Below, in pieces: positions 1 through 48,354 of a stretch of DNA of 48,354 bases (the first letter of the stretch is position 1; the number at the start of each line of letters is the position of its first letter). The DNA is from a virus. Lineage: Duplodnaviria > Caudoviricetes. Under the pieces are notes generated by a model. It was not told the DNA's origin. It saw only the letters and a list, made by a program, of their open reading frames with translations, and did not search any database. The position numbers were made by a program, and so were the translations under genes. The stretch is from positions 1 to 48,354 of IMG/VR virus record IMGVR_UViG_3300046789_000072; one strand, 5' to 3'.

Positions 1-127
1 GGCTAGCCTCAAGAAGTCGACGCGCGACCTGTACGCCGGCTACCTCGACAACGACATCCTGCCCACCATGGGCGACTACTTCGTGGACGCCATCGAGGGC
101 GATGACCTCGCGCGGTGGCGCGACGCG
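1..127. repeat. Terminal direct repeat, copy 1 (circular assembly overlap)
   Basis: Bases 1-127 are identical to 48228-48354. The repeat falls inside the integrase ORF, which reads in frame across the junction, so the genome is a 48,227-bp circle. Confidence 0.97.
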
Positions 128-1018
128 CAGGCCCTGCTGATGGTGCGGGCGAAGGGAGCCACGAAGCGGCCAATCGATCCCGTGACCGTCAACGGTCGGC
201 TGCGGTTCTTCAAGCGGCTGATGCGGGACGCGGTCGAGGACCTCAACCTGCCGCGCGACCCGACGCGCCGCGTGGAAGAGCTCCGCGAGTACACGCTGGA
301 CGAGGAGGAGGACGACGAGGAGGAAGGGGGCCGGAGCCTCACGGCGCCCGAGCTCGCCGAGCTGCTCGCCCACATTCGCGTCCACCACCGGCGCTGGTAC
401 CCGTTCTTCTTCGTGCTCGCCTTCACGGGCCTGCGCTTCGGAGAGCTCACCGCGCTCAAGTGCTCCGACGTCGACCACGAGGCGCGCTCCATCCGCGTGC
501 GCCGCGCGCAGTACAAGGGCGCGCTCGACACCACGAAGAGCGCCAGCAAGAAACGGAAGGGCGGGCGCAACGGCAAGCGCAGCCTGCCTCTGTTCCCCGA
601 GCTCGAGGCCGTCATCGAGAGCGAGCGGGTCATGCGCCGGGAGGAGCTGGTGGCGCGGATGAAGCGCCAGCGGGTCCCGAACTTCGAGGAGGCCGCAGCC
701 GGTGCCGAGGCCGACTGGATCTTCCCCGCCCACCGCCGAGCCGACAAGCTCATGCACAACACCGCGCCGGCCCGGCCGCTGCACAAGTCCCTGGCCAAGC
801 TCCCGCACCTGCCCCAGGACTTCACCGTCCACGGGCTCCGCCACACGTTCAACAACCTCGTCCGGCAGGCGGCCGAGAACCAGGGCCAGGAGGTCGCCGT
901 GCGAGCGCTGACCGGCCACGCCGACATCGAGATGACCGAGCACTACTCCCACGTCTCCATGGCCGAGAAGGCCACCGTGGTGGGCAAGGTCTTCTCGCTC
1001 GTGCGCGCGACGGGCTGA
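1..1018 (+). CDS. int: Tyrosine integrase, C-terminal part (full gene 47959..48227 + 1..1018, 428 aa)
   Basis: Catalytic set present: R (TGLRFGE), K (TTKS), HxxR (HGLRH), H (TGH), Y (EHYSH). In frame with the N-terminus at the window end. Confidence 0.95.
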   Translation, partial: ASLKKSTRDLYAGYLDNDILPTMGDYFVDAIEGDDLARWRDAQALLMVRAKGATKRPIDPVTVNGRLRFFKRLMRDAVEDLNLPRDPTRRVEELREYTLDEEEDDEEEGGRSLTAPELAELLAHIRVHHRRWYPFFFVLAFTGLRFGELTALKCSDVDHEARSIRVRRAQYKGALDTTKSASKKRKGGRNGKRSLPLFPELEAVIESERVMRREELVARMKRQRVPNFEEAAAGAEADWIFPAHRRADKLMHNTAPARPLHKSLAKLPHLPQDFTVHGLRHTFNNLVRQAAENQGQEVAVRALTGHADIEMTEHYSHVSMAEKATVVGKVFSLVRATG

Positions 1019-1025
1019 GCCCACG

Positions 1026-1271
1026 CTACTCCCCACTGTTCGTGTAGTGGGCGTCCAGCGTCGCCCGGCGGAACATGTGCTGCCTGCCGCGCCCGCGCTG
1101 GCCCCGGCTGTCGGGGACGAGGGTGCCGCGCCCGATGCGCTGGATCAGCGCCTTCGCTGTCGTGCGCAGGTAGACGGCCGCCTCCTCCGTGGTGAACCAC
1201 TCCTGGGGGGAGGGAGCGCTGGGCGTGCACGGCTTCCACACGACCTGGGGGCTGGGGGCTTTTGGTGGCAC
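1026..1271 (-). CDS. Excisionase-like HTH protein (Xis/HTH_17 type), paralogue 2
   Basis: WFTTEEAAVYLRTTAKAL...GTL...HMFRRATLD pattern; convergent with int; similar to the ORF at 47715. Confidence 0.75.
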   Translation of the reverse strand: MPPKAPSPQVVWKPCTPSAPSPQEWFTTEEAAVYLRTTAKALIQRIGRGTLVPDSRGQRGRGRQHMFRRATLDAHYTNSGE

Positions 1272-1272
1272 A

Positions 1273-1551
1273 TCACCCCCCGTGCTTCGCCCGGTGCCTG
1301 GCCATCACGCGGCGGACCTGCGCGATGTCCTCGGGCGTCGTGGGGCCCGACTTCGACAGGGCCTTCAGGCGGGCGTTCTCGGCAGCCGAGAGCTTGCGCT
1401 GCTCGACCTGCACGATGAGCTCGAGGGCGCGCACCAGACGCTCCTCGCGCTGGTCGCGCCGCTCCATCGCTTCGACCAGGCGGGCGAGCGCCGCGGCGAG
1501 GTCCTCGGGGAACTGGGAACTTCTCTGGGAACTGGGGGTTTCTGGGGTCAT
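1273..1551 (-). CDS. Hypothetical coiled-coil protein (92 aa) next to attP
   Basis: GC3-rich ORF with an AGGA RBS, abutting the Xis-like gene. Confidence 0.6.
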   Translation of the reverse strand: MTPETPSSQRSSQFPEDLAAALARLVEAMERRDQREERLVRALELIVQVEQRKLSAAENARLKALSKSGPTTPEDIAQVRRVMARHRAKHGG

Positions 1552-1781
1552 GGCCGTCGGTCCTAAGTGCTGGGAATCATTCGGTCGGGGTGGTCGGATT
1601 TGAACCGACGACTTCTAACTCCCAAACTCACCCTCAGGGCCTGTGAGCACAGCAGAAAAACGGCGTATCTTGCGGGAATCATGCGACAGCCGCGAGATAC
1701 GCCGTTAGCCCCGCGAGCCATGCTGAGCCCCCAAAAGGGCGCTCAATCTGGGAACCGTCTGGGAACTTTTCCGGGCTCAGC
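1513..1781. repeat. Putative integrase arm-type and accessory binding sites around attP
   Basis: CTGGGAAC at 1513, 1525, 1748 and 1759, and CTGGGAAT at 1570, paired on both sides of the core. Inverted repeat GCTGAGCCC (1722) / GGGCTCAGC (1773). Confidence 0.65.
1583..1626 (-). mobile_element. attP: attP core: 3' half of tRNA-Pro(TGG)
   Basis: Minus strand reads TTTGGGA (anticodon loop) GTTAG AAGTC GTCGG-TTCAAAT-CCGAC (T arm) CACCCCG A CC. The 5' half of the tRNA is absent. Lies about 570 bp from the int stop. Confidence 0.88.
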
Positions 1782-1795
1782 GGGGAGGGCTGAGA

Positions 1796-2203
1796 TCAGG
1801 ACTGCGGGGGGTAGCGCTCGAACCACCAGCGGGTGACCTCGGCGCAGACGAGGCCGCGCTCCTTCCCGCGGGCGAAGCAGTGCCAGGTCCCCTTGGAGTC
1901 CTGGACGGGGAAGGCGAGCAGGTGGTCGCCGCGCTGGCCGTGGTTGACCATGCGCTGGTTGCGGTCGTAGAAGCACTCCGGCCACTCGCCCTGGCGGACC
2001 TTCTCCCGGACCCAGGGGTAGTCGTGCTTCTTGGCCCACTCCCAGGCCTGGGTGTCGACGCCCTTCTGGTCGCCGACGACCACGAGCAGCGGGGGGCCGT
2101 GTCGGCGGACCCAGGCGTCGAGGGCGAGCGCGACGTCGTGCCGTCCGTGCCGGCTGCCGGTGATCACCAGCCGCAAGTGGTCGGGGGGGTCGACCGGGCT
2201 CAT
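1796..2203 (-). CDS. SLOG-superfamily protein (DUF2493/YspA-like)
   Basis: Motifs VITGSR, VVGDQKGVD, RNQRMV, LAFP and SKGT. Confidence 0.8.
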   Translation of the reverse strand: MSPVDPPDHLRLVITGSRHGRHDVALALDAWVRRHGPPLLVVVGDQKGVDTQAWEWAKKHDYPWVREKVRQGEWPECFYDRNQRMVNHGQRGDHLLAFPVQDSKGTWHCFARGKERGLVCAEVTRWWFERYPPQS

Positions 2204-2448
2204 GCGTCGGCCTTGTGTTCGTAGGTGCGGTCCGGGGCGGTGTCCCTGACCACCCTCGCGCCGTGCTCGAACATCACCCGGATCTCCTCTGGGTCGACGT
2301 TGCCGAACGCAGAGAAGCGCAGCCGGCCGTCGGCCGTCTCGTAGCTCAGCGCCACCGCGACGTTGATATCGTGGTCGGCGGCGAGCTGGCAGATCGTCTT
2401 GCTGAGCTGCTCGAGGACGGCGTTCATGTCCTTGGGATGCTTGGTCAT
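2200..2448 (-). CDS. Hypothetical protein
   Basis: Coupled to neighbours by overlapping start/stop; RBS present. Confidence 0.65.
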   Translation of the reverse strand: MTKHPKDMNAVLEQLSKTICQLAADHDINVAVALSYETADGRLRFSAFGNVDPEEIRVMFEHGARVVRDTAPDRTYEHKADA

Positions 2449-2449
2449 G

Positions 2450-2677
2450 TCAGTTCCCCTCCCCGTCGGGCTGGCGAAGGATCTCCTCGAGGTTCATCTC
2501 CATGCGGTGGATGTGCACCTCCTCGACCTGCGCCGAGCTCTCCTCGCACTCGACCTTCTCGGGGTGCTCGCCGCGCAGGTGCCGCTCGTGCGCACGCTCG
2601 AGGGCCTCCACGGGCGTGTTCGCCTGGACCAGCCACGAGACGGCGCACTTGTCGACGGTTACCAGCCAGTGTTTCAT
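2450..2677 (-). CDS. Hypothetical protein (MKHWLVT..., 75 aa)
   Basis: ATGA overlap with the upstream gene; GAGG RBS. Confidence 0.6.
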   Translation of the reverse strand: MKHWLVTVDKCAVSWLVQANTPVEALERAHERHLRGEHPEKVECEESSAQVEEVHIHRMEMNLEEILRQPDGEGN

Positions 2678-3033
2678 GGCGCCCTCACGACGCCCGCCCC
2701 GACGGCGAGCTGGATCAGCGGCGCGCGCAGCTCGTCCATGGGGAGGAGCAAGCAGGAGCCGGGCGCGCAGCCGTTGCCGCAGCAGCAGGGGCTGCCCGCC
2801 ACCACAGCGAGCAGGTCCACCACGCAGGTCTTCATCTCCTCCTCGCGCACGGCGCACTTCTTCGACATCAGCTCGGCGGCAAGGAAGCAGCGCTCCCCGT
2901 GGTGCGCGAGCTGGTCCACGATCGCCATCATGAAGCGATGGCGCGACTCGAGCTCGTCGATGGTCGCGCGCAGCTCCTCTTCGGTGTGGCGCAGCTCGGT
3001 CTCTACGCGAACCGTTTCGACGTTCATGGTCAT
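2674..3033 (-). CDS. Hypothetical Cys-rich protein
   Basis: Coupled to the XRE gene; contains CCCGNGC...C cluster. Confidence 0.6.
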   Translation of the reverse strand: MTMNVETVRVETELRHTEEELRATIDELESRHRFMMAIVDQLAHHGERCFLAAELMSKKCAVREEEMKTCVVDLLAVVAGSPCCCGNGCAPGSCLLLPMDELRAPLIQLAVGAGVVRAP

Positions 3034-3332
3034 CAGCCTTCCCCCAACAGCTCGGAGACTGACAGTCCGATCTTCCGCGCCACACGCTGGATGAGGGCCA
3101 GGCCCACGCCGTTGTGCGGGCCGTAGCTGCCCTTCTGCAACGCCACCAGAATTCGCGCGTCGATCCCTATCCTGCGTGCCGCGTATGCCTTCCAGCCGTA
3201 CTGGTGGTCGATCTCTCCGCCGATATCGTAGGCGAGCTCGAGGATCTTCTCCGCAGCGGTCTCAGCCAGGTCCCTCGTGCTCACGCGCACCCCGCGCAGC
3301 GCTCCGTAATTCTTCTTCGACCTTTTCCTCAT
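3033..3332 (-). CDS. XRE/Cro-CI family HTH regulator (repressor candidate)
   Basis: KAYAARRIGID...LIQRVARKIGLSVSELL helix pattern; first gene of a small operon. Confidence 0.65.
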   Translation of the reverse strand: MRKRSKKNYGALRGVRVSTRDLAETAAEKILELAYDIGGEIDHQYGWKAYAARRIGIDARILVALQKGSYGPHNGVGLALIQRVARKIGLSVSELLGEG

Positions 3333-3454
3333 GAGTCCCCCGTCTCTCTTCAGTTGGATGGATGCGCCCATCCGCATCACCGCGACATTCTGCACACCCG
3401 CTCCGCGAAGGTGACAAAAATCGCAGTGGTGGCCCCGTCAATTGTTGACAGGCG

Positions 3455-3634
3455 TCACTCGTTGGGAACGGGCGCCTTGCAGGTGCAGGCGAACATCATG
3501 GCGCGTCGCCCTGGGTAGAAGGCAGCCACGCCGAGGTCGCCGCATGCGACTGCGCACTCCCCGTACGTGACGGGTCCACGTCCGCCGAACACGCAGCTCG
3601 AGAGGAGCGCGCAGGCGGCGAGGAGGCGGGTCAC
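3455..3634 (-). CDS. Small lipoprotein (59 aa) with CxxxC...CxC motif, not in the ORF track
   Basis: MTRLLAACALLSS|CVFGGRGPVTYGECAVACGDLGVAAFYPGRRAMMFACTCKAPVPNE; lipobox LSSC; GTGA overlap with the upstream stop. Confidence 0.7.
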   Translation of the reverse strand: MTRLLAACALLSSCVFGGRGPVTYGECAVACGDLGVAAFYPGRRAMMFACTCKAPVPNE

Positions 3635-4326
3635 AGCCCGAGCGCCCCGACCACGTCGTCCAGGGTCTGGGTCACATCGAACGTGCGCCCGCCGGAGATG
3701 GCCACGCGGGCCCCGCCGTGCACGGACTCGGTGACCGACAGGACGTACCGCGGGTTGATGGCGACGAACCCCTCCTCGGCCGTGAGCTGGATGAGCCCGA
3801 TCTGGATCTCGGGTTGCAGCGCGTTCACCACGTCGGCGAACTGCTCGATCACCCGCAGGGGATCTTCGCCGCCGGGGAAGTAGATGAACGTGCCGCCCAT
3901 GACGGGGTCCTGGTGCACGATGGCAACGCGCACGGAGCGCACCCAGACGTCGTCGCCGTCGAACCCTTCGAAGTGATGCATGGGGCCTCCTCCTTGCGTT
4001 TGTACGTCGACCGCGGCCGACAAGTCGATTGTCACGAAGCGGCCGTCGGACAGCTCGGCCACCGTACCATCGGGGTGCTCGGCGTGGAGCTCGTCAGGCA
4101 CGCGGATCACCGCTTCGCCGGTCAGCTCGCCCGTCTCGGGGTCCTCGAGCTCCAGCAGGTCGAACGCGTGGCCCGTCCAGCCGATCGCGCCCTCGTGGTA
4201 CTCGTCAGGCACGTACGGCAGGAGCGCCTCGCCGATGTCGTCGGCGCGCGCCGGGAGGCCCTCGAGCACATCGAAGGCGTCGCGCTGGTCGGTGACCGCG
4301 GGCGTGAGTCCTACGAGTTGTTTCAT
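3631..4326 (-). CDS. Acidic N-domain plus two tandem FlbD-like domains; probable internal start at 3981
   Basis: C-terminal IQLTAEEGFVAINPRYVLSV...GGRTFDVTQTLDDVVGAL, with a similar copy before it. AGGAGGAGG SD precedes the internal ATG. Confidence 0.6.
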   Translation of the reverse strand: MKQLVGLTPAVTDQRDAFDVLEGLPARADDIGEALLPYVPDEYHEGAIGWTGHAFDLLELEDPETGELTGEAVIRVPDELHAEHPDGTVAELSDGRFVTIDLSAAVDVQTQGGGPMHHFEGFDGDDVWVRSVRVAIVHQDPVMGGTFIYFPGGEDPLRVIEQFADVVNALQPEIQIGLIQLTAEEGFVAINPRYVLSVTESVHGGARVAISGGRTFDVTQTLDDVVGALGL

Positions 4327-5174
4327 GCTGCCACTCCATAGATGGGCGCGAAGAATGCGCCGAGCGAAGCCATTTCGGGCGCGGTCAGCCCGCGCTTGTA
4401 GACGAGGATCTGCGGGATGTGGCCCTTGTATGACGTGACCGCGTTTGCAGACCTGCCCAGGCGTAGCGGGTACTCTGGATTGACAGCGCTCGGCGGCTGC
4501 CCGACGGTGTCCGGATTCGTCAGCAAGCTACCGCTCACTGCGCTGGTTCTCGTGCCCGTGACGTGTGCCTCTGCCCGCCAGCGAGATACGTCCCTGGCGT
4601 AGTGCGTGGGGGCGGCGACGGCCCAGTTGCTAACGAAGCCAGCGCCTGACGAGTTGCTGATCCTCAGCGTCATGTTCGCCGTGGCGAAGTTTTGGTAGAT
4701 GCCGCTGTTCAGGTTGTTGCCTGAGGTAGTACCCATCAAGGTCGAGTTGGAGTCGTCTGTCGAGTCGACCCTCTCGACAGTGACGACCGTGTGGCCGCTG
4801 CCGTCGTGAAGAAATGTCCAGTCAGCAGCTACGGCTGCTGACATGAAGTCATCCACGCCATCGAGCAACACGCTCTGCTGATTGTTCATCACGGCGGCGC
4901 CCAGCACACGCAACGGCTGGTTACTCGCAATCCCCTGCGTGAGCGGCACGGCCCCCATCGAGCCCGCGCGGCTCAGCCACGTCGTGATGTACTTCTCCGT
5001 GGGCGAGACCTCCCTGAGCGCGAAATAGTCGTTGGTGCGGCTGTCGTACCAGGCGCCCAGACCGGGGATGGTAAGGGGCACCTCGGGCGGTGGCACCACG
5101 GCACCGCCGCCGGCCAGGTCGATGCCCAGCTCGATGCCCAGGTGCCGCGCAAGGTCGATGCCGAGCACTGGCAC
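4323..5174 (-). CDS. LamG/concanavalin-A-like virion adhesin
   Basis: GLGAWYDS, TQG...NQP, DGVDDFM, LRLGR...YKGHI..ILVYKRGLT motifs. Confidence 0.75.
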   Translation of the reverse strand: MPVLGIDLARHLGIELGIDLAGGGAVVPPPEVPLTIPGLGAWYDSRTNDYFALREVSPTEKYITTWLSRAGSMGAVPLTQGIASNQPLRVLGAAVMNNQQSVLLDGVDDFMSAAVAADWTFLHDGSGHTVVTVERVDSTDDSNSTLMGTTSGNNLNSGIYQNFATANMTLRISNSSGAGFVSNWAVAAPTHYARDVSRWRAEAHVTGTRTSAVSGSLLTNPDTVGQPPSAVNPEYPLRLGRSANAVTSYKGHIPQILVYKRGLTAPEMASLGAFFAPIYGVAA

Positions 5175-5176
5175 GG

Positions 5177-5527
5177 TCAGCCCTCCTGCGAGTCCCCGAA
5201 GCCGATGTGCGCGGTCACCGTGCCGGCGCCAGCGCCTGCGTAGGTGATTCGGAACTCATCGCCCGGGACGTTCACCCAGTTCACGTAGATGGGGCTGGCC
5301 TGTGCAGCGCCACCAGGCTGCGTGGTCCAGGCCGCCGCCGCGCCAGGCACCACCGCCCACGGCCCGCCGGCGACGCGCGTCTCGAGCGCGAACGTGCCCG
5401 TCGGGGTGCCGGTCCACGTGAACGTGCCCCACAGGCGGCCGTTGTAGGGGCAGCGCAGGACTGGACCGTTGAGCGCAGCGCCCAGGGTGACGTTCTGCCA
5501 GTACTTGGCGCCTACTGGTTGACTCAT
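5177..5527 (-). CDS. Small beta-sandwich virion protein (116 aa)
   Basis: ATGA overlap; beta-rich WTGTPTGTF...FRITY sequence in the virion operon. Confidence 0.6.
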   Translation of the reverse strand: MSQPVGAKYWQNVTLGAALNGPVLRCPYNGRLWGTFTWTGTPTGTFALETRVAGGPWAVVPGAAAAWTTQPGGAAQASPIYVNWVNVPGDEFRITYAGAGAGTVTAHIGFGDSQEG

Positions 5528-8500
5528 GGCTTCTCCTCTGCGTCGATCAAGTCGACGGCGCGCATCAGTGCATTCATCGCCTTTACCACGGACAGCCGCG
5601 CGATCATGGGCTCCCGTGGCGCAGGGCCGGACATGAGATCTGACCCGTAGCCCAGGTCTCGGCCGCCGCTCTCCTGCGGCGTCTGCGTCCACTCGGACGT
5701 CATGGGCTCGTCCTCGCTGGTGTTCATGATCCCGAGCGCGTACGGCGTGGGCACGTCGAACGGGTTGAGCGCGTTCTGCTTGCTCGACTGATAATTCGTC
5801 ATCGAGTCGAGATGGTTCTGAAAGAAGTCAGACAGGAACGCGTGGAAGGGCCGCGAGGCCCCGCCCATCTCCTTCGACATGCCCTTGAAGTCGTTGCGCA
5901 GCCACTGAAACGCGCGCTCCTTGCTCATGCGCGTGAGGGCCTTTCTCACGTTCGGGGAGTCCTTGAAGATCTCCCGCACGGAGCGGTCGAAGTCGATGTT
6001 TTCCCCGTATTTCTCGAACTTCTCGAACACCTTGTGCAGGCCCTGGACCACCTCCTGCCGCTTGACCTTGTCGAAGCCGGGGAGCTTGTCGTCGGGGCCG
6101 AAGCCGAGCGTCCTGAACATCGTGTCCACGTCGCCCGCCGCCTGGCGCGCGGTGTCCATCAGCTTCCGCTGCTCGGGCGTGACCAGCTCCCTGAGCCGGT
6201 CGAACTTGGGGCCGCCCTCGAGCAGCACCTGGTTCATCGTGATCTGCATCTTCTTGCGCGTGTCCGCCGACATCGTCTCGAAGTTCTGTCCCATGCCCAG
6301 GACGTCGAAGATGTCGCGCCGGTGCTTCTGCTGGACGCGCATCTGCTCCACCTGCTGGCGCACGTTCTTGAAGCTCCCCACCACAGCTTCTGCGTCGCGG
6401 TCTCTGCCGGTGATCCCATCCTCGAGCGACTTGAACGCCTCCGACTGCGTGCGCGGGAGAGCGCCCACGGTGATGTCGAAGGAGGCCGCCCGCTCCGACT
6501 GCGTGGTCAGATCGCGCAGCACCATGTACTCGTTGAACAGGCCGTCGGGGTCCTGGTCGTAGAGCCAGCGCTCGAACTCCTGACGCGGAAGAGCGAGGCC
6601 GCCGGGCGTCTTGATGTGCTCGTCCTTGAGCATGCCCTTGATGTTGCTCAGCACGGTCGTAGCCTGGTCGACGTCGCCGGGGGTGACGTTGGCGACGTTC
6701 TTCTCGAGCCCGATGCTGCGAAGCATCGCCTCGTTGTCCAGGATCTCCAGGTGCTGCCGGCCCTTGAGGTCGGCCTCGAGCTTGAACGCCGACTCGCGCA
6801 GGTCGCGCGCCACGGCGCCGAGGCCCTTGTACCGCGCCGCGTTGGGGTCCGCGGTGTTGTCCGCGTACTTGCTCATCTCGTCGAAGGCCTGGATGATATC
6901 GCCGAGCTCGCGCGCGTGGACCTTGCGCGCGAACTTGACCCTCACCATGCCCTCCTTGGTCACCCTCATGTCCAGGGCGACGTTGTTGTAGAGGGAGGCC
7001 TCCTTCGCGTCGACGACCTTCTCCGTGAAGAGCGAGTCCACCGCCTCCTTGAACTTCTGATGCGTCGCACTCGGCATGTGCGCCCCGTCGTCGAAGGCCA
7101 GGCTTTGGGCGATCCGGAAGTGCTCGTCGATGATCGGCTGCGTGGAGACGGACGGGTAGTCGGTCGTGAGACCGTAGTCGCCCTGTGCCTTCGTTGCGCG
7201 CGCCGCGGCAATCTCCCCGATCATCATGTCCGGGCCCGGGATGGGCGGAGCCTCGGGCACGCCCAGCTGCTGACGAACCCCCCCGAGCTCGCTCGCATGA
7301 CGGTCCATGCGCTCGACCTTCTTGGCGTCCACGAAGTTCATCACCCGCTCCGTGAAGCGGCGGACGCCCTCCTCGGTCTTGAGCGCGGTCTTCGTCTGGT
7401 CGGGGACAAGGAAGTCAGCCGTCGCTTTGACGTCCCTGACCCAGTTGTCGTGCTGGTCGGCGAACGAGCTCGTGAGCTGATCTGACGTGTCGCCCGCAAC
7501 GTCCTGGGCGAGCTTCGTGGCCGGCATCAGGTCGTCGGCCGCAGCCTGCACCGCCTCGTGCTTCGCGCCCTGGTAGGACCCCTCCTCCGGGTATCTCTGC
7601 ACCAGCTCCTCGTGCCCCTCGGGGGCCCGAAGGCCCTTCCAGTTGGCGAACTGGGTGCTCGACTCGTCCGTCCCCTTCTCGAGCCGGTTGTGGTAGGCGC
7701 TCGTCGCGTCGTTGTCCTCGCGCAGGCCCCGCGCGATGCCCTTCGGGGCGCTCAGGACGGTGCCGAGCCCCGCCGACATGAGCCCCGCCTCCGCAGCGCC
7801 CTCGAGCTGGTAGGTGAGGGGGACCTCCTCGAGTCCCGCCTCCGCGCGCACGTCGTTGCGGAGCTCGGAGGTCGCCAGGTTCTCGGCAGCGCCCGTCACG
7901 CCAGCCTCGACGCCGCCGCGTGCCATGCCGCTGATCATGCCCCGACCAGGGGAGAGCCCTTTCATCCCCTTGCCCACAAGCTTGCCGACCATGTTGCCCG
8001 CGCCCTCGGGGACGAGCGACCCGGCCACGTTGCCCGCGAAGTTCCACCCGGGGTTCTCCGCCACCACGCGCTCGCCCTGGGTCATGTTGTGCCGGATGGC
8101 CGCCTGGTCCTCCTCGTCCGAGCCCAGGAAGGCCGGCGGCGGGATGCCCACCGTCTCGAGGGAGTGGCGATAGAAGGCCGGGATGCCCCGGGTGACCTTC
8201 TCTTCGTCGATGGCGTTGCCCACGGTGCCGAAGAGCGCGGCTTCATCGACCCCGCGAAGGAAGGACTCGGAGGAGCGGAGCGCGTCCGAGGTCCACTTCG
8301 CAGTCTGCATGAAGCCGGGCGAGTTCTCGTCGATGTCGCGGCCCCTGTAGATCGGATCGCCGCGCTTCTGCGCGTCGTCGTACGCCAGCGCATACTGCTT
8401 GTCCTTCCACGCCTGCAGGTAGGGGTAGCTGGTCTTCGGCCTCAGCCCCTGCGCCTCAGCTTCGGCGGTCACTCCGGCGATGGCCTCCTCGTCGCTCGGC

Positions 8501-9033
8501 TCGATGTACACAGGGCTCTGCGAGGGCATCACACCCGCGTTCAGGATCTGGTCGCGGAGCACCTGGGGGACGTTCCTCACCATGCTGTCCCACCACGAGC
8601 CGTCCTGCATGGGCCCCGCGGGGTGGCCAGGCACGTGGTTGCTCGGGCGCACGTACGGCTCGGGCGTCTTGTACTCCTTCATGAGCTCGCCGGCCGACTT
8701 CTCCACGGGCGCGGGCCGGGAAGTCACTGTGCTCGTGCCCGTGGCGTAGGCCTCTTCCTCCTTGGCCAGGCTGGACGCCGGGGGCGGCGGCCGGGTGCCA
8801 GGCGGAGGCGTCGGCGGACCCGCGGTGAGGACGGGCTCGTCGGACTCGACATCCGTGACCACGCCAGCATCGGGCGTGCCCGCGTCCACGTCCTGCTCCC
8901 AGGGCCGCTGCTTGAGCGCGGCGGCGCGGTCCTCGGGGCTGATCCCCTCGTCGCCGTTGGTCTCGTACCAGAGCTTGACCCAGGCATCGAGCTGCTTGAC
9001 CGGGTCGTCCGGCGCTTCTTTAGGGGCTCCCAT
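5524..9033 (-). CDS. Large internal virion / DNA ejection protein (1169 aa)
   Basis: Podovirus gene order, size, helical composition and a glycine-zipper segment. Confidence 0.65.
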   Translation of the reverse strand: MGAPKEAPDDPVKQLDAWVKLWYETNGDEGISPEDRAAALKQRPWEQDVDAGTPDAGVVTDVESDEPVLTAGPPTPPPGTRPPPPASSLAKEEEAYATGTSTVTSRPAPVEKSAGELMKEYKTPEPYVRPSNHVPGHPAGPMQDGSWWDSMVRNVPQVLRDQILNAGVMPSQSPVYIEPSDEEAIAGVTAEAEAQGLRPKTSYPYLQAWKDKQYALAYDDAQKRGDPIYRGRDIDENSPGFMQTAKWTSDALRSSESFLRGVDEAALFGTVGNAIDEEKVTRGIPAFYRHSLETVGIPPPAFLGSDEEDQAAIRHNMTQGERVVAENPGWNFAGNVAGSLVPEGAGNMVGKLVGKGMKGLSPGRGMISGMARGGVEAGVTGAAENLATSELRNDVRAEAGLEEVPLTYQLEGAAEAGLMSAGLGTVLSAPKGIARGLREDNDATSAYHNRLEKGTDESSTQFANWKGLRAPEGHEELVQRYPEEGSYQGAKHEAVQAAADDLMPATKLAQDVAGDTSDQLTSSFADQHDNWVRDVKATADFLVPDQTKTALKTEEGVRRFTERVMNFVDAKKVERMDRHASELGGVRQQLGVPEAPPIPGPDMMIGEIAAARATKAQGDYGLTTDYPSVSTQPIIDEHFRIAQSLAFDDGAHMPSATHQKFKEAVDSLFTEKVVDAKEASLYNNVALDMRVTKEGMVRVKFARKVHARELGDIIQAFDEMSKYADNTADPNAARYKGLGAVARDLRESAFKLEADLKGRQHLEILDNEAMLRSIGLEKNVANVTPGDVDQATTVLSNIKGMLKDEHIKTPGGLALPRQEFERWLYDQDPDGLFNEYMVLRDLTTQSERAASFDITVGALPRTQSEAFKSLEDGITGRDRDAEAVVGSFKNVRQQVEQMRVQQKHRRDIFDVLGMGQNFETMSADTRKKMQITMNQVLLEGGPKFDRLRELVTPEQRKLMDTARQAAGDVDTMFRTLGFGPDDKLPGFDKVKRQEVVQGLHKVFEKFEKYGENIDFDRSVREIFKDSPNVRKALTRMSKERAFQWLRNDFKGMSKEMGGASRPFHAFLSDFFQNHLDSMTNYQSSKQNALNPFDVPTPYALGIMNTSEDEPMTSEWTQTPQESGGRDLGYGSDLMSGPAPREPMIARLSVVKAMNALMRAVDLIDAEEKP

Positions 9034-9036
9034 GGA

Positions 9037-11307
9037 TCACTTCCCTGCCGGTGGGGCTGCGCCTGCCGGAGAGGTCCCGCCCATGCCCCGGTACTGGTTG
9101 ACGTTTAGCGGCCCCTTCTTGCCCTTCGGCTTCGGCTTCGGCGCCGGCTCGCCTTCGGTCTTCGGCCCCCTTACGATCACGGTTGCTCCTGTGCGCTCGG
9201 AGCTCGAGGTGGCGCGCGGGGTGCCGTAGCCCACGGCAGCTGCGCCGAGGGGCGGGGCGTTCTTGGCCGCCTCCTCCACCATGCCGTTGATGAGGCCCTG
9301 GGGCATGTCCGGGAAGCTCCGGCGCAAGATCGCCTTGGCCTGCCACGCGCTGGCCTGGGGGGCGACGCTCTGCATGTAGAAGTTCTCGTACACCTGCTGC
9401 GCCATGGACTTGGCCACGATGATCTGCTTCCGACGCTCGCCCACGTTGATGTCTTTGACGACGTCCTCGAGCTGCTTCATGAAGCCCGCGGGGAGCTCGC
9501 CCTCCTCACCGAGGTAACCCCACAGGGTCTCGACGTCGTTCCAGAGACCGGCGCGGAATGACGTCTCCTGGTCCTTGTCCGTCGCTCTGCCGTTGTGAGC
9601 CGCCTTGAGCAGGTCGGTCATCACCTTGCGCTGCTGAAGCGAGCCCGGGTTACTGCGAAGAACAGCGAGGCTGTTGTTCGTGTTGGCGACGGTCTCCTTC
9701 ATCTTCGTGAGCCCCTCGTTCTGGTGGGCGTCGTTCACGATCCTGTCGGCCTGGGCCTGCATCTCCTTCGTGACGTTGAGGAACTCGGTGCGGTCGGCGC
9801 GGTTTTGCGTCTGACCCCTGAACTCCCCGGTCGCGTTGATGCGGATCAGGGACTGCAGGATGTCGAGGTACTTCTTGTCACCCGAAAGGATGAACGACTC
9901 CGCGACGGCCTTGATCTGCTCGTGCTCCTTCTGGGTCGTTCCGAGGCCGGCGATGATCGGCGCAATCTCCTCGCGCCGCTTCTGCATGCGCTTTTCCTGG
10001 ATGGTGGCGAAGTCGCGCGTCGCGAGCTTCTTGCCCGTGCGCCTGTCGTAGATGTCGTGCCCGCCGCTCTGCATCGCGTCACGCAGAGCGCTCGGGGTGA
10101 CGTCCGGCGGCGACTCCGCGAACTCTTTCACGCCCGGGGGCATCTCCACGTTCCACTCGCCCATGCCCTGCGCATCAGGCGGCGCGTTGGGGTCTGCCAC
10201 CGGCCCCGGAGGGACCGCCACGGGGGGCATGCCGTGCACGCGCGCTGCGAAGTTCGCTGCGATGGCGAACGCCGTCGGCGAGAGGCCCATCGTCTTGAGG
10301 GTCTCGATTCGCCTCTGGTAGCTGACCGCCATCTGCGCTTCCGTGGAGATCCGGCTCTGCGACTCCAAGTCCGTCACGGGCTTCATCCGCCTGAGCTGGT
10401 CCTCGGCCTGGGCCAGGTTCGCGGGGGGCATCTTCTGCGACGGCTCGACGTAGGGGTTCTCCTTGTCGGCCTTCGCCGCCTCCTCGGCCGTGGGCGCGGC
10501 CTCCGGAACCGCCGGCACCTTGCCCTCGGTCCTCCCGAGGATGCCGGCCGTGGTCGCAACCTCCGACGCGCCCGTCGTCACCGTAGGCGACGGCATGGGA
10601 GCCGGAGGCACCGCGTTCGGGTCGACTGGCGGCGACGGCATGGGAGCCGGAGGCACGGGAGCCACTCCAGCGGGCGCAGGGGCCCCGCCGACGCGCATCT
10701 CCGACGCTGCGACGGGCGGCACAGTACCAGGCGCGGGCTTCATCTCCGACGCTGCGACGGGCGGCACAGTACCAGGCGCGGGCTTCATCTCCGACGCTGC
10801 GACGGGCGGCACAGTGCCCGCGGGGGCGTCCGGCGAGGGGCCGAGCTCCGCAGTCACCTCGGCTTCCGTCTCCGCGGCGATCTGAGGACCCATCCCCTCT
10901 GGGATGCTGCCCTTGGGCACGATCACCAAGTCGTAGACGCTGCCCGCCATCTCCGCGGCGGTGTCGTAGTCCTCGATCAGGTCCGACTCGGTCCAGGCCT
11001 TGTCGAGGATCGCCATGCCCTCCTCGAGGTCCTCCTGGCGCTTGAACGCCTGGTCGTTCTTCTCCTTCCAGACCTGGTACCGCAACTTGTCTTGCTCGAG
11101 GGCCTGCGCCTGAGCGAACTGGTCGCGCGCCGTCGCGTCGTTTGTGAGCAGGCGCTGCTGCTGCTCGTCGAACTGACGCTTCTGCTCGCGCTCCTGACGA
11201 TGCGCGCGGATCGCGTCCTGCTGACGTGCGGACGTCTGCGAGGCGAGCTGCGCCCAGGGGAGCGCTTCTCCCTCCGGAGCCATGAAATGTTCAGGCGAGA
11301 AAGGCAT
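9037..11307 (-). CDS. Internal virion / ejection protein (756 aa, start MPFSPEH)
   Basis: AAGGAG RBS before 11307; Pro/Ala-rich repeats and coiled coil; gene position. Confidence 0.65.
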   Translation of the reverse strand: MPFSPEHFMAPEGEALPWAQLASQTSARQQDAIRAHRQEREQKRQFDEQQQRLLTNDATARDQFAQAQALEQDKLRYQVWKEKNDQAFKRQEDLEEGMAILDKAWTESDLIEDYDTAAEMAGSVYDLVIVPKGSIPEGMGPQIAAETEAEVTAELGPSPDAPAGTVPPVAASEMKPAPGTVPPVAASEMKPAPGTVPPVAASEMRVGGAPAPAGVAPVPPAPMPSPPVDPNAVPPAPMPSPTVTTGASEVATTAGILGRTEGKVPAVPEAAPTAEEAAKADKENPYVEPSQKMPPANLAQAEDQLRRMKPVTDLESQSRISTEAQMAVSYQRRIETLKTMGLSPTAFAIAANFAARVHGMPPVAVPPGPVADPNAPPDAQGMGEWNVEMPPGVKEFAESPPDVTPSALRDAMQSGGHDIYDRRTGKKLATRDFATIQEKRMQKRREEIAPIIAGLGTTQKEHEQIKAVAESFILSGDKKYLDILQSLIRINATGEFRGQTQNRADRTEFLNVTKEMQAQADRIVNDAHQNEGLTKMKETVANTNNSLAVLRSNPGSLQQRKVMTDLLKAAHNGRATDKDQETSFRAGLWNDVETLWGYLGEEGELPAGFMKQLEDVVKDINVGERRKQIIVAKSMAQQVYENFYMQSVAPQASAWQAKAILRRSFPDMPQGLINGMVEEAAKNAPPLGAAAVGYGTPRATSSSERTGATVIVRGPKTEGEPAPKPKPKGKKGPLNVNQYRGMGGTSPAGAAPPAGK
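10586..10815. repeat. Intragenic 45-bp-period tandem repeats
   Basis: About 2.7 exact copies at 10696-10815 (PAPGTVPPVAASEMK), and 26-bp copies at 10586 and 10631 (VPPAPMPSP). Confidence 0.9.
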
Positions 11308-11317
11308 ATCGACTCCT

Positions 11318-12559
11318 TCAGGGCTTGGCGCCGCCCGCGCCCGCGGCACCAGCAGCACCAGCGCCACCGCCATAAGACTCCTGCAGACTTGCTTGAGCAT
11401 CAGCCAGCTCCTGTCTGCGCCGGTTGGCCTCCTCCTCCTCCAACCGCCGCTTCTCTTCCTGCTGGGCCAGGCTGGTCGCGACCCCGGTCTCGCCCTTGTT
11501 CTGGTCCGCCGTGTTCACCCCGTCGTAGTAGCCCAGGATCCGGTCCGCGATCTTCATGAGCTGCTCCTGCTCGTACTTGAGGCGGTCGAAGCGCGCGCCC
11601 TGGACGCCTTCCGCCGTCTCCATGCCGCCGATGAGACTGTTGAGCTGGTCGACGTCGATGCCGAGCGCCGCCGCGAAGCCTTCGTGCAGGCGGTTGAGCT
11701 CGCTGGTCTGCGCGATGTTGGCGGCAGCCGACGCCGCTTCACCGTACTCGCGCTTCTCGTCCGCCGCGCCGAACGCGAGGTTTCCCATGTTCGTCATCCA
11801 GTCGGCCTTGCCCGCCGTCCCGCTGACCGCCAGGTCTCCCATCGCCTTCGCGCGATCGAGCTGATAGCCAGCCTCGTCCTTCGCTTGCTGCGCGTTCAGG
11901 CGCGTGGACGCCTGGGTGATCTGGTTCATCGCTCCCGTGCTGTTGAACCGGCCGCGGGACGCCGAGGCCTGGTTGAGCTGACGCGCCGAGTCCTGAAAGG
12001 CCAGGTCGTAGTACGGGTCCATGTTGGCGCTGACGCCCTGCATGTTCTTCCACGCCGCGTCGATCATGCCCGGGTCTTTGGACGTGCCTCTCCCGACCAC
12101 GCCCTCCCAGTAGTCCTGCCCGTAGGTGCCGCCCTGCGAGCCGCGATAGAGGTCGTCGGCCACGGCGCCGGCCACGCCCTCGGCCTTGCCCGGCGTGCTG
12201 TAGGCGCCCGCATTCTGATCCCAAAAGTCCTGCTGCTGGCCGGGCTCGAAGAAGCCGCCGCCATACGCGTCGAAGGCCTGCTCGTACACGCCGGGCGTCG
12301 CCAGGTCCTTACCCGTCGGAGCCCCCGCAAGCCCGAGCGGGTTCGCGTTGGGCGCGTTCTCAGGCAGGGCCGCCTTCGCCTTCGCGTCCGCCGCTGCCTT
12401 CGCCGCCGCCTCCTCAGCCGCCTTCTTGTCCGCCAGCTCCTTCGTCTTGGCGGGGTTCTCCAGACCCCCGGCGGTGGTCCCGCCGATCGACGGGTTGCCC
12501 CAGCCTTCGCCGTACTTGCCCCAATCGATGGTCGTTCCGCCAGCGCTTCCGATTGCCAT
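11318..12559 (-). CDS. DNA transfer / ejection protein
   Basis: DPYY...LNQASASRGRFNSTGAM motif typical of podovirus pilot proteins; gene position. Confidence 0.7.
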   Translation of the reverse strand: MAIGSAGGTTIDWGKYGEGWGNPSIGGTTAGGLENPAKTKELADKKAAEEAAAKAAADAKAKAALPENAPNANPLGLAGAPTGKDLATPGVYEQAFDAYGGGFFEPGQQQDFWDQNAGAYSTPGKAEGVAGAVADDLYRGSQGGTYGQDYWEGVVGRGTSKDPGMIDAAWKNMQGVSANMDPYYDLAFQDSARQLNQASASRGRFNSTGAMNQITQASTRLNAQQAKDEAGYQLDRAKAMGDLAVSGTAGKADWMTNMGNLAFGAADEKREYGEAASAAANIAQTSELNRLHEGFAAALGIDVDQLNSLIGGMETAEGVQGARFDRLKYEQEQLMKIADRILGYYDGVNTADQNKGETGVATSLAQQEEKRRLEEEEANRRRQELADAQASLQESYGGGAGAAGAAGAGGAKP

Positions 12560-12570
12560 GGCTTACTCCT

Positions 12571-13230
12571 TCACCGCGCCTGGGGTCGCTTGGGGGGCTT
12601 GCCCCCCTCGGGCTTCTCGAGATCCGTGGTGTACTTGCCCGTGCTCTTGGAGGGGCCTGCGGCCGCGGGCGCGCCCTCGCTCGGGGGCGCCTGCGTACTC
12701 CTGTTACCGCTGCCCCTCGCCTGGTTGTCGTACTGGGAGGGCGACCACGACCCCTGAGGCGCCGCTGCTGCCGGCGCCGGCCCGCTCGCAGGCCCCCACG
12801 GCGTCTTCTCCAGGTCGAACCCGGAGCTCGGCCCGTACGCCTCCTTCAGCCAGTTGTTGGCCGGCGAGTAGGACAGCTTCACGTTGTTGTGGGCGGCCAC
12901 GCGCGCCTGGTAGCGCTCCTGCGCGAGCTGCTTCTTCGCCTTCTCCCACGCCTGCTGCTTCTTGCGCTCCCGCCGCGCCTTTCGCTTCCCCCGAACGCCG
13001 CCCGCGATCGCTCCGCCGATGGTGCCCAAGGCGGCGCCGATGGCCGTTCCCCAGGGACCAATGAACGAGCCAGCAGACGCTCCGATGGCAGCCCCCGAAG
13101 CGGCTCCCTTGGCAGCAGCGGAGGCGCCCGACCTGGCGCCTTCCCTGCGGATGTCGCCCTCGCTGGTGGAATTGCCGGACGGGCTGTAGCCGACCATGCC
13201 GTCTTCGCCGCCGTACTGATCGACTCCCAT
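12571..13230 (-). CDS. Glycine-zipper pilot / ejection protein
   Basis: GAASGAAIGAS...GPWGTAIGAALGTIGG followed by a basic helix. Confidence 0.7.
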   Translation of the reverse strand: MGVDQYGGEDGMVGYSPSGNSTSEGDIRREGARSGASAAAKGAASGAAIGASAGSFIGPWGTAIGAALGTIGGAIAGGVRGKRKARRERKKQQAWEKAKKQLAQERYQARVAAHNNVKLSYSPANNWLKEAYGPSSGFDLEKTPWGPASGPAPAAAAPQGSWSPSQYDNQARGSGNRSTQAPPSEGAPAAAGPSKSTGKYTTDLEKPEGGKPPKRPQAR

Positions 13231-13232
13231 GG

Positions 13233-14681
13233 TCAGCCCTCCTCCTCGAGCTCGAACTCTTCGCTGGCGCTGGCCAGAGCGAACTCGCTATCGCCGTCGA
13301 AGTCCAGTCTCCACTGCCGCCGCCTGTACGTCCCCAGGCTTCGTAATAGCACCACCGGGTGACGGTCTCCCGGCTCGCCCAGGCCAATCTCGAGCCCCGG
13401 CGACCACTCCCCCTCGTCGTCGCGCCAGCTCAGGATCGCCGTGGGCTCCGGCCCCGACGTGACTGCGCCCCGTCGGAACGCGAGCCGCACGGCCAGGGCG
13501 TGCTTGATGGCGTCCGTGCCGCGGTTCAAAAACCCGGTGAACGCCCGCACGGGGATGGTGCGCCCGAGGTCGGTGTGCACGTTGTGGTCGAACAGCCCGA
13601 CGCGCCCGTCCGCCATGCCCAGGATGTTCTGTCCGGTCAGGGGGTGGGTGGCGGCGCACCGCACGCCGAGCCGGGCGAACGTCGCCGAGACCTCGTTCCA
13701 GCCCGTCCACTGGGACCAGGAGCCGTTGGCGAAGGCGAAGCTGCGCCCGTCGGTGGGAAACGTCCACACGGCCACGTCCACGGGCCCGAGCACGAGCCGG
13801 TAGCCGAACACGTCGCTGACCATCTCGATGTCGTCGAGCGTCTTCTGGATCATCGCGGAGGCGACCTCCACCTGGCGGCCGTCGGAGATCACGAAGCGCC
13901 GCCGGTGATCGAGCCACATCAGCTTGTCGTCCAGGCGCACGACGGAGTAGGGCGCGCCGCAGCCGTACTCGCGCGACGACACCGTGGCGTACACGACGTC
14001 GGGATTGTCGTCATGCGTATGCATCTGCATGAACGTCGCGCCGAACATGAACACTTCGTTCCCGTTCTCCGCAAGCGCGAGCACAGGGTCCGGGCGCGAC
14101 CCGCCCGTGTAATCACCCGCCTCGCCTGCGTTCCAGGTCTCGTGGCCCGCGATGGACGAGCCAGCGGCGAGGTCGGAGTAGTTGACGCGGTTCAGGTTGC
14201 CGATGACGTTGTTCACGAGCAAGCGGCTCGTGTTCGCCACGATGTGCGAGCAGGCCGGAGGATTGCCGCCGAGGCGCGAGCTCTGGTCGGTGGCGATGAG
14301 GATCTTCTGCGCCAGGCTCCCCGCGGTGACAGCCACCATTGCCTCGGTCTCTGCCCACACGGGCCGGCCCTCTCCGATCAGCCGAGCCTCGTCCGACCCA
14401 GACAGGTCCGCAACCATGCCGCCGGCCACACGGTAGAGCTTGCGGATGGGTGCCGAGCCGCCAGCCAGGTACACCTTGCCGCCCACCGTGATGTGCACGC
14501 CGTCGAGCCCGTCCGGGTCCACGGGGAGCGAGGGGGCGCCCGGGTAGAGAGAGATGCCAGGCCGCCGCCGCACGGCGCCCGACTGGTCGACCACGACGTT
14601 TGTCGCGAGCTGGATGCTCGAGGACAGCGCGTCGAGACCGCTCTGCTGGTTGGGACCAAACGGGATGGGCTGGATCGGCAT
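13233..14681 (-). CDS. Tail nozzle / packaged-DNA stabilisation protein (P22 gp10-like, 482 aa)
   Basis: RRRPG near the N-terminus, YGCGAPYSV, and C-terminal LSWRDD.G.WS...LGTYRRR; propeller-like size. Confidence 0.8.
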   Translation of the reverse strand: MPIQPIPFGPNQQSGLDALSSSIQLATNVVVDQSGAVRRRPGISLYPGAPSLPVDPDGLDGVHITVGGKVYLAGGSAPIRKLYRVAGGMVADLSGSDEARLIGEGRPVWAETEAMVAVTAGSLAQKILIATDQSSRLGGNPPACSHIVANTSRLLVNNVIGNLNRVNYSDLAAGSSIAGHETWNAGEAGDYTGGSRPDPVLALAENGNEVFMFGATFMQMHTHDDNPDVVYATVSSREYGCGAPYSVVRLDDKLMWLDHRRRFVISDGRQVEVASAMIQKTLDDIEMVSDVFGYRLVLGPVDVAVWTFPTDGRSFAFANGSWSQWTGWNEVSATFARLGVRCAATHPLTGQNILGMADGRVGLFDHNVHTDLGRTIPVRAFTGFLNRGTDAIKHALAVRLAFRRGAVTSGPEPTAILSWRDDEGEWSPGLEIGLGEPGDRHPVVLLRSLGTYRRRQWRLDFDGDSEFALASASEEFELEEEG

Positions 14682-14683
14682 GG

Positions 14684-16384
14684 TTACACCGGGTATCCCG
14701 AGTCGGTGCCCGTGGTCAGGATGCCGCTCGTGCCGACCATGAACCACGCCGAGAAGTTGGTGATGCCGTTGTTGAGGACCGCGCGCACGAACTCGAGGCC
14801 AATCATCTTGCCCGCGCCGATCACGAACGTGCCGCCGCGAATGCCGCTGCCGAAGGTGAGCGTTCGACTCGCTACGTCGCCATTCCACACGAGCACCCGG
14901 GCACGGGCGCCGAGGGGCGCGTTGAGATCGAGGTCGATGGTGAAGTTGCTCGTGCCGGTAAAGCGCACGGTGTAGATGCCGTGCTGATCCGTGGTGAGGA
15001 TGCTGATGGGCGTGGCCGCAGTGACGATCGATCTGGCGCGAGACTCGCGCGTGCCGAGCCTGCAGTAGTAGCCCGCCGCTGTACCGTACGCGCCGCCGTA
15101 CAACCTCGAGCCGCTGTTCAGACCCGTCAAGAAGTTCCCGTCCTCCGTGAACCACTCGGTCGCCAGGCTGGGGGAGAGGCTCATGCAGATGATGGGCCGT
15201 GCAGCGGAGTCGATGAACTCGCAGCACCGGACAGATCCGTAGGTGCCGCCGCCGGCTAAGACGGGTGACACGACGACCGCGTTCGAGACGCCCGCCAGGG
15301 ACCCGTCGTAGACGCACCCGAGCAGGTGAAGCCCCGCGCCGCGCAGAATGCCGAGCACGACGGTGGCCGTGGCACGCATCACGAACCGGCACCGCCGCAC
15401 GTCCGTGCGCTGGTCGTGAAGTCCGCCGCCCGTAACGATGGCGGCGCCCGCCCCGGTGATGTCGAAGTCACAGTCGTCAACCCCGAGGGCCACGCCGCTC
15501 TCGGTCAAGATGGCCGCGTCGGACCGCACGGCGAACCAGCAGCTCTTCACCGTGACCCGGTAGCCGTTCTTGATGAAGAGCGTGACCTTCCCCGCCGGCA
15601 GCGTGTGCGAGAAGCTCAGCCCCTGAATGGTCTGCGCCACGGGCGAGCCCAGCGGCGGCGTCGGGAAGGGAACGCTGGCGGGAGAGGGGATGCAGACGAC
15701 CGGATCCACAATGGACGGCGACTGGATCTTCGACGCCGCAGCGCCCGAGCCCACCAAGCTCACGCCTCCAGGCACGTTCAGGGACACCGTGTCGAGCAAG
15801 TACGTGCCGGCCGGAAAGAACACCGTGCCTCCACCCTCCAGGTACGCCGCGTCGATCGCGGCCTGGATGGCCGGTCGGTCGTTCGCCACGCCGTTGCCGA
15901 TGGCGCCGTACAGCGGGCTTTTCACGTTCTTGTAGATGGGCAGCAGCGAGTTGAGCGCGGCCTGGAGCGTGACCTCCGACCCGTTCGGCAGCTTCACGTG
16001 GAAGTCCTCCGCGCCGAAGCTCGTGAGCAGCCGGTCGAACACGGAGGCCAGCGTGGTGGGCTTGTTCGGTCCGCCCACGCCGGTCTCGTAGTCGGCGCCG
16101 GTGAACGACGGGGAGATGACTTCGACGCACGCCGCGGTGGACGACTCGATCCAGCGCCGGATGAGCTGGTCGTTCTCCCCGTACACGAGCACGTCGACGG
16201 TGACGTTCGTGTAGACGACGGCGCCGCCGTTCTGGTCGAGCTGCACGTCGGAGAGGTCGACAGCCTCAAGGCCCTCGAAGTCGTGGAAGCAGCGCGCGCG
16301 CTTGGTCGAGCCGCGCACGAGGATCGTCGCGTACCCGTTCTCTGCGCCAACCACGCCTGCCGCCAGTGTTCCGATGAGTTGCAT
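14684..16384 (-). CDS. Tailspike 2 (pectate-lyase-like beta-helix)
   Basis: NVK..YGAIGNGVANDRPAIQAAID...GGGTVFFPAGTY. Confidence 0.85.
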   Translation of the reverse strand: MQLIGTLAAGVVGAENGYATILVRGSTKRARCFHDFEGLEAVDLSDVQLDQNGGAVVYTNVTVDVLVYGENDQLIRRWIESSTAACVEVISPSFTGADYETGVGGPNKPTTLASVFDRLLTSFGAEDFHVKLPNGSEVTLQAALNSLLPIYKNVKSPLYGAIGNGVANDRPAIQAAIDAAYLEGGGTVFFPAGTYLLDTVSLNVPGGVSLVGSGAAASKIQSPSIVDPVVCIPSPASVPFPTPPLGSPVAQTIQGLSFSHTLPAGKVTLFIKNGYRVTVKSCWFAVRSDAAILTESGVALGVDDCDFDITGAGAAIVTGGGLHDQRTDVRRCRFVMRATATVVLGILRGAGLHLLGCVYDGSLAGVSNAVVVSPVLAGGGTYGSVRCCEFIDSAARPIICMSLSPSLATEWFTEDGNFLTGLNSGSRLYGGAYGTAAGYYCRLGTRESRARSIVTAATPISILTTDQHGIYTVRFTGTSNFTIDLDLNAPLGARARVLVWNGDVASRTLTFGSGIRGGTFVIGAGKMIGLEFVRAVLNNGITNFSAWFMVGTSGILTTGTDSGYPV

Positions 16385-16391
16385 GGTTTCC

Positions 16392-18170
16392 TCAGAAGAG
16401 AAGGTACGCTTCCCGCTCTTGCAGGTTGACGCTCGCCGGGCCGCCCGCGACGCCCAGGGTGTGCAGCCTCGAGATGGTGCCCGCGACGGGCGCGGTGGCG
16501 GGCATGCGCGCCGACATCAGCCGGATGCCGAACACGCTGTTCGCCCGGAAGTTCCAGCGCGGCACGACGCTGTTGCGGAACCGGTTCTCGCTCAGGTTGA
16601 ACCCGTCCTGCACCAAGCAGTGGTAGAGGATGTCGATGGTGCGCCCGAGGTTCATGTTGTTCGAGTAGGTGCTCGTGTCGGCCGCCCCGATGACCACGCT
16701 GCTCTCCGGGGCTCCCACACCGCCGGGCACGCTGTTGGAGACGGTGAACACGCCGTACTGGGAGACGTCGGGGAGGATCGGATGGTTCAGGCCGCTGTTG
16801 GTGGCTACGAGGTCGTTCGTCACGGGGGAATGCCGCGCCTCGACCGTCTTGAGTCTGGAGTAGTAGCCGTCTCCGCCGTTGTCCACGAGCGTGTAGAGGC
16901 GGAAGGGGGTGGACGGATCGAGCAGCGAGCAGTCCTCGAAGATGCGCTCGTACGAGTCGAAGAGGGCGCTGGCGAACAGCAGCGTGGCCGTGCCGCTGCT
17001 CATGCTCATGGAGGTCACCGAGCAGCCGTCCACCCAGCCGTGCACGTTGCCGGCGAGGCGGATGCACTCCACGTCACCCGACGGGATGCTGCCCAGGGGG
17101 AAATGGCAGCCTTCCATGTGCAGGCGCGAGATGCCCACGAGGGGCGTGTTCGCATCGCGCGTGGAGAGGGGGGTGAACACGCAGTTGTCGATGTTGGCAC
17201 GCTGGACGCCGCCGCCCGGCACGAGCGTGTTGAGCGTGTTGATGGCGGAGGTCGTGGGAGCCATCACCAGGAAAGTGCACCCCGACACGCGCGCCGCCTG
17301 CAGGGCGTCGATGTGCATGAGGTTACCCACGTTGAACTCGCCGTCGAAGTTGCAGTCGGACACAACCAGGCTGCCGCTCACCATCTCGATGATGGGCTTG
17401 TCGCTGTAAGCAGAGCCCGTGACCTCGTGCTTGAACGAGAGGCACGACACGGTGTGCGCCTGGGCAAGCGCCGCGGGGTCGTCGCCGCCGAACGTGTAGA
17501 TGCCCGGCACGTCGCCCGTCACCACGATCTTCGCGCTGGCGGCGTTGTCGCCGGTGAGCGATACGCTCCCATAGAGCGCGAGGGTGCCGGAGATGCGGTA
17601 CGTGCCAGGGGGCAGGTACACAACCCCGCCGCCGGCAGCCTGCGCGGCATCAATCGCGACCTGGATGGGGCCGACGTCGTCCACCGTGTCGTCGCCTCGC
17701 GCCCCGAACGCGCGCGCGTTGAACAGGGGGCCCGTCGCGTCGCCCACCGCCACGTAGACCGGCAGCGACTCGGAGTCGACGAGCACGTTCCAGTCGACCG
17801 CGCCGAAGCTCCCGAGGGCACGCCCGAGCGCCTCCGCCAGGGTCGTACGCTCGCCGACCGCGCTCACACCCGTCTCGTAGTCCACGCCCGTGAACGCGTC
17901 GCTCTCGACGACCACCGCGCCGTCCGCGCGCCCGTCCGTCCACTCGCGCACCACCGCGGCGTAGGCGTCGTGCACGGTGACGTCCACCAGGCGGTCGACG
18001 TACAGCGCCACGGAGCCGAGCGCATCGAGGCGGATGGCCCCGTAGCGACGCACCTTGCCGCTGGCGTCGGCGTACACGGGTGCAGGCGTATTGGTGCCGC
18101 GCTCGTAGCAGAACACCGTGCCGTTTTTGGCACCGCGCACGCCGGTCATCAGCGGGGTGATCAGGTGCAT
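16392..18170 (-). CDS. Tailspike 1 (pectate-lyase-like beta-helix, 592 aa)
   Basis: NARAFGARGDDTVDD..PIQVAID...GGGVVYLPPGTY; N-terminus paralogous to tailspike 2. Confidence 0.85.
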   Translation of the reverse strand: MHLITPLMTGVRGAKNGTVFCYERGTNTPAPVYADASGKVRRYGAIRLDALGSVALYVDRLVDVTVHDAYAAVVREWTDGRADGAVVVESDAFTGVDYETGVSAVGERTTLAEALGRALGSFGAVDWNVLVDSESLPVYVAVGDATGPLFNARAFGARGDDTVDDVGPIQVAIDAAQAAGGGVVYLPPGTYRISGTLALYGSVSLTGDNAASAKIVVTGDVPGIYTFGGDDPAALAQAHTVSCLSFKHEVTGSAYSDKPIIEMVSGSLVVSDCNFDGEFNVGNLMHIDALQAARVSGCTFLVMAPTTSAINTLNTLVPGGGVQRANIDNCVFTPLSTRDANTPLVGISRLHMEGCHFPLGSIPSGDVECIRLAGNVHGWVDGCSVTSMSMSSGTATLLFASALFDSYERIFEDCSLLDPSTPFRLYTLVDNGGDGYYSRLKTVEARHSPVTNDLVATNSGLNHPILPDVSQYGVFTVSNSVPGGVGAPESSVVIGAADTSTYSNNMNLGRTIDILYHCLVQDGFNLSENRFRNSVVPRWNFRANSVFGIRLMSARMPATAPVAGTISRLHTLGVAGGPASVNLQEREAYLLF

Positions 18171-18487
18171 TACTTGCGCTGTCCCTTCCGACGCAGCTCT
18201 CGATCGCGCTTGAACGCTTTCCACGCCCTCTCGCTCTCCTCGGCGCTCGGGAGCGTCATGCTGCCGTGCTGGATTTCGGGCATCGGCGGCTTCCAGCTCT
18301 CGTCCCACGGGTCGACGATGTTGGACATCGGAGGCACGTACTCATCCGTCTCCGGGGCGACCCCCGTGAGCTCAGCCTCTTCTTCGGGGTTCAGGTCACC
18401 GCCGTTGAGGAGCTGCACGAGCTGCTTGATCACATGCGGCGGCAGACCGCCCGTCAAGCCCTCGCCTTTCTTCTTCGTGGACGACAT
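18170..18487 (-). CDS. Hypothetical protein (105 aa)
   Basis: GAGGAG RBS; coupled to tailspike 1. Confidence 0.6.
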   Translation of the reverse strand: MSSTKKKGEGLTGGLPPHVIKQLVQLLNGGDLNPEEEAELTGVAPETDEYVPPMSNIVDPWDESWKPPMPEIQHGSMTLPSAEESERAWKAFKRDRELRRKGQRK

Positions 18488-18498
18488 GGCTCGTCTCC

Positions 18499-19077
18499 TC
18501 ACTCACCACTCAGCTTCAGCCACCAGGGCACGTCTTCCTTGCGGAGCTTACGGAGCCTGCGCTCCTCATCCATGCTGCGATACCACCAGGGCTTGTCCTC
18601 CAGGCCCTTTACCTTCTCCTCGTCCGTCGGCTCGCCCCATGGGAAGTTCGCGTCCTCGTCCGGATAACGGCCGCGAAATGGGCGGTCGGGGTCGGGCTCG
18701 GGTTCGGGGGCTGGGGCTGGGGGCTGGTTTTGGGGCTCATCGGACCCGAAGATCGTGTCGTACGCCTGCTCCAGCCAGCCGGGCTCGGCGAACGGCTGGG
18801 CCCCTCCGGTGCGCATCGTGCCATCGGGGTCCGTTCTGACGCGGTTGAAGGCGTCCTGCGGCTCAGCACCCCCGGCCTGGAGGTAGCCGTCGGGGCCCAT
18901 TTTGGCGCGGTAGAAGGCGTCCTGCGGCTCAGCACCCCCGGCGACGAGCGTGCCGTCGGGAAGCTGCCTGGCGCGAGGGCGAGCGGCGTTCTGCTCGGGC
19001 GAGAAGGTCTGGCCTTCCTTTTCGCAGTCGCAGTCCTTCTTCTTCTTCGGCGGCGAGTTCTTCTTCGGCGGTGCCAT
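18499..19077 (-). CDS. Hypothetical protein with three 22-aa repeats
   Basis: PDG...AGGAEPQDAF repeats; exact 30-bp copies at 18847 and 18913. Confidence 0.65.
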   Translation of the reverse strand: MAPPKKNSPPKKKKDCDCEKEGQTFSPEQNAARPRARQLPDGTLVAGGAEPQDAFYRAKMGPDGYLQAGGAEPQDAFNRVRTDPDGTMRTGGAQPFAEPGWLEQAYDTIFGSDEPQNQPPAPAPEPEPDPDRPFRGRYPDEDANFPWGEPTDEEKVKGLEDKPWWYRSMDEERRLRKLRKEDVPWWLKLSGE

Positions 19078-19088
19078 GGTTCACCCTT

Positions 19089-19904
19089 TCAGACGTCGAT
19101 GCTGCCGCCGCCGGTGACGACGGGGATGAGGTAGCCGGTGCTGGTGGGGCCGATCTTCGCGGACGCGCCCAGCAGAAAGGACACGGCGTCCCCCTTCAGG
19201 TCCGTCGCCACGCCCACCTCGAGCGCGTACCCGGTGTTGAAGCCGAACACCCCGTCGGAAAACACGACGCCATCGAGCCTGATCCCCGACCCGGAGAGGG
19301 CCACCGCGGGGGCCGGGCGAACCGCAGAGTCCACCGCCGTCGAGATGAAGGTCGTGTTGCGGAGGGCCGTGTAGTCCGCGGCGATCGTGATCCAGGGGGT
19401 GTTGTCCTTCGGGCCACTGCTGAAGCGGCAGCCGTCGATCACCAGACCTACACCCGCTCCCGTCTGCGCGATCCTGCTCTGGCCCCCGACGATGAGATCG
19501 GTGCTCTCCAGAAAGGAGATGTTCCTGATCTGGACGTTCGCTGCGACGACCGTGAACACGGCGGACGTCGTCGCGCCGTTGCGGAGCTTCACGTTCGGAA
19601 CGCCCGCCGTCTGGCCGCAGCCCACGATGATGAGCCCTCGCTTGTTGAGGGCGATGGCCGGAGCGAGAAGCGCCTCGTCATGCCCGTCGAGAAGCATGAT
19701 GACGTCGTTCTCGCTCGCGTTGGTGACCGCCTGCCTGAGCGTCTTGAGCGGGGCCTGCTTGTCGCGCCCAGCCGGCGCCACGGCGTCCACACCAGTCGCG
19801 AAGTGCACGTACCAGCAAACCGAGTCGAACCCGTAAAAAGGCCGGTTGGTGGCAATCAAGTCGACCGTGCCGCCGAGGCCGGCCGTGTTGAGGGACATCA
19901 CCAC
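19089..19904 (-). CDS. Beta-helix virion protein (head or tail fibre)
   Basis: YVH...G.D...G....PLKTLRQAV...DVIMLLDGH followed by beta-helix repeats. Confidence 0.7.
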   Translation of the reverse strand: MVMSLNTAGLGGTVDLIATNRPFYGFDSVCWYVHFATGVDAVAPAGRDKQAPLKTLRQAVTNASENDVIMLLDGHDEALLAPAIALNKRGLIIVGCGQTAGVPNVKLRNGATTSAVFTVVAANVQIRNISFLESTDLIVGGQSRIAQTGAGVGLVIDGCRFSSGPKDNTPWITIAADYTALRNTTFISTAVDSAVRPAPAVALSGSGIRLDGVVFSDGVFGFNTGYALEVGVATDLKGDAVSFLLGASAKIGPTSTGYLIPVVTGGGSIDV

Positions 19905-20609
19905 TTAGCGCCTCCATCCTGTGGGGTGAGAGAGCACCGCGCGCCCCGGGCCCTTGCTCGTGGCCAGGCGCTTCGAGGGCCCGAGTGCGAGGTCTGCTTG
20001 CTGGCGCAGGTAGCCGCAGCGGATCGGGTTCACCGAGTTCGCCACCGCGACGGCGTGCGCCAGGTCATAGAGCACGAACTTCATCCAGTGGCGCTCGAGG
20101 TCGACAGTGGCCGAGCCGTCGTCGTTGTCGGCGAGCAGGCGACTGCGCTGGATCTCGAGCACGCCGTTCGTGTCGGGGATGGGCCACAGGAAGAGCGTGG
20201 TCGTGGCGTGCATCTGCGAGTAGAAGATGCTCGGCCGGCCCTTGCTCTCCTTGTCGGCGATGCCCATGTACTCCTCGCGCGTCACCTGCCGCACGTAGGT
20301 CGAGCCGCCGTCCAGGGTCGAGCTGTACTGGCCGTCGCCCACCACGATCAGCGTCGTCGAGGGCAGGTCGTAGTTGACCACCCCGTCCTCGGTGACCACG
20401 TCGTAGAGCTCGATCGAGCGCGCGAACGAGCCCAGGGCCTGCATGTGGTCGATGTTGATCTCGAGGAAGTCCCTGGCTTGCGCGGAGAGGTTCTCCCACT
20501 GCCTGCCGCTGCGCGGCGCGCCCGCCGGCAAGACGCCCGCCGTCTGCACGGCCAGCATCACGATGCGATCGATGTCGAGCTCGCGGGTGCTGCTCAGGGC
20601 GACGGTCAT
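19905..20609 (-). CDS. Head-tail adaptor (podovirus type)
   Basis: REEY..I.DK..KGRPS.FY...LFLWPIPD motif; gene position. Confidence 0.8.
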   Translation of the reverse strand: MTVALSSTRELDIDRIVMLAVQTAGVLPAGAPRSGRQWENLSAQARDFLEINIDHMQALGSFARSIELYDVVTEDGVVNYDLPSTTLIVVGDGQYSSTLDGGSTYVRQVTREEYMGIADKESKGRPSIFYSQMHATTTLFLWPIPDTNGVLEIQRSRLLADNDDGSATVDLERHWMKFVLYDLAHAVAVANSVNPIRCGYLRQQADLALGPSKRLATSKGPGRAVLSHPTGWRR

Positions 20610-20896
20610 CAGATGTCCTCCCGCGTGAGGCGCTGGATGGGCACGGCGTGGATGTCCACGCGGAAGTAGGAGCCGCCGTCATGGTCCGACTCGTGGGAGG
20701 CCACCTCGGCCGCCCCTGCGGCGTTCTCCTGGTCGAGCGTGACCGTGTCCCTGCCGGCCTGGTCGTCAGGGCAGGCAAGCAGGCCTGCGGCGTCCCTGAC
20801 CATCTTGCAGCGCGGCCAGCGCACCCCGCAGTAGTCGCAGTGCGCCGCGTAGCTCCCTCGCCAGCTCTGGGGCCATTTCCTGCCGATCGTGCGCAC
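20609..20896 (-). CDS. Small Cys-containing morphogenesis-region protein
   Basis: CDYCG...LLACPD; AGGAGG RBS before GTG at 20896. Confidence 0.65.
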   Translation of the reverse strand: MRTIGRKWPQSWRGSYAAHCDYCGVRWPRCKMVRDAAGLLACPDDQAGRDTVTLDQENAAGAAEVASHESDHDGGSYFRVDIHAVPIQRLTREDI

Positions 20897-20908
20897 GGGG
20901 ACCTCCTG

Positions 20909-20941
20909 AAAGACGAAAGGCCCCCGGAACACCCAGGGGCC
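20909..20941 (-). terminator. Intrinsic terminator after the capsid gene block
   Basis: GGCCCCTGG-gtgtt-CCGGGGGCC followed by TTTCGTCTTT. Confidence 0.75.
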
Positions 20942-20967
20942 AGTTGGTCACGGCCCAGAAGCCGCGA

Positions 20968-21942
20968 TCAGGTGGCCACAGCCGCCGGACTGAGCACTCC
21001 GCTGGCACGGGGCTCGTCTGCGACCAGGTTCTGGAAGCACTTGAACAGCGCCGCGGCGCCGAGGGTGATGCCCGTGGCCGCGGCCACGCCGTTGGCCAGG
21101 ATGGCGATGAAGTTGTTGGCGATGATGCCGTCGGCCGCCACGCTGTCGACGGCGATGGCCGCGCTCGAGGCAGTCATCGTGTTGTACAGGACGTTGCGCA
21201 GGATCTGGGCCTGCAGGCACGCGGCCCGGATGTGGATGAGACCGTTCGCCACCGTGGCGCTGAACAGCATCTCGTTGTCGCTGATGCGCAGGCGCTGCGG
21301 GGGCGCGGCCCCGAGCACGTTGATGCCGTCCGTCACGTTGTGGGTGGCGGTGCCGTAGATGTAGTTGCCGATGATGGTCGTGTCGTGCGCGCCCGTGCCG
21401 ACCTCGATGGCGATGGTGGCCTTCAGCGCCGCGCCGGACGCCACCTCGATGGCGTTGCCGACGAGCTCGTTGCCGACGCCCGTGATCTCGATCGCCTTCA
21501 CGACGACCGCGCCTTCGAGCCGAAGCTTCAGGCCCTGGATGGTGCAGTTCTTCTTGCTGATGAGCCACTTCGAAGCCGTGGTCGTCCAGCGGAAGGTCGG
21601 CGCGCTGTCCTGGCGGGTCGAGCCGAGACCGAGGATGGTCGTGCCGTCGACCAGGTTCGCGAGCATGTTCGCGTCGACCACGTTCTCGAGGTGGCCGGGC
21701 AGCACGATGACGATGTCACCCGCCCCCGGACGGCACTGCTTGAGCGCGTCGGCGAGCGTCTTGTACCGGCGCTGCTCGATCTCCGGCGGGTCGCCGTTGA
21801 CGGGCACGTTGCGCACGTAGGCCGCGATGCGGCCCGTGGGCGGCAGCATCAGGGCGAGACTGGTCTTGAGGCCCGCCCCCACGTGCGCGTAGGGCACGTC
21901 GGGGAAGCTCGCGGAGCCGTAGGCTACGTTCTCGGTTCCCAT
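20968..21942 (-). CDS. Beta-helix capsid-associated fibre protein
   Basis: YKTLADAL...GDIVIVLPGHLE plus beta-helix repeats; directly after the major capsid gene. Confidence 0.7.
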   Translation of the reverse strand: MGTENVAYGSASFPDVPYAHVGAGLKTSLALMLPPTGRIAAYVRNVPVNGDPPEIEQRRYKTLADALKQCRPGAGDIVIVLPGHLENVVDANMLANLVDGTTILGLGSTRQDSAPTFRWTTTASKWLISKKNCTIQGLKLRLEGAVVVKAIEITGVGNELVGNAIEVASGAALKATIAIEVGTGAHDTTIIGNYIYGTATHNVTDGINVLGAAPPQRLRISDNEMLFSATVANGLIHIRAACLQAQILRNVLYNTMTASSAAIAVDSVAADGIIANNFIAILANGVAAATGITLGAAALFKCFQNLVADEPRASGVLSPAAVAT

Positions 21943-21950
21943 GGAGCTCC

Positions 21951-22853
21951 TCAGGCGTTGACGAACATCAGGGCGCGCGGATCGGTCCAGCCGCGAGACC
22001 AGCGCGCGCTGATCGCGTAGCTCATGAGCTCCTGCGAGTTCTCGACGTAGGAGCGGTTGCGGGGCTTACGACGCCACCTGAAATTCGGGCCGTTCTCCGC
22101 GTCGGTGAGCGCCGCCCAGTTGGTGGTGGTGTTGTCCCAGAATTTCAGCGAGTGGTTCGTGAGGCCGAGCTTCTTCACGACGTTGATCTCGTTGTTGTTG
22201 CTCTCCGGAACGCGGTCAGTCAGGAGGATGCCCTCCCAGACCGCCCACTGCTCGACGGGGCTGATGATCTTCGTCAGCTCGTAGCCCTCGGTCACGCCGT
22301 CGTGCCCGGGGAGCTTCTTCGCTTGCGAGACCAGCTGGATGACCGCCGAACGTGACGGCGTCATGGGCACCGTCATGATGTTCGAGAAAGTGCCGCCGTG
22401 AGGCAGGGTATGCACTGCGCTCGCCAGCGGCTGGCCGTCACCGCCCGTGACGTTCGGGTCCGTCGCGCGTACGAGCATCGTGGTCGCGTCGATGTCGGCC
22501 GTCTTGTAGAGCGCGCGCTTCAGACGCTTCGCGGCGTTGATCACGCGGTCGTACTTGTTGTCCTCGAGCGCCTCCTCCGACACGACCAGCCGCAGCGCGA
22601 ACTTGCGCGACTGGTAGCGCGTGGGCGCACCCTCGCGGATGGCGCCGATCGGGATCTCTTCTCCCTCGGGCACTTCCGCGGCCAACCCGGGACCACCGTA
22701 CTCCTGGTCGTCCTCGTAGTTGTCCGACATCGACTTCTCGTCGCACCACTGCTTGTAGTCGAGGTTCGACTCGTAGCCGTCCGTCTTGTCATCGACGATG
22801 GTCTCGAGGGTCGCCTTCAGAGCCCGGAAGATTACGCCTGTAAAAACAGTCAT
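21951..22853 (-). CDS. Major capsid protein (HK97 fold, Mu gpT-like)
   Basis: EGEEI...KFAL..VSEEALEDNKY, GGDGQPL.S..H.L, and C-terminal RWSRGWTDPR. Confidence 0.9.
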   Translation of the reverse strand: MTVFTGVIFRALKATLETIVDDKTDGYESNLDYKQWCDEKSMSDNYEDDQEYGGPGLAAEVPEGEEIPIGAIREGAPTRYQSRKFALRLVVSEEALEDNKYDRVINAAKRLKRALYKTADIDATTMLVRATDPNVTGGDGQPLASAVHTLPHGGTFSNIMTVPMTPSRSAVIQLVSQAKKLPGHDGVTEGYELTKIISPVEQWAVWEGILLTDRVPESNNNEINVVKKLGLTNHSLKFWDNTTTNWAALTDAENGPNFRWRRKPRNRSYVENSQELMSYAISARWSRGWTDPRALMFVNA

Positions 22854-22881
22854 TGCAGCTCTCCTTCAGGTCATCCAGCGA

Positions 22882-23544
22882 TCAGAGACCCGCCACCGTG
22901 GTCGCGGCGGAGCCGGCCTCGGCGCTGTCGTTCACCTTCACGAGCAGCTTCACGTTCGCGCCCGAAAAGTCCTTGTTGTGGGTGCTCTTGCTGATGCCCA
23001 CGATGCGCCAGCCGCGAGCCTCGCTGCCCGCGCCGCCCGCGCTGGGCAGAAGCAGACGGGGGTCGGCCTTCGGTCGGCCGGCGATGGAAAAGTCGCCCAG
23101 GCAGTTGTGCTCCGCGTTCTCATGAATGAGCGCGCGGTAGGCGGCCTCGGTGATGCCCGGAGCAGTGCCGCCCACGTCGATCTCCCAGATGATGCCCTTG
23201 GCGGGAACCACCTCGACCAGCGTGGAGCGTTCGATGTTTCCGCCACCGGTGGTGCCGCCAGGGACGCGGTCTGCGGGGCGCGTCACGCCCGTGGAGGCCT
23301 CGTAGATGCGGTGCACGCCGATGATGATGCCGTACACGAGGTCGAGCGAGTTCGCGAGCTCGACGCCGCCGCTACTGCCGGCCGCCATTCTCACCGGATC
23401 GCCGATGTTCAGATCCACCGAGGGGCCGGCGGCATCGGCAACGGCCTGGTAGGCGTCGGCAACGTGGAAGAGCTCGCCCTTGGGCAGATCGTTGTACTGG
23501 CCCTTGTAGAACCGGAACCCGTACCTGTGGATGTTATCGGCCAC
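22882..23544 (-). CDS. Capsid decoration / cement protein
   Basis: YGFR...IGDPV motif; immediately upstream of the major capsid gene. Confidence 0.7.
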   Translation of the reverse strand: MADNIHRYGFRFYKGQYNDLPKGELFHVADAYQAVADAAGPSVDLNIGDPVRMAAGSSGGVELANSLDLVYGIIIGVHRIYEASTGVTRPADRVPGGTTGGGNIERSTLVEVVPAKGIIWEIDVGGTAPGITEAAYRALIHENAEHNCLGDFSIAGRPKADPRLLLPSAGGAGSEARGWRIVGISKSTHNKDFSGANVKLLVKVNDSAEAGSAATTVAGL

Positions 23545-23554
23545 GCTGTCCTCC

Positions 23555-24055
23555 TTAGACGCCGAACTCTTCGACGAGCTCAGACTCGTTTTCCACGTGC
23601 ATGTGACGAGCGCCGCCGATGCCGCGCAACATGTCCCGGGTCGCGCCGCGACGATCGAGCAGACGCTTCTCGAGCCGGTCCCAGGGCTCCGTGCCCTGCC
23701 CCATGCCCGGCGCGCCGCGCAGCCGAATCTCGTCGGCGACGTCCTTGCTCACCGACATCAGCACGTGACCCCGATAGGTGATCACCTCGCCCGGCTTGAG
23801 GGTCGAGCGCATGCCGAAGAGCCGCACGCCGTCGGACGACGACACCTCGCGCACGTAGCCGTTCTCCTCGTACGTCCCCATGGCGTCGAGGTCCGACATG
23901 TTCACCAGCACATACTTGCGCTTGGGGTTGGCACCCTTTAGGGTGGCCACGTTGTGGGCCCCGTCTGCGTGCCTGCGGACTGGGTCCCTCCGCTTCTGGG
24001 CTTGGGCAGCCTGTGAAGCGAGGTTCTGGTCAGGGGCTCTCGTCTGTTCTGCCAC
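23555..24055 (-). CDS. Conserved head-region protein (166 aa, GTG start)
   Basis: KYVLVN...GY...GHVLMSV pattern between scaffold and decoration genes. Confidence 0.65.
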   Translation of the reverse strand: MAEQTRAPDQNLASQAAQAQKRRDPVRRHADGAHNVATLKGANPKRKYVLVNMSDLDAMGTYEENGYVREVSSSDGVRLFGMRSTLKPGEVITYRGHVLMSVSKDVADEIRLRGAPGMGQGTEPWDRLEKRLLDRRGATRDMLRGIGGARHMHVENESELVEEFGV

Positions 24056-24176
24056 GATGCATCCTTCACCGTCCTGCCTGACTGGTGAGGTCCCCCCGGG
24101 GTGCATCGGGCGAACAGACTTGGGCATCTGTCGCCGAACAGGCGCTTCGCTGGGCAGCTAGGCGCCGATGAGGGGC

Positions 24177-24205
24177 AAGTTACGCCCGGACTGTTTTCCT
24201 GTCAA
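24177..24205 (-). promoter_or_regulatory. Sigma70-type promoter for the capsid block
   Basis: TTGACA-N17-TAACTT; the -35 box overlaps the scaffold stop codon. Confidence 0.75.
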
Positions 24206-25104
24206 TCGTCGTCCTTGCCGAGCGACCGACCCTCGTTGTTCGCCCACAGCTTGTAGCGCTTCTCCTCGTCCTTCACGTGCGAGTACTTGGCGTTCGCCAT
24301 GCGCCGCAATTCCGGGGTCATACGCACGACGCCGGGCTCGCGGACGCTGCTCTGCCCGCGGGGTGGTCCAGCAAACCGGCTGCGCTGCGCCTCCGTCGGT
24401 CCGGGCTCCTTGCCCAGGCCGAACGCCCGGCGCGCCGCGTTCATGGCGAGCTCGAGGGTCTCCTGCGAGTCGGCCCGGCCCGTCGCGACGAGCTTTCGGA
24501 ACTCACCCTCGGCGTACGCCACCGCGGCGGGCTTCTGGTAGACGTCGCTATGGCGAGCCCGAATGGCCGCCCGCATCACGTTCTGGGTCGTGCGCTGCGC
24601 GTCCACGCCGCTGCGCCGTTCGAGCATCCGCTCGGCCGTCATCTCGATGCGCTGTCGCTCGATGCGCGCCGAGAGCTTCGTGTACTCGTCCTTGTCGGCC
24701 TGGGTGACTTGGTGCCCCTTCGCGATCAGAGCGCGGTACGCGTCGGTGTGCTGCTTCTGGAGCTGGCCGTAGCGCTCCTCGAAGTCCGCCTCTCCGTCGT
24801 CCTCGTCGTCGTCCGTGCTGTCCTTGACGTTCTGGCGTGCGGAGAACGCGCCCTCGAGCCGCGCGAGCCGGAGCTTGGTCTCCTCATTCTCCCGGCGCAG
24901 ACGCTCGTTCTCGTCGCGCATCGTGCCGCGCTCGCGTTTCCTGTCAGCGCGCGTCTGCACGACGGCGACTTCAGCGCCCTGGTCGTCGCGCTCCATGCGC
25001 ACTTCCGAGTCGTCGGTCGCGTCTTTGACCTGCTGCTGGAAGCGTTCGAGAGGGCCCTTGTCGTCCTTCTCGTCGTCGGGGTCGGTGAACACGTCTTTTG
25101 GCAT
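24202..25104 (-). CDS. Capsid scaffolding protein
   Basis: Charged coiled coil with C-terminal VRMTPELRRMA; gene position. Confidence 0.75.
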   Translation of the reverse strand: MPKDVFTDPDDEKDDKGPLERFQQQVKDATDDSEVRMERDDQGAEVAVVQTRADRKRERGTMRDENERLRRENEETKLRLARLEGAFSARQNVKDSTDDDEDDGEADFEERYGQLQKQHTDAYRALIAKGHQVTQADKDEYTKLSARIERQRIEMTAERMLERRSGVDAQRTTQNVMRAAIRARHSDVYQKPAAVAYAEGEFRKLVATGRADSQETLELAMNAARRAFGLGKEPGPTEAQRSRFAGPPRGQSSVREPGVVRMTPELRRMANAKYSHVKDEEKRYKLWANNEGRSLGKDDD

Positions 25105-25115
25105 AGGCTCTCCTC

Positions 25116-25772
25116 TCAGTAGTCTTCAGGAACCCAGGGATTGCCTGGTTTGATCGGGGGCTGTCCGAGGTGCGTGAGCCGGTGCTCCATCCCGCTGTCC
25201 GTCGTCACGCACGTCGTCCTCACAAACCCCTGTTTGCGGCGCCTGGGCAGCTCCTCGGACGCGATCAGGTCGCCGTCGCGCAGGATCAGCACGTTCACCT
25301 CCACCCCCCGGATCTCCTGCATCGTGAGCTTCCAGGGCGAGAGCCTGATGAAGTTCACGACGTCTCCCAGCTCGACGCCGTTCGAGCGCAGGCTGTCGAG
25401 CGCCTTGAGCCCGGCCGACACGACCACCCCGCGGGGCGTTCCCTCCTCCTCACGCTGCCGAACGCCCTCCGGCTTGATGAGCGTCGTGCCCTCGATGACG
25501 TCGCCGAACACGCGCGGCAGCTGCCAGACGAAGATGCGGTCGAACAGCGCGTCGGTGTGGAACACGGAGTCGGGGATCCCGTACTTCAGCCGGGCGTCCT
25601 CGAGCCGCGGGTCCTGAAGGCCCTCGAGCGCACCTGGGGGTGAGATGTACTTCGCCCACTCGCCACTCTTATCGAGCCGCTCGGCGAGGCGCATCATCTT
25701 CGCGTCGCGCCCCGGGCCAGGGGCCATGCGCTTGATCTCTTCCATCTCGTCGACTTCGGTCCGTTCCATCAC
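25116..25772 (-). CDS. GroES/Cpn10-like co-chaperonin
   Basis: LFDRIFV...LIKPE...PRGVVVSAG...VELGDVVNF...LILRDGDLIA. Confidence 0.8.
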   Translation of the reverse strand: MMERTEVDEMEEIKRMAPGPGRDAKMMRLAERLDKSGEWAKYISPPGALEGLQDPRLEDARLKYGIPDSVFHTDALFDRIFVWQLPRVFGDVIEGTTLIKPEGVRQREEEGTPRGVVVSAGLKALDSLRSNGVELGDVVNFIRLSPWKLTMQEIRGVEVNVLILRDGDLIASEELPRRRKQGFVRTTCVTTDSGMEHRLTHLGQPPIKPGNPWVPEDY

Positions 25773-26008
25773 TTCGCTCCTTCCGAGAATCGTGCCCCAC
25801 CCAAGTCCACCACGAGGGCGTCCAGCTCGCGGAACCGGCAGAGCGCCCCGCGTACGTCCGCGTCACTCGAGCTCGAGGCCGCCGTGATCAAGCTGCCGAG
25901 CGCCGACACGCGCTTTCTCTCGAGCTCACGCCGCCGCTTGTGCGTGAGCGGGTGCTCCAGCCACGCGTCCTCGAAGTCGACCTCGTCAATCCTGTCGCGG
26001 CGGTCCAC
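25769..26008 (-). CDS. Hypothetical protein after portal (79 aa)
   Basis: WLEHPLT motif; AAGGA RBS with GTG start. Confidence 0.6.
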   Translation of the reverse strand: MDRRDRIDEVDFEDAWLEHPLTHKRRRELERKRVSALGSLITAASSSSDADVRGALCRFRELDALVVDLGGARFSEGAK

Positions 26009-26138
26009 GGTCGTCCTTCTGGATGATGCACAGCGCAAGCGCCACCATCCCGCACCACCCACCAACGATGAACGCGCCGAGGACCCAGCCCCAACACGAC
26101 GCCCAACACGAGGAACAGATGAGAGCGGACAACAGCAT
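25986..26138 (-). CDS. Small membrane protein (50 aa), not in the ORF track
   Basis: MLLSALICSSCWASCWGWVLGAFIVGGWCGMVALALCIIQKDDRGPPRQD; starts right after the portal stop. Confidence 0.5.
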   Translation of the reverse strand: MLLSALICSSCWASCWGWVLGAFIVGGWCGMVALALCIIQKDDRGPPRQD

Positions 26139-28256
26139 TCAGGCCTCCGGAGGAGGTGGGGGTGGAAGTGCCATGGGCGCCTGCGGAGGAGCCGGCGGCG
26201 GACCGAGCAGCGCCACCATGTCCTGCATGTCGCGTGCAACGAGGCAGTTCTTCGTCGCCTCGTACACGATGGCCGTGTTCTGGATCAGGATGGGGTTGTT
26301 CATGATCATCGCGAGCACTTCGTCGGCCTCGGCCACGCGCTGCGCCATGGACGTGAACTTCAGGTCGCTCCTGACCTCGATCTGGTAGTTCTTCTTGTAC
26401 ATCTCGCGACGCACCACGAGCTGCTCCGACGCGGTGCCCGGCTGCACGCTGATGTTCACGATCTCCTCGTCGGGCAGGTAGATCGAGTTGAGCTTGCTGT
26501 TGTTCTTCAGCACCTGCTCGTAGAAGTTCGCGAAGTTCCGAGCCACCACGCCGAGCTGCAAGGTCGCCTGCTCGATGCGCGCCGAGTGCCCGCGGTAGGT
26601 CTCGCCAGACTTGCCAGCGGCGCCGCTGAGCACGTCGGGCGCCTGCGCGGCGTCCTGGGCCATCTCGCGCATAAGCCGCACGACCTCCATCAGCTGCGGG
26701 TTCGCAGGCGTAGGCCGGAGCTCCATGATGGCGTTCTTCATCTCGCCCGAGCTCAGCCCCTTCACCTTCGTGAAACCACCGGGGACGATTTTCAGCTCGT
26801 TCGTGACGTCGAACTCCTCCGACACGAGCATGCCCCAGGCGTTGTTGAGCGTGGCCGCGTCGGTGAACTGCGACATGGCCACGTTCGCCGCGACGTTCAG
26901 GTCGGCCAGGATGCGGCCGTAGCCGATGCCCACCACGCCCGTGAGCGGCTCGATGCAGACGCCGTGGCTGTACATGTTGATCGGCTTGCGGTCGGGCGGA
27001 CGCGGGAGCTCCCCCGTATCGTAGGGGTCCACCATCCACTGCGGGGGGATGGGCGGTGCGGGGATCGGCATGCGCCTGAGGTCGTTCAGGTTCGACATCG
27101 CCTCGGCCTTCTCGTAGACGCCGGCCGTCTGGGCGTCGATGGTGCCCTGGAGCTCGCCCTCCTTCTTCTCGAGGCCTGTGATCGTGGTCTCGTAGATCTT
27201 GTTCGACTCGCGGTACGCGATGAGCTCGGCCATCTCCTGCTCGTAACGAGCTCGATCCTGCCAGTCCTCCTCCTCGTGGATGGACAGGTGCAGCACGGCG
27301 CGCGTCGTCGTGTCGACGATCGCCTTCACGTAACGGTCGTTCACCTGGTCGGGCAGAATGTCCACCCAGCCCTCGTACTGGATGAGCTTGTAGGGGTTGT
27401 AGCGACTGTCGGTCTCCTGCTCGAGGCGCGTCACCTCGGCGTTGGCCTCGCGCAGCTGGGCCTCTGGCTCCGAGTCCCAGTCGGGCGACTTCCGCTCAAG
27501 GACCTTGTCGACGTTCTCCCAGATGCCGCGCATGCGCTGGAGCTCGTGCCGGTAGTAGCGAAGCACCTGCATCTTGTACGGGATGTCGCTGTAGTCGGGC
27601 GTGGCCGACGCCATGGAAAAGGGCACCACGAACTCATCCACCGTGAGCACGTCGTGCCGGTTGCGCCTTTCCATGGGGTCGAACTTCGACAGACACGTGA
27701 CGTCGCCGTTGACGATGTAGAGCGTCAACGCCCTCATCATCTGGCGCCGAAAATCGACGATTTTGTTCCGAATCTGCCAGTTTCCATGTTTGGTGAGCAC
27801 GTCCGCCGTCGACTCGTCATCAGGGCCGATCGGCACGACGCCGTACGTCGCTGACCAGTCGCCAAACAGCTCCGAGGCGATGCGGAACACGAGGCGAGAG
27901 CCGTTCTCGAGCAGGATCGGGATGTGCGCGTTGGCGCTGTCCTTGAAGGGGAAGTTCTTGGGCGGCAGGTCGCCCGTGAAGAGCTTGTACGCCTGCGCCG
28001 AGCGCTCGCGGTACTCCTCGGAGGCCTCCCAGGCGCTGTCGAAGTCGGAGAGCACCTGATCGGAGAGCTCCTTGAGCGCCTCGCGGCCCTTCTTGTGCAC
28101 CTGGAAGTCCACGACCATGTTGATCGCGTTCTCGTCGTAGACGAACTCGCCCTCCTCGTCTTGCGAGTCGAGCGGGTCGTCGAGCGGCACCTCGAGCACG
28201 TCCGGAGGAGACTCCTCCTCGTCGAGCGGCGCCGCGGGCATGTTCACGTTCTTCAT
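26139..28256 (-). CDS. Portal protein (podovirus type, 705 aa)
   Basis: FPFKDSAN...P.L, GIGYG..L..LN......Q..DA.TL.N; follows TerL. Confidence 0.9.
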   Translation of the reverse strand: MKNVNMPAAPLDEEESPPDVLEVPLDDPLDSQDEEGEFVYDENAINMVVDFQVHKKGREALKELSDQVLSDFDSAWEASEEYRERSAQAYKLFTGDLPPKNFPFKDSANAHIPILLENGSRLVFRIASELFGDWSATYGVVPIGPDDESTADVLTKHGNWQIRNKIVDFRRQMMRALTLYIVNGDVTCLSKFDPMERRNRHDVLTVDEFVVPFSMASATPDYSDIPYKMQVLRYYRHELQRMRGIWENVDKVLERKSPDWDSEPEAQLREANAEVTRLEQETDSRYNPYKLIQYEGWVDILPDQVNDRYVKAIVDTTTRAVLHLSIHEEEDWQDRARYEQEMAELIAYRESNKIYETTITGLEKKEGELQGTIDAQTAGVYEKAEAMSNLNDLRRMPIPAPPIPPQWMVDPYDTGELPRPPDRKPINMYSHGVCIEPLTGVVGIGYGRILADLNVAANVAMSQFTDAATLNNAWGMLVSEEFDVTNELKIVPGGFTKVKGLSSGEMKNAIMELRPTPANPQLMEVVRLMREMAQDAAQAPDVLSGAAGKSGETYRGHSARIEQATLQLGVVARNFANFYEQVLKNNSKLNSIYLPDEEIVNISVQPGTASEQLVVRREMYKKNYQIEVRSDLKFTSMAQRVAEADEVLAMIMNNPILIQNTAIVYEATKNCLVARDMQDMVALLGPPPAPPQAPMALPPPPPPEA

Positions 28257-28259
28257 GGC

Positions 28260-29771
28260 TCAGCTCCCGTATCCATAACGACCCCGGCCCTGCGGCGTTT
28301 GGTGGCGCCTCGACCGTTCGTCGCGCTCATCGTCGACCTCGCGGTCCACCAGGTCCCGCGACTTGCCGCGCACGCCTCGAGAGGCGTACGAGCACGTGTA
28401 CATGACCATGTCGTGGCCATGGTCGTCGCCGCCCTCGCACGGGGCCTCCGGATCTGCCGGGTCCGACTGGATCGTGGGCAGCGTGCTGATGCAGTACCGC
28501 ATCGTGTTGAAGAAGACGATGCCGTTTGGGCGGCCTTCCACCTGGTTTTTCAGGCGCCGCAGGAAGAGCTGCGAGTTGTTCGCGCGCGACTTCTTGTTCG
28601 CCGCGAGCCAGGGCACGCCTGCGCGCGAAAACATCTGCGCCTTCGACAGGCTCGTGTCGCCGCGCTGCTCCCAGAGCTGCGTGTCCGCGGGCCCGGTGAT
28701 GCGCGAGCGGTTTCCAGCCCACAGGCCCATGCCCCGCTCGATCTCCTGCACGCGCTGCGCACACCGGTCAGCGTGCATCAGGCGGAACTTGAACTCGCGG
28801 ATGCCGTACAGCGTTCCGTCGTGGTCCTCGGCCCACCAGCCGATCACCCCATGGTGCTTGAAACCCCAGTCCATGGAGCGGAAGATGGGCCAATCGCCGG
28901 GGATCTTGAACGGCTCGCAGACGTGCACCGGCCGCTGCCAGTCCTCGGCGTAGTGTCCGCCGATGGTGACGTACCAGTCGCCGTACAGCATCGCCTGGCG
29001 GATGTGCGGGGGCTTGTCGAGGAGCTGCTCCTCGTAGTTCGCGACGAAGTCGGGGTCGGGGTTGTCGTAGAGCGTCGCCGGCAGGTACATGCGCGTGCGC
29101 TCGAACTTCCCGCCGTCCTTGCGCCGGAACTCCTTCGCGATGATCACGCGTCCGTTGGGGTTCGGCTCGACGAAGCGCTTCCTTACCCAGTGCGGGTCGT
29201 GCAGCGAGTAGTTCTGTCCCTTTTCGCGCTTGCAAAAAGGGTTCGAGCACGCTCGGATCTTGAGCATGTGACGGAGGACCGGATCAGCCGAGCGAAGTCG
29301 CGCGTTGATCTGATGATATTGCTCCTCGTTGAATTGCGTGAGCTCGTCGTAGCCGATGTGGGTGAACTGCTTACTGAGGTAGTTGCCCCAGTCCTCTTCG
29401 TGCTGACAGTGCCCGAACTGGTAGTGGTAGCCACTGCGGAACTCCCAGGTGTTCGTCCGCTTGTCGAACTTCGCGTCGGGGTCGACCAGCGGGAAGAACT
29501 TGTGCGAGCGCTCGATGGTCTCCTGGAGCATCGGGAACTCGCGGCGCAGGTGAAGCGCCCAGCCCGTACTCATGCCCTCGCGCATCTTGTACGGATGGTG
29601 CTTGTCACTGATGCGCGCGTGCTCGCTGATCACCTGCTCCATGGGGTCGAACAAGAGCACCATGCTTTTCCCGGGGCCGGCGGAGCCTGCGCCGAGCAGC
29701 TCGTTCACGCGGCTCGCGTGGAAGAGCTTGCCCCACTCGGAGGGGATGTAGCCTGGAACAAACTCGCTCAC
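28260..29771 (-). CDS. terL: Terminase large subunit (503 aa, GTG start)
   Basis: Walker A GSAGPGKS, Walker B IGYDE, motif C SNP, nuclease motifs MDWG and DHGHD. Confidence 0.95.
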   Translation of the reverse strand: MSEFVPGYIPSEWGKLFHASRVNELLGAGSAGPGKSMVLLFDPMEQVISEHARISDKHHPYKMREGMSTGWALHLRREFPMLQETIERSHKFFPLVDPDAKFDKRTNTWEFRSGYHYQFGHCQHEEDWGNYLSKQFTHIGYDELTQFNEEQYHQINARLRSADPVLRHMLKIRACSNPFCKREKGQNYSLHDPHWVRKRFVEPNPNGRVIIAKEFRRKDGGKFERTRMYLPATLYDNPDPDFVANYEEQLLDKPPHIRQAMLYGDWYVTIGGHYAEDWQRPVHVCEPFKIPGDWPIFRSMDWGFKHHGVIGWWAEDHDGTLYGIREFKFRLMHADRCAQRVQEIERGMGLWAGNRSRITGPADTQLWEQRGDTSLSKAQMFSRAGVPWLAANKKSRANNSQLFLRRLKNQVEGRPNGIVFFNTMRYCISTLPTIQSDPADPEAPCEGGDDHGHDMVMYTCSYASRGVRGKSRDLVDREVDDERDERSRRHQTPQGRGRYGYGS

Positions 29772-30802
29772 GCGTAATCCCCTTGGCAAAAGGCAGTGAG
29801 CTCGAGGAGCTCGGCCGGCGTCATGGCGCGCGCAACGGCTGCGTCCACGGCCCGGTGCCCCTGGGTGCCGCCCGAGCCGCCCGGATAGTTGGCGCGGTAG
29901 CCGAGAAACGTATTCACCAGGCTCGCGCGCGTACGCACGGTGCCGGAGCCTGAGCCCACGGCCACACCGTTCAGATACCAGGTCGCAGTCCCGGCCGAGT
30001 ACACGACGGCGAGCAGCTGCCACACGTTCAGCGCGAGCGGCGTCGACAGCGTGACTGAGATGTTGCCGCTCGCGCCCGCGGCGTCCACGATCTGGAGGAT
30101 GTGCGCCGTAGCGGCCCCGTATCCCACCAGGATGCGCGAGGTGCCCGCGGCGTCCTGAAAGGCCATCCAGCGGCTTGACGTGGCCGACACGTTGACCGCT
30201 AGCGGGCGCATGTAGCTGAGCAGCGTAAAGGCGCCTGTCCCGTTCAACGCCCCGGCAAGCGGCGCTGAGTTGATCGCAAGGTGACGCGTCAGCGCCCCCA
30301 CGATGCCGAGCACCTGCTTGCCTGGAACGACGTTCGTGTTCACCGCGGGACACTGCGCGATGTTGGCCTGCGAGAACACGTACCCCGCCAAGAGGTCCGG
30401 GTGACTGTTGCAGTAGCCGGTGAGCCTTGCGATCTGCGGGCCCACGCCGACGCCCACCGTCTCGAGCGCCGCCGTCGGGTTCAAGTAGTCGGTGGCCGCA
30501 CTGCTACTTCCAATCGCCGTGAATGCGCCGTTGTTGCCCGGGTTGACGTAGTTCTCGAGCGTGAGCGTCGCGCCCTGGTAGGGGACGAAGTCGACGCCGG
30601 GGGTGTTACTGCAACGGAACGTCGCGCCGCTCGGGTTGGTGATGTTGCGCGCGGAGCTTGAGCTCGCGTCCTTGACCTGCGGCGCGACCTGTACGGCCGT
30701 CTTGTACGAGTTGAAAAACAGCAGATTGGGGATGAGGAGCGGGTCGTACGCGCTACGACCGCCCTGCTGCATCAGCCAGCGCATCGTGCGGGCAGACTTC
30801 AT
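29768..30802 (-). CDS. Second LamG/concanavalin-A-like virion protein (344 aa)
   Basis: FTL...NVWQLLAVVY...TWYLNGV...RAMTPAEL. Confidence 0.75.
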   Translation of the reverse strand: MKSARTMRWLMQQGGRSAYDPLLIPNLLFFNSYKTAVQVAPQVKDASSSSARNITNPSGATFRCSNTPGVDFVPYQGATLTLENYVNPGNNGAFTAIGSSSAATDYLNPTAALETVGVGVGPQIARLTGYCNSHPDLLAGYVFSQANIAQCPAVNTNVVPGKQVLGIVGALTRHLAINSAPLAGALNGTGAFTLLSYMRPLAVNVSATSSRWMAFQDAAGTSRILVGYGAATAHILQIVDAAGASGNISVTLSTPLALNVWQLLAVVYSAGTATWYLNGVAVGSGSGTVRTRASLVNTFLGYRANYPGGSGGTQGHRAVDAAVARAMTPAELLELTAFCQGDYA

Positions 30803-31374
30803 ACCGCGCAGCTCCCGCTCAGGAGCCACGTGTCGATCGCCGTCTGCTCGGCGAACACGAACTTGCTCGCGGCCGACACCTTCGCCCCGTCGGGCGCCAC
30901 CAGGGTGCCGGCGGCGGCGATGGTGGGCTGGCCCGTGCTCGCCCACAGAAACCGGAGCACGGTGCCCACCTCGTACGGAATGGTTGCGTGCAGGGGAATC
31001 GTGTGCGTGACAGCTGCCGCGTGCGTGCAGGCGATCGTCTTGAATGCGTCCTCGAGGACGAAGACGTGCGACACGGGCTCAGGCAGATACACGAGGTACG
31101 GGGAGAGCGCGTCGTCGATGCCGGCGAGATGGAAGAGGAGCAGGTCGAGGGCCGCCGTGTAGTTCACGGCAGGGAAGGCGACGTTGAGCAGGGCGCCCTC
31201 GAGCGCATCGCTCCCTCCGAACTCGTGGCTGTCCGCGTGGGGGCCTACCGGAGCGGATCCCTGCGCGATCAGGGCCATGGCCGACCGGAGCTCACGCAGG
31301 AGCGGGATGATCTCCTTGTTCAGCGCCTCGACGACGTTCTCCATCGTGAGGGGCTTGGGGCTGATGCCTCTCAC
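30799..31374 (-). CDS. Fibre-associated virion protein (191 aa)
   Basis: HADSHEFGGSD motif and C-terminal TIP....YEVGT...DTWLLSG domain. Confidence 0.65.
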   Translation of the reverse strand: MRGISPKPLTMENVVEALNKEIIPLLRELRSAMALIAQGSAPVGPHADSHEFGGSDALEGALLNVAFPAVNYTAALDLLLFHLAGIDDALSPYLVYLPEPVSHVFVLEDAFKTIACTHAAAVTHTIPLHATIPYEVGTVLRFLWASTGQPTIAAAGTLVAPDGAKVSAASKFVFAEQTAIDTWLLSGSCAV

Positions 31375-31766
31375 GGCGTCCCCTCCAGGCACTCGAGGAT
31401 CGCCTTGTACAGCTCCGCGCGCTTCGGGGGGTTCTTCGGCCCCTCCTCGAGCCACGCCTTGCGCGCCTTCTCCGAGAGCTCGTGCCAGCCCTTGCGCGCC
31501 TTCGCGTGCTCGCCGAGCGACTTCAGGAGCATCTGGTCAGCCGCGAACGCCACCTGCACCACCTGCACGTGCGACACGGGCCGGTACGTGCGCTCGGGCA
31601 GCCAGTGCTTCTCGTCGTAGTCCTGCAAGACCTCCTGGTTCACACGGTCCAGGCGCACGAGGTCCTTGCCCTCACGGCGCACGAGGTAGCCGAGGTCCGA
31701 CGTCGAGCTGTGGCGCACGTAAATGCGCTGCCAAGGCTCGGGGTCCCAGTTGTCCGGCGTGCCCAC
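31371..31766 (-). CDS. Hypothetical protein
   Basis: Coupled ORF with GC3-rich codons. Confidence 0.65.
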   Translation of the reverse strand: MGTPDNWDPEPWQRIYVRHSSTSDLGYLVRREGKDLVRLDRVNQEVLQDYDEKHWLPERTYRPVSHVQVVQVAFAADQMLLKSLGEHAKARKGWHELSEKARKAWLEEGPKNPPKRAELYKAILECLEGTP

Positions 31767-31767
31767 G

Positions 31768-32232
31768 TCATTCCCCGTCGGTCTCGTAAATCTTCTCGAA
31801 CTGCGGCATCGACTGCACGATCTGCACGTTCACCGCGAGCGGCCGGACCTCGCCCTTGTCGCCCGCACGCGCCTTCAGGATGCCGATGGCCGTCTTCTGC
31901 GCGAGCGTGAGCCCCGCGGGCGCCTCGCTCGTCTTCATCAGGCCGTACTTCATCAGCCGGAACAGCTTCTGCGGATCCGGGTCGTTCTTGAAGCGCTCGA
32001 GGAAGGCCTCGTCGGGCTCGGTCAGCTGCGGGTCGATGTCCGCGAACTTCATCGCCCCGTTGATCACCCGGAGCGACTCCTCGAGCAGCTCGTCCTCGAG
32101 CCCGCGCAGGTCCTCCTGGCGCCTGTCCATGGCCTGCTCGTACTGACCGCGGATGTCTGCAGACACCGTCGTGACCCGGTGCGTCTGGCTGACGGGAACC
32201 ATGGGCACGTCCTCGGTGAGCGTCTTGGGCAT
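31768..32232 (-). CDS. Terminase small subunit candidate (154 aa)
   Basis: Helical protein with a C-terminal beta strand (AVNVQIV), upstream of TerL; positional inference. Confidence 0.45.
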   Translation of the reverse strand: MPKTLTEDVPMVPVSQTHRVTTVSADIRGQYEQAMDRRQEDLRGLEDELLEESLRVINGAMKFADIDPQLTEPDEAFLERFKNDPDPQKLFRLMKYGLMKTSEAPAGLTLAQKTAIGILKARAGDKGEVRPLAVNVQIVQSMPQFEKIYETDGE

Positions 32233-32234
32233 GC

Positions 32235-32738
32235 TCAGCCCGCCATCACGTCGAGCGACGTCTGCGTCGCCGAGCGCGCGATGAAGAGCCTGCCCTCCTC
32301 GTCGGTCATGCAGCGACTGTGCGTCACGACCAGGTACACGCCGTTCCGGTCGGGGTCGACCCCGAAGAAGTGCCTGTAGTCCAGGATGGCTTTCCAGCCG
32401 TCGTTGTAGAGCGAGCCGCGCTTGACCAGCGCGTCCTGGATGATCTTCTGCGCGCCCGCGCCGACGCCGTCCTTGTCGCGGCGCTTGTTCTCCTCGATGC
32501 AGATGAAGTTGAAGTACCCGCACGGCGGGCAGTCGAACGCCTGCTCGCCGCAGAGCCGGTCGATGATCTCGTGCCAGCGCTTCTTGAGGTTGTTGTACTC
32601 GTTCGGGAGCTTCGAGGGCATGAAGGCCTGCGAACGCATCGCGGGCGGCACGAAGACGTGGAGCTTCGCGTTGATGATGTCGTTGAGGTTGGGCATCTTG
32701 CCCGGGATCCACAACACGACTGGCGCCTCTCCACTCAT
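32235..32738 (-). CDS. rusA: RusA-family Holliday junction resolvase (167 aa)
   Basis: PNLN, KRRDKDG...KIIQDALVKRG.L.NDG; GGAGGAG RBS. Confidence 0.8.
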   Translation of the reverse strand: MSGEAPVVLWIPGKMPNLNDIINAKLHVFVPPAMRSQAFMPSKLPNEYNNLKKRWHEIIDRLCGEQAFDCPPCGYFNFICIEENKRRDKDGVGAGAQKIIQDALVKRGSLYNDGWKAILDYRHFFGVDPDRNGVYLVVTHSRCMTDEEGRLFIARSATQTSLDVMAG

Positions 32739-32821
32739 GCGCTCCTCCGTAAAATGCCGTCTCTCCGAGCTGTCACGCCTAGGGACCGGCGTTCGCCATA
32801 CAGGGCAAGGTTGGTGCCCCG

Positions 32822-33088
32822 TCAACTCGCCTCGTCCTCGTCGTCCAGTACGAAGTCGGGCGGCGACTCCTCGGGCGGCTCGATCAGAAGCGTCGCGCGC
32901 TTGAGCGCGTCCTTGCGCCCCGGCGCCTTCTCCGCCGTCATCGCGTAGTCGTTCACGATGCCGAGCACCCGGCGGCGTGACGGCTTGTCGAGCGCCATCA
33001 GCTCCATGTAGATGCGGCGCGCGACGAGCTGCTCCCGAAAGAACGGGTCCATCTCCGCGTGCTTCGCTCTGCCGTTGCCCTTCGCCAT
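32822..33088 (-). CDS. Hypothetical protein (88 aa)
   Basis: GGAG RBS; GC3-rich codons. Confidence 0.6.
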   Translation of the reverse strand: MAKGNGRAKHAEMDPFFREQLVARRIYMELMALDKPSRRRVLGIVNDYAMTAEKAPGRKDALKRATLLIEPPEESPPDFVLDDEDEAS

Positions 33089-33251
33089 GACGCTCTCCGA
33101 AAAAATGAAGCGAGCGGCGAGAAGGAGACGCACAGCGGTGGGGGTGCGAGCGTCTTTGCAAGTGCCGGGGGGACTGGCTTGTTCATGCCGCCCGCTTCAC
33201 GGGGGACCATGACATTGGTCCGTAACGAATGGCGACAAAAATCGTAAGGCC

Positions 33252-33821
33252 TCAGGTGTCTTTTACGGTCAGCAGACGAACCTTGCGCGTGTCTTCACCC
33301 TCGAGGCTGATCGCCGTGATGTATTCGCCGTCGTCATCCACCGCGTTTTCAAGCTCTTGGATGCGCGTATAGAGCACATGCGTACGCGCGTCGGAGACGC
33401 TGCGCGCGGCCTTCATGCCCAGCACAATGCCGCGTGCGGCGGTGAGAGATTGCATCTCTCGCGCAGCACCGACCTTCTCCGCACGCTCGTAAACGACGGG
33501 CTCTTCGCGCCCTTCACTCGCGAGTTCGAGTACGAGCTCAGGCACGCTGCGCACCGCCTCGAGCAGCGACAAGGCGGTCTGCAGACGTGCGCATGTGACG
33601 GCCAGGTCGTGTTCTGCGGACCTCTTCTTCGAGGCCATCTCGCCCGCCACCTCGGTCACCGTGCTGAGCTTCTCGCGGTAGCGGATGAGCTCACGCTGCG
33701 CTTCGGCGAGCTCGGCGCCCGCCGCCTTCTCCCTGGCGCAGGCCTGGTTGCGTTCGAACCTTAGGGACGAGAGCAGTCTGGAGACTCGCTCCTCCTCGCG
33801 CCGCTTGATCCCGAACATCAC
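33252..33821 (-). CDS. Coiled-coil hypothetical protein
   Basis: GGAGG RBS; heptad pattern. Confidence 0.6.
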   Translation of the reverse strand: MMFGIKRREEERVSRLLSSLRFERNQACAREKAAGAELAEAQRELIRYREKLSTVTEVAGEMASKKRSAEHDLAVTCARLQTALSLLEAVRSVPELVLELASEGREEPVVYERAEKVGAAREMQSLTAARGIVLGMKAARSVSDARTHVLYTRIQELENAVDDDGEYITAISLEGEDTRKVRLLTVKDT

Positions 33822-33839
33822 GCCTCCCCTACCGAACGA

Positions 33840-34301
33840 TCAGGCGTCCGGTCTCGGCCAGTCTGGAACGTCGGCGGGGTCGATGACCACCTGCTTGCCG
33901 CACAGCTTGCGATGGTGCGCGGCCCGGCAGGCGGCCTGCTTCTTCTGCAACCTCTCCGCGCCAGCCCGCAGCTCCGCCTCGAGCTCGGGGCTGCGGCCCT
34001 CGACCGGGCGGCGGCGGAAGAGCGAAGCGGCCTTGCGCTCGTCGACCCAGATTTGCCCCGCGGCCTTCGCCACGACGAAGGCCTGCTTCGTCAGCGCGGT
34101 GAGCCCGGTCTGCACGGAAAACCGCCCGATGCCCAGGCGCTCTGCGGCCTCGAGCTGCGTGAGCCGGGCGACCCCGTCGGCCCCCGCGTGCGCGGCATAG
34201 AGCCGCAAGAGCCGGCGCGCACTGCGGGGCAGCGCGTCGAACGCCTCCGCCGCATCGTCGAACACCAACAGCGCCCTCGAGCGCTCACCACGTTGCTCCA
34301 T
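33840..34301 (-). CDS. Winged-helix DNA-binding protein (initiator- or regulator-like)
   Basis: LTQLEAAERLGIGRFSVQTGLTALTKQAFV helix-turn-helix. Confidence 0.6.
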   Translation of the reverse strand: MEQRGERSRALLVFDDAAEAFDALPRSARRLLRLYAAHAGADGVARLTQLEAAERLGIGRFSVQTGLTALTKQAFVVAKAAGQIWVDERKAASLFRRRPVEGRSPELEAELRAGAERLQKKQAACRAAHHRKLCGKQVVIDPADVPDWPRPDA

Positions 34302-34446
34302 GCCCCACCCCTTTTCCGCCACACGGTGACGAAGTCCCACAGCTCCCCGCAACAGATATTTCCAGGGCGTGTCACGAATGACCAGGAGGAGCCCCCGAGC
34401 CACACGATCGGGTGAAGGGGGGTTTGGGCCGGACGGATGTCTGGAA

Positions 34447-34550
34447 TTTGTGGCACTCAGTGACTGGTTTTTGTGGCACTCGCCTCCCGGTTTTTCCCGT
34501 GTTTTGCTTAAGACGCACTTAGTTAAACAGAGATCCTACCTTTCGTAGTT
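34447..34550. repeat. Iteron-like direct repeats and AT-rich tract (origin or operator candidate)
   Basis: TTTGTGGCACTC at 34447 and 34470 (23-bp period, with GGTTTTT in the same register), followed by AT-rich sequence. Confidence 0.45.
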
Positions 34551-34566
34551 TCCGAGGAGACCCGAA

Positions 34567-34983
34567 ATGGAACAGAACCCTCGGGGCCGCGGCCTGAAGT
34601 CCGCGACCCAACCAAGTCATGCCGGAGAGGTTGAGCTCGCGCATGACGGTATGCTGCGACCGTCCGCTTCGCCTGGAGAGGCTGGGGATGGACGATTGTT
34701 CCCCGATGTACCGTGCTGTGTTGGGTTCACCGTGAAACCGTCTTTTCCGCGGAGAGAGGTTAGACGAGAACACAACATTCACGGGCTCAATGGCAGTGTT
34801 CTGTCCCCTGGACGGGGATATAAGCTCTCCGAGGTCGCTCGATTCCTGCGGCGAAGCGAGAGCGCTATCCGCGCAGCGGCTAAGAGCCTTGGAATGCTCA
34901 GGAGACTCCCGCGAGACCGCAGATACCGTCCGCTCAGTAGAGCCCAGACGAAGCGGTTGATCCAGCACTGTAGGGCGATGTAG
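34567..34983 (+). CDS. Small HTH protein (true start uncertain, probably shorter)
   Basis: C-terminal YKLSEVARFLRRSESAIRAAAKSLG helix-turn-helix. Confidence 0.45.
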   Translation: MEQNPRGRGLKSATQPSHAGEVELAHDGMLRPSASPGEAGDGRLFPDVPCCVGFTVKPSFPRREVRREHNIHGLNGSVLSPGRGYKLSEVARFLRRSESAIRAAAKSLGMLRRLPRDRRYRPLSRAQTKRLIQHCRAM

Positions 34984-35295
34984 GTCCCAAGTCTTTGAGG
35001 CAGAATTTGCACAGAGGTGGGTACCGCGCCAGCGGTCTCCCTCTCCTCCCGGGGGGGTGCCGCCTCGGCGGCGCACCTGCCTGAAGAGACGCGCTTGCGC
35101 GCGCGTGCGCGTGCACGTGAAGTAACCGTGCGGAGGCGCTGCGCGCGTGTGGTTCACTCCGAGCCGAGAGCCGAGCCGAGCAGGAGGGGGGCACCCCCGG
35201 GAAACGCGCGTGCGCGCGTCTGGAGACTCTCAGATCTGAGGGTTGGCAAGAGCCAACACTGCCTGTAGTCAGCACTCCTCAGCGGCCTGGCCGCA

Positions 35296-35400
35296 TGACA
35301 AAATACGTCACTTCTCGGCGCAAAACGTCAGGTGCTCTTTCCGCAGCAATCTCAACCCGATCACCCGATTGGGTGATCTAGCATCCGGCGTAGAACGTCA
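35296..35400. promoter_or_regulatory. Three YGRC-N7-GTCA boxes and a perfect palindrome
   Basis: TGACAAAATACGTCA (35296), CGGCGCAAAACGTCA (35316), CGGCGTAGAACGTCA (35386); GATCACCC-gatt-GGGTGATC (35359-35378). Confidence 0.55.
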
Positions 35401-35453
35401 CCCTAAGGTGTGGTTTGCGTAGAGTACCTTACGCTCTAGGGGGGGGTTTCGAG

Positions 35454-35471
35454 CTGGCACGCGGGCTGCAA
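35454..35471 (+). promoter_or_regulatory. Sigma54-type promoter (-24/-12) facing the early genes
   Basis: CTGGCACG-CGGG-CTGCAA with exact GG-N10-GC spacing. Confidence 0.55.
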
Positions 35472-35875
35472 TAGGCCCTTGTCGAGCGACGATGACACGG
35501 ACGGACGGTGAGCGACGGTGCACCCCGATGCACTGCCCACCCAGGCGAGCGGCTCCGGCCATTCCCCTGCGAACACTCCCTCGGTAGGGAGCTGCCTGCT
35601 ACGGCGCGCAACTGCGCGCTTCTGAAAACCTGGCTGAGCCTGCTACGAGTGCGCGAGAGAACGCGTGTGGCGTAGACGCTTGCAGCCGCAACACGCATCG
35701 GCACGCCTCACAAGCGCGCCATGCCGACTGGCCTCGCTGAGACACCTTGCCCGCCGATCGCTCCATGTGAAGCGCGGGACGTCGCAAGGGACTCGCAGGC
35801 CGCACGCAAGCTCTGTAGCTTGCTCGCTGCGCAGTGACTCTCACGAGTGCTGCGCAGCCGGGAGGATACAGACCA

Positions 35876-35956
35876 ATGACTGATCGCATCATCGCACTTT
35901 CCATCTCTCTCACGACCCTTGGCACCGTGCTCGCTTTCCTCACGGTGTCGCTGTGA
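35876..35956 (+). CDS. 26-aa single-TM peptide, not in the ORF track
   Basis: MTDRIIALSISLTTLGTVLAFLTVSL; GGAGG RBS; GTGA-coupled to the next ORF. Confidence 0.6.
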   Translation: MTDRIIALSISLTTLGTVLAFLTVSL

Positions 35957-36171
35957 GGCTCTACCACACGGCAATCGCGCTGCTTGACGCCGGCGACAGC
36001 GCCATGGTGCAGCTCGAGAACGACTACGATGAGAAAGACCGCGGGCAGCGTAGCCTGGTTTCTGGGCTCATCTGCAAGCGAGTAGCTGTTCACTCTAGCC
36101 ACTCGGGCGTGAGCGCGTTCGAGGGCGCTGTCGTCCGCGCTTCCGTGGATTGCGCGTTCTACCGCAAGTGA
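35953..36171 (+). CDS. Hypothetical early protein
   Basis: GTGA coupling to the preceding peptide. Confidence 0.5.
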   Translation: MRLYHTAIALLDAGDSAMVQLENDYDEKDRGQRSLVSGLICKRVAVHSSHSGVSAFEGAVVRASVDCAFYRK

Positions 36172-36220
36172 CCCGCTAGCCCGCATGACTCCCGAGTCGT
36201 GCGAGGCGCTGAGGTGACAC

Positions 36221-36445
36221 ATGCATCCCGATGAGATTGAAGAGATGGAATACGCTGCTTTCGCGCACAGTGACTACCTGCGCGAAGCCTACGGACCGAC
36301 GGCGCGCGACGCGGACCGGTTCTACGATTGGGGCGACGTCGAGCCATTCGTGGGCCCGCGGTCCGCGCGCTACTGCTCGCACACCATCGCGTGCGTGACT
36401 GCACTGCTCGTGTGCTTTGGCTACTTCGACGAGATTCCGTTCTGA
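36221..36445 (+). CDS. Small acidic early protein ending in DEIPF
   Basis: GAGGT RBS; SSB-like C-terminal tail. Confidence 0.7.
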   Translation: MHPDEIEEMEYAAFAHSDYLREAYGPTARDADRFYDWGDVEPFVGPRSARYCSHTIACVTALLVCFGYFDEIPF

Positions 36446-36496
36446 ACGCTGCTTGCTGCTCCCGACCACGGTCGGGCGCAGCCGGGAGGTTTCAAC

Positions 36497-36697
36497 ATGG
36501 ATCGATTCGATATCTGCGATGCGTTCTACGTGTTCGGCGTGCTCTGGCATGACGGCCAGGACAGCAAGGCCTACGGCTACCTGAGCCGACTCACGCGCAT
36601 GGGCTACAAGCCGGGCCTGTCGGCCGAGCGCTGCAAGCTCACGAGCGAGGGCGCGCGCGCGGTCTACCGCGAGCTTTGCAAGGCGCACGGGTGCTGA
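36497..36697 (+). CDS. Hypothetical early protein (DRFDIC..Y...WH.GQ.S..Y..LSRL)
   Basis: GGAGGT RBS; motif common in small phage early proteins. Confidence 0.7.
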   Translation: MDRFDICDAFYVFGVLWHDGQDSKAYGYLSRLTRMGYKPGLSAERCKLTSEGARAVYRELCKAHGC

Positions 36698-36698
36698 C

Positions 36699-37166
36699 AT
36701 GAAAACCACGCACACCAGCCACAGCACAGGGTCCGATGATGGCCTGTGGACGCACCTTGACGGGCATACCGTCTACACGATCGAGTTTTCCTACTGGGAA
36801 GATCTCGACTCCAGCGCCATCGCCACGCACGGGAAGTACAACGTGCAAGCGGGCTACGTGGAAGTCCCCGACATCGAGTCCACCGACGTGCGCGATGCGC
36901 GCGTGCTCGCAGAGATGCATGGCGCGCTGCGCTTCTGCGGATACGAGCTACACGCCCAGACTGGCGCCATCGTGAACGAGTATGACGGCGCCCTCGTGTG
37001 CGAGCGCGGTACGGCGCGCACCAGCTCCGAAGGGCGCAAGGCGCGCCGTCGTTGGCTGCTGTGTGTCGCGGAGTGCATGTGGCGCTATGGCGCCAAGCAC
37101 GTCACCTGCGACGTGAGCGGCAACAACCGCCGCAAGCTCATGCGTGAAGCGCACTGCTCCTTTTGA
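36699..37166 (+). CDS. Hypothetical early protein
   Basis: Coupled to the upstream ORF. Confidence 0.65.
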   Translation: MKTTHTSHSTGSDDGLWTHLDGHTVYTIEFSYWEDLDSSAIATHGKYNVQAGYVEVPDIESTDVRDARVLAEMHGALRFCGYELHAQTGAIVNEYDGALVCERGTARTSSEGRKARRRWLLCVAECMWRYGAKHVTCDVSGNNRRKLMREAHCSF

Positions 37167-37217
37167 AGGCTCGATTGGGCGCGTGACCGTGGGTCGCGCT
37201 TCCGCATGGAGGTTTCA

Positions 37218-37460
37218 ATGAAGCTGTCTTTTGCAACTGTCTACATGCTCGCGAACCTGGGCGATCCGTCGGCTATCGAAGCGCGCACCCTGCTCGCACG
37301 CACGCCTGGCCTCGTGCCCTACGTGCGCACGGACGGCACCATCGCTGTGCGCGATACCGTCTACCTCACGCGCGGCTTTGTGCGCCAGATCGTGGGCGCC
37401 ATGGCACTCTGCGGCTACGTGCTCGGCACTGTCTCCGAGGCGCTTCTCACCCTGCCCTGA
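37218..37460 (+). CDS. Hypothetical protein with C-terminal TM segment (80 aa)
   Basis: GGAGGT RBS before ATG at 37218. Confidence 0.65.
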   Translation: MKLSFATVYMLANLGDPSAIEARTLLARTPGLVPYVRTDGTIAVRDTVYLTRGFVRQIVGAMALCGYVLGTVSEALLTLP

Positions 37461-37512
37461 CGCTACTTGCTTGCTGCGCGCGAACCCTCGCGCGTAGCCG
37501 GGAGGTAACGAC

Positions 37513-37866
37513 ATGGCCGACACAAGCAACACTGCAGACGTGATTGACTCGCGCGACGTGATCGCACGCATTGAAGAGCTGGAGAACAACGAAGAGCGCA
37601 CGGAGCACGAGGCCATCGAGCTTGTGGACCTGCGCAAGCTCGCCACCTACGGCGAGTCCTACATCGATGACTGGCAGTACGGCGCACAACTCGTGCGCGA
37701 GTCCTACTTCGAGACGCACGCACACGAGCTGGCTGACGATTGCGGCATGATCTCCAGGGATGCCAAGTGGCCACACACGTGCATCGATTGGAAGTGGGCC
37801 GCGCGCGAGCTGATGCACGACTACACGGCCCTCGATTACGATGGGGTCACGTACTATGTCCGCTGA
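37513..37866 (+). CDS. ArdA-like antirestriction (DNA-mimic) protein
   Basis: Very acidic; F...A.ELADDCG...IDW..AAREL..DY...DYDGVTYY resembles the ArdA C-terminal domain. Confidence 0.65.
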   Translation: MADTSNTADVIDSRDVIARIEELENNEERTEHEAIELVDLRKLATYGESYIDDWQYGAQLVRESYFETHAHELADDCGMISRDAKWPHTCIDWKWAARELMHDYTALDYDGVTYYVR

Positions 37867-38044
37867 GCGCAAGCCCTTCGCCTTCCGCCGCGACCTGGAC
37901 TTGCTGCTCTTCAGGCATGGCCACATGGTTGTGCGCCGGTTCAAGTACACGCGCACGGGTAGCAGTGGTGACGAGCACAGCTACCATGAGGCCACGCGCG
38001 AATATGACGCGGCCTACGAGGCTTTTGTCGACACGTACAAGTGA
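37856..38044 (+). CDS. Hypothetical protein (62 aa)
   Basis: Overlap-coupled ORF. Confidence 0.55.
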   Translation: MSAERKPFAFRRDLDLLLFRHGHMVVRRFKYTRTGSSGDEHSYHEATREYDAAYEAFVDTYK

Positions 38045-38097
38045 CGTCGCCTGCTCCTGCACACGAGCCTGCTCGGGTGCGGCATGGAGGTTACGAC

Positions 38098-38472
38098 ATG
38101 AAGAAGCTGAAGAAGGAACACCGCACCAAGATCGATGCCGCGCAGACGTACGTGGAGGAAAAGCGCGCGGCCTACACCGAGGCAGCCGAGCGTGCCAACG
38201 AGATCATCGCGGAATGCCAGGCCGCGCTCGACGATCTGCGCAGCGCCATCGAGAGCTACAACGAGTCCATGACCGAGATTGCGGATGAGGCACAGGCCTA
38301 CTTCGACGATCGCTCGGACGCATGGCGCGATGGGGACGCTGGGGAGCTGTACTCGAGCTGGATCGAGGCCTTCCGCACGGAGATGGAAGTGCCGGAGCCT
38401 GAGCTGAACGAGCTGGATGAGCTGCACGACCTGGACTACCCCGAAACGCCCGAAAACCCGGATGAGGTGTGA
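38098..38472 (+). CDS. Acidic coiled-coil early protein (YFDDRSDAWRDGDAG)
   Basis: GGAGGT RBS. Confidence 0.7.
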   Translation: MKKLKKEHRTKIDAAQTYVEEKRAAYTEAAERANEIIAECQAALDDLRSAIESYNESMTEIADEAQAYFDDRSDAWRDGDAGELYSSWIEAFRTEMEVPEPELNELDELHDLDYPETPENPDEV

Positions 38473-38488
38473 GATAGGATGCGGGCCC

Positions 38489-38770
38489 ATGGCCTCACTC
38501 CCACGCTCAGGCAAACGCATCACCAAACCCCGCAGCTACGTGGCCATCGGCCTGGCCAGGCGCGTAGCTGCCCCACGCGGCAAGCATGCAGGCATCTCAC
38601 GCCTCGCGCGCTCCCTCACGGAAGCGTCGATCCGCAACGTGCGTGCGCACGCTGTAGAGCACGCAAACCACCCTCTCATGTTCGCATGCGACCGTGCCCT
38701 AGCAGGCTCGGAGCGTGCACGCGTGGCCATCGCACGCTGGCTCTCAGGAGGTGAACCCAAGTCACGTTAG
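38489..38770 (+). CDS. Basic hypothetical protein (93 aa)
   Basis: Fills the gap and stops inside hairpin 7; weaker codon bias. Confidence 0.45.
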   Translation: MASLPRSGKRITKPRSYVAIGLARRVAAPRGKHAGISRLARSLTEASIRNVRAHAVEHANHPLMFACDRALAGSERARVAIARWLSGGEPKSR

Positions 38771-38815
38771 CTGCGGCCTGCACCCGAGCATTCTCGGGCG
38801 CAGAGCGGAGGTAAC

Positions 38816-39583
38816 ATGAACGACAAATCCAAGATCATCGATCGCATCCAGAAGCTTCTCGCCCTCGCGCAGAGCGACAACGTGAACGAGGCCTCTGCGG
38901 CCGCTGCGGCTGCCCAGAAGCTCATGACCACGCACGACATCGAGCAGGCCGCGCTCGACGTCGACACGGGTGCAGACGTGGACGTCGTGGTCGGCAGCGA
39001 AGTGCTGCATGCCCTGGGCAGCAAGGTGTGCTCGTGGAAGGGCATCCTGGCCCACGCCCTCGCGGAGGCCAACGGCGCGAAGACCTACTGGCACAAGGCC
39101 TACGAGGGCCCGTCGCTCGTGGCCTCGCTCAAGATCATCGGCACGAAAGACCAGTCCAATACCGTCCGCTACCTGTTCGCCTACCTGGTCAACGAGGTGG
39201 AGCGCCTGGCGCGCGAAGCGCCTGGCAAGCGCACGGGTTCCACGCGCTCCTGGTACGCGAGCTTCCGCCTCGGAGCCGCAAGCGAGATTGCAGACCGCGT
39301 GCAGAAGGCAGCCCGGCAGGCAGTGCAGGAGGTGAAGCAGGAGGCAGCCGCGAGCAACGGCGCCTCCCTCGTGCGGGTCAACGACGCCCTTGCGCGCATC
39401 GATGCCCGCACGGCAGCCATTCGCGCCCACGCGAAGACGCTGCATCTCCGCTCCGGGCGCAGCTCGCGCGTGAGCGACCACAACGGCTACGTGGCTGGCA
39501 AGGCTGCTGGAGCGACCGTGCGGCTCGGAGGCGGTCCGAGCCTGGGTGCAGGCGCCAAGGGCGCCATTGGAGGTGGACGATGA
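38816..39583 (+). CDS. DUF2786-domain protein
   Basis: KIIDRIQKLLALAQS.N.NEA.AA...AQKLM, followed by SFRLG and GY.AG motifs. Confidence 0.85.
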   Translation: MNDKSKIIDRIQKLLALAQSDNVNEASAAAAAAQKLMTTHDIEQAALDVDTGADVDVVVGSEVLHALGSKVCSWKGILAHALAEANGAKTYWHKAYEGPSLVASLKIIGTKDQSNTVRYLFAYLVNEVERLAREAPGKRTGSTRSWYASFRLGAASEIADRVQKAARQAVQEVKQEAAASNGASLVRVNDALARIDARTAAIRAHAKTLHLRSGRSSRVSDHNGYVAGKAAGATVRLGGGPSLGAGAKGAIGGGR

Positions 39584-39807
39584 GCAAGTATCGCAAGGGC
39601 GCACGGGTGCGCCTGATCGGAACGGACCGGTGCGGGGCCGTGGAGCGCGCGCGTGGTGGATGTATCCCCAGCACCAGCGACGCCCGCACGTTCAAGCTGT
39701 TGGGCGTGTCGGATAGCTACCGCGTCACGTGGGACGACGGCGAGGTTGGCTCCCACTGGGGCGTCGAGCTGGAGCGCGCGCCCAGGCGCCTCGCCAAGAA
39801 GGACTGA
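39580..39807 (+). CDS. Small SH3-like protein (75 aa)
   Basis: KGARVR...G.V...YRVTWDDG......LE; ATGA coupling. Confidence 0.6.
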   Translation: MSKYRKGARVRLIGTDRCGAVERARGGCIPSTSDARTFKLLGVSDSYRVTWDDGEVGSHWGVELERAPRRLAKKD

Positions 39808-39864
39808 CACGCCGCTTGCTCCTGCGTTCGACCACGGTCGCGCGCAGCGTGGAGGTTACGAGTC

Positions 39865-40581
39865 ATGAAGAAGAAGCCGCACGGCATCCTGTGGGAGGGC
39901 CCGAGTCCCTTCGACGGCGCGCCCATCGTGGCCATATCCGTATGGTCGAACGCCAATCGCAAGACCGGTGCATGTGCACAGGTGTACATCATTCGCGCGG
40001 ACGTCGCGCCCGTGGAGGCTATCCGCAGGGGGGACGACATCTCTGTGTGCGTCTACTGTCCCATGCGCGGGCCGTACGGGTACGAAGGTCGCTCCTGCTA
40101 CGTGCAGGTCGGCAACGGACCGACCAGCGTCTACCGCACCTATATTGCGGGCAAATACGAGCAAATCGACGCTTCGCACTTCGACGGCGTGGTTGTACGC
40201 TGGGGTGCGTACGGAGATCCCGCGATGTTGCCAGAAGCAGTCGTCACGAGCGTGAACGCGCGCGTAAGCGGACGCCTGGGGTACACCCACCAGTGGCGTT
40301 TTCCATGGGCTAGCTGGACGCGTGGAGTGTTCATGGCGAGCGTCGAAACCGAGGCGCAGGAAACGAAAGCGCGCACGCTGGGCTGGGGCACTTTTCGTGC
40401 TGGCGCGAGCGACGGATCTGATATGGGTAGCTCCGTTGTCTGCAACAACGAGCGCACGGGCGTCACGTGCGTGGAGTGCGGAGCGTGCGACGGACGGGCG
40501 GCATCGATCGTCATCCCGGCGCACGGGTGGGGTAAGGGGAACGTTCCCGCGAACCGGCTACTGCGGAAGCGGGCAGCGTGA
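39865..40581 (+). CDS. Cys-rich putative Fe-S protein (Gp88-like / atypical radical-SAM-like)
   Basis: N.KTG, CVYCP...SCY, RWGAYGD, GYTHQW, MASVE, C-x8-CxxCxxC, AHG. Confidence 0.65.
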   Translation: MKKKPHGILWEGPSPFDGAPIVAISVWSNANRKTGACAQVYIIRADVAPVEAIRRGDDISVCVYCPMRGPYGYEGRSCYVQVGNGPTSVYRTYIAGKYEQIDASHFDGVVVRWGAYGDPAMLPEAVVTSVNARVSGRLGYTHQWRFPWASWTRGVFMASVETEAQETKARTLGWGTFRAGASDGSDMGSSVVCNNERTGVTCVECGACDGRAASIVIPAHGWGKGNVPANRLLRKRAA

Positions 40582-40647
40582 AAGTCACTCGGGCGGGTGA
40601 GCATGTGCTCGCGTTGCCTCATGGGATTTTCAGCGAAAGGACGTGAC

Positions 40648-40884
40648 ATGGAAGGCCAGAGAGTGCAGCAGGCGATCGACGACAGCATCCGCGAGGATCG
40701 CATCGTCACGCTGCGCGCAACTGTCGATACGCAGGAGTGGGTGGACCTGGTCACGGAGCTGGGCAGCCGCTCCGATGACTGGGTTGATGCCGGGCATGGA
40801 TTGCGCGAGTACTGGGGCTCCGATGACGACGGAGACCTGTGGCGCGTTCATGTCCTGAGCCCGGCTGCCGAGGTGGAGCCATGA
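40648..40884 (+). CDS. Hypothetical protein (78 aa)
   Basis: AAAGGA RBS; EYWG...WRVH motif. Confidence 0.65.
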   Translation: MEGQRVQQAIDDSIREDRIVTLRATVDTQEWVDLVTELGSRSDDWVDAGHGLREYWGSDDDGDLWRVHVLSPAAEVEP

Positions 40885-41063
40885 ACGTCGAACGGAAGCG
40901 CAGGCTCATCATGCGCGCGCGGACCCTGTTCCTCGATGAGCTCTACGAGATGCGCAAGGGCGAGCCCGAGGGTTCCTTCATGGAGAAGGCCCTCGAGCAG
41001 GACATGCGCGACACGCGCACGGTGTTCGAGGAAGTGCTCGACGCGCTGGAGAAGACGTCATGA
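40881..41063 (+). CDS. Hypothetical protein (60 aa)
   Basis: ATGA coupling. Confidence 0.6.
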   Translation: MNVERKRRLIMRARTLFLDELYEMRKGEPEGSFMEKALEQDMRDTRTVFEEVLDALEKTS

Positions 41064-41161
41064 ACGAGTTCACCATCGTGGCTGCCATCCTGCTCGCGTT
41101 CGCGCTGGGTGGTCTGGTGGACAGCTGCCACAACGCCAGGACCTGCGCGGGGAGCCAGTGA
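41060..41161 (+). CDS. 33-aa membrane peptide
   Basis: MNEFTIVAAILLAFALGGLVDSCHNARTCAGSQ; coupled on both sides. Confidence 0.55.
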   Translation: MNEFTIVAAILLAFALGGLVDSCHNARTCAGSQ

Positions 41162-41697
41162 TGGGCACGCAGCTGAGCATGTTCGAGGCGGGTGGTCCTG
41201 GCCTGAGCAGCGTGAAGCTGGACTGGTGCACGCCTGCGTGCGTGCTGGAGCGTGTGCTGCGGGTGGGCCCCATCGCGCTCGACCCGTGCACGAACGCGCT
41301 CAACCCCTGCGGCGCCTCGGTCTTTTACACGGAGGCGGACAACGCCTTCTTGCAGAGCTGGGAGACCATGCAGAGCTGGGAGACTACGGGGCTCATTTAC
41401 GTGAACCCTCCCTACGGCAGGCAGCTGCACAAATGGGTCTCGCGCGTGTGCCTCGCCGCCGCGCCTGGCGCGAACGAGATCATCATGCTCACCCCTGCGC
41501 GACCGGACACAGTCTGGTGGGGCGAAGCGTTCGACGCGTGCCAGGCCGTTGCGCTCTGGCGCGGCCGGCTTACGTTCGTAAACGCACCCGCGTCTGCACC
41601 CTTCCCTTCGTGCCTGTTCTACTTCGGGGAGCGTGCGCAGCGGTTCAAGCGCGCGTTCGAGGACAGGGCTCGCGTGCTCTCAGGTGGCCGTGCGTAA
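41161..41697 (+). CDS. Phage DNA N6-adenine methyltransferase (Dam/T1-type, 178 aa)
   Basis: W.TP, LDPC, NPPY, PAR.DT.WW, GRL.F, APFPS; 18-bp tandem duplication at 41351-41384 (QSWET twice). Confidence 0.9.
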   Translation: MGTQLSMFEAGGPGLSSVKLDWCTPACVLERVLRVGPIALDPCTNALNPCGASVFYTEADNAFLQSWETMQSWETTGLIYVNPPYGRQLHKWVSRVCLAAAPGANEIIMLTPARPDTVWWGEAFDACQAVALWRGRLTFVNAPASAPFPSCLFYFGERAQRFKRAFEDRARVLSGGRA

Positions 41698-41709
41698 ACC
41701 CTTCGAGCC

Positions 41710-41731
41710 CTCTCACCCGCAAGTGTGAGAG
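41710..41731. promoter_or_regulatory. Palindrome upstream of the recombination/replication genes
   Basis: CTCTCAC-N8-GTGAGAG followed by a TAGGCT -10-like hexamer. Confidence 0.4.
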
Positions 41732-41761
41732 TGTTCCATAGGCTTTATGAAAGGAACGAAG

Positions 41762-42703
41762 ATGATGGACAACGTGAACGAAGGAAGCGGGGAGGTGGAC
41801 GTGCGTACCGTCGTCCGCTCCATCGCGAATGACATGGTGCAGAAGGCGCCCGAGCCGCGCCGCGTGCGCGAAGAGGACATCTACACGCGCCCCACGGTGA
41901 GCGACTTCGAGGAGCGCGGCACCGAGTCGCAGATCGCGGCCCTGTACAGCGCCCTGGCGTCCGCGCGCGGCAGCTTCGGTGAGGTGAAGCGCACCCGCGA
42001 GGTGGAGGTGAGGAAGGACAACCGCCTTCTGTACAAGTTCAGGTACGCCCCCATGGAGGTGATGCTCGCTGCGACGACGGCGCCGCTCACCGCCAACGGA
42101 CTGGTGCTGCTCATGCCGTTCGTGACGGGCAATGACCAGATCACCAAGCAGCTGGTGATCCTCGCGCACGCGCATGGCGGTCGCCTGGTTTTCAAGTTCG
42201 AGTTCACGCCTGCGGGTGAAGAGAAGCAATTTGGTGGCCAGACCACCTACCTCCAGCGCTACTGCTACCGCTCCGTGCTGGTGCTCGCGGCCGACGGCGA
42301 CATGGACGAGGGCCACGTGCACGGCGACGTTGCGGTCGAAGCCCAGGACGCGAAGCGTCCCACGGGTCCCGTGAGTGTCAGGCGCCCTGGGCCTGCAGAG
42401 CGCACCCTGGCACGCGAGAGGAGCGATCCCCGCGGCGACTTCGTGAAGGCGCCTGGCACGCCCTCGAGCGCGAAGCACGCGACCCTGCTCGGCGACATGC
42501 TGGCGCTGGCGAAGAAGGTCGGGCTCAACGTGCGCAGCCAGGTGGCGCTGTTCGTGTACGACACCGTCAACGGCGGCACGCCCTTCGGAATCGGCGACGG
42601 GCCCGACTTCTGCGCGGAGCTCACCGTGGAGCAGCTCGAGACGTGCCTCGAGACGCTCAACCAGCGGCTCATCCAGCAGAGCCAGAAGGTGGGGGCCAAG
42701 TGA
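41762..42703 (+). CDS. ERF-family single-strand annealing protein
   Basis: FRYA......A...PL.ANGL, L.H..G, FGGQTTYLQRY, DGDMD. Confidence 0.85.
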   Translation: MMDNVNEGSGEVDVRTVVRSIANDMVQKAPEPRRVREEDIYTRPTVSDFEERGTESQIAALYSALASARGSFGEVKRTREVEVRKDNRLLYKFRYAPMEVMLAATTAPLTANGLVLLMPFVTGNDQITKQLVILAHAHGGRLVFKFEFTPAGEEKQFGGQTTYLQRYCYRSVLVLAADGDMDEGHVHGDVAVEAQDAKRPTGPVSVRRPGPAERTLARERSDPRGDFVKAPGTPSSAKHATLLGDMLALAKKVGLNVRSQVALFVYDTVNGGTPFGIGDGPDFCAELTVEQLETCLETLNQRLIQQSQKVGAK

Positions 42704-43761
42704 AGGCCCGCATGTCGTCTCTGCCCGTCCTGCAGTTCTGCGGGCAGGCGCAGATCATGTCGGCCAAGGGCGCCGGCAACACCAACACGGACGTCGGCAC
42801 GGCCTACCATGCCAAGTGCTCGGGGGCGGAGAACGCCGCGGAGCTCGCCGCAAGGCTGAGCGACGAACAGCAGAGCGAGCTGGCAAGCCTCATCGCCCCG
42901 ATCGCCACCCTGGCGAACGCGGACCCCGCGGCTGCGTGCCTCTGGCTCGAGTACGCGGACGCCCACAAGGAGATCCCGGTGGGCCTGACTGCGCAGGGCT
43001 CGTTCTGCGAGAAGGACTCCGAGGAGGCCATCCTGGACGGGACGTGCGACCTGTACTGGGTGGTCGACCACCGCGCGTTTGGCGGCAAGCGGATCGCCTA
43101 CGTCGCGGACCTGAAGAAGTCTGCATACGCCGCGCCCGACGGCGCACGCACTCTGCAGGCTGTCGGCTACGCCATCGCCATCGCGGCGCGCGAGGACTGC
43201 GACGGCTACGTGACCGGCATCTGGGACGCCACGGAAGGCGTCTGGGACTGGACCGGCTACGTGGACGGGTGGAGCGAGCAGGCCGAGAAGAATCTCGACC
43301 GGGTGATCGCCGCGGCGCGCAACTACGGAGGCGAGTTCAATGTCGGCACGCACTGCTCGAGTTGCTACGGGCGCCCGCACTGCCCGCAGTACCTGCTCCC
43401 CGTCGAGCTGGCCGAGACCTCGCTTGCGCCGTTCACCCACAAGGGCGGCATCACCCACGAGAACGCCCTTGAGGCCCTGGTGCTCGCGAAGCGAGCTGCC
43501 GACACCGCGAAGAGGGTCGAAGACCTGGTCAAAGCGTACGCACGCGAGCAGGGGGGCCTCGTGGACCCCGAGCGCCAGAAGATCTGGAAGCCGGTGCGCT
43601 CACGCGGACGGGCGTCGCTAGACCGCAAACGCCTCGAGCGCGACCAGCCGGAGATCATCGAGCAGTACACTGTCTTCGGGGCCGACTTCGAGTCGTTCAA
43701 GTGGGTCAACCACACGGTGCCCGAGGCGATCACGCCGCGGCTGGGTGAGGGCGAGCCGTGA
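42700..43761 (+). CDS. PD-(D/E)xK exonuclease, Cas4/RecB-like with Fe-S cysteines (353 aa)
   Basis: N-terminal C, GT..H, E, GTCD, DLK, Q..GYA, CxxC-x5-C; adjacent to ERF. Confidence 0.85.
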   Translation: MKARMSSLPVLQFCGQAQIMSAKGAGNTNTDVGTAYHAKCSGAENAAELAARLSDEQQSELASLIAPIATLANADPAAACLWLEYADAHKEIPVGLTAQGSFCEKDSEEAILDGTCDLYWVVDHRAFGGKRIAYVADLKKSAYAAPDGARTLQAVGYAIAIAAREDCDGYVTGIWDATEGVWDWTGYVDGWSEQAEKNLDRVIAAARNYGGEFNVGTHCSSCYGRPHCPQYLLPVELAETSLAPFTHKGGITHENALEALVLAKRAADTAKRVEDLVKAYAREQGGLVDPERQKIWKPVRSRGRASLDRKRLERDQPEIIEQYTVFGADFESFKWVNHTVPEAITPRLGEGEP

Positions 43762-44774
43762 AACTCGTGGGGGAGGACATGAGGGCGATCGCGTCGTTGT
43801 CGACTGCGCCAGGCTTTCTGGCTCGGCACGACAACGACGTGACGCTGCGCGTGGTCAAGCGCCTCCAGCATGGAGCCGACGTGCCCACCCCCGTTGTGAC
43901 ACCCGAGGGCAGACTTCTGTGGGGCGAGGTGGTGGTTGCCGCCCACCACGTGAACCAGACGACGTTCTGCTTGTGCAAGGTGGTGAGCTGCTCGAAGGAA
44001 GAGCTCGCCATTTTGCGTAAGCTCGACGACGCGAAGACCAAGAAACGGCGCATCCGCACGGGCCTGCTCGTGGCCCACCTGGTGACGCTCACCGAGCAGG
44101 ACGTGCTCAAGGCCTGGGCGCAAGAGGGCACCGAGCTGCGCGCAGAGACCCTGCGGCAGCAGAACGTGCGCGGAGTCGCGCGGAACTGGGTGGGTGACAT
44201 CCTGGGCATCCCCCACCGCACGATGCGGACGTTCGATGCGCAGCCCAGGCTCGCCGAGAAGAGCAAGCGCGAACCCGAGCCCGAGTGGGAGCTGCGATGC
44301 CATGACTGGCAACCGGCCCCCGGGCTCCTGGAGGAGGCCCGCACGGCCCGCATCGCCTTGCGCAACATGGACCTGCGCCTGCGCAACGACCAGCGTGAGC
44401 TCGGGCCCCTGATGGCCCACCCGACTGCGCTGCCGGATGCGCAGCGCCTGTACAATGCAGCGCACAAGCTCGCAGCGCTCGCGCGCTCGCTGTTGCCTGA
44501 GCACCTATGCCCCTATTGCAAGTCCACCGTCGCGGTACGGCCGACGTGCATGGGCTGCAAGGGGGCCGGCTGGGTGAGCCAGGAGGTGTGGTCGAGGACC
44601 CCCGAGGAGCTCCTGACCGCGTACCTGGTTTACCATGGCGGGCACCTGCTCGATCCGCTTACGATGCAGCCCCCGAGGCGCATTGTGCGCGAGAAGTACC
44701 AGAGCGCGCAGTTTGTCGGCGACCTCTACGAAGAAGAGGAGGAGCCAGCGGAAGTAGACGAGGATCAATGGTGA
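43758..44774 (+). CDS. Degenerate ParB-like domain, HTH and zinc-finger protein
   Basis: PVV...GRLLWGEVVVAA (GxxR lost); LGI..RT helix-turn-helix; CPYC-x9-CMGC.G.G. Confidence 0.5.
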   Translation: MKLVGEDMRAIASLSTAPGFLARHDNDVTLRVVKRLQHGADVPTPVVTPEGRLLWGEVVVAAHHVNQTTFCLCKVVSCSKEELAILRKLDDAKTKKRRIRTGLLVAHLVTLTEQDVLKAWAQEGTELRAETLRQQNVRGVARNWVGDILGIPHRTMRTFDAQPRLAEKSKREPEPEWELRCHDWQPAPGLLEEARTARIALRNMDLRLRNDQRELGPLMAHPTALPDAQRLYNAAHKLAALARSLLPEHLCPYCKSTVAVRPTCMGCKGAGWVSQEVWSRTPEELLTAYLVYHGGHLLDPLTMQPPRRIVREKYQSAQFVGDLYEEEEEPAEVDEDQW

Positions 44775-44792
44775 GGGACAAGGAGAAGTGCC

Positions 44793-45080
44793 ATGACGAA
44801 CGAAGAGCTGGACGCGATGCGAACGCTGATGGTGGAACGGAACGCGGCCCTGAGCGACGCGCAGAGCGTCAGCCCGCAGCGCCGCTGCGAGCTCGAGGCC
44901 CTCAAGTCTCGTTGCAGCCTGCTGGAGACCGACGTCTTCAAGCTCACCACGCGCAACGTGCAGCTCGAGGCGACGCTCCACCGCATCAGCAGGATCCTCG
45001 AGGACTGGCGCGCCATGCCCCGCAACTGGGAACCCACGCCGCTCCTGGCTCTCGTGGAGAAGGCGCTGGGCAAGTCGTGA
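44793..45080 (+). CDS. Coiled-coil hypothetical protein
   Basis: AAGGAG RBS. Confidence 0.65.
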   Translation: MTNEELDAMRTLMVERNAALSDAQSVSPQRRCELEALKSRCSLLETDVFKLTTRNVQLEATLHRISRILEDWRAMPRNWEPTPLLALVEKALGKS

Positions 45081-46804
45081 AGGACAACCGCACGCTCGAC
45101 ATGTTCGCGCCGGTGCTCACGCCCCGGACGACGGTGTGCTCGTTCGAGTCGCTTCGCTGGTACCAGCAGGACGCGGTGCTCTCCATCGAGGCGAGCCTGC
45201 TGAAGCTGCGCAGCACGATGCTGGTGCTCGCCACGGGCCTCGGGAAGACCCAGGTGTTCAGCGTCGTGGCCCACCGCTGGAAGCAGGGCCGCGTGCTGGT
45301 GCTCGCGCACCGCGACGAGCTGGTGACGCAGGCTCGCGATCGCCTCGAGCAGATGACGGGCGAGGCGGTGGAGATCGAGCAGGCGAACCTGCACAGCCAC
45401 AAGGCGCGCATCGTGGTCGGCAGCGTCGCGTCGGTGTACCGTCCGGACCGCCTCGCGCGCTTGCGCAAGAACGGCGAGTTCGGGCTCATCATCATCGACG
45501 AGGCGCACCACGCGGTGAGCGCGACCTACCAGTCTGTGCTCGAGGCCTTCCCGAACGCTCGAGTGCTGGGCGTGACGGCGACACCGGACCGCGCCGACGA
45601 GAAGGCGCTGGGCAAGGTGTTCGACGACACCGCGTACACGATGGACCTGCGCTCGGGCATCGAGCACGGCTACCTCGTGCCCATCAAGGGCAAGGCTGTG
45701 ACGGTGAAGGAGATTGACCTCGACCTGGTGAAGTCGAAGGACGGCGACCTGAGCATCGAGCAGCTCAACGCGAAGACGCTGCCCGGGGTCGAGGGCATCG
45801 TGAAGGGCATGATCCACCACGCGGGCACCCGGCAGGGTGTCATCTTCTTCCCGGGCGTGGAGTGCGCGGAGCTCGCGTGCGAGCGCCTGAACGCCATCAA
45901 GCCGAACAGCGCGGCGTTCGTCAGCGGCGAGACCCCGAAGGACGAGCGGCGGATCATCATGGACCGCTTCAAGCGGGGCGAGTTCCAGTTTCTGAGCAAT
46001 TGTATGGTTGCGACGGAGGGGTTCGACGCGCCGAGTGCGTCGGTGATCGGGCTGGCCCGCCCCACGAAGTCGCGCAGCCTGTACGCGCAGATGGTGGGGC
46101 GCGGCACGCGCACGCTGCCTGGCGTCGTCGAGTCCATCAAGGGCAAGGAGGGCGACGAGGCCCGCCGGCACGCCATCTCCGAGAGCGACAAGCGCGGCTG
46201 CCTCATCGTCGACTTCGTCGGGAACAACACCCGGCACGCGCTCATCACCCCGTACGATCTGCTCGGGGGCGACTACTCCGAGGCCGAGCGCAAGGCAGCG
46301 AAGAAGCTCGCTGAGGAGGAGGGCGAGCTCGACGTGAAGACGGCCCTCGAGCGCGCCCGCGAGCTCATCCAGAAGGAGCTCGAAAGGAAGGCTCGCCAGG
46401 AGGCGCTCAAGAAGGTGCAGTCCAGGGTGAAGTCGGTGAGCCACGAGTTCAATCCGTTCCGCCAGTCGGGCGACGTCGAGCAGCGCGTGCAGAAGTACTC
46501 GACCGAGTACGGGTTCAAGCCCATGTCGCACAAGCAGCGCGACTACCTGCGCGCGAATGGCTTCGCCGAGACCGAGCTCAAGACGATGAGCGCGCGTGCT
46601 GCGACCAAGGTCATCGAGGGGCTGATGGTGCGCAAGAAGCGCGGCATGGTCTCCGAGCGCCAGGCGCGCGAGCTGAGCCGCGCGGGCATCGATGCGCGCA
46701 ACGTGACGGCGAAGGCTGCGCAGAAGCTCATCGAGTACATCATGAAGGGCAACCCGGACCCTGCGGTGATCCGGGCGCTCACGAGCGACGACGAAGAGTT
46801 CTGA
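45077..46804 (+). CDS. Superfamily 2 DExH helicase (575 aa)
   Basis: LRWYQ, ATGLGKT, DEAHH, TATP, EGFD.P, QMVGRGTR. Confidence 0.93.
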   Translation: MKDNRTLDMFAPVLTPRTTVCSFESLRWYQQDAVLSIEASLLKLRSTMLVLATGLGKTQVFSVVAHRWKQGRVLVLAHRDELVTQARDRLEQMTGEAVEIEQANLHSHKARIVVGSVASVYRPDRLARLRKNGEFGLIIIDEAHHAVSATYQSVLEAFPNARVLGVTATPDRADEKALGKVFDDTAYTMDLRSGIEHGYLVPIKGKAVTVKEIDLDLVKSKDGDLSIEQLNAKTLPGVEGIVKGMIHHAGTRQGVIFFPGVECAELACERLNAIKPNSAAFVSGETPKDERRIIMDRFKRGEFQFLSNCMVATEGFDAPSASVIGLARPTKSRSLYAQMVGRGTRTLPGVVESIKGKEGDEARRHAISESDKRGCLIVDFVGNNTRHALITPYDLLGGDYSEAERKAAKKLAEEEGELDVKTALERARELIQKELERKARQEALKKVQSRVKSVSHEFNPFRQSGDVEQRVQKYSTEYGFKPMSHKQRDYLRANGFAETELKTMSARAATKVIEGLMVRKKRGMVSERQARELSRAGIDARNVTAKAAQKLIEYIMKGNPDPAVIRALTSDDEEF

Positions 46805-46847
46805 TGGGGGTTTCCAATGGTGGGGGTACCAACGGAAGGCCACGCGC

Positions 46848-47276
46848 ATGAACCGAGTCATCTTGATTGGACACCTGGGCAAGGACGCAGAGAGCAAGCA
46901 CACGCAGGGAGGGCAGCAGCTCATCAGCTTCAGTCTGGCGACGACGGCGAAGTGGAAGGACGGCAAGGGCGGCAGGCAGGAGCGCACCGAGTGGCATCGG
47001 TGCACCGGCTGGGGGGAGCACTGGAACGGCGTTCTGCCGTACCTGGTGAAGGGCACGAAGGTCGCGGTGGAGGGGGAGGTTCGCTATCGCGAGAGCGAGC
47101 GCGACGGCAAGAAGATCACGTACACGGACATCCACGTGGGCCACGTCGAGCTCCTCAGCACGAGCCGTGGTGGCGCGATGCAGGAGCGGCAGCAGATGGG
47201 GCCGAGCGCGGCTGACAGTAACCGCGGCGCGAAGCCGCAGAAGCAGATGGAGTTCGACGACGACATTCCGTTCTGA
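46848..47276 (+). CDS. ssb: Single-stranded DNA-binding protein
   Basis: NRVILIGHLGKD, FSLAT, TEWH, KG..V.VEG, C-terminal DDDIPF. Confidence 0.96.
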   Translation: MNRVILIGHLGKDAESKHTQGGQQLISFSLATTAKWKDGKGGRQERTEWHRCTGWGEHWNGVLPYLVKGTKVAVEGEVRYRESERDGKKITYTDIHVGHVELLSTSRGGAMQERQQMGPSAADSNRGAKPQKQMEFDDDIPF

Positions 47277-47278
47277 CC

Positions 47279-47506
47279 ATGGGACGCAAGCGCACGACTC
47301 TGGCGAAGCTGGTGGTGCTGCCCAAGAAGCGCAACCTCAGCGAGCCCTGGTGCCACGTGTGTCGAACCCCGAGGCCTGGCGGCGTGGACGCGCCCCTCCC
47401 TCACGGCTGGACCAACCACTGTGTGAACGATCGAAGCTACGAGCGCGGCTACTGGCTCCCTCTCACGTGCTCGGGCGAGTGCAGACTGAAAGGCGGTTTC
47501 CGATGA
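47279..47506 (+). CDS. Small Zn-finger protein
   Basis: CHVC...CSGEC. Confidence 0.55.
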   Translation: MGRKRTTLAKLVVLPKKRNLSEPWCHVCRTPRPGGVDAPLPHGWTNHCVNDRSYERGYWLPLTCSGECRLKGGFR

Positions 47507-47718
47507 GCGATCCGAATGAGAACTACAACCAGTTCGGGCACACACCGTGCCCCCGGTGCGAGTCGCACTTTCGCTTCATGCACTGCGACCACGGCAACAG
47601 CGTGGTGTGCGAAGCGTGCGGGCTCCTCGAGCCGGCGACGCGCAAGAACAGCAGCGAGTACTCGGCGGCTGACCTCGGCGACGAGGACGACCGGCCAACG
47701 CTCCCGCAGGAGGCGTGA
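47503..47718 (+). CDS. Zinc-ribbon protein (71 aa)
   Basis: CPRC...CEACG; ATGA coupling. Confidence 0.65.
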   Translation: MSDPNENYNQFGHTPCPRCESHFRFMHCDHGNSVVCEACGLLEPATRKNSSEYSAADLGDEDDRPTLPQEA

Positions 47719-48233
47719 TGGGACGCCGAGCCGGAGACCTGCCACCCCCGACGGCCCACCCGCCGGGCGCCTGGCTCGCTACGGACGAGGCTGCTACCTA
47801 CGTCCGCTTGACCCCCGCCGGGCTCCGCAAGGCGGTCCTACGGGGGAAGCTGAAGCCGGACGGACGAGGACGTAACGGCGTCTCGATGTTTCGCGCAAGC
47901 ACGCTCGACCGATACATCGAGGGCGGCCTGCCGGGGAGTCACGACGAGGAGTTGGGGAATGGCAAGAGCGAAGACGATAAAGACCAAGTACCCGGGCGTG
48001 TCGCGGCTCGAGGGCGAGCCCGGGAAGTACCGGCTGCGCGGGGAGGTGACGAACGCGAAGAACGGCAAGAAGATGAACCTCGACGCGGTGGTCGAGGCGA
48101 AGGGCGACCGGGAAGCCGCGACCTTGCGCCTGGAGGCCCTCGCAAGGCTCGAGTCCGAGCTGCCCGCCCAGCCCACCGAGCGGGTCCGCCTGTCAGCATA
48201 CGCAGCATCATGGAGTCTGGCGAAAAGGGCTAG
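47715..48233 (+). CDS. Excisionase-like HTH protein, paralogue 1, with a tail overlapping int
   Basis: WLATDEAATYVRLT...LRKAVLRGKL...MFRASTLDRYI. Confidence 0.75.
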   Translation: MMGRRAGDLPPPTAHPPGAWLATDEAATYVRLTPAGLRKAVLRGKLKPDGRGRNGVSMFRASTLDRYIEGGLPGSHDEELGNGKSEDDKDQVPGRVAARGRAREVPAARGGDEREERQEDEPRRGGRGEGRPGSRDLAPGGPRKARVRAARPAHRAGPPVSIRSIMESGEKG

Positions 48234-48354
48234 CCTCAAGAAGTCGACGCGCGACCTGTACGCCGGCTACCTCGACAACGACATCCTGCCCACCATGGGC
48301 GACTACTTCGTGGACGCCATCGAGGGCGATGACCTCGCGCGGTGGCGCGACGCG
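47959..48354 (+). CDS. int: Tyrosine integrase, N-terminal part (MARAKTIKTKYPGVSR...), continues at position 128
   Basis: GAGGAG RBS; open frame through the terminal repeat into ORF 68..1018. Confidence 0.9.
   Translation, partial: MARAKTIKTKYPGVSRLEGEPGKYRLRGEVTNAKNGKKMNLDAVVEAKGDREAATLRLEALARLESELPAQPTERVRLSAYAASWSLAKRASLKKSTRDLYAGYLDNDILPTMGDYFVDAIEGDDLARWRDA
48228..48354. repeat. Terminal direct repeat, copy 2
   Basis: Identical to bases 1-127. Confidence 0.97.

Follow-up and report, generated by a model that had tools for sequence, protein, structure and literature searches.

What role is played by the hairpins that occupy the spacers between small genes, probably early to judge from their position, in an uncultured temperate phage, described as a GC-rich soil phage? 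The window, i.e. the whole stretch of 48,354 nt analyzed, contains ten predicted RNA hairpins, E1 to E10, reported in Table 1 along with neighboring genes. The original prediction described E1-E8 as a switch specific to this genome, burying the SD of early, anti-defence genes. These eight hairpins are present at the positions indicated, with the upper stems described; the series was said to stop at 39.9 kb, while E9 and E10, of the same build, lie beyond that point.

Table 1. Predicted hairpins and selected genes of the array. z: folding score of the element against dinucleotide shuffles.
Feature	Position	Strand	z	SD	Context
E1 hairpin	35812..35872	+	-4.5	GGAGGA at 35861, in 3' arm	followed by 26-aa hydrophobic ORF 35876-35956
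E2 hairpin	36169..36215	+	-3.2	TGAGGT	starts at stop of ORF 35953-36171; followed by ORF 36221-36445
E3 hairpin	36443..36494	+	-4.9	36485	apex same as in E8; followed by ORF 36497-36697
E4 hairpin	37164..37217	+	-3.8	37208	followed by ORF 37218-37460
E5 hairpin	37458..37513	+	-5.0	37501	followed by ArdA-like gene
ArdA-like acidic protein, 117 aa	37513..37866	+			PHROG 2059 anti-restriction, E=0.0012
E6 hairpin	38042..38098	+	-1.7	38086	T7-like 4x5 loop GCUC/CAUGG; followed by gene 38098-38472
Acidic phage protein, 124 aa	38098-38472	+			behind E6; function unassigned
E7 hairpin	38768..38813	+	-3.6	38807	followed by DUF2786/DUF7168 gene 38816-39583
E8 hairpin	39805..39864	+	-1.8	39851	loop GCUC/CGUGG; followed by phrog_2554 gene 39865-40581
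E9 hairpin	40579..40632	+	-3.7	outside helix	loop ACUC/CAUGG; followed by ORF 40648-40884
E10 hairpin	41695..41747	+	-4.4	outside helix	after Dam methylase gene; followed by ERF gene
ERF-like ssDNA annealing protein and RecE-like exonuclease genes	41762..43761	+			PHROG 2324, E=3e-15; PHROG 434, E=2.5e-4

The elements share a rod-like build anchored to a stop codon: the upper stem measures 11-12 bp, or more in E1, and carries a short apical loop, while the lower part is interrupted. Such a codon is found at the base of nine of the ten rods; in E2-E8 the helix begins 0-2 nt from its first base, as anticipated. No ORF of at least 20 aa ends at the base of E1, hence this element has no credible upstream gene; one ORF does end inside the element, but it has no SD and a sister contig shows it frameshifted.

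Each element was folded as RNA, on the + strand, and compared with 300 dinucleotide shuffles. For E1-E8 the folds are better than the shuffles, six out of eight being individually significant; the weakest are E6 (p=0.066) and E8 (p=0.063). In the background, consisting of 121 tiled 57-nt windows, z is -1.7 or lower in 5.8% and -3 or lower in 2.5% of cases. The frame proposed as common to most copies is shared in part: GC[CT]TGCT is found in five of the eight (E1, E3, E5, E6, E8) and GGAGGT in six (E3-E8). The bulged G described opposite the SD belongs to an alternative register; the minimum-energy fold has a 1x1 G.G mismatch instead. Analysis of the 34.4-41 kb region with Rfam gave one sub-threshold match, Chloroflexus-1 (15.7 bits against a gathering score of 181.5, E 1.4).

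Covariation was evaluated on seven copies, E1 being left out as longer, with a structure derived from those same sequences. In this alignment 90% of the cells are paired and 7 contain two-sided changes (0/500 shuffles); the pairs showing a two-sided change are only 3 out of 13 (93/500 shuffles). Such changes are confined to the upper stem, the SD-pairing helix having none of them.

The reading to which we give the best chance, with a probability of about 0.55, is that the rods are processing sites for a host RNase III-type enzyme, placed along a probably early operon as in T7, where SD release and exchange would be secondary. Besides R1.1, the T7 early RNase III sites are named R0.3, R0.5, R1 and R1.3. 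Folded from the sequence record, the early spacers of T7 resemble the array: the rods are long, imperfect and intergenic, their operon includes an anti-restriction gene, and the upper stem makes about one helical turn and carries a short loop. One T7 rod begins on the stop codon of gene 0.4, as seen here; in T7 the loop ACUC/UAUGA terminates three stems of 9-10 bp, and 4x5 loops reminiscent of it occupy the same place in E6, E8 and E9. The cut reported for R1.1, at nt 5887 (PMC8708148), corresponds in our fold to the third base past the upper stem. In this register, the predicted cut falls directly before GGAGG in seven of the eight elements (E1 and E3-E8; E2 is not listed), and in E9 it leaves a T7-like leader. 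From apical loop to cut site the predicted helix spans about 11-12 bp or more, the size expected for RNase III (PMC1540722, PMC8708148). A 12-bp stem with a tetraloop suffices for single-strand cleavage (PMC8708148), and internal loops restrict cutting to one bond, leaving protective 3' hairpins (PMC1540722). The analogy with T7 RNase III sites, already drawn in the original prediction, gains support from the stop-anchored rod, the upper stem with its tetraloop and the predicted cut register.

According to this processing model, a nick placed 3 nt beyond the upper stem would leave the RNA of the upstream gene capped by a 3' hairpin and, at the same time, would release the RNA of the downstream one. 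In E1-E8 the spacers are so compact that the weak lower stem has the SD as its 3' strand; the nick being predicted at the first G of GGAGG, cutting would free the SD as a secondary effect, and so would a ribosome that terminates on the 5' arm. As a by-product, the repeated rods probably supply the short stretches of homology needed for gene conversion and for the exchange of cassettes, possibly via ERF/RecE. Translation may not benefit from a cut that places the SD at the extreme 5' end.

Should the cut be real, T7-style message processing would extend to a temperate soil phage rich in G-C, with a prediction exact to the base: processed 5' ends should start at the first G of the SD. It would then become testable whether processing hairpins control the translation of individual early genes or only stabilize messages, an old question. 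A single 55-nt spacer would combine a stop codon with a processing site, an SD and homology for recombination, and such spacers would help account for how phage accessory genes turn over as modules. Should coupling or stabilization alone be involved, the array would be a neat but ordinary case of compaction.

The likeness of the E6, E8 and E9 loops to the T7 one is suggestive only. In a gap-free scan for the T7 loop word, E6 scores 6/9, E8 and E9 5/9 (7/9 by eye for E9, across its bulge) and the other elements 2-4; only two out of 1008 stems in the genome score at least 6, one of them being E6. The elements are paralogous copies. As a general marker the word was rejected: scores of at least 6 occur at other loci in 67/7527 sense and 57/8306 antisense cases, with no enrichment. 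The proximal and distal box rules, read by eye in the T7 register, are those of the E. coli enzyme (PMC1540722), which may not be that of the host. In the proximal box, pb1 G-C and pb2 U-A fit most copies and pb3 A-U fits none; pb4 is G-C in E1, E3 and E5, a pair described as a catalytic antideterminant for E. coli RNase III (PMC1540722), and mismatched in E6-E9. The E. coli distal box pairs, U-A/U-G, fit no copy, the equivalent pairs being C-G and G-C in E3 and E5-E8.

Other features also set the array apart from T7. The stems are here much richer in G-C, besides missing the pb3 and distal-box preferences. In eight out of ten rods the SD makes up the 3' strand of the lower stem, so that the predicted cut falls at it; in T7 the cut precedes the SD by 20 or more nt. 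A nearly paired 5x5 region, unlike anything in the T7 sites, is present in three copies. Finally, this phage is uncultured and temperate, and its cuts are predicted ones.

A further comparison is with the Bacillus phages SP82 and SPO1, likewise featuring repeated processing stems between small early genes. Their host-takeover modules contain RNase III sites together with repeated strong promoters. The latter are not matched by sigma-70-type sites in 34-42 kb. As with the SD-type 5' stabilizer of SP82, where mutations in the ribosome-binding site shorten the half-life (PMC7509114), an SD near the processed 5' end could stabilize the downstream piece.

The proposed lock, where SD burial silences anti-defence genes, is not supported. 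The SD is inside the helix in eight of the ten rods, and just outside in E9 and E10, so that what is conserved is not its burial. This burial is also weak: the median cost of opening the start region is 9.3 kcal/mol, against 8.4 at 31 other starts (p=0.10). In 91 related loci, stop-anchored rods are found at 75 of 650 sense junctions, compared to 6/280 antisense and 1/284 shuffled ones; the SD lies within 11 of these 75 rods and outside the other 64. Rods precede ArdA-like genes in 13 of 80 loci, the SD being inside in none of the 13. As for the genes behind E1-E8, a single one, the ArdA-like gene, resembles an anti-defence gene, and weakly: 27 of the 48 aligned members of its family match PF07275 ArdA at E<=0.01, but the 117-aa protein itself has no Pfam or PDB match.

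Coupling or insulation without cutting is the closest form of the proposed switch, and is considered unlikely. A terminating ribosome would open the weak lower stem and make the SD accessible, the upper stem staying folded and joining stop and start; as a variant, the rod could be a ribosome termination structure. The stops at the base of the rods agree with this, and masking the stop plus 9 nt brings the opening cost of E2-E8, otherwise 7.8-12.9 kcal/mol, down to 3.6-7.3; a cut modelled 3 nt before the SD has a comparable effect (3.3-6.0 kcal/mol). Coupling by unfolding acts across spacings of about +50 nt (PMC12548453), and structures directly after stop codons govern re-initiation (PMC7518266). 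In the MS2 coat-lysis and rpmI-rplT pairs (PMC12548453), as in ribosome termination structures (PMC7518266), a structure starting from the stop overlaps the next SD, as it does here. Unlike in systems coupled by unfolding, however, the strong part of the fold ends before the SD and would withstand the terminating ribosome, and many analogue rods leave the SD free. Coupling is also at odds with the missing upstream gene of E1, with an SD free in E9, E10 and most rods elsewhere and not significantly harder to open than other starts, and with an SD helix devoid of two-sided changes. That the rods act as partial terminators, pause sites or 3' exonuclease blocks lacking a U-tract, generating a stepped message gradient along the operon, seems quite improbable. 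They are stable and placed right after stop codons, and U-less terminators occur in GC-rich bacteria. In 34-42 kb, though, no terminator-like site is found on the + strand (5 on the - strand, at chance level), nor any sigma-70-type promoter able to restart transcription, by a model which may not suit the promoters of the host; ten serial terminators without a new promoter would starve the ERF/helicase/SSB genes, located downstream of the array. Stem-loops of the T4-type PeSL do terminate transcription (PMC2839356). PeSL cassettes are defined by three parts, namely an AT-rich upstream stretch, a sigma-70 promoter and a stem-loop that terminates transcription (PMC2839356, PMC4122927). They resemble the array in being repeated units that run from stop to start around variable ORFans, with a stem-loop and an SD, and possibly in serving as exchange points. 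Identity was rejected: neither a sigma-70 site, nor an AT-rich upstream part, nor a + strand U-tract terminator was detected in 34-42 kb; the elements are, moreover, single rods of 50-70 nt. In another T4-type arrangement, an SD-masking hairpin contains an internal promoter, so that short transcripts lack the 5' arm. Within the hairpins no sigma-70 site was found, nor, by eye in E1, E3, E5, E6 and E8, a sigma-54 GG-N10-GC.

It is very improbable that the elements mainly act as DNA, be it as attC-like ssDNA recombination sites, ssDNA promoters or palindromes bound by a lysogen repressor. This phage, a temperate one, has genes for an integrase, for ERF and for HTH proteins (besides terminase and portal), GCWGC-like half sites are present in both arms, and sister strains appear to have swapped sequence at the hairpins. 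But folding is weaker with DNA parameters, E8 being no better than shuffles, and the + strand, that of the message, has the lower energy in nine of ten elements. Pairing is maintained despite variation in half-site spacing and inner sequence, a pattern more in keeping with a fold than with a protein site. Integron attC sites (PMC5737381) are likewise poorly conserved hairpins between cassette-like genes, starting at stop codons; they prefer the bottom strand, unlike the top-strand preference seen here. The integrase was scanned over gene part 68-1018 and scores 35.7 bits with the integron model TIGR02249 (cut-off 265), its relatives carrying PF14659. The attC core motifs are RYYYAAC and GTTRRRY, and each is found in 0/10 elements. 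The N4 promoter is a short template-strand hairpin used by a virion RNA polymerase; here the template (-) strand is the worse folder in those nine elements, and no RNA polymerase family was matched among the 56 ORFs scanned. Frpo/ssi are large ssDNA folds rebuilding -35/-10 hexamers in conjugative leading regions: the short rods, lacking a hexamer pair, in a tailed phage genome, do not bear out this analogy either.

The evidence for exchange comes from single sister-strain contigs, with a depth of about 3.5 (run X4); runs X5-X7 gave small shares and short pieces only. In one X4 contig (record 1) the flanks of E3 are kept and the upper stem is of E5 type, with all 7 stem differences between E3 and E5 present, when compared by eye with the copy alignment. 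Another (record 7) fits only 39804-39911; ahead of the E8 stop codon it has 189 bases of unlike sequence, interpreted as a different ORF that ends at that codon. These two low-depth cases, the E3 stem and the E8 junction, lend some support to the suggested recombination joint, for which the ERF/RecE pair is possibly the engine. Sister-contig alignments also break at sites other than the hairpins.

The rods of other phages are analogues of those in the window: the architecture recurs elsewhere, and only the sequence family is specific to this genome. A broader reading would see the rods as an uncatalogued, widespread punctuation of phage early operons, here compacted and cut at the 5' edge of the SD. 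Cassettes would be translated only after host RNase III has acted, the temperate phage reading the state of its host gene by gene, and the rods would also be homogenizing, swappable recombinase joints. Such a picture is rather unlikely.

A model trained on the window (R1) found nothing in the 91 loci (best E 0.23) and three weak matches only (E 0.01-0.09) in 26 capsid-related records; within the window it found no copy outside the array, detected E1 only at E 0.09 and missed E9 and E10. No match resulted from blastn against annotated phages. Scans with the element pattern gave 15 viral matches without a convincing element, none in two further viral scans, and 9 in a metagenome scan, none being clade members; single-protein scans for the loci of relatives led to distant loci or none. 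A capsid relative (G001, 94%) lacks the early region; a 49,391-nt relative is known from protein entries (P0009, P0125). Such arrays in uncultured phages were not found described in the literature searched, which did not include most of the older original papers on T7, SP82 and SPO1. Cultured phages with ArdA-like genes, for which a hand-picked subset of spacers was folded, mostly have other spacer types: no clear rod is seen in Phlei and RS-PII-1, Gordonia Abscondus has one, and Caulobacter CcrSC and Citromicrobium RXM feature modules composed of a hairpin and a TTGAC-type sequence.

The eight hairpins E1–E8 announced by the original prediction are all present at the places indicated for them; a blind scan for stop-anchored rods, i.e. 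long imperfect hairpins in gene junctions, added two further copies, E9 and E10 (z = -3.7 and -4.4, respectively). Compared with dinucleotide shuffles, six of the eight fold significantly better, E6 and E8 being borderline; the weakest E1–E8 score is reached by 5.8% of 121 tiled windows. The helices of E2–E8 start at the upstream stop codon or at most two bases from it, and in 9 of the 10 elements folding favors the + strand over the - strand. Elsewhere, neither the helicase-SSB spacer nor any of three late-strand spacers of 35–140 nt, taken from our own gene list, folds better than shuffles. When seven copies, E1 being left out, were aligned, three of the five measures of pairing and two-sided change stood above shuffles (reached by no more than 1 in 500), the structure under test being derived from the same seven sequences; the two-sided changes are all confined to the upper stem. 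Opposite the Shine-Dalgarno sequence (SD), where a bulged G had been described, minimum-energy folds place a 1x1 G.G mismatch. An Rfam search returned no family matching the elements (34.4–41 kb). The hairpin array is a real feature of this genome.

Positions of the described features, in the window and in other phage loci
Sequence	Positions	Strand	Feature	Observation
Window	68–1018 and near 48.0–48.35 kb		integrase gene	seemingly divided by the record ends
Window	1582–1627	-	tRNA-Pro-like sequence	3' half only, ~560 nt past the integrase gene (read by eye)
Window	34984–35811		830 nt without convincing genes	between divergent units; CGCG-rich palindromes, short repeats, G run
Window	35812–39864	+	E1–E8
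Window	37513–37866		ArdA-like gene	directly behind E5
Window	38098–38472		gene for a 124 aa product	very acidic, predicted helical; look-alikes solely in unnamed viral clusters
Window	40579–40632		E9
Window	41695–41747		E10
L183	7625–9724		three stop-anchored rods	G.G mismatches; SD beyond the helix
L096	665–6864		six rods, unrelated phage	SD (GGAGG) within the 3' arm
L022	8094–11677		nine near-identical two-hairpin spacers	TTGAC at start; between microgenes
L195 (Gordonia phage Abscondus, cultured)	2297–2386		single strong stop-anchored rod	z = -6.6

Burial of the SD had been proposed as the main point of the hairpins. This is probably not the case, because the cost of opening is not significantly raised and, in other loci, the SD lies mostly outside the rods. 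Freeing the six SD bases costs 3.9–9.0 kcal/mol out of 25–39 in E1–E8, in contrast to 1.4 kcal/mol in E9 and 0.5 kcal/mol in E10, whose SD is found just beyond the helix. The median for opening the start region in its context is 9.3 for E1–E8 versus 8.4 for 31 other starts, hand-picked from ORF lists; the difference is not significant (p = 0.10).

Rods were searched in 91 loci: 80 viral loci with ArdA-like relatives (the best 80 of 185) and 11 of 12 regions from capsid-related phages. They occupy 75 of 650 sense junctions, while the same detector reports 6 among 280 antisense junctions and a single one among 284 shuffled; at least two rods are present in 16 loci, some loci being near-duplicates of one another. 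The SD falls within the helix in 11 of the 75 rods; in an initial run of the detector it was inside 10 of 53 rods within arrays, six of them from L096. A rod immediately precedes 13 of the 80 ArdA-like genes, in no case with the SD inside. The covariance model built from the window matches none of these rods, which are best regarded as analogues rather than proven homologues. Among the capsid-related phages, G004 (locus L183; capsid 57% identical) keeps both the G.G mismatch and a GCUC/AUGG loop, its SD lying well beyond the helix. In the window and in L096 the rods seem to be compacted, the SD having taken the place of the lower stem, and L096 is the closest analogue of this form; one of its rods sits before a DUF2786 gene, as E7 does.

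Some rods may be elements of other kinds: the L022 spacers may represent a promoter-type cassette instead of a window-type element. Repeated spacers between the terminal small genes of Caulobacter phage CcrSC (L194) and Citromicrobium phage RXM (L197), composed of a hairpin, palindromes of the GTTAACC type and a promoter word of the TTGAC type, resemble PeSL modules, here of alphaproteobacterial phages. PeSL cassettes have an exchange role in common with the window rods, but are defined, according to PMC2839356 and PMC4122927, by promoters.

The early spacers of T7, folded from the fetched record, have the same build as the window rods, and one T7 rod begins on the gene 0.4 stop codon. Three T7 stems end in an ACUC/UAUGA loop; in the processing site R1.1 the cut, mapped to nt 5887 (PMC8708148), is at the third base past the upper stem. 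The corresponding place is occupied by GCUC/CAUGG in E6, GCUC/CGUGG in E8 and ACUC/CAUGG in E9, a modest likeness among paralogous, hence non-independent, copies; the loop word is not enriched in other loci. When the cut position is transferred from R1.1, GGAGG comes directly after it in E1 and E3–E8, and a T7-like nick is therefore predicted at the 5' edge of the SD, for instance at 37500/37501 in E5, 38085/38086 in E6 and 39850/39851 in E8; for E9 the predicted position is 40622/40623. E. coli RNase III is reported to need a helix of at least 11–12 bp and to be confined by internal loops to a single cut, which leaves a protective 3' hairpin (PMC1540722; PMC8708148). Some of the E. coli sequence determinants speak against the proposed analogy with T7 RNase III sites: read by eye, the pb3 and distal-box preferences are absent from the window elements and pb4 is G-C in three copies. 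This mismatch is harder to dismiss because B. subtilis RNase III is described as having the same preferences (PMC11780869); large-scale mapping suggests that structure weighs more than sequence (PMC8708148). The window rods likely act like a T7 processing site, as candidate members of that class. The Abscondus rod is a possible bench model for the predicted cut.

N4, Frpo, SP82/SPO1, lambda cIII and T4 late-gene hairpins served as further comparison systems. For SP82 the comparison draws in part on PMC7509114, for attC sites on PMC5737381. The N4 hairpin and Frpo/ssi promoters, named as analogues by the original prediction, fail as DNA-level readings: none of the 56 ORFs scanned matched an RNA polymerase family, and sigma-70 hexamers are missing. 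Similarly, neither attC cores nor an integron integrase are present. Transcription termination, another rival, is disfavored by the absence of U-tracts and of promoters to restart.

Translational coupling is a real alternative: the opening cost of the start region is predicted to fall about as much when a ribosome terminates on the 5' arm as it does after a cut. Coupling by RNA unfolding is known (PMC12548453), and structure following a stop codon has been tied to ribosome termination (PMC7518266). Coupling could coexist with cutting, but it cannot account for E1, ahead of which no credible gene lies, nor for rods with a free SD.

Evidence for exchange between copies comes from single sister-strain contigs, at a depth of about 3.5, placed on the region. 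One 323-nt contig from sequencing run X4 spans E3 and both neighbouring genes: among the differences listed, it features all seven by which the E5 upper stem departs from E3, plus two further ones in the element, while the outer bases of E3 are retained. In the window, the E3 apex is identical to that of E8. Whichever its direction, such a stem swap would imply exchange between copies; an assembly chimera is unlikely, the shared stretches appearing too short. A second X4 contig matches the window only at 39804–39911; the 189 bases upstream are unlike it, and their final 30 form an open frame running into E8's opening stop codon, as expected of a different gene ahead of the same hairpin. Both contigs favor the proposed recombination joint at E3 and E8, but pieces break off at non-hairpin places as well as at E1 and E4. 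The exchange could plausibly be driven by the phage's ERF/RecE pair. No published description of such arrays was found in the literature searched, which covers older subscription works thinly; particular here are the compaction, which makes the predicted cut coincide with the SD, the contrast between E1–E8 and E9–E10 within one genome, and the stem swap.

The record is complete (48,354 nt, with direct terminal repeats). Among its products are an integrase, terminase, portal, capsid, head-closure and tail-spike proteins. Small ORFs line up on the + strand starting at about 35.9 kb, and after them come the genes for Dam methylase, ERF, a RecE-like nuclease, helicase and SSB. This gene content indicates a temperate tailed phage. 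By position alone, the small ORFs are probably early genes. The preceding gene-poor stretch probably contains promoters and perhaps also an origin, with no sigma-70 consensus found in it. The hairpins had been assigned to anti-defence genes, yet only the ArdA-like gene looks like one, with a PHROG anti-restriction match (E = 0.0012) and weak Pfam ArdA matches for 27 of 48 members of its family; no match was found among solved structures. The other genes behind E1–E8 gave no function in family searches; for the acidic 124 aa product, a DNA-mimic role is a guess.

Window sequence was found in soil and rhizosphere DNA runs, of which X1 may be the source, with identical pieces in run X2. The protein index contains an identical integrase, 428 aa long (P0241). 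A Planctomycetota bin includes a contig of 47,435 nt (L172, also G005:C171) whose capsid is 61% identical and which has a related helicase; since this contig looks like an entire phage, the bin does not reveal the host. The tRNA-Pro-like 3' half is a likely attP, which could lead to the host.
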